Source: Geobacteraceae bacterium
GTDB lineage: Bacteria; Desulfobacterota; Desulfuromonadia; Geobacterales; Pseudopelobacteraceae
NCBI GenBank assembly: GCA_025355325.1
Contig: JANXZX010000233.1
Coordinates: 8,317-40,316, forward strand
Length of the DNA stretch: 32,000 nt
Direction: 5' to 3'
The translations under genes were made by a program, and so were the position numbers. The notes under the pieces are model-generated. The model was not told the DNA's origin. It saw nothing but the letters and a program-made list of their open reading frames with translations, and ran no database searches. Shown here one piece after another: positions 1-32,000 of the stretch. Position 1 is the first letter of the stretch; each line of letters begins with the position of its first letter.

Positions 1-39
1 CTTTTGAATTTAGAAATGTCCACGGAATTCCGGCCGGCC

Positions 40-2613
40 CTATTCTTCTGACATTCTCTTTGCAATCCAGCAGTCGCGATATATTTCATGACCTTCGGCC
101 TCACCAACGACTACACTTTCCTCAGTCCACACAACGTGCTCCCAAACTTCTTCTAGAGCATTGTTAACAGCCGAATCTAGCGACCAGGAATCTCTTGAGA
201 TTACGTCATTTTGTATTTTATCAAGCCAACGTGGCAATGCTCCTTGCTCTAATTGAAGCACAAAATCATTTACCTCAAATTCATCATCAAATTCATTTTG
301 TATTACTTCATCGTCATCATCATAAACAACATCGCCGTTATGTTGAATAATACAATCCATCTGAGATGCTTTTTGAATAAACTCTTCAAAAGATACTGTT
401 TCATCACCTAATTGACCTATTTCAAGCCCTGAATAGCTTGCGCCAAAATAGGCAAGTAAGCTGCTTTTTTTTCCTGTTAGTTGAGCCTTTGTAATTAATA
501 GTTCTTTTTGTTGCTCTGCCCACGTTTGAATACTAGAAAGTGTCACATCGGGAATTGCTTCTTTACGCGCAAGATCTTTCTGCGGTTTTGATTGTATAAT
601 ACCTGCTACTTCTCCAACAAAACCGGCATGAAGCCCTTTAACCACAGCGACTCCAATTGATGGTTTATTATATATTGATGGTTGCACGGCGCACCGACCT
701 ACTACTCGACCGCTTTCATTCTTAATCTCAGTAAAGTGTGAGTACGACTCAATCTTACCAGCAGATTCGTTTTCAAAACATCCAGGTGCAATTCTACGAA
801 TTACCTCAATCGGGGATAGCGTTAACCAGTCATTTGCTTTTACTGAACATTGGCGTACCTTCTCTCTTGTGTTAACATGAAAATCAATGTCTAGTGCCGG
901 AACGAGTCGACTACAAGCTTGGCTAAATGTTATTTTAACTGGATCGCGCCGCCAACTACCTGAATCAAAACTACAAAGAGTTTTCAATATATCTGGTGAA
1001 ATCAATACAGAAACTCGCGTGCCATGCCTTTTTAGTTTTTCTTTATCATTGGGTGTACGTAATACTGGCCGATTATTAATTCCGCAGGTAAATTCTAAGA
1101 GTAATTGCAACTCTTCACCCTTCTTTGGAACATAACGATTAGTAACAACCTGAACTTGTTCCCCCAACATGAACACAGAAAAGAACCCGATACCAAATTG
1201 CCCTATAGCTTCAAAATCTGATGCAGAAAGACCACTCCATTCGCCACGCAAGTCGGCGCTACGCCACAGAGAACGACCAAAATCAAGAAGTACCTCCGTC
1301 ATAACATACCGACTCATACCAATACCAGTATCGGTCACATGTAACCAAAACCCTTCAGGAACCTCATCTAATGCGACCTCAATTTCTCCTTCTGTCGCAC
1401 CTAGACCACCTAATGATCGGCAGGCGTGAACGGCATCCACAGCGTTTTGCAGTAATTCCCTGAGTGCAGCAGAAGGATCTTCACCATAGAGTTTTACTCC
1501 ACCAAACCTTTCTACAAGGTCTTTAATGTCTGTGACTTTGATGCTCGTATCAACAGGATACCATTCATGTGACGGCACATGCCTGGCAAAGGCTTCAGTT
1601 GAATGAGAGCCAGCAACGGATCGAGCGGAAAGACGTTGGCGGTTGTTATCCCGAAGTAACATGTCGGCAGACACAAGCTCTTTGTTTGCCAAGCAGCATG
1701 AGTCAAAGGCAAGCCACCAGGCAGACAACTCGCCATGAGGAAAAGGGCTACTTGTATAGAGCAATTCGTTTCGCGAAGTATCACGCTTGGGTTGATGAAG
1801 TCTTGCCTGAAATGACCAATGCTCTTTAGAAATACCTTGCGGATGTCTCATCAGCATCATCAGGCGCGGCGCTCGCATTGCATCAATATGGGCAGCATCA
1901 GCGGTTCGAAGTAATACTGCGATCTTGAGCATATCAACCGGCCAATTTGCCGGAGTGAGGCAGACTGGAGCAGTTATTACTTGATGGGCAAAGGACTCAA
2001 GTTCGTGAGGATACCACCAGTGACTCTCGGCAATGACACCGATAAAATGCCCGTAAGCATCGCGAATCTCGTCGTGCGGTAGCAAGTAAATACTGGTTTC
2101 ATCTGTTTCAGAAGACCATTTTGCAAAAGGAAGTTCTTTGGCTTGTTTTGGGTGGAGAACACGCAAAGTATCGAAAAGAACTGACTGAAACAGTTCTGTT
2201 CCATTTGTAAGAGCATCCAGAGCCAGACCTCTTTGTGCAGCTACATCTTGCCATTCGGTTGTTTCCTGTATTTGCTTCAAACCGCCTGGGAAAGCAGCAC
2301 GACAGTGCGCGGCATCATGGAGGAGAAATGCTCCACCAAGGACAAATGCCTCAGCTGGATTCAGATCATAGTCTGGACCTGCTATCTCGGAAGCAATTCT
2401 CCAAAGCGAGTCCACATGTGTTATGTCATGGAGCGTGAGTGACGGAAGTTCTTGCTGAATTTGCTGGAGAAGTAGAGTTACCCGCTGACGGAAATGTTTA
2501 TACGCCTCAGTGAGCAAGGAACGTGCTTCGTCAAATCCATCCTTTCTTAAATGAAAGGCATTACCCCAGAGACTAGTTTTTTCATAATCTTCCATACCTT
2601 TCAGACTCTCCAA
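40..2613 (-). CDS. HD-domain + Hsp90-like GHKL ATPase fusion protein, function unknown (candidate conflict/defence protein)
   Basis: 857-aa uninterrupted ORF (TTG at 2613; first ATG at 2595). Residues ~60-245 carry HD-type His/Asp motifs (LHDITH, FLLHDAAH, RTADAAHID). Residues 385-479 carry the Bergerat-fold boxes RELLQNAVDA (N box), DTGIGM (G1) and GQFGIGFFS (G2), close to Hsp90/HtpG IGQFGVGFYS. The C-terminal ~370 aa is unrecognised and has an acidic tail. Clearly more AT-rich than neighbouring genes. Confidence 0.8.
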   Translation of the reverse strand: MESLKGMEDYEKTSLWGNAFHLRKDGFDEARSLLTEAYKHFRQRVTLLLQQIQQELPSLTLHDITHVDSLWRIASEIAGPDYDLNPAEAFVLGGAFLLHDAAHCRAAFPGGLKQIQETTEWQDVAAQRGLALDALTNGTELFQSVLFDTLRVLHPKQAKELPFAKWSSETDETSIYLLPHDEIRDAYGHFIGVIAESHWWYPHELESFAHQVITAPVCLTPANWPVDMLKIAVLLRTADAAHIDAMRAPRLMMLMRHPQGISKEHWSFQARLHQPKRDTSRNELLYTSSPFPHGELSAWWLAFDSCCLANKELVSADMLLRDNNRQRLSARSVAGSHSTEAFARHVPSHEWYPVDTSIKVTDIKDLVERFGGVKLYGEDPSAALRELLQNAVDAVHACRSLGGLGATEGEIEVALDEVPEGFWLHVTDTGIGMSRYVMTEVLLDFGRSLWRSADLRGEWSGLSASDFEAIGQFGIGFFSVFMLGEQVQVVTNRYVPKKGEELQLLLEFTCGINNRPVLRTPNDKEKLKRHGTRVSVLISPDILKTLCSFDSGSWRRDPVKITFSQACSRLVPALDIDFHVNTREKVRQCSVKANDWLTLSPIEVIRRIAPGCFENESAGKIESYSHFTEIKNESGRVVGRCAVQPSIYNKPSIGVAVVKGLHAGFVGEVAGIIQSKPQKDLARKEAIPDVTLSSIQTWAEQQKELLITKAQLTGKKSSLLAYFGASYSGLEIGQLGDETVSFEEFIQKASQMDCIIQHNGDVVYDDDDEVIQNEFDDEFEVNDFVLQLEQGALPRWLDKIQNDVISRDSWSLDSAVNNALEEVWEHVVWTEESVVVGEAEGHEIYRDCWIAKRMSEE

Positions 2614-2657
2614 TATTCAAAAATTAATCAAGCCCATGTTTAATTATGAGACTATAG

Positions 2658-2694
2658 CAAAGACAAAAGAGGGCGCCATAAAAGGCGCCCTCTT
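2658..2694 (-). terminator. Rho-independent terminator downstream of dapL
   Basis: Perfect 11-bp stem AAGAGGGCGCC / GGCGCCCTCTT (2667-2677 and 2684-2694) with a 6-nt loop. On the minus strand it is followed by TTTTGTCTTTG. It begins 2 nt after the dapL stop codon. Confidence 0.75.
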
Positions 2695-2696
2695 CA

Positions 2697-3929
2697 CTAC
2701 TTCAAATTTTTCTTTATCCTCTCCACCGCTTCAATCACATTCTCACGATGGCCGAAGGCCGACAACCTGAAGTATCCCTCGCCGCTCGGGCCGAAACCGG
2801 AACCAGGCGTCCCGACTACGTTGCATTCATTGAGCAGCTTGTCGAAAAACTCCCAACTGGTCAACCCACCCGGCGTTTTCAGCCAGATGTATGGAGCATC
2901 CACACCGCCGAAGATCGTTACGCCTGCTTCTTTCAACCCTTCACGGATGATGCGGGCATTCTCCATGTAGTAGTCGATGATCTCTTTGGTCTGTTTCCAC
3001 CCTTCTTCACTGTACACCGCAGCAGCGGCGCGCTGGACCGGGTAGGAGGCGCCGTTGAACTTGGTGGTGGTGCGGCGCAGCCAGAGCTTGTTGAAACTGT
3101 ACTTTTCACCCGTGCTGGTGGTGCCCATCACCTCTTCCGGCACAACCACCAGGCCGCAGCGGACGCCGGTGAAGCCGGCTGTTTTGGAGAATGAGCGGAA
3201 TTCGATGGCGCACTTCTTGGCACCTTCGATCTCGTAAATGGAATGAGGAATATCAGGATTGGTGATGAACGCTTCGTATGCCGCGTCGAAGAAGATCACG
3301 GCGTCGTTGGCGTTGGCGTAATCGACCCATTTCTTCAGTTCTGCCTTGCTGGCCACGGTGCCGGTCGGGTTGTTCGGGAAGCAGAGATAGATGATGTCCA
3401 CTTTCTGGGTCGGCAGGGCCGGGATGAAGTTGTTGGCCTCGTTGCACGGCATGTAAACGATGTTCTCGTAATAGCCCTTGTCATTGGCTTCGCCGGTGCG
3501 ACCGATCATGACGTTGGTGTCGTTGTACACCGGATAAACCGGATCGCCGATGGCAACCACGTTGTCCAGGGCAAAGATATCGAGGATGTTAGCGCAGTCG
3601 CATTTGGAACCGTCAGAGATGAACATTTCTTCGGTCTTGAGGCTGACGCCCAGCGGCTTATAGGATTTCTCGATGATGGCGTTGATTAGCCAGTCATAGC
3701 CCTGCTCCGGACCGTATCCGGCAAACTGGTCGGTGGTGGCCAGATCGTCCACGGCGTCGTGGAAGGCTTTCAGAACAGCCGGGGCCAACGGACGGGTAAC
3801 ATCGCCGATGCCGAGACGAATGACTTTGGCAGCCGGGTTGGCTTCGGCGAAAGCGCGCACGCGGCGGCCGATTTCAGGGAACAAGTATCCAGCTTTGAGT
3901 TTCAGGTAGTTGTCGTTGATTTTTGCCAC
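2697..3929 (-). CDS. dapL: LL-diaminopimelate aminotransferase
   Basis: 410 aa. The N-terminus [20 protein letters not shown] and overall sequence are recognisable as DapL-type class I aminotransferase. PLP-lysine motif [11 protein letters not shown]. Clustered with dapA and dapB. Confidence 0.93.
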
Positions 3930-3963
3930 TGAGCTATTCTCCTTCTGGTGTTAGTTATTAGAT

Positions 3964-4353
3964 TCAGATTTTACTCAAAATCAATGTTTGTATTTCCAGC
4001 GCCACATCAAACGCGTGACGGGCTTCGTCGAGCGTCGGTTCGAAGCAGTCATCCGGGTAACGGACACCCACGCCGTATTCAGAAATATCCTCCAACTGTT
4101 CCTCGTATGGCAGCAGTTCCGGAACTATACCGGCCACATCAGTTAACAGCTTTACAAGATCGTGGGTTTTGGAGATATGTACGGCGTTGGCAACCAGAAC
4201 GCCTTTAAGCAGCTTCTCAATAGCCTGCTGAGCGTGGAAACAGACAGTATCGGTGGGAATGATTTCGGCATTCAGATTATTGCGAATATTCTGCAGATCG
4301 TGTTCAGCCTTGCGGAACCACTGTTGCACAATCTCTGCCGTTGCATCATCCAT
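3964..4353 (-). CDS. HEPN-domain protein, putative toxin of an MNT-HEPN (type VII-like) toxin-antitoxin pair
   Basis: 129 aa from the ATG at 4353. The track ORF extends to 4446, but that part overlaps the MNT gene. All-helical sequence with KTHDL and GVRYPDD motifs typical of small HEPN proteins. Its start overlaps the MNT stop by 8 nt. Confidence 0.7.
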   Translation of the reverse strand: MDDATAEIVQQWFRKAEHDLQNIRNNLNAEIIPTDTVCFHAQQAIEKLLKGVLVANAVHISKTHDLVKLLTDVAGIVPELLPYEEQLEDISEYGVGVRYPDDCFEPTLDEARHAFDVALEIQTLILSKI

Positions 4354-4660
4354 GCAGCAACCTGCCGTTGTGGGCAGCATCATACACGATGGTGCCGGGG
4401 ATATCACGATAACGGGCAAATTCCTGCGGGGTATAAACAAATGCATCCAGGGAGAACGAACGCAGGGGGAAAAGTCGCTTTACCGCGACATTCCGCTGGT
4501 GGGGAGTCAACTCTGAGTCCATGACAACAACCAGATCAACATCACTCTCATCGGTGGCTTTCCCATGCGCATATGAGCCAAACAGATATATCTTTTCCGG
4601 ATGCATGGTCTGAGCAATGCGTTCCTTCAATTGATCTATGTCACATGCCGAAAGAATCAA
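4346..4660 (-). CDS. Minimal nucleotidyltransferase (MNT), putative antitoxin partner of the HEPN protein
   Basis: 104 aa with the pol-beta-type signature LFGSYAHGKATDESDVDLVVV (G-S ... D-x-D). Lies immediately upstream of the HEPN gene and overlaps it. Confidence 0.8.
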   Translation of the reverse strand: MILSACDIDQLKERIAQTMHPEKIYLFGSYAHGKATDESDVDLVVVMDSELTPHQRNVAVKRLFPLRSFSLDAFVYTPQEFARYRDIPGTIVYDAAHNGRLLHG

Positions 4661-4681
4661 TTCCGACTCCTGATCAAAAGC

Positions 4682-5485
4682 TTATTTCAGCCCCAACACA
4701 TCCTGCATATCGTACAGCCCTGGCGTCTTGCCAACAACCCACTTGGCCGCACGAACGCTGCCGCGCGAGAACATGTCGCGGGTCATGGCACGGTGGGAAA
4801 TTTCGATGCGCTCACCCATGCCGATGAAATAAACCGTGTGTTCACCGACGATATCCCCACCACGAACGGTCTGCATGCCGATCTCTTCTTTCGTCCGTTC
4901 GCCGCAGATGCCTTCGCGGTGATAATTGGCGACCTTGTTGTAGTCACGCCCAAGCGCTTCGGCAACGACTTCCCCCATCCGCACTGCGGTTCCTGACGGT
5001 GAGTCTTTTTTCTTGTTATGGTGCAGTTCAACAATTTCCACATCGAAATCATCGCCCAGAGTTTTGGCGACATCTTTCAAAACCTTGAAACAGACATTGA
5101 CGCCGACCGACATATTCGGCGCCAGTACTGCCGGGATATCCTTGGTTAATTCAGAAGCAAAGGCACGTTCCTCGGGGGTAAAACCGGTAGAACCGATCAC
5201 GATCGATTTCTTGAGCAGGGCGCATACTTCCAGATTCTTCAGCGACACCTTCGGCGTTGTAAAATCAATGAGAACATCGCACCCCGCAACGACGGCATTC
5301 AGGTTGTCGGTAATAAGAACATCCTGTTTGCCGCAGCCGGCAAGAAGGGCTGCATCCTGACCGATGGCCGGGTGGCCGGGACGTTCGAGAGCTCCGCTGA
5401 ATTCAACTCCTTCAGCTTCAATAATGGAGGTAATGATGCGCTGTCCCATTCGTCCCGCAGCGCCGCATACGGCTATCTTAATCAT
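4682..5485 (-). CDS. dapB: 4-hydroxy-tetrahydrodipicolinate reductase
   Basis: ATG at 5485 (MIKIAVCGAAGRMGQ, dinucleotide-binding GxxGxxG) preceded by AAGGGG. DapB signature ELHHNKKKDSPSGTA. The track ORF start at 5527 is probably an upstream extension. Confidence 0.93.
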   Translation of the reverse strand: MIKIAVCGAAGRMGQRIITSIIEAEGVEFSGALERPGHPAIGQDAALLAGCGKQDVLITDNLNAVVAGCDVLIDFTTPKVSLKNLEVCALLKKSIVIGSTGFTPEERAFASELTKDIPAVLAPNMSVGVNVCFKVLKDVAKTLGDDFDVEIVELHHNKKKDSPSGTAVRMGEVVAEALGRDYNKVANYHREGICGERTKEEIGMQTVRGGDIVGEHTVYFIGMGERIEISHRAMTRDMFSRGSVRAAKWVVGKTPGLYDMQDVLGLK

Positions 5486-5502
5486 TGTATAACCCCTTGA
5501 TT

Positions 5503-5587
5503 CACCGCGAAGACACGAAGGACGCAAAGAAAATCTAAAAAAATATTCTCTTCAGCTTTCCTTCGTGAACTTCGTGCCTTCGTGGTG
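5503..5587. repeat. Cluster of five CACGAAG/CTTCGTG heptamer copies forming a long-range inverted repeat in the dapA-dapB spacer
   Basis: Plus strand: CACCGCGAAGACACGAAGGA (5503-5522) faces TCCTTCGTGAACTTCGTGCCTTCGTGGTG (5559-5587). A 9-bp perfect inner stem (CACGAAGGA/TCCTTCGTG) and a 10-bp outer stem with one mismatch are possible. Confidence 0.6.
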
Positions 5588-5595
5588 GATGCAAA

Positions 5596-6468
5596 TTAAA
5601 TCAGTTTATATTCCTTCATAATCGCTGTCAGCTTTGTCTTATTCGCAGCGCTCATTTCGCAGAGCGGCAGACGAACTTCGTCCGAACACTTGCCCATCAG
5701 ACCAAGAGCAGTCTTGACCGGAATCGGGTTGCTTTCGATGAACATGGCATTGCCGATTTTCAGGGTGTCCAGATGCAGCTGACGTGCCTTGGCCATATCG
5801 CCGGCAAAGAAAGCGTCAGTCAGGTCGCCGACAGTCTTTGGCATGATGTTGGCCAGCACCGATATGACACCTACAGCGCCGCAGGCCATCATCGGGAAGG
5901 TGATGAAATCGTCGCCGGAGAAGACGTCGATCTGGTTGCCGCAGAGTGCCATGACTTCCGACGCCTGCTGCAGGGAACCGGTGGCCTCTTTGATGGCAAC
6001 GATGTTCTTGTGCGGCGCAAGGCGGGCAACCGTTTCAGGGAGCAGGTTGACGCCGGTGCGGCCCGGAACGTTGTAAAGGATCTGCGGGATATCGACCGCA
6101 TCGGCAATGGCGGTGTAGTGGCGATAGAGTCCTTCCTGAGTCGGCTTGTTGTAGTAGGGTGTTACCAGCAGCACGCCGGCTACACCCAGCTCTTTTGCCT
6201 CGCGGGTAAGATTGATGGCTTCGGCTGTGGAGTTGGATCCGGTGCCGGCTATGACCGGAACTCGCCCTTTAGCCTGCTCAAAGACGATCCGGATGACGTT
6301 CAGATGCTCTTCGTTATCCAGAGTGGACGACTCGCCGGTGGTGCCGCAGGCAACGATGGCATCTGTGCCGTTCTCGATCTGGAAATCAACCAGTTCACGC
6401 AGCTTCTGCTCGTCAACCGCGCCGTTTTTAAATGGCGTCACTATTGCTACAATGCTTCCCTTGAACAT
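5596..6468 (-). CDS. dapA: 4-hydroxy-tetrahydrodipicolinate synthase
   Basis: 290 aa. Motifs GTTGES and IVAIKEATGS (catalytic Lys region). Recognisable full-length DapA. Confidence 0.95.
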   Translation of the reverse strand: MFKGSIVAIVTPFKNGAVDEQKLRELVDFQIENGTDAIVACGTTGESSTLDNEEHLNVIRIVFEQAKGRVPVIAGTGSNSTAEAINLTREAKELGVAGVLLVTPYYNKPTQEGLYRHYTAIADAVDIPQILYNVPGRTGVNLLPETVARLAPHKNIVAIKEATGSLQQASEVMALCGNQIDVFSGDDFITFPMMACGAVGVISVLANIMPKTVGDLTDAFFAGDMAKARQLHLDTLKIGNAMFIESNPIPVKTALGLMGKCSDEVRLPLCEMSAANKTKLTAIMKEYKLI

Positions 6469-6684
6469 AATACGAATACCTCCTGGTTGAATTTACAGAA
6501 AAACGGCGATGTTTTCGCTTTATACTGTTTTTTTGTGGGCCGGAAACCGGCACAAAATTATGAAAAAGTGGATATTCATAGCACAGGAGGCGGCGGAAAG
6601 TCAAAAAATAAGATGAAAATCGGGCGGATACGGTGCCTGGATAGCCGTCATCCGGGAGTGCTTCTCATACCGGATTTCACGCCG

Positions 6685-7695
6685 TCATTTCGGCGGATCG
6701 GCGATTGAGACGCCGTTGCGTCCTGCTGCCTTGGCACGGTACAGAGCCGCGTCGGCCCGCTTGAGCAGTGTTTCCTCCGTATCCATTTCGTTCGCCTCGG
6801 CAACCCCGATTGAAAGCGTCATCGTGAGCGCGGCATCATCAAGAAGAAACCGGCTTCCCCGAACCTCTTCGCACAGCTTCCAGGCAACTTCCGTAGCTGT
6901 TGCAATATCGGTTTTGATAAGGATAATGGCATATTCATCGCCGCCGAAGCGGGAGAGAAAGTCGGTTCCCCGGAGAGTAGCCTTGATCTTCTGCGCGACC
7001 CCTTTCAATAACCGATCACCGGCAGGATGTCCGTGGGTATCATTGATTGCCTTAAAATAGTCGAGATCTACCATCAATAGCGAGAACGGGTCGCTATATC
7101 GCTTATGCAGTACAATCATCTCATTCAGCTTCTCATCAAAAGCGGTCCGGTTTGCAAGTTGCGTCAGGCCGTCAATTCGTACTTCCGTACGCAGGGCATC
7201 AATCTGTCGGCGTTGTTCGGTCAATACTTCATGAGTCTTGGCCAGTTCATCCTTCAGAGCGGAGTTGCTTGATATGACGAAGTCAATTTCCTTCAGTAAG
7301 CTGGAGTGAGCATCGCGCAGGTCTGTCGGCGGCTGCAAGGCAAGTATGGCGCTTTTTACGTCGCCAAGCACAAGAGATGAATTGCTGGCCGCCTTATCGG
7401 TACGCTGAACATGGGCCGTCAGAATAAGCAGGATATTTCTGACTGTTTGTGTGGAATCGTACAGATTCTGCTCCCGTGGATCAATCGTGGCCGGCTGAGC
7501 CACACCGGCGCCTTCATGTTCCGCTTTACCATTCGCCTCCTGACGCGCAGACAGGGATATCGCAGAAAAAAGGCGCTTAAGCCCGCTGAAAATGTCAAGA
7601 TCCTCACCCGAGCTGAATTTTCTGGCGATGACAAGAACAATCATCCCGGCGACAAGACCTGAGCCAAACACAGTAATAAAGGTTGAAATATTCAC
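6685..7695 (-). CDS. Membrane-anchored diguanylate cyclase (GGDEF domain)
   Basis: 336 aa. N-terminal TM helix (FITVFGSGLVAGMIVLVIA), then a coiled-coil-like linker. GGDEF domain with active-site variant RFGGDEYAI and an RxxD I-site (RGTD) five residues upstream. Confidence 0.85.
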   Translation of the reverse strand: MNISTFITVFGSGLVAGMIVLVIARKFSSGEDLDIFSGLKRLFSAISLSARQEANGKAEHEGAGVAQPATIDPREQNLYDSTQTVRNILLILTAHVQRTDKAASNSSLVLGDVKSAILALQPPTDLRDAHSSLLKEIDFVISSNSALKDELAKTHEVLTEQRRQIDALRTEVRIDGLTQLANRTAFDEKLNEMIVLHKRYSDPFSLLMVDLDYFKAINDTHGHPAGDRLLKGVAQKIKATLRGTDFLSRFGGDEYAIILIKTDIATATEVAWKLCEEVRGSRFLLDDAALTMTLSIGVAEANEMDTEETLLKRADAALYRAKAAGRNGVSIADPPK

Positions 7696-7818
7696 GAATG
7701 CCCCTCACGACTACACAAATACGAGTAAGGCATTGTAATCGTTCTTGCCAGAGTTTCAAGAACTTTGTACAACACTGTATTCATTAATTTTACTGAGTTT
7801 AATACAGGGGAGGAGCCC

Positions 7819-8388
7819 ATGCCCGAAAATACGTTCCGCTGTCCGTGGTGCGGCAGTGATCCGCTCTACATGGCCTATCATGATGAAGAATGGGGGGTGC
7901 CGCTCCACAACGACATCCGGTTATTCGAAATGCTGACGCTGGAAGGGGCTCAGGCAGGGCTCTCCTGGCTTACCATTTTACGGAAGCGGGAGGGGTACCG
8001 GCGCGCATTTGCCGGATTTGATCCCCGGAAAGTTGCTGCGTTCACTGATGACGATTACGCGCGATTACTGCTTGATCCCGGCATTGTCCGCAACCGGCTC
8101 AAAATTGCCTCCACAATCACCAATGCCCGTGTGGTTCTGGAAATTCAGAGCCGATACGGCAGTCTCGATACGTACCTGTGGAGTTTTGTGAACGGAGTGC
8201 CTGTGCGCAACAGTTGGCAATCAATGAGCGATATCCCTGCCAGCACGGCGCTTTCAGACGCAATGAGCAAGGAGCTGAAACGACTTGGATTCCGTTTCGT
8301 AGGTTCAACAATCTGCTATGCCTTCATGCAGGCGACCGGAATGGTGAATGATCACCTTACTGGATGTTTCTGTTATGACGCATGCTAA
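7819..8388 (+). CDS. tag: DNA-3-methyladenine glycosylase I
   Basis: ATG at 7819 preceded by GGGGAGGAG. N-terminus MPENTFRCPWCGSDPLYMAYHDEEWGVP is the Tag zinc-snap and EWG signature. The track ORF start at 7765 is likely an extension. Confidence 0.9.
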   Translation: MPENTFRCPWCGSDPLYMAYHDEEWGVPLHNDIRLFEMLTLEGAQAGLSWLTILRKREGYRRAFAGFDPRKVAAFTDDDYARLLLDPGIVRNRLKIASTITNARVVLEIQSRYGSLDTYLWSFVNGVPVRNSWQSMSDIPASTALSDAMSKELKRLGFRFVGSTICYAFMQATGMVNDHLTGCFCYDAC

Positions 8389-8453
8389 TGAAAATACCTC
8401 CCGTCGCTCCTCAAGATATGCTATAGTCAACCAATTTTACTAAAGGATGGTTT

Positions 8454-9080
8454 ATGCTGATCCCAAACACCTCCCCCACCTTTCTCCCCTGGGAGGAGTC
8501 TGATCCCGCTCCGGCATGGAGCGAAATATTCGGTAACGATAACGCCCTGGCACTGGAAATCGGCTGTGGCGTTGGAGATTTTGTCGTACAGATGGCTGTT
8601 CTGCACCCGGAGCTGAACTTTATTGCCCTCGATTTCTACAACAAGGGATGCATAAAAACCTGCAAACGTATCGACACGGCCGGACTGACCAATATTCGGG
8701 TTTTGCGGGCCGAAGCGCGCAGTTTCATTGATGCCTGCATACCGGATGCATCGTTGAAGATGGTGGTCATAAACTGCCCCGATCCGTGGCCCAAATTGCG
8801 CCACCGGAAAAGACGCCTGGTCAATACCGGGTTTGTCTCGTACTTGTCCCGTTTCATGCGGCCGGGAGCTGATTTCTATTTTGCAACCGATTTTGTTGAC
8901 TACGGTCTGGATGTTGCGGAATTCATGTCTGTCCAGCCGGAATTTGACAATCAACTTGCTCCTGACACATTTCGTCATATACTGGAAGGGTATCCGGTTT
9001 CAAAATATATGCGAAGGTTTCTGGATTTGGGGCAGCCGATTTATCACGTTCATTACCGGAGAGGCCAGGTTGGGGGATAG
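8454..9080 (+). CDS. trmB: tRNA (guanine-N7)-methyltransferase
   Basis: 208 aa. SAM-binding LEIGCGVGDF. Downstream motifs INCPDPWPK and RHRKRRL are typical of TrmB. Confidence 0.88.
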   Translation: MLIPNTSPTFLPWEESDPAPAWSEIFGNDNALALEIGCGVGDFVVQMAVLHPELNFIALDFYNKGCIKTCKRIDTAGLTNIRVLRAEARSFIDACIPDASLKMVVINCPDPWPKLRHRKRRLVNTGFVSYLSRFMRPGADFYFATDFVDYGLDVAEFMSVQPEFDNQLAPDTFRHILEGYPVSKYMRRFLDLGQPIYHVHYRRGQVGG

Positions 9081-9081
9081 T

Positions 9082-9429
9082 ATGGATCAGTCATCACCGC
9101 ACAATGATCTCAGTTTTTTCAAACCGCGCGGGACAACGATGCGGAACGAAGTCCGCGTCATCAAACTTGTCCTGTCCGGGTGGTTCATTGCCATTGTCGG
9201 ATTTCAGTTCTTCGCCTACCTGATGGAAGTAAATTATTCCGAACTGCTGCTGACTAATTTTATTTTTATCAACCTTCCGATACAATTCTGGCTGAGCGGT
9301 CAGCTGTTGCCGCTCTGGTTCATTGTTCTCTGTGTTCTGTACAACCTCTGGATGGATCGCCATACAACCGAATCAAACGAAGAATCGCTCCGTTTTCGCG
9401 TAAGATCGGCCGACGGGGAGGACGAATAA
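9082..9429 (+). CDS. DUF4212-type small membrane subunit of a solute:sodium symporter
   Basis: ATG at 9082 lies 2 nt after the trmB stop (alternative ATG at 9139). Two hydrophobic helices. The stop is 2 nt before the symporter start, the usual small/large subunit pairing. Confidence 0.7.
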   Translation: MDQSSPHNDLSFFKPRGTTMRNEVRVIKLVLSGWFIAIVGFQFFAYLMEVNYSELLLTNFIFINLPIQFWLSGQLLPLWFIVLCVLYNLWMDRHTTESNEESLRFRVRSADGEDE

Positions 9430-9430
9430 G

Positions 9431-10960
9431 ATGGCAGACGGAATTATTCAGCTGGTGCCTCTGGCCATTGTAGCGGGAATGTTCGCGCTCTTTTTGCTCT
9501 CCGGGCTGCGCAATCGCATCAGGCAGTCATCCGAATACAGATTCAAGGGTGCCTATGCCGGACGAATCGGCATTGGCGCCGGCATTGCCAGCAATTGGAT
9601 GAGTGCTGCCAGTTTCCTCGGCCTGGCCGGTGTATTTTATCTCAAGGGCTATTTTGCCATGGCCTATGTCGTGGGCTGGACAGGGGGGTATGTCCTGCTG
9701 CTGGTGCTTATGGCCAACCAAATCAGACGTTTTGGAAAATATACCGCGCCGGATTTTGTCGGTTTCCGCTATGAGTCCGGTGCCGCCCGAACTATCGCAG
9801 CACTGATTTCGATCATCATCACAATTATTTACTGCGTCGCCCAGTTCCGGGGCATCGCCCTTCTGGTCTCCTGGCTGTTCGGCATCGATTATATCCCTGC
9901 GGTGGCCATCGGAACCTCTCTGCTCGTTTCGCACGTCGTTGTCTCCGGCGCCATGGGAGTGGTTCGCAACCAGAAACTGCAGTATTTTGTGCTGATCACA
10001 ACTTTTATCCTGCCGTTGATGCTGCTGACCCGCAAACTGGGCTATTTCTGGATATTGCCCCAGTTCGGCTACGGGGCGGCTATCGGCGAACTGCAGCAGC
10101 AGTTCGGGTTTAACTGGTCCGAGCCTTTTGCCGACACGACACCGTTCCAATGGCTTGCTCTCTGTTTTACCCTGATGTTCGGCACGGCCGGACTTCCCCA
10201 TGTACTTTCACGCTTCTACATGGTTCCCAATATACGGGATGCCCGGTGGGGGGTCGCCTGGGGTCTGTTCTTCATCGCACTGATCTATTGGTCTGCTCCG
10301 GCATATGGTGTTCTGGCCCGCCTTTTCGAAGCGCGGAACGGATTGGCGCTTAATGCCGGCAGTGCTGATGCCGCAGATATGATTGTGCTTTCGGCAGCCG
10401 GCCTGGGTGGATTGCCGATCTGGGCGGTCGGCCTTCTGGTAGCCGGTGGTATGAGCGCTGCTTTTTCAACATCTGCCGGATTATTGATGGCCGGTTCTGC
10501 TTCATTTTCATTCGATATCTACCCGCGTCTGATCCGTCCCAACGCATCTGAGGGAGACAAAGTTTTCGCCGCGAAGGGTTTTCTCCTGATTATGGCGGCC
10601 GGTGTTATGGTTCTTGCTTTCAAGCCATGGGGAATGATTGCAGAGATTGCCGCCCTTGCCTTCGCAATAGCCGGCAACACAATTTTCCCGGCCTTCCTGC
10701 TCGGGATCTGGTGGCCCAGGGCCAACGCCACCGGGGTCATCTGCGGCATGCTGACCGGACTGCTTATCAGCTTTTCCTCCCTGTTTGTCGGGGGCAGCCT
10801 GCCGATCATCTCACAGCTGTTTCCACTCACATCTTCCGCATGTATCGGAGCACCACTTGTCATGATTGTTATGGTCGTTACGTCGTTTTTGACTTCGCCG
10901 CCTTCGGCAGCCATCCGGCACTTTGTAAGCCGGAATGTGCATGATTGTCCTGAAAACTGA
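9431..10960 (+). CDS. Sodium:solute symporter family permease (large subunit)
   Basis: 509 aa, polytopic membrane protein with SSF-like sequence. Translationally coupled to the DUF4212 gene upstream and to the next gene downstream (TGATG overlap at 10958-10962). Confidence 0.88.
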   Translation: MADGIIQLVPLAIVAGMFALFLLSGLRNRIRQSSEYRFKGAYAGRIGIGAGIASNWMSAASFLGLAGVFYLKGYFAMAYVVGWTGGYVLLLVLMANQIRRFGKYTAPDFVGFRYESGAARTIAALISIIITIIYCVAQFRGIALLVSWLFGIDYIPAVAIGTSLLVSHVVVSGAMGVVRNQKLQYFVLITTFILPLMLLTRKLGYFWILPQFGYGAAIGELQQQFGFNWSEPFADTTPFQWLALCFTLMFGTAGLPHVLSRFYMVPNIRDARWGVAWGLFFIALIYWSAPAYGVLARLFEARNGLALNAGSADAADMIVLSAAGLGGLPIWAVGLLVAGGMSAAFSTSAGLLMAGSASFSFDIYPRLIRPNASEGDKVFAAKGFLLIMAAGVMVLAFKPWGMIAEIAALAFAIAGNTIFPAFLLGIWWPRANATGVICGMLTGLLISFSSLFVGGSLPIISQLFPLTSSACIGAPLVMIVMVVTSFLTSPPSAAIRHFVSRNVHDCPEN

Positions 10961-12195
10961 TGAAGGTCCTGTTATCTGCAAAGGGGGACAACTTCTCTTC
11001 CTGGCGGGCAGCGGAAGATTTCGCCGCCGCATACCGGCAGAGTTTGCTGGATCTGACTGCCTCCAGTCTCGGGGGCAGCGCTGAAACTGTTTTTTCGGAG
11101 GCTTATGGTGCGCTTGAAACCGTCGGCGCCTTGCATCAGAAGCTTGTGACACAGATGAACAACCGGATTGCTGACGTTGCCGTATCAACCCCATCTACAA
11201 ACCTTAAAGAGCTGACCCTCTCGTTCTACAGCGATCTGTACAGCCATTTTGACCACTTCCGCTCAGCACCCGCATTCTACCAGTTAAGCATGGCCTATCT
11301 GCGTCAGGTAAGTGCGGCTATTACTGCACACGTTAAAAACCAGCTCGGTTTATTCGCACGCCACCTGCCGGAAATGGCGCTTGTCGCGGTCGGCCCGGCC
11401 GGCCGGGGTGAATATTCCCCATTCCGCCCGTTGCAGATCCTGCTTGTTCACGGCGATGTTGCCGCAGCACACCTCCAGACCCTCAACCTCTTCTGTCACA
11501 GCCTTCATTTGGAGTTTGAGAACGCCGGTTTGGTTGTCGATTCGGTAGTAACCCCGCAAAACAACTCCTGGAGGTGTACCGTGACAGAGTGGCGGCAACG
11601 CTGCGAAGACGGAAGTTCCTCGCAAGCAGCGGGGAATTCAATTGATGAATACCGCCTTGTTGACCAATACCCGCTGTATCCCGTTGATGGACTTGCTGCG
11701 GAATTAAAGCAGGCAACGTTCTCTGCACTGAGAGGTAACCGTTCGGGCCTGACAGATCTGGTTTCGCGAATGATTTCACTTTCAAACGGGCTGAGCCTTA
11801 TGGGGCGCCTGAAACTGGAGCGCAGCGGACGCCATCACGGCATGTTCAAGCTTCTGGACCATGGGCTGCTGCCGTTTTCTGCCGCACTTTCAGCACTGAC
11901 CCTGATCAAGGAAAGCTCGGCTGTCACCAACTGCGAAAGAATCGGTGATCTGCTGAAGCGTCGTGAGATTGACGTTGAGTTTGCGGAACGGATGCTGGCA
12001 GCCTGGTATTGTTTGAATGACCTGCGCCTGCAGCGGGAACTCTCGTCCAACCTTGATGATCGTTTCACGCTGTCCGCTTTTCTGGCCCCGGATGAACTAA
12101 GTCCTGAACAGCGTCAGTCTCTGAAGAGCACACTTGAATCAGTTGCCTCGATTCAACGCTACGTTGAAGTCATTTTCACCGGGATGGGAGCATAG
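10960..12195 (+). CDS. DUF294-like putative nucleotidyltransferase/substrate-binding protein (catalytic motif apparently degenerate)
   Basis: 411 aa. The segment VGPAGRGEYSPFRPLQILLV (residues 144-163) resembles the GlnD/DUF294 G-x-G-R-x-E ... D-x-D strand-turn but lacks the two Asp. It occupies the position downstream of a DUF4212/SSF pair, where I recall DUF294 genes being found. Confidence 0.6.
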   Translation: MKVLLSAKGDNFSSWRAAEDFAAAYRQSLLDLTASSLGGSAETVFSEAYGALETVGALHQKLVTQMNNRIADVAVSTPSTNLKELTLSFYSDLYSHFDHFRSAPAFYQLSMAYLRQVSAAITAHVKNQLGLFARHLPEMALVAVGPAGRGEYSPFRPLQILLVHGDVAAAHLQTLNLFCHSLHLEFENAGLVVDSVVTPQNNSWRCTVTEWRQRCEDGSSSQAAGNSIDEYRLVDQYPLYPVDGLAAELKQATFSALRGNRSGLTDLVSRMISLSNGLSLMGRLKLERSGRHHGMFKLLDHGLLPFSAALSALTLIKESSAVTNCERIGDLLKRREIDVEFAERMLAAWYCLNDLRLQRELSSNLDDRFTLSAFLAPDELSPEQRQSLKSTLESVASIQRYVEVIFTGMGA

Positions 12196-12202
12196 AAACG
12201 CA

Positions 12203-13039
12203 ATGATTTTATCGCTTTCAACCGGAAGCCTGTTTACCCTGCCGCTGCAGAGAGTATTCGAGCTGTCGGCAGAATCGGGCTTTGAGGGAGTCGAGCTGAT
12301 CATCAACCAGGATTTTCAGCGGGTCAACTCCGCCAGGCTGGTGCGTTCACTTCAGGAAATTAATACTATTCATTCCATTCATGCCCCGTTTATGGAGCTG
12401 GATGGCTGGGGCGGCCCCATCGAATCGCTCAAACTGTCCGTACAGCTGGCGGCGGAATGCGATATTCCGCTGGTCAACTTCCATCCTCCTTCATGGATGG
12501 GTTTTGAAGTCGGCTTCTGGCGCTGGCTGTACAGTATACATGACTATCAGCAGGAACTCGGGCTGAGCGGGAAAGTAGCCATTGCCATGGAAAACATGCC
12601 ATGGGTCGGAAAATGGAAGATCAACCCGAATATCCTCTCAAATATGCAGCGAATGGTTGATTTTATTCGGGATCACAATTTGTTCATGACATTTGATTGC
12701 ACCCATATCGGGTCAGGAAAAACTGATTTTATTAACGAATTTTTCCTCTGCTACGATACGGGGCGCATTCTCAATATACATTTTTCCGACTATGGCCATG
12801 GACGTGAGCATCTGCTGCCGGGACACGGCATTCTGCCGCTGACACGTTTTCTTAATCACCTTCGCAACACCGAGTATCAAAACACGGTCACCCTTGAACT
12901 CGATCCGAAGGAATTTCCCAAAGGGGAACACAATATTCTTGAAAGCCTGAAAGAGATGCTCGCCTTCCTGCGTACGGAAACCAATCCGCAGGAAAGCACT
13001 CATCGCAAATACATACAGGAAATACATGCGGTTACCTAA
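12203..13039 (+). CDS. Xylose-isomerase-like TIM-barrel protein (sugar phosphate isomerase/epimerase family)
   Basis: ATG at 12203 (MILSLSTGSL). Motifs FEGVELI, IHAPF, MENM and the HFSD/HLLPG region fit the AP-endonuclease-2/xylose-isomerase-like barrel. Confidence 0.7.
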   Translation: MILSLSTGSLFTLPLQRVFELSAESGFEGVELIINQDFQRVNSARLVRSLQEINTIHSIHAPFMELDGWGGPIESLKLSVQLAAECDIPLVNFHPPSWMGFEVGFWRWLYSIHDYQQELGLSGKVAIAMENMPWVGKWKINPNILSNMQRMVDFIRDHNLFMTFDCTHIGSGKTDFINEFFLCYDTGRILNIHFSDYGHGREHLLPGHGILPLTRFLNHLRNTEYQNTVTLELDPKEFPKGEHNILESLKEMLAFLRTETNPQESTHRKYIQEIHAVT

Positions 13040-13112
13040 CCACATGAACAGCCGTAAATAAAAATATCTGTGATTCTGACAGATGAGTCTCATATAAAAA
13101 CAACCGGACTCC

Positions 13113-13970
13113 ATGCCTGAACGATATATTGAAAAATCATTTCTCTATGTACTGTGCATCTCCCTCCTGCTGCATATCGGAGTGTTTGCAGCGCTCTATT
13201 ATTTCCCTTCCGCTACGCAGGAACCTTCAAAAGAGCCGGTTTTTATCGATTTACAGCAGATGCCGCAGCTGAAGCCGTCGTTTGAAAAGCTCCCGCAGGA
13301 AACAACGCGGCGTTCAGAACAGCGCATCAGAGTTCCAAAGGAAAGTGCTCCGCGCGGAGATTCGGCCCGGGAAACCCGTGCTCCTGATAAAAAGGCTGTA
13401 CAACCTTCCGTCCGTCAAGTCTCTCCGGCAGCCAAACCGGCAGGATCTTCTCAAACCGTAGCCAAACGACCTACGACTACGCCCGGTTTTTCAGCAGCCA
13501 GCCTTCTCAAGCCAAAAGAGCAGTCGGCACAGCAAACGCAACAGCCATCGGTATCCCAATTGTTTCCAGGAGCCAGCAGAATGGCAAAACTGGAAGAAAG
13601 CTATCGGCGCAAGTTTGAAAACGATATTGCCGAAGGGGACACCCGCTTTCTCAACAGTGATGATATCGTATTCGGCTCGTTCCTGCGCCGTTTCGAGGGG
13701 GCGGTTTACGGAGTATGGCGCTATCCTCAGGAAGCTGCTTTAAAGGGAATTGAAGGGGTAACGCCGGTACGAATCACCTTCAATCGTCGGGGAGAGATCA
13801 CCAAAGTCCAGCAGTTGGAAAGCTCCGGAGCGCGGATACTGGATGACGAGGTACAGCGCACCCTGCGGGCCATCGGTCCGGTGGGAGGATTCCCCAAGGG
13901 GTACGACAAAGACGAATTCCATCTGATAGCATTTTTTCAGTACGGCGGGTCACGAAGGTCATTGCGATGA
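13113..13970 (+). CDS. TonB-family energy transducer-like protein
   Basis: 285 aa. N-terminal TM anchor ([22 protein letters not shown]), a Pro/Gln/Ala-rich linker, and a C-terminal TonB_C-like fold ([33 protein letters not shown]). Its stop overlaps the cbiA start (ATGA). Confidence 0.7.
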
Positions 13971-15376
13971 GTAGCTTTCACGGCTTTCTGATAGCTGCTC
14001 CGCAGAGCGGTAGCGGCAAAACTACGGTCTGTCTCGCGATTATGGCAGCGTTGGTACGGCGAGGTCTGTCTGTTGTCCCTTTCAAGTGTGGTCCGGATTT
14101 TATCGATCCCGGCTACCACCGGGCGGTGACCGGCCAGCCGTCGATTAATCTTGACGGCTGGATGTGCAGCGAAGAGTTTGTGCAGAATACGTTTCTTGCC
14201 CGTCTGGACGATCATAAAATCGCTGTCATTGAAGGTGTAATGGGTCTTTTTGATGGTATCGGTACGTCCTGCCGGACCGGAAGCAGCGCCCAGATTGCCG
14301 CTGCAACAGGAACGCCGGTGGTGCTGGTGGTGAATGCCCGAGGCATGGCGGCCAGCGCCGCAGCTTTGGTTAAAGGTTTTATCAGCTTTGATCCGCAGGT
14401 CAGGTTGGCCGGGGTCATTTTCAATAACGTCGGCAGTGAACATCATGCTGCTCTGCTCAGGGAAGTAATTGCTTCCCACTGTCCCGAAATTGCCTGCTTT
14501 GGCTGTGTCCCTCGCGATGAATCCCTTGTTATTCCCTCACGGCACCTGGGGTTGGTGACTGCCGAGGATAATCCGCTGTCTCCGGAGTTTATCGAAAAGT
14601 TGGCAGATATGGCGGAACGCTGCCTTGATCTGGATGGGTTGAGTTTGTTGGGCTTCGACTCCGCTCAGCCAACTGTTGACAATTCATGGTCACAGTCATG
14701 GTCACAGTCACAGTCACGGTTGGTGAGCGGAGTCGAACCACACGTTAAAATTGCTGTAGCCCGCGACCAGGCATTCTGTTTCATGTACGAGGATAATCTG
14801 CGCCTGTTGCAGGAGGCTGGCGCAGAGCTGATTTTTTTCTCGCCGCTTCGCGATGCCGCCGTACCGACCGATATTCAGGGCATCTATCTCCCGGGCGGCT
14901 ACCCCGAGCTGTATGCACGGGAACTGACTGAGAACGTGCGCATGGCAGAGTCCATACGTACGGCTGTGGCAGCGAATATGCCGGTGTATGCGGAGTGCGG
15001 CGGATTTGTCTATCTTACCGAGGGGCTTGATGAACCCAATGGTCAATCAACAGCCGATTTTGCGGGGATTTTTCCGGTACGCTGCCGGATGCTGCCAAAG
15101 CGCAAGGCGCTCGGCTATCGTGAGGTAGAGCTGGCGGAAGATACTCTTATTGGCACGGCGAGAGCTGTTGTCCGGGGGCATGAATTTCACTATTCCGAAA
15201 TCGGCGCAATGACCGAAAAGGTCAAGCGGTGTTACCGGGTGTCACGACAGGGCGTTACGCTTGAACCGGAAGGTTTCCAAATACAAAACTGCCTCGCGTC
15301 ATACATTCATCTGCATTTCGGCAGTAACCCGGACATTGCCCGGGCGTTTGTCGACGCGTGCGCTGCGCATGGATGA
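13967..15376 (+). CDS. cbiA: Cobyrinate a,c-diamide synthase
   Basis: 469 aa. N-terminal P-loop-like [10 protein letters not shown] and [12 protein letters not shown]-terminal glutamine amidotransferase part with the [10 protein letters not shown] nucleophile-Cys motif. Confidence 0.9.
14684..14719 (+). repeat. In-frame coding microsatellite (TCATGGTCACAG x2, TCACAG, TCACGG) in the cbiA inter-domain linker
   Basis: Read directly: tcatggtcacag tcatggtcacag tcacag tcacgg. It encodes [12 protein letters not shown]. Confidence 0.85.
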
Positions 15377-15611
15377 TTTCACTCTCAAGGCGGGATTCAG
15401 ATAGTTCCTTCTTAAGGCGAGTATTTTCAGATTCAAGTTCAGTTACCGGCCTTCTACTCGATTATGCGTGGCCGACATCCTTTGCAGGATCACGGTAAAT
15501 CCAGTTCTTCAATGTCTTAGATGGGATGTTGAGTCGCTTTGCGGCTTCTGTTAGCTTCAAACCTGATTCCCGGATCAGCTTGACCGCTTCCTGTGGGGAA
15601 ATATACCACAT
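15377..15611 (-). pseudogene. Remnant of an IS3-family OrfA (HTH + leucine-zipper region), stop-interrupted and 3'-truncated
   Basis: Minus-strand reading from the ATG at 15611 gives MWYISPQEAVKLIRESGLKLTEAAKRLNIPSKTLKNWIYRDPAKDVGHA (HTH). An in-frame TAA follows at 15464-15462. The same frame continues [25 protein letters not shown] (IS3 OrfA zipper) and then runs into the cbiA stop codon. No OrfB or inverted repeats are present. Confidence 0.6.
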
Positions 15612-15704
15612 GTAGGTGTCCACTAATTTCTTACCACGTCACAGTTGGATGGCATTCACGAATTTACATCGGAGTTCGTTTCAAACAAGTGTTATAAATA
15701 GTTA

Positions 15705-15729
15705 TACCATGATTTTTGAAAGCATGGTA
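15705..15729 (+). promoter_or_regulatory. 7-bp inverted repeat TACCATG-N11-CATGGTA upstream of the NTase-fold gene (possible operator)
   Basis: Read directly at 15705-15711 and 15723-15729. It lies 27 nt upstream of the ATG at 15756, whose RBS is AAGGAGG (15741-15747). Confidence 0.3.
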
Positions 15730-15755
15730 CAGCTGGAGGCAAGGAGGAATGACTT

Positions 15756-16838
15756 ATGTACGAAATAGATATCCAAACTCAAACACTTTATGCGGAACTG
15801 ATTGATCTTTTACAGATTGTGGAAGCATCAAGAACCATAGCCAGCTTGAAAGGATCATTTTCGATCAAGGAAAACAAAGGGGAGGAATACGTTTATTTTC
15901 GTGCCTATAATCCGAGCGGTCAGCTAGAGGAATTGTATATTGGCCCCCGTAACGAGCAGACAGAACAGCTTATGCGTGACCATGCAGCCGGTAAGCCGGA
16001 CGTTATGGAAATGGGAGAAAAGCTCAAACGCCTCAGTCTCCAAATTCAAGCTGGCATCAAACAGCCAACCGACAAGGCCATGACGCGAGTGATCCGAAGC
16101 CTTGCAGATGCAGGGGTATTCAGGAATGGCGGGGTGCTGGTAGGCACACATGCTTTTCAGGCCGCAGGGCTTATGCTAGGTGTAACTTGGGCACCTGAAA
16201 CAACAAGAACAATTGACGTTGATTTAGCCATAGAGCGTAAAATATCCGTAGCAATACCAATGATTGATTCAGATATCCCAGCAGCACTCAACAGCCTCGA
16301 AATGGGTTTTTATCCAGTACCTAAATTGAACCATAAAGACCCTTCAACGAACTTTGCAATCCGTAAAAGTCAGCTTCGGTTAGATGTATTAACGCCGAAA
16401 ACTAAAGAGTCAGATTCTCCGGTATTTATCAAGCGGTTTAATTGTGCCGCCGAACCTCTCAGCTATCTATCTTATGTAATAGAAAAACCCTCTGTTTCGG
16501 TATTGTTGGACACTACACCTGTATTAATAAACATCCCACAGCCGGTACGATATGCCATGCATAAGCTGATCGTTTCACAGGTTAGAGATGCAACGAGTGC
16601 CGCAAAGCGGTCAAAGGATTTGTACCAAGCACATCAAATTTTATCGCTACTACAGGAACAACGACCTTTTGACATCCAACCGGCATGGGAAAATCTCATA
16701 AAGCGCGGCCCTAAGTGGGAAAAATACGCAGAGATAGGACTAGCGGCAATGGGAAATCTCTATGGAAAGCTGGACACACCATTAATTGCCACTCCAATCA
16801 CACCGAAAGTTGAAAAGAAGAAAATCCGGGGGCGATAG
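15756..16838 (+). CDS. Orphan nucleotidyltransferase-fold protein (MNT/AbiEii-like superfamily; possibly the family NCBI names GSU2403-type)
   Basis: 360 aa with a strong RBS. Pol-beta-type motif GGVLVGTHAFQAAG ... TIDVDLAI (residues 125-158). Has a ~110-aa N-terminal extension and a helical C-terminal region (RYAMHKLIVSQVR ... KRSKDLYQAHQIL). AT-richer than core genes. No adjacent partner ORF. Confidence 0.8.
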   Translation: MYEIDIQTQTLYAELIDLLQIVEASRTIASLKGSFSIKENKGEEYVYFRAYNPSGQLEELYIGPRNEQTEQLMRDHAAGKPDVMEMGEKLKRLSLQIQAGIKQPTDKAMTRVIRSLADAGVFRNGGVLVGTHAFQAAGLMLGVTWAPETTRTIDVDLAIERKISVAIPMIDSDIPAALNSLEMGFYPVPKLNHKDPSTNFAIRKSQLRLDVLTPKTKESDSPVFIKRFNCAAEPLSYLSYVIEKPSVSVLLDTTPVLINIPQPVRYAMHKLIVSQVRDATSAAKRSKDLYQAHQILSLLQEQRPFDIQPAWENLIKRGPKWEKYAEIGLAAMGNLYGKLDTPLIATPITPKVEKKKIRGR

Positions 16839-17034
16839 TAAACGGCCTGATTTTATCAGTAAATTTGCGGAAAACCACGGCGTTCAGTGTGGGGATGTAG
16901 AAAAAAGTCTTAGTCTGGTGTCTGGCTGCTGCTCTACATACTGTCAACCGGCTCTGACCCGAATATGTAGCCTCCATAAGAAAGTAAAAACAAAATCCGT
17001 ATCAAGCGATGACCCGAGGATTGGCGATTATGTT

Positions 17035-17074
17035 GATATGACCTGGAGGGGCTGAAGAAATTGATGAGGGATGA
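17035..17074. repeat. Left copy of an imperfect direct repeat flanking the vapBC-like cassette
   Basis: GATATGAC-N7-GGCTGAAGAAATTGATGAGGGATGA. The 25-nt core at 17050-17074 matches 17844-17868 with one mismatch. Confidence 0.75.
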
Positions 17075-17110
17075 GGGATGAGGGATGAGGGATGAGGGAT
17101 GAGGGATGAG
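17063..17110. repeat. Heptanucleotide tandem repeat (GATGAGG) x6 plus one variant copy
   Basis: Six perfect GATGAGG units at 17063-17104, followed by GATGAGT. Confidence 0.95.
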
Positions 17111-17141
17111 TAGAGGCGCGGTCTCAGACCCGCCCTGGTGG

Positions 17142-17511
17142 TCAACAGCCTTGAACTGAAAGGGATGAAATGCCTGAAAAATGGGAATTATTGTTTATTA
17201 TCAGCGCGTTACGGCACATAGCTGTTGCTCCAATAATTGCATCCGGAATTTTGAGGCGGTGCTTTGTGCGCAAAAACAAGACCTTTTCAGCCAAATCGCC
17301 ATCGCGTGTCAACGGCACTATGTCAACCCTCGAACAAAATTGTTTGAAATATTTTCGGTTTTCATCGGTCAAGCCGTCAAAGACAAGGAACTCCAGGTAT
17401 GTAACAACCGAAATGCCAACATACGCAGCTGTTTCCAGCTTGGTTGCCAGCTGTTGGTTTACCGTTCAATAACGATACTGCGGCATTGGTGTCGAGCACA
17501 AAGCTTACCAC
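17142..17511 (-). pseudogene. vapC: PIN-domain VapC-like toxin, disrupted by a 1-nt frameshift
   Basis: The GTG at 17511 overlaps the antitoxin stop. That frame reads VVSFVLDTNAAVSLLNGKP and then becomes nonsense. The adjacent frame, open from 17465, reads NQQLATKLETAAYVGISVVTYLELLVFDGLTDENRKYF and continues into the track ORF 17142-17372 (KIPDAIIGATA, a PIN acidic residue). The shift maps to about 17450-17465. Confidence 0.7.
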
Positions 17512-17714
17512 TCATCGCGCAGACTCCGCTGGAATGCAACGGCATCACCCTTCCAGTTCAGAGTGCCACACAGGTCACTGAAGCGATAGGATAAGTCAGT
17601 TTTTCTGTTGGCAGCCTTTCTGGTGAGCAAAAACTGGAAAAAATCCCGGATCTCGCGGCGCTCGGTGACAGGGAGCTGCGACAGGTCAAGCATGTTATCT
17701 ATTGAGCGTGGCAT
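17505..17714 (-). CDS. vapB: VapB-like antitoxin (DUF2281-like)
   Basis: 69 aa. LPVTERREIRDFFQFLLTRK and the C-terminal GTLNWKGDAVAFQRSLRDEW are typical of this antitoxin type. Overlaps the PIN gene start. Confidence 0.7.
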   Translation of the reverse strand: MPRSIDNMLDLSQLPVTERREIRDFFQFLLTRKAANRKTDLSYRFSDLCGTLNWKGDAVAFQRSLRDEW

Positions 17715-17829
17715 ACTTATGCCTCCTGTTTTGTTGGTGGAATTTCGTTAGCACATGTGCCGGATGATGGCAAGATTTGAAGCAAAATTGATCCGGTTCA
17801 TTCCGGCTGGGTGCTGGAGCGGACCGGGA

Positions 17830-17868
17830 GATATGACTTGAATGGCTGAAGAAATTGATTAGGGATGA
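17830..17868. repeat. Right copy of the imperfect direct repeat flanking the vapBC-like cassette
   Basis: GATATGAC-N6-GGCTGAAGAAATTGATTAGGGATGA, followed by a degenerate AGGATGAGG. Core spacing to the left copy is 794 bp. Confidence 0.75.
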
Positions 17869-17971
17869 ATATACTGATCAAGGATGAGGTCATGGCCGCT
17901 TAAAATTAGACTTCTGACCAAAACAAGATCAACAAAAGTAACGAAGCTAAACAGGTTCGACGAAAGGTTCC

Positions 17972-18009
17972 AAAAATCAAAAAGGGGCTACGGTAAAAAC
18001 CGTAACCCC
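17972..18009 (-). terminator. Rho-independent terminator of tRNA-Arg
   Basis: Stem GGGGCTACGG / CCGTAACCCC (17984-17993 and 18000-18009, one mismatch). On the minus strand it is followed by TTTTTGATTTTTGG. Starts 9 nt after the tRNA 3' end. Confidence 0.7.
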
Positions 18010-18018
18010 TTGAATGAT

Positions 18019-18095
18019 TGGTGCGCCTGGAGCGATTCGAACGCCCGACCTACGGATTCGTAGTCCGTTGCTCTATCCAGCTGAGCTACAAGCGC
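18019..18095 (-). tRNA. tRNA-Arg (anticodon ACG), CCA encoded
   Basis: Minus-strand sequence GCGCTTGTAGCTCAGCTGGATAGAGCAACGGACTACGAATCCGTAGGTCGGGCGTTCGAATCGCTCCAGGCGCACCA. It folds by hand into a cloverleaf: 7-bp acceptor stem, GCTC/GAGC D stem, ACGGA/TCCGT anticodon stem with loop CTACGAA, and a T arm with TTCGAAT. Confidence 0.95.
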
Positions 18096-18107
18096 ATTGG
18101 AACGATC

Positions 18108-18136
18108 TTTATAGCGCACCATTTTGAATATATCAA
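18108..18136 (-). promoter_or_regulatory. Sigma-70-type promoter of tRNA-Arg
   Basis: Minus strand: TTGATA (18136-18131), a 17-nt spacer, TATAAA (18113-18108). The -10 element ends 12 nt upstream of the mature tRNA 5' end. Confidence 0.5.
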
Positions 18137-18227
18137 CTCTTTTTTGAATTTTACCTTTGTATACATCCCTAATCTGTTTTCTCCTATCCTATAATTGTGT
18201 TTTCAGATATTCTCAAACACGGAGTAA

Positions 18228-18572
18228 ATGACCGGTATTTTTGAAGGTTTAATCATGGATCACTTTATCATTGAAATAAGCGAAGCGGATATTAAACGGG
18301 AGCGGGATAAATCGAGAGAGCTTCGTAACAGCCGCTGGTGGAAAAATCGTGTGGCCCAGGGGCACTGCCATTACTGCGGTGGGAGCTTTCTGCCGGAAGA
18401 GTTGACCATGGACCATCTGGTGCCGGTCTCACGCGGAGGAAAAGCTTCTCGCAATAATGTGGTTCCAGCTTGCAAAGAGTGCAACAGCCGTAAAAAATAT
18501 CTGCTCCCGATGGAGTGGGAAGAATATCTGGGCAAGATTGAGAGTCCGGAGTCGGAGCCGTCTGGTGAATGA
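18228..18572 (+). CDS. Small HNH endonuclease-family protein
   Basis: 114 aa (alternative ATG at 18255). HNH motif CHYCGGSF ... DHLVPVSRGG ... NVVPACKECNSRK. Confidence 0.8.
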   Translation: MTGIFEGLIMDHFIIEISEADIKRERDKSRELRNSRWWKNRVAQGHCHYCGGSFLPEELTMDHLVPVSRGGKASRNNVVPACKECNSRKKYLLPMEWEEYLGKIESPESEPSGE

Positions 18573-19206
18573 ATTGAAAAGCCGCTACAAAGTCGTCATC
18601 TACGATTGTGATGGCGTGATCCTTGACTCTATTGAATCCAATTATGTTTTTTACAACCGCGTCATGGAGTTTCTGGGCCGACCGGAGATTGACCGGAAGA
18701 ACGTTGATGCCAAAAGGGTTCTCCATACCTATTCCTTTGCGGATGTCATGGAATATTTTTTTACCGGAGACCCGCAACGGGAAGAGGCTTTCAGGTTTGC
18801 CAAGACCATTCATTATCGCGATCTGATGCCCTATATGCGTATGGAGGACGGTTTTGTCAGCACTCTTGACCGGTTAAAGGGGCATACTTCCCTGGCCGTC
18901 TGCACCAACCGTGCGATTTCGATGGATATGATCATTGAAGACTTCGGGCTTACCGGCTATTTTGATTTTGTTATGACGGCATCGCAGGTTACCCACCCGA
19001 AACCCCATCCGGAACCGCTCCTGAAAGTGCTGGATTACTTTGGCATTGAACCGGAAGAGGCGCTCTTTATCGGTGATGGCGAGGTTGATATGCAGTCGGC
19101 CAAAGGCGCTGGCGTACCATTTATCTCTTACAAATCGCATCTGCCGGGATTGGCGCGCATCCAGCACCACGCCGAGATTGTTCAGCACGTGTTTGCTGCC
19201 CAATGA
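18565..19206 (+). CDS. HAD-superfamily hydrolase (phosphatase-like)
   Basis: The in-frame GTG at 18565 overlaps the HNH stop (GTGAATGA). Motif I is VVIYDCDGVILDS and motif IV is FIGDGEVDMQSAKGAG. The track ORF start at 18457 lies inside the HNH gene. Confidence 0.8.
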   Translation: MNELKSRYKVVIYDCDGVILDSIESNYVFYNRVMEFLGRPEIDRKNVDAKRVLHTYSFADVMEYFFTGDPQREEAFRFAKTIHYRDLMPYMRMEDGFVSTLDRLKGHTSLAVCTNRAISMDMIIEDFGLTGYFDFVMTASQVTHPKPHPEPLLKVLDYFGIEPEEALFIGDGEVDMQSAKGAGVPFISYKSHLPGLARIQHHAEIVQHVFAAQ

Positions 19207-19207
19207 A

Positions 19208-19249
19208 CAAAAAAACTCCGGGACGCCACAATGGCCCCGGAGTTTTTTT
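19208..19249. terminator. Bidirectional terminator between convergent HAD and isochorismatase-like genes
   Basis: AAAAAAA-CTCCGGG-loop-CCCGGAG-TTTTTTT, read directly at 19208-19249. Confidence 0.7.
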
Positions 19250-19269
19250 ACCTACATATTTCCCGAATA

Positions 19270-19836
19270 TTATCTTACAAGTTTTGACAGTTTTTTGAAC
19301 TCATCAGTCCCGGCTACTTTCAACAGTTGAAACATGGCTGATTCCGTACAGGTCGGGATCGCTCCGGCAAGGGTCATCGCCTGTATGGCGATTTCCCAGT
19401 TCTGCTTGCTGCGGCTCATGACGGCATCCTTCACCACATGGACATCCAGGCCGGCTTCACGCAGCTCGATCACAGTTTGCAGCACACACACGTGGGTTTC
19501 CATTCCGGTGATGATCACCTGAGTCCTGCCGGTTGCCTTGAGGGCGGCGACAAATTCAGCGCTGCCGCAGCAACTGAAGGCCATCTTTTCGAAGCAGGGG
19601 GCTGCGGCGGCCTTTTCTTTCAACTCCGGCAGGGTAGGTCCCAATCCCTTAACATACTGCTCAGTCACCAGAACCGGAATATTCAGTTCGGCAGCACTCT
19701 CAAGCAGAATTCCGGTGTTTTTTACCAGTTGTTTCAGAACGGAATCCTTCATCGCAACGCACAACTTTTCCTGTACATCGATTACCACTAATACAGCTTT
19801 GCTACGATCCAGAAAAAAACTGTCTTTGATTGACAT
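19270..19836 (-). CDS. Isochorismatase-family hydrolase
   Basis: ATG at 19836 preceded by AGGAG (8-nt spacing). Motifs AVLVVIDVQEKL and TGMETHVCVLQT (catalytic Cys). The track start at 19956 is an unsupported extension. Confidence 0.8.
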   Translation of the reverse strand: MSIKDSFFLDRSKAVLVVIDVQEKLCVAMKDSVLKQLVKNTGILLESAAELNIPVLVTEQYVKGLGPTLPELKEKAAAAPCFEKMAFSCCGSAEFVAALKATGRTQVIITGMETHVCVLQTVIELREAGLDVHVVKDAVMSRSKQNWEIAIQAMTLAGAIPTCTESAMFQLLKVAGTDEFKKLSKLVR

Positions 19837-19945
19837 AAAGCACGCTCCTGTTTTTAAATAGTGGTCTGAATCACAAATTCCAGCCGCCAGTGTACCGTAG
19901 GCGACCATAATAATCAACGCTGTGTCAGAGGCTCCCTTGTTTTTG

Positions 19946-19974
19946 CAGTCAAACAATTACCAATTGTTTGACTG
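19946..19974. promoter_or_regulatory. Perfect 13-bp inverted repeat CAGTCAAACAATT-ACC-AATTGTTTGACTG (putative operator) in a divergent promoter region
   Basis: Read directly. Lies between the divergent isochorismatase-like (-) and Isf-like flavoprotein (+) genes, 49 nt upstream of the ATG at 20023. Confidence 0.5.
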
Positions 19975-20022
19975 GCCGTAACATGCTACATCAGGAAAAC
20001 ATTTTTCATCAGGAGGTTCATT

Positions 20023-20598
20023 ATGAAAGTAGTTGCATTTAACGGCAGTCCCCGCAAGGAAGGCAATACCTCCTTGCTGATCGGCCATACCTTTGAAGCA
20101 TTGAACAAGGAAGGAATAACGACTGAAATGGTTCAGGTCGGGGGGACAAAACTGCATGGCTGCATCGCCTGTTATCAGTGTTTTACCCGCAAGGATAAGC
20201 GATGTGCGGTTACGGATGACATTGCCAACAGCTGCATTGAAAAAATGCTTGAAGCCGATGGCATCATCATCGGCTCACCGACCTATTTTGCCGCCCTGAC
20301 CCCCGAAACCAAGGCGCTGATCGACCGGTGCGGCATGGTGTCCCGGGCCAACGATGATATGTTCAAACGCAAGGCCGGGGCAGCGGTCGTCTCGGTGCGT
20401 CGCGCGGGAGCCATCAACGTGTTCGATACCATTAACCACTTTTTCAGTATCGGCCAGATGATCATTCCATCCTCAAATTACTGGAACATAGGTATCGGTC
20501 GGAATATTGGTGATGTGCAACAGGATGAAGAGGGAATCCGCACCATGCAGGTGTTGGGCGAAAATATGGCGTGGCTGCTGAAGAAGATCGCGGAATAA
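20023..20598 (+). CDS. Iron-sulfur flavoprotein (Isf)-like NADPH-dependent FMN reductase family protein
   Basis: 191 aa. Flavodoxin-like N-terminus MKVVAFNGSPRKEGNTS. Compact cysteine motif CIACYQCFTRKDKRC (CX2CX2CX7C), as in Isf proteins. Confidence 0.8.
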   Translation: MKVVAFNGSPRKEGNTSLLIGHTFEALNKEGITTEMVQVGGTKLHGCIACYQCFTRKDKRCAVTDDIANSCIEKMLEADGIIIGSPTYFAALTPETKALIDRCGMVSRANDDMFKRKAGAAVVSVRRAGAINVFDTINHFFSIGQMIIPSSNYWNIGIGRNIGDVQQDEEGIRTMQVLGENMAWLLKKIAE

Positions 20599-20610
20599 TA
20601 TGGCGGTGGA

Positions 20611-20638
20611 TCGGGACGCCCCTTATGGAGCGTCCCGA
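20611..20638. terminator. Stem-loop between convergent Isf-like and tpx genes
   Basis: TCGGGACGC / GCGTCCCGA form a 9-bp perfect stem with a 10-nt loop. The flanking U-tract is weak, so function is tentative. Confidence 0.55.
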
Positions 20639-20651
20639 AAGAAAAAGGTAT

Positions 20652-21167
20652 CTACAGCAGTGCTTGTGCCGCTGCAATTGCCGTCGCGTAATCGGGTTCG
20701 GCAGTTACTTCCGGTACAATCTGGATGTAGCGGATGGTGTCTGTAGCGTCAACGACTAAAACCGCGCGGGTCAGTAGCAGCAACTCCTTGATCAGCACTC
20801 CATAGCCAAGCCCGAAAGAACGGGAGCGGTAGTCGGAGAGAGTAACCACCTTGTCAATTCCTGCTGCTCCGCACCACCGTTTCTGGGCAAAAGGAAGGTC
20901 AAGGCTGACGGTCAAAACCACGACATCGCCCGGCAATGCTGCGGCTTCCTGATTAAAGCGACGTGTTTCCGTGTCGCATACCGGAGTATCGAGAGATGGT
21001 ACGGCACTGATGATCTTGATTTTTCCGGAGTAGCTGGTGAGTGTTACTGCGGCCAGGCCGTTGTCAACCACGGCAAAATCCGGAGCGGCGTCACCTACTT
21101 TAATCTCCGGTCCCAGCAGGGTCATTGGGTTTCCTTTGAACGTAATAATTCCTGTTTTTTCACTCAT
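20652..21167 (-). CDS. tpx: Thiol peroxidase (atypical 2-Cys peroxiredoxin)
   Basis: ATG at 21167 preceded by GAGGAGG. Motifs SLDTPVC (peroxidatic Cys) and RWCGA (resolving Cys). Confidence 0.92.
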   Translation of the reverse strand: MSEKTGIITFKGNPMTLLGPEIKVGDAAPDFAVVDNGLAAVTLTSYSGKIKIISAVPSLDTPVCDTETRRFNQEAAALPGDVVVLTVSLDLPFAQKRWCGAAGIDKVVTLSDYRSRSFGLGYGVLIKELLLLTRAVLVVDATDTIRYIQIVPEVTAEPDYATAIAAAQALL

Positions 21168-21828
21168 GGTTGTCCTCCTCGTCAAGTTCTACCATCGCTG
21201 GCAGTTTGCAGAATCCATCACTCGTTGCCCATTCGTCAAGAATACAGAGAAATTGCATAACCAACCGATAGGTGATGCCCCACAGCATCGGCTTATCATC
21301 AACCGGAAGTCGTATGGCCGGAACTTCGAACCGTCTTGTATCAAAAGAAACCGTACTTTTGAGATGACGTGCCCGGTCGCGCAGATCGGAAAGCGTGACC
21401 CAAAACAGATCCCGCACCTCATCGTTCAGCACCGGATGATGACGCATTCTGTCAATGCCGAACAGGCAGCACGACACCCTTACTGGCAGATTTGTGCCGA
21501 CTATGTCGGAAAGCCGGCCCAGATAGCGACCCTGATCCAGATTGATACCGATTTCTTCAAAAGTTTCCCGGCTGGCAGCCTGGCATTCCTGTTCGCCATT
21601 TTCCAGTTTACCACCAGGAAATGCGATGTGACCTGACCAGGGATCAAGCTCGTGTGCCGCACGCTCTATAAAGAGTATTTCAACATCATATGCCGCTTGA
21701 TGCAGAATCATGGCAACTGCGGCACGTGTTCGACCACCCGATTCAGGTGCCGTGTCATGTTCGCGCCTGGCAAGTATGCTTGAAATCCTGTCAAACGGGC
21801 ACTTGCCCTCTGCTAAATAATTTCTCAT
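21160..21828 (-). CDS. Nudix hydrolase, CoA-pyrophosphatase-like
   Basis: 222 aa. Nudix box GGKLENGEQECQAASRETFEEIG, preceded by HIAFPGG. Its stop overlaps the tpx start by 8 nt. Confidence 0.85.
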   Translation of the reverse strand: MRNYLAEGKCPFDRISSILARREHDTAPESGGRTRAAVAMILHQAAYDVEILFIERAAHELDPWSGHIAFPGGKLENGEQECQAASRETFEEIGINLDQGRYLGRLSDIVGTNLPVRVSCCLFGIDRMRHHPVLNDEVRDLFWVTLSDLRDRARHLKSTVSFDTRRFEVPAIRLPVDDKPMLWGITYRLVMQFLCILDEWATSDGFCKLPAMVELDEEDNHE

Positions 21829-21915
21829 GTATTCGATGATTCCTGTCTGGATTATTTTACATACTTACCGTATCATTCGGCACCGTCAAGCAAAATTATT
21901 TAAGGACAGGCCACG

Positions 21916-22941
21916 ATGCCACAACAGCAGCAAGCCGCGACACCTCATATTTCCGTTCTTATGCCGGTTCGCAATGAAGCGTGTTATCTTCAGGCGACAC
22001 TGGACTCGCTCTATCGCCAGACCATGACAAGCTGGGAGCTTATTGCTGTAGATGACGGTTCAAGCGATGCGACACCTCACATTCTGGCTGCTGCTGCCAG
22101 TAAAGACTCACGGGTGCAAGTCATCCGCCGGGAAGGTGGCGGTCTGGTGGCTGCGCTCAATGCCGGACGTGCCTTCTGTCGGGCTGCGCTGCTGGCTCGC
22201 CTGGATGGTGATGATATCTGCCATCCCCGCCGTTTTGAACTACAGGCGACCTATCTGGATGAGCATCCTGAAACGGGGCTGGTTGCCAGCAACTTCCGCC
22301 ATTTTCCGCGAACCGGTCTCAAACAGGGAATGATTGACTACGAAGCATGGCAGAACGGCCTGACGGATCATGCCCTGATTATCCGGGATCTGTTTGTCGA
22401 ATCGCCGTTTGTCCATCCGAGTGTCATGATGCGCCGGGCCATTCTGGAAGATGTCAGGGGATTCCAGGATAACGGCTGGCCGGAAGATTATGATCTCTGG
22501 CTGCGCCTGGCGGCAGCCGGAATACAATTTGCCCGTTTGCCGCAGACGCTTCTTTTCTGGCGTGATCACCCCGAGCGTGCCACCCGTACCATGGATGAAT
22601 ATGCAACAACTTCTTTCCGTGAGTGCAAATGCCACCATCTGCTGAACGGCTTTTTAAAAAACATCCCTGATGTCGTCATTGCCGGTGCGGGGCTGGAAGC
22701 GCGGGCATGGCAGCGATTGTTGACAGTCAAAAACGTGAAAGTTTCCACCTGGCTGGATGTTGATCCGAAAAAAGTCGGTCGCATTCTGCACAACGCGCCG
22801 GTACTGTCTCCGGAAGAGCTTCACTTGCAAGGCAGAAAAATGATCGTCGCCATCGGTGTGCGCGGCGCACGGGAACAGTTCCGGATTGTGGCTCACCGGC
22901 GCGGTTGGCATGAAGGCATGGACTTTGTGTGCGTCGCATGA
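21916..22941 (+). CDS. Family-2 glycosyltransferase with C-terminal Rossmann-like (CoA-binding-like) extension
   Basis: 341 aa. GT2 core ISVLMPVRNE ... ELIAVDDGSSD ... RLDGDD. C-terminal ~100 aa VVIAGAGLEARAWQRLL ... WLDVDPKKVGR ... PVLSPEEL resembles the N-terminal nucleotide-binding module of PglD/WbaP-type enzymes. Confidence 0.8.
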   Translation: MPQQQQAATPHISVLMPVRNEACYLQATLDSLYRQTMTSWELIAVDDGSSDATPHILAAAASKDSRVQVIRREGGGLVAALNAGRAFCRAALLARLDGDDICHPRRFELQATYLDEHPETGLVASNFRHFPRTGLKQGMIDYEAWQNGLTDHALIIRDLFVESPFVHPSVMMRRAILEDVRGFQDNGWPEDYDLWLRLAAAGIQFARLPQTLLFWRDHPERATRTMDEYATTSFRECKCHHLLNGFLKNIPDVVIAGAGLEARAWQRLLTVKNVKVSTWLDVDPKKVGRILHNAPVLSPEELHLQGRKMIVAIGVRGAREQFRIVAHRRGWHEGMDFVCVA

Positions 22942-23001
22942 TAAAAATACCGGCGCCTGAAATGGCAGTAGACGGCTTAACATGGTAGAGAGGAAGGAGT
23001 A

Positions 23002-23307
23002 ATGATGTTACCAAGCAAAGAAGAATTGGCCCTTACCATTGACGAGGCTGAATGGGATGCTTTGAGAGCCCACCTGCACCGGGGTGGTCTGATTCTGGTT
23101 GATGATTCTCTCGACCTGGCAGATACCGCACATAGAGTTGCTGCCGATGACGTTGAGGCGATCCAGCATCTGATGGAAAATGGCATGCTCGGCAAGCCCT
23201 CGGACTCAAAGATCCGCACATGGGAAGAAGATAAACACAAAAAGTTTGCGATGCTGATAGTCAGTCCGTATGTCCTCTTCCAGGAAAAAATGCCGACATT
23301 TCACTGA
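23002..23307 (+). CDS. DUF2288-like small conserved protein
   Basis: 101 aa preceded by GGAAGGAG. The pattern GGLILVDDSLDLADTA ... AMLIVSPYVLFQEK matches my recollection of DUF2288. Confidence 0.65.
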   Translation: MMLPSKEELALTIDEAEWDALRAHLHRGGLILVDDSLDLADTAHRVAADDVEAIQHLMENGMLGKPSDSKIRTWEEDKHKKFAMLIVSPYVLFQEKMPTFH

Positions 23308-23326
23308 AACACGACGAGGGTCACCG

Positions 23327-23986
23327 ATGGAGATAACTCTTAACGATATTGAAGTGCGTGTGCTGGGCAGTCTGATAGAAAAAGAGCTGACTACGCCGGA
23401 GTATTACCCGCTCTCGCTCAACTCCCTCACCAATGCCTGCAACCAGAAATCCAACCGCGATCCGGTCATGGCTCTGGCGGAAGAGGAGGTCGTGCGGGCC
23501 CTTGATTCGCTCCGTTTCAAGCAACTGGTAGTGCTTTCGGCTGACGGCGGCCGTGTGCCGAAGTATCGACATCTGATGGCTGAAAAATTAGGTTTGATGC
23601 CGGCCGAGCAGTCAGTCATGTGTGAACTGCTGGTACGTGGGCCGCAGACGGTTGGGGAGCTTCGGACCCGGGGGGAGCGCATGCATCCGTTCGGCGATCT
23701 GGCTGCGGTTGAAGAGGTTTTGCAGGAGTTGATCCAACGGGAAAACCCCCTGATTGCACTGCTGCCTCGCCAACCGGGGAGAAAAGAAGGGCGCTATGCC
23801 CAGTTGTTTTCAGCACTGCCGGAATGTGGTGACGAACGTGCCGAAGCACGTCCAGAACCTGCCCGTCAGAGGGTAGTGGCGGAGAATGAGCGGATTGCGA
23901 AGCTGGAGGAGGAGGTGGCGTCTCTTCGGTCTGAAGTGAAGTCTTTGCAGCGGCAAATGGCGGAGTTTAAGGCTCAGTTTGAGTAG
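23327..23986 (+). CDS. YceH-like protein (DUF480/UPF0502)
   Basis: ATG at 23327 after GAGGG. N-terminus LNDIEVRVLGSLIEKELTTPEYYPLSLNSLTNACNQKSNRDPV is the DUF480 signature. C-terminal coiled coil. Confidence 0.75.
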   Translation: MEITLNDIEVRVLGSLIEKELTTPEYYPLSLNSLTNACNQKSNRDPVMALAEEEVVRALDSLRFKQLVVLSADGGRVPKYRHLMAEKLGLMPAEQSVMCELLVRGPQTVGELRTRGERMHPFGDLAAVEEVLQELIQRENPLIALLPRQPGRKEGRYAQLFSALPECGDERAEARPEPARQRVVAENERIAKLEEEVASLRSEVKSLQRQMAEFKAQFE

Positions 23987-25619
23987 TATCTTCCTCTTCC
24001 GGCCAGAAGCGTCTCTGGAGTTCGTCCATCAACGGTTTAAGGCTCTTGCGGTCGCGGGCCGATACGGTGACGCTGTTTTTGGTTCTGGCGGATTGGCGCA
24101 CCCGGAGAAACGCGACCGTATCCTTCTTTTTAATATCATGCAGAAGATCAGCCTTGTTGTACACCAACAGTTCCTGTTTATCCCCCAGTTCCAACTCTGT
24201 CAAAATAGCCCGCACCTGGGCAATCTGATCCTCAAAACGGGGATGTGACGCGTCTACAACGTGCAGCAGCAGGTCGGCGTCACGCATCTCCTCTAAAGTA
24301 GCCTTGAAAGCGCCCAACAAAGATTTTGGCAGGGAACGGATAAATCCGACCGTGTCGGTGATGATCACCTCGCGCTCGCGAGGAAAGCGCAGGCGGCGGG
24401 TAGAAGTGTCAAGCGTTGCAAAAAGCAGGTCTTCGGTAAAAACGTCGCTTTTGGTCAGGGCATTCAGCAGGGTTGATTTTCCGGCATTGGTATAACCGAC
24501 AATCGATATGATCGGCACTCCTGCTTTAACCCGCTGCTTGCGGCGCTGGTCGCGCCCCTGGGAAAGTTCTTTCAGCTCCCGCTCCAGGTTGGCAATCCGG
24601 TCACGGATACGCCGCCGGTCGGTTTCCAGTTTGGTTTCACCCGGGCCTCTCCCGCCTATTCCCCCCATCAGTCGCGACATCTGCACGCCCCGGCCGGTCA
24701 AACGCGGCAGCAGATACTTGAGCTGTGCCAGTTCAACCTGGACCTTGCCGTCCAGCGTTTTTGCCCGCCGGGCAAAGATGTCGAGGATCAGCTGGCTGCG
24801 GTCGATAACTTTCAATTCCGTCATCGCAGAAATACTGCGTATCTGGGCAGGAGTCAGCTCCTGATCGAAAATCAGCATGCTTGCGCCCCGCTGCATCGCT
24901 CTGATAACTACGTCCCGCATCATCCCTTCTCCCATCAGGAAGCGGGGATTGAGCTTTTTGGGCCGTTGAATGAATTCATCCAGCGCCTCCACTTGAGCGG
25001 TGCGCGCCAGTTCACGCAGTTCGTCCATTGAATCTTCTGCTTCCTGGCGGGTACCTGATGTTGTGACGGAAATCAGAATCGCCCGTTCAAGGGCATCCGA
25101 TACTTTCGGAGCGGTTCGCGCCGCTTTTTCCAGATCGGCTTCCAGTTCGGGAATAGCGTGGATACAATCGAGGTCAATTCGCTCAAGGGGGGTAACCGGG
25201 TCGAGGGTTGTTCCTGAACCCCGTTGATCAGGGGACAACCAGGCCAGTTGTCCGTAAATCTGGTTTTTGCCGGGGGTAAATAACAGTGCTGCAAGCAGAT
25301 CAAAGCGCAACAGGGAAAGGTCAGTTAAATCGTCTTCGGAAACCGGTTCGTTTTTCAGGTGGGTGTGGATCAAACGCAGGCCGCGCATGACTTTTTTGCC
25401 GAGAGGGTAATCGCGCAACTCCGGGATCACAAGCCCTTTTTCATCGCCGACGATGACATATTCGATAATGCCGGCGCGATTGGCGAGGATTCCGATCTGG
25501 CGACGGAGTTCGCTCGACAGTTCGACAAGTCGGGTAGCCAACTCAAAGGAGCAGAACTCAGCCACAGGAATCCGCCTGCGGTACAGGCGTTCCAGAGACT
25601 GGATCTGGCTTGATTTCAA
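23967..25619 (-). CDS. hflX: GTPase HflX
   Basis: 550 aa. HflX N-domain plus G domain (GYTNAGKSTLLNALT, DTVGF, NKAD). Its 3' end overlaps the convergent YceH-like gene by 20 nt. Confidence 0.93.
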   Translation of the reverse strand: MKSSQIQSLERLYRRRIPVAEFCSFELATRLVELSSELRRQIGILANRAGIIEYVIVGDEKGLVIPELRDYPLGKKVMRGLRLIHTHLKNEPVSEDDLTDLSLLRFDLLAALLFTPGKNQIYGQLAWLSPDQRGSGTTLDPVTPLERIDLDCIHAIPELEADLEKAARTAPKVSDALERAILISVTTSGTRQEAEDSMDELRELARTAQVEALDEFIQRPKKLNPRFLMGEGMMRDVVIRAMQRGASMLIFDQELTPAQIRSISAMTELKVIDRSQLILDIFARRAKTLDGKVQVELAQLKYLLPRLTGRGVQMSRLMGGIGGRGPGETKLETDRRRIRDRIANLERELKELSQGRDQRRKQRVKAGVPIISIVGYTNAGKSTLLNALTKSDVFTEDLLFATLDTSTRRLRFPREREVIITDTVGFIRSLPKSLLGAFKATLEEMRDADLLLHVVDASHPRFEDQIAQVRAILTELELGDKQELLVYNKADLLHDIKKKDTVAFLRVRQSARTKNSVTVSARDRKSLKPLMDELQRRFWPEEEDTTQTEP

Positions 25620-25663
25620 ACCAGCAAGATTGCCGAAGACTTCTTTAATGGGGTGGCTCCGGT

Positions 25664-26431
25664 TTACAGACCGATGATATTATAGCCGCCGTCAACGTAG
25701 TGAATCTCTCCGCTGACACCATTGGCCATATCGCTGCAGAGGTAGAGAGCCGAATTGGCTACATCTTCCTGGGTTATTGTCCGTCTGAGCGGAGCTTTTG
25801 ACTCGACGTGATTGAGGATTGCGTGAAACCCATTGACTCCTGCCGCAGCAAGGGTGCGGATCGGACCGGCTGAAATGGCATTTACCCTGATGCCTTCCGG
25901 GCCGAAGGCCTCGGACAGATAACGCACGGACGCCTCCAGCGCAGCTTTGGCAACGCCCATGATGTTGTAGCTCGGGAATACCTTCATTGCCCCGTAATAA
26001 CTGAGCGTCAGGGCGGAGCCATTCCTCCCCTGCATCATCGGCTGAGCAGCTTTCATGATCGCCAGGAAAGAGTATACGCTGATGTCCATGGCGGTGGCAA
26101 AACCTTCGCGGGTGGTATTTACGATAGTCCCTTTCAGCTCTTCCTTATTTGCAAACGCAATTGCGTGGATGACAATGTCAACCCCGTCCCATATTTTGCC
26201 CAGATCAGCAAAAACGGCATCGATCTCAGCATCACTGGTGACATTGCAGGGAAGCACGGCTGCGGCATTAACCGATTCAGCCAACGGGCGAACCCGTTTC
26301 TCAACGGTTTCGCCGGCAAATGTTATGGCAAGTTCGGCGCCCTGCTCATGAAAAAGCCGGGCGATTGCCCAGGCGATGCTCTTATCATTTGCAATGCCGA
26401 AAATTACGACTTTTTTTCCACGTAGTAACAT
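25664..26431 (-). CDS. fabI: Enoyl-[acyl-carrier-protein] reductase (NADH)
   Basis: 255 aa. GIANDKSIAW N-terminus. The Tyr-x6-Lys region (SYYGAMKVFPSYNIMGVAKAALE) is typical of FabI. Confidence 0.93.
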   Translation of the reverse strand: MLLRGKKVVIFGIANDKSIAWAIARLFHEQGAELAITFAGETVEKRVRPLAESVNAAAVLPCNVTSDAEIDAVFADLGKIWDGVDIVIHAIAFANKEELKGTIVNTTREGFATAMDISVYSFLAIMKAAQPMMQGRNGSALTLSYYGAMKVFPSYNIMGVAKAALEASVRYLSEAFGPEGIRVNAISAGPIRTLAAAGVNGFHAILNHVESKAPLRRTITQEDVANSALYLCSDMANGVSGEIHYVDGGYNIIGL

Positions 26432-26452
26432 ATTTAAAAATCCTCCAGGGTT

Positions 26453-26776
26453 CTACTCAGCGGGTGATGCTTCCCGTACTTCTCGTCTGGCGGCAGAATC
26501 GACCTGCCCACCGGTGCTATTAATTGAGTTGGGTTCGGATACATCGACAGAAGGGGGGTAGCTTATAGTGGGAGCGGCGACGCTTTGCTCAGGTACAGCC
26601 GGCCTTAGAAGGATTTCAAGATCGGTCAGCCGTTTTTCAATCCCCTCAAGAACTTCCAGAGTTCGGTCCTGCTTCCCCTTGATCGCAAATACGACGAACG
26701 GCATGATCAGCCACACCACCGCCAGAAAAAGGCTGATGATGCTCATCATTACCATAAAACCGCCAAAAATTTCCAT
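26453..26776 (-). CDS. Small single-pass membrane protein, unknown function
   Basis: 107-aa ORF with one clear TM helix (MVMMSIISLFLAVVWLIMPFVVFAI). Tightly packed between the radical SAM gene and fabI. No recognisable motif. Confidence 0.5.
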   Translation of the reverse strand: MEIFGGFMVMMSIISLFLAVVWLIMPFVVFAIKGKQDRTLEVLEGIEKRLTDLEILLRPAVPEQSVAAPTISYPPSVDVSEPNSINSTGGQVDSAARREVREASPAE

Positions 26777-26829
26777 GTCATCTCCTGCAAAAACTTAAGG
26801 GACGCTTATACCACAACCCCTTCAAAATG

Positions 26830-28353
26830 TTAAGGTGATATTTGCTGTATACCGCAAAGAAACGCGGCATGATTGGAACTGAAATGGGGTGGATCGTTCC
26901 TTACTATTGCGGCTATGGCGGGGTGGCGCTTGAATTCATTCTCCAGAAAATTTCGTACCGACCGGCGGTCCCACTCTCCGGGATGCCGAAATGCAGTGTA
27001 GAGCGAAAGATCCCCTTCGTAAAACAGTTTGTCTCCGTACTCCGCAGCCTCTTCGCCATGGAGCGGCATATTGAATACTGCCAGATTAAGAAAAGTGATG
27101 GCCTGATGGTGCCGGACAACAAACTTCAGTGTATGGCGCGCTTCCGTCAAGGTTTCACCAGGGGTTCCGAACAGCAGGTAGCAGTAAACCGAAATCCCGG
27201 CATTTTTCAGGTTGTTCAGTACCTGCGATGCCAATCCGAGATTAATTCCCTTGCCCATGCGGTCCAACACGCCCTGATCGCCCGACTCCAACCCCACCTT
27301 CAGCATTATGCATCCGGAACGCTTTAGTGAGTGGCAGAATTCCGGATCGGCCAGATGTTCGTCAATCCGTGCGAAACCGTACCAGGGAGCTATCGGCGGA
27401 TGCTCCGCAAGGGCGCACAGCAGTGAGGGGCTGATGGCGTTGTCAAGCAGATGAACCAAAACCGGTCTGGATTGTTCGACTAAAAGCTTCAGGTCCGACA
27501 ACACGTGAGAAGTTGATACAGGCCGGTATTTGTTCCCTTCGGCACGCTCCGGACAAAACGAACAGCGATTCCAGTAGCAGCCGTCAGCGGCACTGTAGGG
27601 GAGCACCAGGCCGGGAGAAAAATAGTCCTTCAGCGGCAGGGTGGAATAGTCCGGAGTGATGTGACTCCCCGGCTTGTCGGCTTTTCCCGAAAGAGCCAGC
27701 AGCGGTTCTTCACCAGGGCCGGAGATCAGGTCATCCACCAGACTTTCGAAGGGGGAACGCCAGTCGGGGCGATGCATCCAGGAGGTTACCAGGCCGCCGC
27801 CGACAACGATTCTCATGTTTGGATGACATTTTTTGATGTAGCCGATCATGGCAAACGTGCAGAGTGCCTGACTGAGGTAATTAAGCGAAAACCCGACGGC
27901 GCCGACATCGGCAAGAAGTTCCGGCAGTCTCAGGCTGAAATACGGGAAAAAAGGATTTTGTTCCGGTTCATGTGCTGCCGCGAGCAGGTCGGCACTGCGT
28001 AATGGCGAGAGAGTGGTGTGCTGGTAATCAGCCAGTCCGACGGTTGCACCACTTGCGGTGGAAGAAACAGCCAGAATACGGTTAAGATCACTGACTGCCC
28101 GTCGATATCGATCAGGCGCTTGATAGGTGGCGATGTCGCGCAGGGCGGCCAGATTACGTGACCGACCTTTACCGGCGCGGCGGCTCCAGGTGTCAGATGC
28201 GGTTACAGGTTGATGTAATAGCCAGAGTTGGCCTTCCAGATTGGCATCAAGTATATGGCATTGTTGCCCATGTGCCCGCAATGAGGCTGCCAGACGGGCT
28301 ACGCCGGCTGGCGGTTCGCACGCTTTGGCAAGTGGTGGAAATATTAGCAGCAT
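26830..28353 (-). CDS. B12-binding-domain radical SAM protein
   Basis: 507 aa. N-terminus MLLIFPPLAKACEPPAGVARLAASLRAHG is typical of the B12-binding-like domain of class B radical SAM enzymes. The cluster motif is GCYWNRCSFCPE (C259, C264, C267), i.e. CX4CX2C spacing. Confidence 0.85.
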   Translation of the reverse strand: MLLIFPPLAKACEPPAGVARLAASLRAHGQQCHILDANLEGQLWLLHQPVTASDTWSRRAGKGRSRNLAALRDIATYQAPDRYRRAVSDLNRILAVSSTASGATVGLADYQHTTLSPLRSADLLAAAHEPEQNPFFPYFSLRLPELLADVGAVGFSLNYLSQALCTFAMIGYIKKCHPNMRIVVGGGLVTSWMHRPDWRSPFESLVDDLISGPGEEPLLALSGKADKPGSHITPDYSTLPLKDYFSPGLVLPYSAADGCYWNRCSFCPERAEGNKYRPVSTSHVLSDLKLLVEQSRPVLVHLLDNAISPSLLCALAEHPPIAPWYGFARIDEHLADPEFCHSLKRSGCIMLKVGLESGDQGVLDRMGKGINLGLASQVLNNLKNAGISVYCYLLFGTPGETLTEARHTLKFVVRHHQAITFLNLAVFNMPLHGEEAAEYGDKLFYEGDLSLYTAFRHPGEWDRRSVRNFLENEFKRHPAIAAIVRNDPPHFSSNHAAFLCGIQQISP

Positions 28354-28367
28354 CCAGTGCCGGTCGG

Positions 28368-29441
28368 TTACTGGTACTGAATGTAGAGCGGTTTCGGGTT
28401 CAACTTCAGTACTTCCTGCGGTGTCAGCAACGGATCTCCCTTTTTGGTGTCATTATGATAAAAAAGCTTGAATCCGGTGTATTGAACCGGTTCTGCAACG
28501 ACATACGCCTTGTACGAATCGCGTTTCAGCCAGGGGGCTCCCCAACCATCCATATGCATGACCATCTGCACTTCAGGTCGCACTACAATACTTTTTGAAT
28601 TGGTGACGCCGTTGCGGGTAAACCGGTGCACGGTAAACACCTTAGGGGGCAGATTGTACTTTTTGACCAGATCCTTCAGGTAACCGGAAGCAAAATTTAT
28701 GTCGGCGGCATCATACGTGCCGATTTTCTTGCCCGGTTTTTTGCCGCTTTTAATCAGGTTGAATTCCGGATCGATTCCCAGATGCACGTCTGGGTTCTTG
28801 AGGATCCACTCGAAGCGCGGCAGCACCGAGCGGATATCGTCATGTCCGGTCTGAATGTCGATGAACATAACCGCTCCGGCTTCTTTGGCCCAGCCATAGA
28901 CCTGGTTAACTATGGCGTCAGGCATGATCATGCGGTACTTGCCATCCTTGCCTGGGGCTCCCTGTGCCACTACGGCAATCAGGTGCAGCGCCGGCTGGAC
29001 CGGGGTGGACGGGTCGGCAGCCTGCCATTTGGCTACTTCACCCTTCAACCGCCGGAGCATCTCGTCTTTGGGGAACTCGCCGAGCGCCCCCATCTTCTTC
29101 GAAAACGGATTGCCGTAGTACGCTACGATGCGTTTCGACGGCAGAATCGAGCCGGGCAGGGGGGCAGCGCACGGAACCGGCCAGCCGCATTGTCTGGCAT
29201 ACTCAGGGCTCTCGCCGGCTTTGTATTTTATTGCCGGAGCAGCTTTCCGCGCGGCGCTGGTCTGTGCCGCAAAAGCCGCCGCTTTTCTGGTGGCAGCAGT
29301 AGTAGATGCAAAAGCTGCATCAGCAGCCCGTTGTTTTGTGTCTTTCTGCGGCTCAATATTTTTGCTGCCGGAACACGCCGTTACAAAACAGATGACAAGG
29401 GTTGATAATAGTGCGGATAGTCCAGGTTGCCGGTATTTCAA
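28368..29441 (-). CDS. Lipoprotein of unknown function
   Basis: 357 aa. Signal peptide with lipobox (LSTLVICFVTAC). Ala-rich repeat linker (TRKAAAFAAQTSAARKAAPA). Globular C-terminal domain. Its stop is 14 nt before the radical SAM start. Confidence 0.7.
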   Translation of the reverse strand: MKYRQPGLSALLSTLVICFVTACSGSKNIEPQKDTKQRAADAAFASTTAATRKAAAFAAQTSAARKAAPAIKYKAGESPEYARQCGWPVPCAAPLPGSILPSKRIVAYYGNPFSKKMGALGEFPKDEMLRRLKGEVAKWQAADPSTPVQPALHLIAVVAQGAPGKDGKYRMIMPDAIVNQVYGWAKEAGAVMFIDIQTGHDDIRSVLPRFEWILKNPDVHLGIDPEFNLIKSGKKPGKKIGTYDAADINFASGYLKDLVKKYNLPPKVFTVHRFTRNGVTNSKSIVVRPEVQMVMHMDGWGAPWLKRDSYKAYVVAEPVQYTGFKLFYHNDTKKGDPLLTPQEVLKLNPKPLYIQYQ

Positions 29442-29492
29442 ATGGTGCTCCTTCTTTTGTATGGTGCCTTCTACAGTTTCTTGATCCGGGTA

Positions 29493-29717
29493 TTACTCGC
29501 CGGAGTCTTCGTCCGGATAATCTTCAGAATCAATAATATTTTTAACTTTGAAAATCAGATCTTCCGGCCATTCACTCATCGGAAGCCTGGTCAGGATTTT
29601 CGACTCCTCAAAGGTTAAATCAACATCATCAGGGAGCTTGTCTGTAAGTTCGGTCGCCCATCTGGTCTCATGCGCAGTTAATGGAGCCTGCAACAATTCT
29701 CTGCTTGAAGCGTTCAT
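29493..29717 (-). CDS. Small acidic hypothetical protein
   Basis: 74 aa from the ATG at 29717, preceded by GGAGG with 6-nt spacing. Acidic C-terminus (DSEDYPDEDSGE). No recognisable family. Confidence 0.45.
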   Translation of the reverse strand: MNASSRELLQAPLTAHETRWATELTDKLPDDVDLTFEESKILTRLPMSEWPEDLIFKVKNIIDSEDYPDEDSGE

Positions 29718-29867
29718 CTCAGTCCTCCATGATCGACCGCAATTATTCGAACCGCTATAAGTACAGTGAAAGCAGATTCCAGGCAAGCTCTATTTTAATA
29801 TATCATTTGACAAAAGAGCATGAAATGTGTCACCAAACCATCAATTACCCAAGAAGGAGAATCGATA

Positions 29868-30350
29868 ATGACTATATGTCCGTGCGGAAGTGGGAATTCC
29901 TATTCCGAGTGTTGTGAACAGATCGTTTCAGGCGTTCAGCCGGCCCAGACAGCCGAACAGCTTATGCGCGCCCGTTATTCGGCGTATGTTTTTGCCAAGA
30001 TGGATTTTATCTTTGAGAGCACCCACCCTGAACACCGTCAGGCGTACGATCACGCCGGTACGAAGGAGTGGGCTGAAACAGCAGAATGGCTGGGGCTGGA
30101 AATTGTCAGCACCCATAAAGGGGGAGCAGACGACTCCGTCGGAGAAGTGGAGTTCATTGCCCGTTTCATTGAGAAGGGCAATAACCGTGAACATCACGAA
30201 GCGGGTCAATTCAGGCGTAAAGATGGTCGGTGGTATTTTGCTGATGGTCACATGGTTAAACCAAAACCGATAACAGTAACCAAGGTGGGCCGCAACGACC
30301 CGTGCACCTGCGGCAGTGGCTTGAAATATAAAAAATGCTGCGGTAAATAG
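29868..30350 (+). CDS. YchJ-family protein (UPF0225) with SEC-C motifs at both termini
   Basis: ATG at 29868 after AAGGAGA. N-terminal [13 protein letters not shown] and C-terminal [17 protein letters not shown]. Confidence 0.85.
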
Positions 30351-30376
30351 TGCCGTAGCGGTGCAGTGATCAAACT

Positions 30377-30407
30377 GAAAAGGCGGCTGATGAGCCGCCT
30401 TTTTTTA
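30377..30407. terminator. Bidirectional Rho-independent terminator between ychJ-like and ubiE
   Basis: GAAA-AGGCGGC-TGATGA-GCCGCCT-TTTTTTT, read directly. Confidence 0.75.
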
Positions 30408-30437
30408 TGGCTTCAAACAATCCGCAGAAGGTGTTTT

Positions 30438-31148
30438 TTACTCCTTCTCACCGACGTAGATAGTGGCAATGCCGAAGGTAAGCTCATGGAGGTGTATGTT
30501 GCGGAATCCGGCCTCGGAGATCATTCGCGAAAATTCCTCCTGGGACGGGAACTCAAGTACGGAGTCCGGCAGGTATTTATACGCATTATAGCGGGAGAAC
30601 AGTCCTCCGACAATCGGCAGCAACCGGCGGAAGTAGAAATAGTATAGCTGTCTGAACAGTTGCGAACGGGGCGTTGAAAATTCAAGTATAATCATCCGGC
30701 CGCCGGGGCTCAGAACCCGCCACATTTCGGCCAATCCCAGTTTTCTGTCAACAACGTTTCTGATGCCAAAGGCGATGGTAATTGAATCAAACGTTTCGTT
30801 GGCAAACGGCAGATCTTCGCAGGGCGCAACCTTGAAATCAATTCTGTCGGCATATGGTGATGCCGCTACCTTTGTAATCCCGAAATCAACCATCTCCTTG
30901 CAAAAATCAGCTCCGGTAATTTTAACTGAACCAGGTGTTCGCAAGGCGATCTCCAGGGCAACATCACCGGTGCCGGTTGCCACATCCAGAATCCGGGAAC
31001 CTTCACGGTATTTAAGCAGCCGGACGGCCTTTGTGCGCCAACGCCGGTCGATACCAAAGCTTAACAGCCGGTTAAGAAAATCATAGCGAGGGGCAATCGC
31101 TCCAAACATCTGCTGAATTTTTTCCCCTTTATCAGAAAGCCTGAACAT
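30438..31148 (-). CDS. ubiE: Demethylmenaquinone/ubiquinone C-methyltransferase
   Basis: 236 aa. N-terminal FGAIAPRYDFLNRLLSFGIDRRWR and SAM motif ILDVATGTGD are characteristic of UbiE/MenG. Confidence 0.9.
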   Translation of the reverse strand: MFRLSDKGEKIQQMFGAIAPRYDFLNRLLSFGIDRRWRTKAVRLLKYREGSRILDVATGTGDVALEIALRTPGSVKITGADFCKEMVDFGITKVAASPYADRIDFKVAPCEDLPFANETFDSITIAFGIRNVVDRKLGLAEMWRVLSPGGRMIILEFSTPRSQLFRQLYYFYFRRLLPIVGGLFSRYNAYKYLPDSVLEFPSQEEFSRMISEAGFRNIHLHELTFGIATIYVGEKE

Positions 31149-31267
31149 TCGTTTCCACTACCTTTTAAGAGATTTAAATGCTATAAAATCGGCGTATCTG
31201 TGTAGCACATTTTACCAGCCGTTAACCAGAAAAAACCTAACCGCATCAGTTCAGGAGCCGCTACAGA

Positions 31268-32000
31268 GTGATCCCCCCCATCCGTATTCAAGATATTGCC
31301 GATATATTGATTATGACCTTTCTGTTGTACCAGATGTACTCGTGGTTTCGCGGCACGCGAGCTATTCAGGTGTTATTGGGACTTGGAATCGTAACTCTTA
31401 TCTATTTTGCGACCCGTTTTCTGGATCTGTATATGACGAGCTGGGTACTTCAGGAGCTTGGCACGGTACTGATCATTCTCATAATTGTCGTGTTTCAGGC
31501 GGAGATCCGTCAGGCGTTATATCGCTTCAGTCTCATGCGCCATATCCTTCTTGATAGTCGCCAGGATACACAGCACAGCCAATTCCAGGAAATCGCCGAG
31601 ACTCTCTTTCGCATGGCTGCCAACAAAACCGGCGCCTTGATTGTGTTTCAGGGTAATGAGTCGTTGCAGGATCTGATGACAAACGGGGTCGTTCTTGATT
31701 GTGAGATTTCACCTCAGATGCTTGAGTCCATTTTTTATAACGGTGCGCCATTTCACGACGGGGCAGCTCTTATCAATAACGGCAGGATTGAAAAGGCCGC
31801 GTGCCACCTGCCGCTTTCAGTCAGTGCCGATGTTCCGCAACACCTCGGTACCCGTCATCGGGCGGCTCTCGGATTGTCTGAGCGGAGCGATGCGGTAATT
31901 GTTGCCATATCCGAGGAGCGCGGCGAGGTTTCTCTTGTGACAGCCGGGGCGCTGCGCCGTGTGAATACACCCACCGAGCTCATTATGGCACTGGATGAAC
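31268..32000 (+). CDS. cdaA: Diadenylate cyclase CdaA-type (5' partial, continues beyond the window)
   Basis: Not in the ORF track because it is open-ended. GTG at 31268 is preceded by AGGAG at 31253-31257. My own translation gives three N-terminal TM helices, then a DAC domain with ALIVFQG, APFHDGAALI (DGA) and GTRHRAALGLSERSDA (RHR) motifs. Confidence 0.85.
   Translation, partial: MIPPIRIQDIADILIMTFLLYQMYSWFRGTRAIQVLLGLGIVTLIYFATRFLDLYMTSWVLQELGTVLIILIIVVFQAEIRQALYRFSLMRHILLDSRQDTQHSQFQEIAETLFRMAANKTGALIVFQGNESLQDLMTNGVVLDCEISPQMLESIFYNGAPFHDGAALINNGRIEKAACHLPLSVSADVPQHLGTRHRAALGLSERSDAVIVAISEERGEVSLVTAGALRRVNTPTELIMALDE

Follow-up and report, generated by a model that had tools for sequence, protein, structure and literature searches.

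The leftmost gene of the stretch studied here (hereinafter the window: 32,000 nucleotides of contig JANXZX010000233.1 from a Geobacteraceae bacterium) codes for a single polypeptide that combines an N-terminal HD-type region with a GHKL ATPase, raising the question of whether it represents an undescribed conflict system, as an initial annotation made from the sequence alone had proposed. Its HD domain already has a Pfam family, HD-CE, and the protein has more than 1500 homologs at E <= 1e-5. Hence, "undescribed" does not hold: the gene belongs to a large, Pfam-named family that has been predicted computationally, and no new kind of system is gained. As to what it does, we lean somewhat towards a horizontally acquired, self-contained, one-gene anti-phage or anti-mobile-element module of the HD-CE/Hsp90 class, in which an ATP-driven Hsp90-like switch most likely gates a nucleotide-degrading HD effector.

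Domain architecture of the fusion protein

One open reading frame spans positions 40..2613 of the reverse strand, amounting to 857 residues if counted from the TTG given in the ORF list. It is the single frame described initially and contains all six motifs quoted for it, namely LHDITH (residues 61–66), FLLHDAAH (96–103), RTADAAHID (236–244), RELLQNAVDA (385–394), DTGIGM (428–433) and GQFGIGFFS (471–479). The translation start is most likely the ATG at 2595 rather than the TTG at 2613, since public gene calls place it there for an identical 851-residue product on two public contigs, alignments of homologs begin at residue 1 of this shorter form, and a GGAG precedes the ATG on our reading of the sequence. 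The resulting HD-CE/Hsp90-like fusion CDS (40..2595, reverse strand; stop codon 40–42) thus codes for 851 residues, the numbering used below unless stated otherwise. This product is 100% identical to P0001 and is known only from two 2.7-kb Logan contigs, both ending at the 3′ hairpin discussed below; the exact 857-residue product has no public record, nor do the DapL and DapA products.

The N-terminal HD-type region of the initial annotation corresponds to the HD-CE domain (PF24391; "CE" for conflict effector), which occupies 1675..2448 of the reverse strand (residues 56–313 of the 857-residue frame). With 164.6 bits (E 4.6e-48), the match exceeds the cut-off of 27 and covers 261 of the 263 model positions (1–261); the generic Pfam HD model gave no match, HD-CE being the only HD family matched at E <= 1. 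The HDxxH motif is present, and the predicted ligands of a binuclear metal center are H60, H93–D94, H148, H192 and D233. All of these, together with H97, are invariant in 49 homologs and, with the exception of H97, also in 33 further loci. The AF2 model of the domain is all-helical (pLDDT 88). We accordingly class the HD-CE domain as a predicted metal-dependent phosphohydrolase with a complete and invariant ligand set. Its substrate is less readily read from structure: the HD region had no match at E <= 10 in a profile search of PDB, and none of significance when its fold alone was searched against PDB and BFVD. The best PDB fold matches were cyclic-nucleotide phosphodiesterases at a non-significant E of 0.18; SAMHD1 and dGTPase are absent from the top 50 fold matches, and the weak top matches are nucleotide phosphodiesterases without Cas3 among them.

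Residues 365–545 (961..1503, reverse strand) form an Hsp90-type Bergerat-fold ATP-binding N-domain, with an N box (E380/N384/D387), a G1 box (D422-G-x-G426), a G2 box (G465-QFGIGF) and a lid of Hsp90 length. The catalytic glutamate, the Mg-binding asparagine, the adenine-binding aspartate and the glycine boxes are invariant in the same 49 homologs (E380, N384, D387, D422, G424, G426 and G465–G470), as is R677 further downstream. In a PDB profile search, 60 out of 60 matches shown were Hsp90-family chains (endoplasmin/GRP94, yeast and human Hsp90, TRAP1 and HtpG), the best at E 5e-18 and spanning residues 371–547 including the lid, in keeping with the Hsp90 flavor initially ascribed to the ATPase. 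MORC/paraMORC, named alongside it, is not the nearest relative: the profile and fold matches shown all belong to the Hsp90 family, with neither MutL nor MORC among them, and the ATPase is closest to Hsp90, GRP94 and TRAP1. An assignment to sacsin was also considered and set aside, as the Pfam SACS and NCBIfam sacsin matches are weak, the SACS models stay below their cut-offs and the matches shown are again all Hsp90-family. Pfam HATPase_c_3 is matched at 27.6 against a cut-off of 25, and PHROGs gave one weak match confined to the ATPase region. The NCBIfam HSP90/HtpG models score 57.4 and 67.3 bits, where their equivalog cut-offs are 371 and 455, respectively; the N-domain alone aligns, and the protein lies far below these cut-offs.

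The remainder of the protein, about 370 residues that the initial annotation could not assign, has no sequence-level match in PDB or Pfam (residues 545–851). Foldseek, run with the full AF2 model (pLDDT 85, pTM 0.75), aligns the protein to full-length Hsp90, TRAP1 and GRP94 with a probability of 1.0 over 373–571 columns (most 430–530) and with TM values of up to 0.57 (TRAP1 N+M fragments). These alignment lengths fit an N-domain plus a middle domain only, and neither Foldseek nor the sequence search of residues 545–851 recognized an Hsp90 C-terminal dimerization domain. Given the PDB profile and Foldseek results, we regard the C-terminal third, for which a structure prediction had been recommended, as Hsp90-middle-like (residues 546–851; 43..960, reverse strand) and not as a new domain. 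Residues ~365–851 as a whole are accordingly modeled as an Hsp90-type module consisting of a Bergerat N-domain and a middle domain. Nowhere in the protein is conservation lower than in the middle-like region, which has an acidic loop in its interior and an invariant DLARK motif, with R677 as a candidate for the arginine of the catalytic loop. The acidic loop (residues 764–781 of 857) had been taken for an acidic tail, but is no tail because about 75 structured residues come after it.

Composition and borders of the insert

The foreign composition noted at the outset is upheld. The fusion gene has 43.9% GC and a GC3 of 33%, against 51.8% GC in the remaining window and a GC3 of 55–74% in its other genes, and is the lowest-GC 2.6-kb stretch within the window. 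The local counts quoted initially (18 of 60 bases G/C in 241–300, as compared to 34 of 60 in 3061–3120 inside dapL) were reproduced exactly.

On its right-hand side, the insert is bordered by the intrinsic terminator of dapL (2666..2695, reverse strand), which a terminator scan and fold energy define as a 12-bp stem (2695..2666) with 8 GC pairs at -24.6 kcal/mol (z -5.9). The gene does begin just past it, as had been observed, with its start some 70 nt after this strong terminator. The intervening 2596..2665 (reverse strand) is, on reading the sequence, an upstream untranslated and presumed promoter region; a sigma-70 consensus scan of it gave no match. On the left, the 3′ untranslated region (1..39, reverse strand) runs into a 10-bp GC hairpin, AAAGGCGGCC GATT GGCCGCCTTT, which lies 35 nt past the stop codon, has a fold energy of -23 kcal/mol and starts 20 bases left of window position 1. 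Window bases 1–5 are its end, and its leftmost sequence was taken from the two public contigs L001 and L002, which reach 20 nt further left. In close relatives with an empty site (L098/L135), the same hairpin is only 10 nt from the dapL stop, where it also terminates an abutting convergent, lysA-like gene; the dapL terminator at 2666..2695 is unlike the hairpin that follows dapL in these relatives. What is inserted here, bounded by the dapL terminator and the hairpin, is a single low-GC gene, and the site varies among close relatives.

The hairpin was also considered as a marker peculiar to the insertion site and rejected as such. On its own it is not specific, as metagenomes contain its exact sequence at least 120 times; its co-occurrence with an 85–95% identical dapL in 7 loci is the informative observation. 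A separate exact scan of the JGI metagenomes with a 51-nt probe, aimed at the DNA left of the window, gave no match.

These borders bear on the extent of the system. The initial annotation had the foreign patch running on past the left edge and allowed for either a one-gene or an edge-truncated multi-gene system. The hairpin 35 nt after the stop leaves the former statement unsupported and, since it lies 10 nt from dapL in close relatives, nothing suggests partners beyond the left window edge. Thus, the edge-truncated alternative is unlikely in light of the hairpin and the empty-site relatives, while the one-gene alternative stands, most homologous loci being solo transcription units.

The homolog family and its genomic neighborhoods

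The family comprises 1264 representatives at 50% identity, with members scattered through Proteobacteria, Desulfobacterota, Actinobacteria and Verrucomicrobia in a patchy distribution. About 120 of the best 150 homologs are 830–934 residues long with the HD domain at residues 1–350, and the 120 homologs listed have nearly the full length and show an unchanged set of Pfam domains. Mean pairwise identity is 63–67% in the catalytic domains as against 34–42% in the C-terminal region. Two full-length copies are on plasmids and none are in phages. The residues initially put forward for mutation, H99/D100 of the HD domain and E386/N390 of the N box (857-residue numbering), are invariant across the family; loss of HD or N-box residues, which had been named as a sign against the effector reading, is not seen in any of the 49 homologs. 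We found no experiment on any family member in the literature searched, and PADLOC-DB 2.0 holds no model for the HD-CE/Hsp90 family.

No partner gene is conserved across 46 loci, nor is there conserved core synteny among the homologous loci. Their neighbors recurrently include defense and toxin–antitoxin genes: IetA/IetS; ABC-3C MC with DUF2326; Borvo and PDC-S46; MkoA (Mokosh), HamB (Hachiman) and a type I REase; Old with PDC-S06; RhuM, AbiEii, Fic and Csy4; and, on plasmid pZMOB03, a TIR protein. In the closest clade, one copy follows an ABC-3C pair at a distance of 26 nt, and in Burkholderia a copy precedes PDC-S46 by 28 nt. Other loci are situated among housekeeping and two-component genes, and one individually annotated locus, from Pseudomonas chlororaphis, is without a defense neighbor. 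A GGDEF gene is found within our window. PADLOC gave no match for about half of the large neighbors scanned, and for 133 neighbor ORFs scanned via an alignment its output consisted predominantly of redundant PDC-S05 models. Conserved core synteny without defense association, the pattern that had been set against a conflict role, is therefore not what these loci present: they are patchily distributed with frequent defense-gene neighbors, and a defense role of the family is supported.

A more regular arrangement is seen in a sister clade, exemplified by Geobacter sp. DSM 9736: in five contexts that are otherwise unrelated, the gene always comes third in an IetA–IetS–HD/Hsp90 cassette that has a gap of 8 nt (IetA and IetS confirmed by PADLOC). 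Among about 50 loci tested, only those of this IetAS clade carry IetA/IetS; tblastn with both proteins finds nothing in the window. The recurrence of this cassette suggests that some IetAS systems may have a third component.

Proposed function and relation to known systems

We propose that at rest the Hsp90-like module would keep the HD active site inactive. An infection cue, most plausibly a phage protein by analogy with the clients of Hsp90, might be bound by the variable middle/C-terminal surface, upon which ATP binding and hydrolysis would rearrange clamp and lid in the manner that is typical for GHKL ATPases, Hsp90 included. The HD domain, then freed or paired with that of a second copy, would attack the pools of free nucleotides (dNTP, NTP or NAD-type) by hydrolyzing their phosphate linkages, such that replication halts and the infection aborts. 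The trigger and the oligomeric state in this scheme are pure inference. More tentatively, the Hsp90-like clamp might have been repurposed as an immune receptor that accepts phage proteins as "clients" via a fast-evolving surface and licenses a nucleotide-destroying HD enzyme, with one clade wired to IetA/IetS so as to make IetAS a three-component system. The general outline of this idea is already present in the literature as a prediction.

The same architecture and defense role would also accommodate an HD domain that is a Cas3-HD-like DNA or RNA nuclease, gated by a DNA-clamping GHKL module of the paraMORC/Shedu type. HD nucleases exist as established knowledge, the validated GHKL–nuclease fusion VcSduA needs both of its residue sets, and the structure search leaves the choice of HD substrate unfixed. 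We nevertheless consider a nuclease unlikely: the Pfam family is that of a "conflict effector" HD reportedly predicted to act on free nucleotides, the weak top fold matches are nucleotide phosphodiesterases and not Cas3, no nucleic-acid-binding domain was detected by Pfam or sequence searches, and the ATPase is Hsp90-like, a type that acts on protein clients, rather than of the DNA-clamping MutL/MORC/GyrB-like type. The cyclic-nucleotide phosphodiesterases that head the non-significant fold matches, the loci among housekeeping and two-component genes and the GGDEF gene of the window would also suit a non-immune accessory enzyme, for instance an Hsp90 paralog coupling proteostasis or stress sensing to the turnover of signaling nucleotides (cyclic nucleotides, (p)ppGpp). 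Such a role appears highly improbable in view of the patchy phyletic distribution and foreign composition, the lack of conserved synteny, the recurrent adjacency to defense and toxin–antitoxin genes, the variability of the putative sensor region and the scores far under the HtpG/HSP90 equivalog cut-offs.

A further alternative concerns the unit of function: the protein could be an effector or accessory subunit of a multi-gene system such as IetAS or ABC-3C, with the window copy being either an inactive orphan or separated from partners past the left edge. The constant sister-clade cassette and the copies closely spaced to the ABC-3C pair and to PDC-S46 point in this direction. However, the cassette partners are upstream, whereas upstream of the window gene there is dapL and its terminator, with no IetA/IetS match in the window; downstream, the hairpin after the stop abuts the convergent lysA-like gene in empty-site relatives. 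Beyond the IetAS clade, no other partner recurs across the 46 loci. As all catalytic residues are intact, the window copy shows no sign of decay. We regard a dependence on missing partners as decidedly unlikely, and retain the self-contained module as our preferred reading.

Should the prediction of an Hsp90-gated nucleotide-degrading effector be true, prokaryotic immunity would use chaperone machinery, besides STAND NTPases, as a switch for pattern recognition, and an HD enzyme would be added to the nucleotide-depleting effectors, whose number is growing. The copy in the window offers a minimal test case: it is compact at 2.7 kb, brings regulatory borders of its own and has no partner genes, and is thus directly accessible to cloning and mutagenesis.

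Comparison with known systems places the protein as follows. With the Hsp90 chaperones (HtpG, Hsp82, TRAP1 and GRP94) it shares ExxxNxxD, DxGxG, the Hsp90-length lid and GQFG(I/V)GF(F/Y)S, along with a modeled N-domain plus middle-domain fold similar to theirs; by eye, its DLARK resembles their NLSRE catalytic loop. It differs in scoring 57–67 bits against equivalog cut-offs of 371–455, in carrying a 350-residue N-terminal HD enzyme and in having no recognized C-terminal dimerization domain; moreover, the chaperones are core genes, while the window gene is accessory and horizontally mobile. Tiamat TmtA, reportedly described in 2022 by Millman and colleagues as a single-gene defense with a sacsin/Hsp90-like ATPase, is the only PADLOC family matched and has a similar Hsp90/sacsin-type G2 box and N-domain. 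These matches are limited to 30–106 residues at E 3e-4 to 4e-3 (best 3.1e-4, 16.9 bits), and the TmtA models, 1302–1782 positions long and without HD-CE, are not matched at full length.

VcSduA (Shedu type I-D, paraMORC3) is a validated single-gene defense joining a GHKL ATPase to a PD-(D/E)xK nuclease, and its defense by direct restriction requires both ATPase and nuclease residues (PMC12137116). While it likewise has a GHKL ATPase and a hydrolytic effector on one polypeptide, its effector is a C-terminal DUF4263, as against the N-terminal HD of the window protein, in which neither Pfam nor PADLOC matched a DUF4263 PD-(D/E)xK domain. Further, its ATPase is MORC-like and that of the window protein Hsp90-like, with sequence kinship limited to the Bergerat fold; in MORC-type GHKL proteins the S5-fold domain carries a GhXhhpXXRhl motif (Iyer et al. 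2008). IetAS consists of the AAA ATPase IetA and the S8 protease IetS (Gao et al. 2020). A sister-clade homolog of the window gene is the third gene of its cassette; the window has neither IetA nor IetS, and the fusion protein is unrelated to both.

Closer to the proposed biochemistry, Calcineurin-CE, a sister of HD-CE found in PUA-Cal-HAD, experimentally depletes dNTPs in defense (PMC12871103). PUA-Cal-HAD and the dGTPase/SAMHD1-type dNTPases exemplify the paradigm that we posit for the window protein, a conflict-effector phosphoesterase collapsing nucleotide pools upon sensing, and the HDxxH motif as read from the sequence is shared with SAMHD1 and phosphodiesterases. Calcineurin-CE has another fold and a PUA sensor in place of the Hsp90-like ATPase, while the window protein matches no dNTPase-type HD family or structure in Pfam, the PDB profile search or the top 50 fold matches.

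The closest resemblance is to the HSP90-module conflict systems. Nicastro, Burroughs, Iyer and Aravind are said to have predicted computationally, in 2023, HSP90-related modules coupled to HD-CE, Calcineurin-CE or PRTase-CE effectors, with HD-CE reportedly predicted to target free nucleotides. The window gene likewise fuses a Pfam HD-CE to an Hsp90-related ATPase in a variable context of the conflict type, its own copy being a solo, terminator-bounded insert, and we file the gene under the HSP90-module/HD-CE conflict class.

Domain architecture and conservation

The HD/Hsp90 gene lies on the minus strand downstream of dapL. Its longest form in the ORF list of the window is 40..2613 (857 aa counted from a TTG); public gene calls start at ATG 2595 to give 851 aa, the homologue alignment begins at the Met of this codon, and a GGAG is located 12 nt upstream of it. 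Because all three favor ATG 2595, we take the gene as most probably 40..2595. The HD-CE domain (PF24391) occupies residues 56–313 in the 857-aa form (Pfam E = 4.6e-48; 261 of 263 model positions), with CE standing for conflict effector (PMC12871103); the same paper credits Nicastro, Burroughs, Iyer and Aravind 2023 with defining the CE effector families. The ATPase is recovered by Pfam as HATPase_c_3 (residues 382–492) with a score just over the cut-off. NCBIfam matches to HSP90-family and HtpG models are confined to the N-domain and fall far under the equivalog cut-offs, and the sole PADLOC-DB 2.0 matches are weak ones of TmtA (Tiamat) to the ATPase boxes. The HD and ATPase motifs quoted in the initial annotation are all present where it placed them.

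A profile of 49 full-length homologues (46–66% identical) yields 151 matches at E <= 1 when run against all PDB sequences. All 60 of the matches listed are Hsp90-family chains (endoplasmin/GRP94, yeast and human Hsp90, TRAP1 and HtpG), the best of them (E = 5e-18, residues 371–547) being aligned across the lid between the DxGxG and GQFGxGF boxes. Sequence-level searches of PDB and Pfam gave no match for the ~370-residue C-terminal part, which the initial annotation had left unassigned. An AlphaFold2 model from the 49-homologue alignment is confident (pLDDT 85, pTM 0.75), and Foldseek matches it to full-length Hsp90, TRAP1 and GRP94 at probability 1.0, with Hsp90-family alignments of 373–571 columns (mostly 430–530) and TM up to 0.57 as normalised to TRAP1 N+M fragments. 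Because of these matches, the ~370 residues constitute an Hsp90 middle-domain-like region. The acidic run, earlier taken for a tail, is situated at residues 764–781 and is followed by ~75 structured residues. Residues 1–350, modelled separately (pLDDT 88), have no significant relative among solved and viral structures, the best fold matches being class I cyclic-nucleotide phosphodiesterases (E = 0.18, not significant), and the HD-region profile found nothing in the PDB.

Across the 49 homologues the HD ligand set (H60, H93–D94, H97, H148, H192 and D233) is invariant, as are E380, N384, D387, D422, G424, G426 and G465–G470 of the ATPase (851-aa numbering throughout); these include H93/D94 and E380/N384, the residues first singled out for mutation as H99/D100 and E386/N390. 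Equally invariant is R677 within a DLARK motif, which resembles the NLSRE catalytic loop of Hsp90 and may be its equivalent. The HD core and the ATPase N-domain have mean pairwise identities of 63% and 67%, compared with 42% for residues 546–700 and 34% for residues 701–851, a gradient of the kind expected if constrained catalytic parts were combined with a diversifying C-terminal surface.

A variable site downstream of dapL

The gene is of foreign origin. With a GC of 43.9% and GC3 of 33% it is the lowest-GC 2.6-kb stretch of the window, as against a GC of 51.8% in the remainder and a GC3 of 55–74% in dapL, dapB, dapA and eight further genes; the G+C counts first reported for sample segments of the gene and of dapL (18/60 and 34/60) are exact. 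It is transcribed alone. Two public contigs with an identical gene (L001 and L002) supply 20 nt to the left of the window and complete a hairpin, AAAGGCGGCC-GATT-GGCCGCCTTT (10-bp stem, −23 kcal/mol), 35 nt past the stop. Its 25-mer, AAAGGCGGCCGATTGGCCGCCTTTT, has no further copy within the window and at least 120 exact copies in JGI metagenome contigs (L065–L184). Seven of these contigs match dapL: six do so over its full or nearly full length (90–95% protein identity), and L102 across a fragment of 53 residues from the 3′ end (85%).

On contigs L098 and L135 the hairpin lies 10 nt off the dapL stop and also terminates a convergent 439-aa Orn/DAP-decarboxylase (lysA-like) gene, an arrangement that is the empty site of these two close relatives (L098 6088–8704). 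In L143 and L111 the same interval is occupied by an MNT/HepT pair together with a GGDEF gene and an M23 peptidase, in L102 by IS transposases, and in L096 and L116 by ~5 kb of other genes. In the window it holds the HD/Hsp90 gene alone and another hairpin, now the dapL terminator, between the two genes (2695..2666; 12-bp stem; −24.6 kcal/mol, z −5.9). Since the interval is empty in two contigs and filled with other cargo in five, the gene is apparently a ~2.7-kb single-gene insert, and the dapL-downstream site is a local variability hotspot. The hairpin and the dapL-downstream sites of relatives lend no support to the initial view that the foreign patch runs off the left edge, and a same-operon partner there seems unlikely from these comparisons. 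The 25-nt hairpin may be no more than a recurring terminator, or it may mark where a repeat or mobile element ends.

Occupied sites show a second small palindrome (CCGGAATTCCGG-like) after the 25-nt hairpin, and over the 34 nt past the hairpin the window and L102 share 91% identity although the cargo differs; in the window these features fall within 1–33 and the 20 nt on its left. L001 and L002 (Logan contigs of 2.7–2.8 kb) break within the dapL 3′ end on one side and at the hairpin on the other, as would be the case if the insert were present in some strains of those samples and missing from others; low coverage could also explain it.

A toxin–antitoxin-type pair of overlapping ORFs, HEPN (160 aa, Pfam E = 4e-25) and a minimal nucleotidyltransferase (104 aa), is located at window positions 3964–4660 on the minus strand between dapL and dapB in the dap cluster; the MNT/HepT pair of L143 and L111 is on the opposite side of dapL. 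A second low-GC patch (~15400–18400, GC 44–47%) codes for a 360-aa NTP_transf_8 (PF12281) nucleotidyltransferase (15756–16838, plus strand; E = 2e-55) and small ORFs without assignment. Because it directly adjoins a tRNA-Arg(ACG) (18019–18095, minus strand), its position suggests a second small integrated islet.

Relatives and their genomic neighborhoods

Clustered at 90%, the family numbers over 1500 homologues (E <= 1e-5). Most of the 120 listed measure 838–904 aa (four are 622–715 aa), and these 120 share the Pfam domains of the window protein. The HD region alone, searched against 1.84 billion representatives, gives 1264 matches at E <= 1e-3, 741 of them at E <= 1e-30. As ~120 of the best 150 have a length of 830–934 aa and carry the HD domain within residues 1–350, this HD subtype appears from its sequence matches to occur almost without exception as a fusion with the Hsp90-like module; the ~30 shorter sequences probably reflect contigs that were cut short and left a fragment of the gene. 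Hosts include Desulfurivibrionaceae, Geobacter, Gallionella, Thiobacillus, Azonexus, Acidovorax, Burkholderia, Pseudomonas, Stenotrophomonas, Buttiauxella, Thiocystis, Methylobacter, Solirubrobacterales and Chthoniobacterales. Two full-length copies are plasmid-borne, and none was found in the phage genomes searched. The copies of Pseudomonas sp. P2757 (L035 10001–11050; in-frame stop within the HD region) and Methylobacter luteus (L046 10001–13610; 3.6 kb versus the usual 2.6 kb, with strong alignment stopping at residue 512) are possibly disrupted or pseudogenised.

Genes of known or candidate defence function often lie beside the homologues. IetA and IetS, confirmed by PADLOC (E = 1e-142 and 5e-282), are directly upstream, with an 8-nt gap before the HD/Hsp90 gene, in five independent and otherwise unrelated contexts (L003 6267–12574, L004 6252–12571, L006 6264–12562, L058 4264–10556 and L063 2297–8592; IetA 329 aa, IetS 870–918 aa, HD-CE/Hsp90 851–857 aa). 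Given this recurrence, some IetAS systems may be three-component. In L060 (398–5013), whose copy is among the closest homologues (66% identity), an ABC-3C-type pair (MC6/MC8 middle component and DUF2326 ABC ATPase) lies 26 nt upstream. In Burkholderia, PDC-S46 follows 28 nt downstream, with Borvo also close by; other neighbors are Mokosh MkoA with an OLD nuclease, Hachiman HamB, a type I restriction enzyme, PDC-S06 and, on Zymomonas plasmid pZMOB03, a TIR protein. RhuM, AbiEii, Fic, PLD and Csy4 occur among 133 nearer neighbors. In a neighbor-joining tree the window protein groups with P0002–P0004 (P0004 being the ABC-3C-adjacent copy), with the IetAS-linked clade as its sister group. Just upstream of the L006 cassette, inside a nif/anf gene region, a DRAT (dinitrogenase reductase ADP-ribosyltransferase) gene (4302–6089) seems split into 248-aa and 50-aa pieces with a HEPN-like/MNT pair inserted between them.

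Proposed function and known counterparts

On balance, we lean toward a self-contained immune protein. The Hsp90-like ATPase switch would sense an infection cue via its variable middle/C-terminal region, an ATP-driven rearrangement would then activate the HD-CE domain, and this would hydrolyse nucleotide pools and abort the infection; the trigger, gating, oligomeric state and substrate are what we infer.

That the HD domain is instead a nuclease is unlikely. Somewhat more doubtful is an orphan subunit derived from IetAS or ABC-3C-type systems, next to which some relatives are encoded: the window contains neither IetA nor IetS, clustering the flanking ORFs of 46 loci gave no partner in more than a handful, and at most loci the closest neighbors are at least 100 nt off or on the opposite strand. 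Least probable is a chaperone/phosphodiesterase without an immune role; a defence-type match occurs at 12 of ~23 distinct loci with at least one neighbor scanned individually, a count that is not a formal enrichment test, and one fully annotated locus, that of P. chlororaphis, has no defence-gene neighbor.

For the immune reading there is precedent in prediction. Nicastro et al. in 2023 reportedly listed Calcineurin-CE, HD-CE and PRTase-CE among effectors that degrade nucleotides, and are said to have described systems in which modules related to HSP90 and HSP70 act as counterparts of STAND and GTPase switches and are coupled to CE effectors. Our literature search turned up no experimental work on any HD-CE or Hsp90-module system, and we rate the gene as belonging to a known, computationally predicted kind. 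The initial annotation was right in kind; its word "undescribed" gives way to the Pfam HD-CE family and this earlier computational prediction. In logic, the closest validated analogue is VcSduA, a GHKL ATPase–nuclease fusion in which defence needs both activities (PMC12137116).
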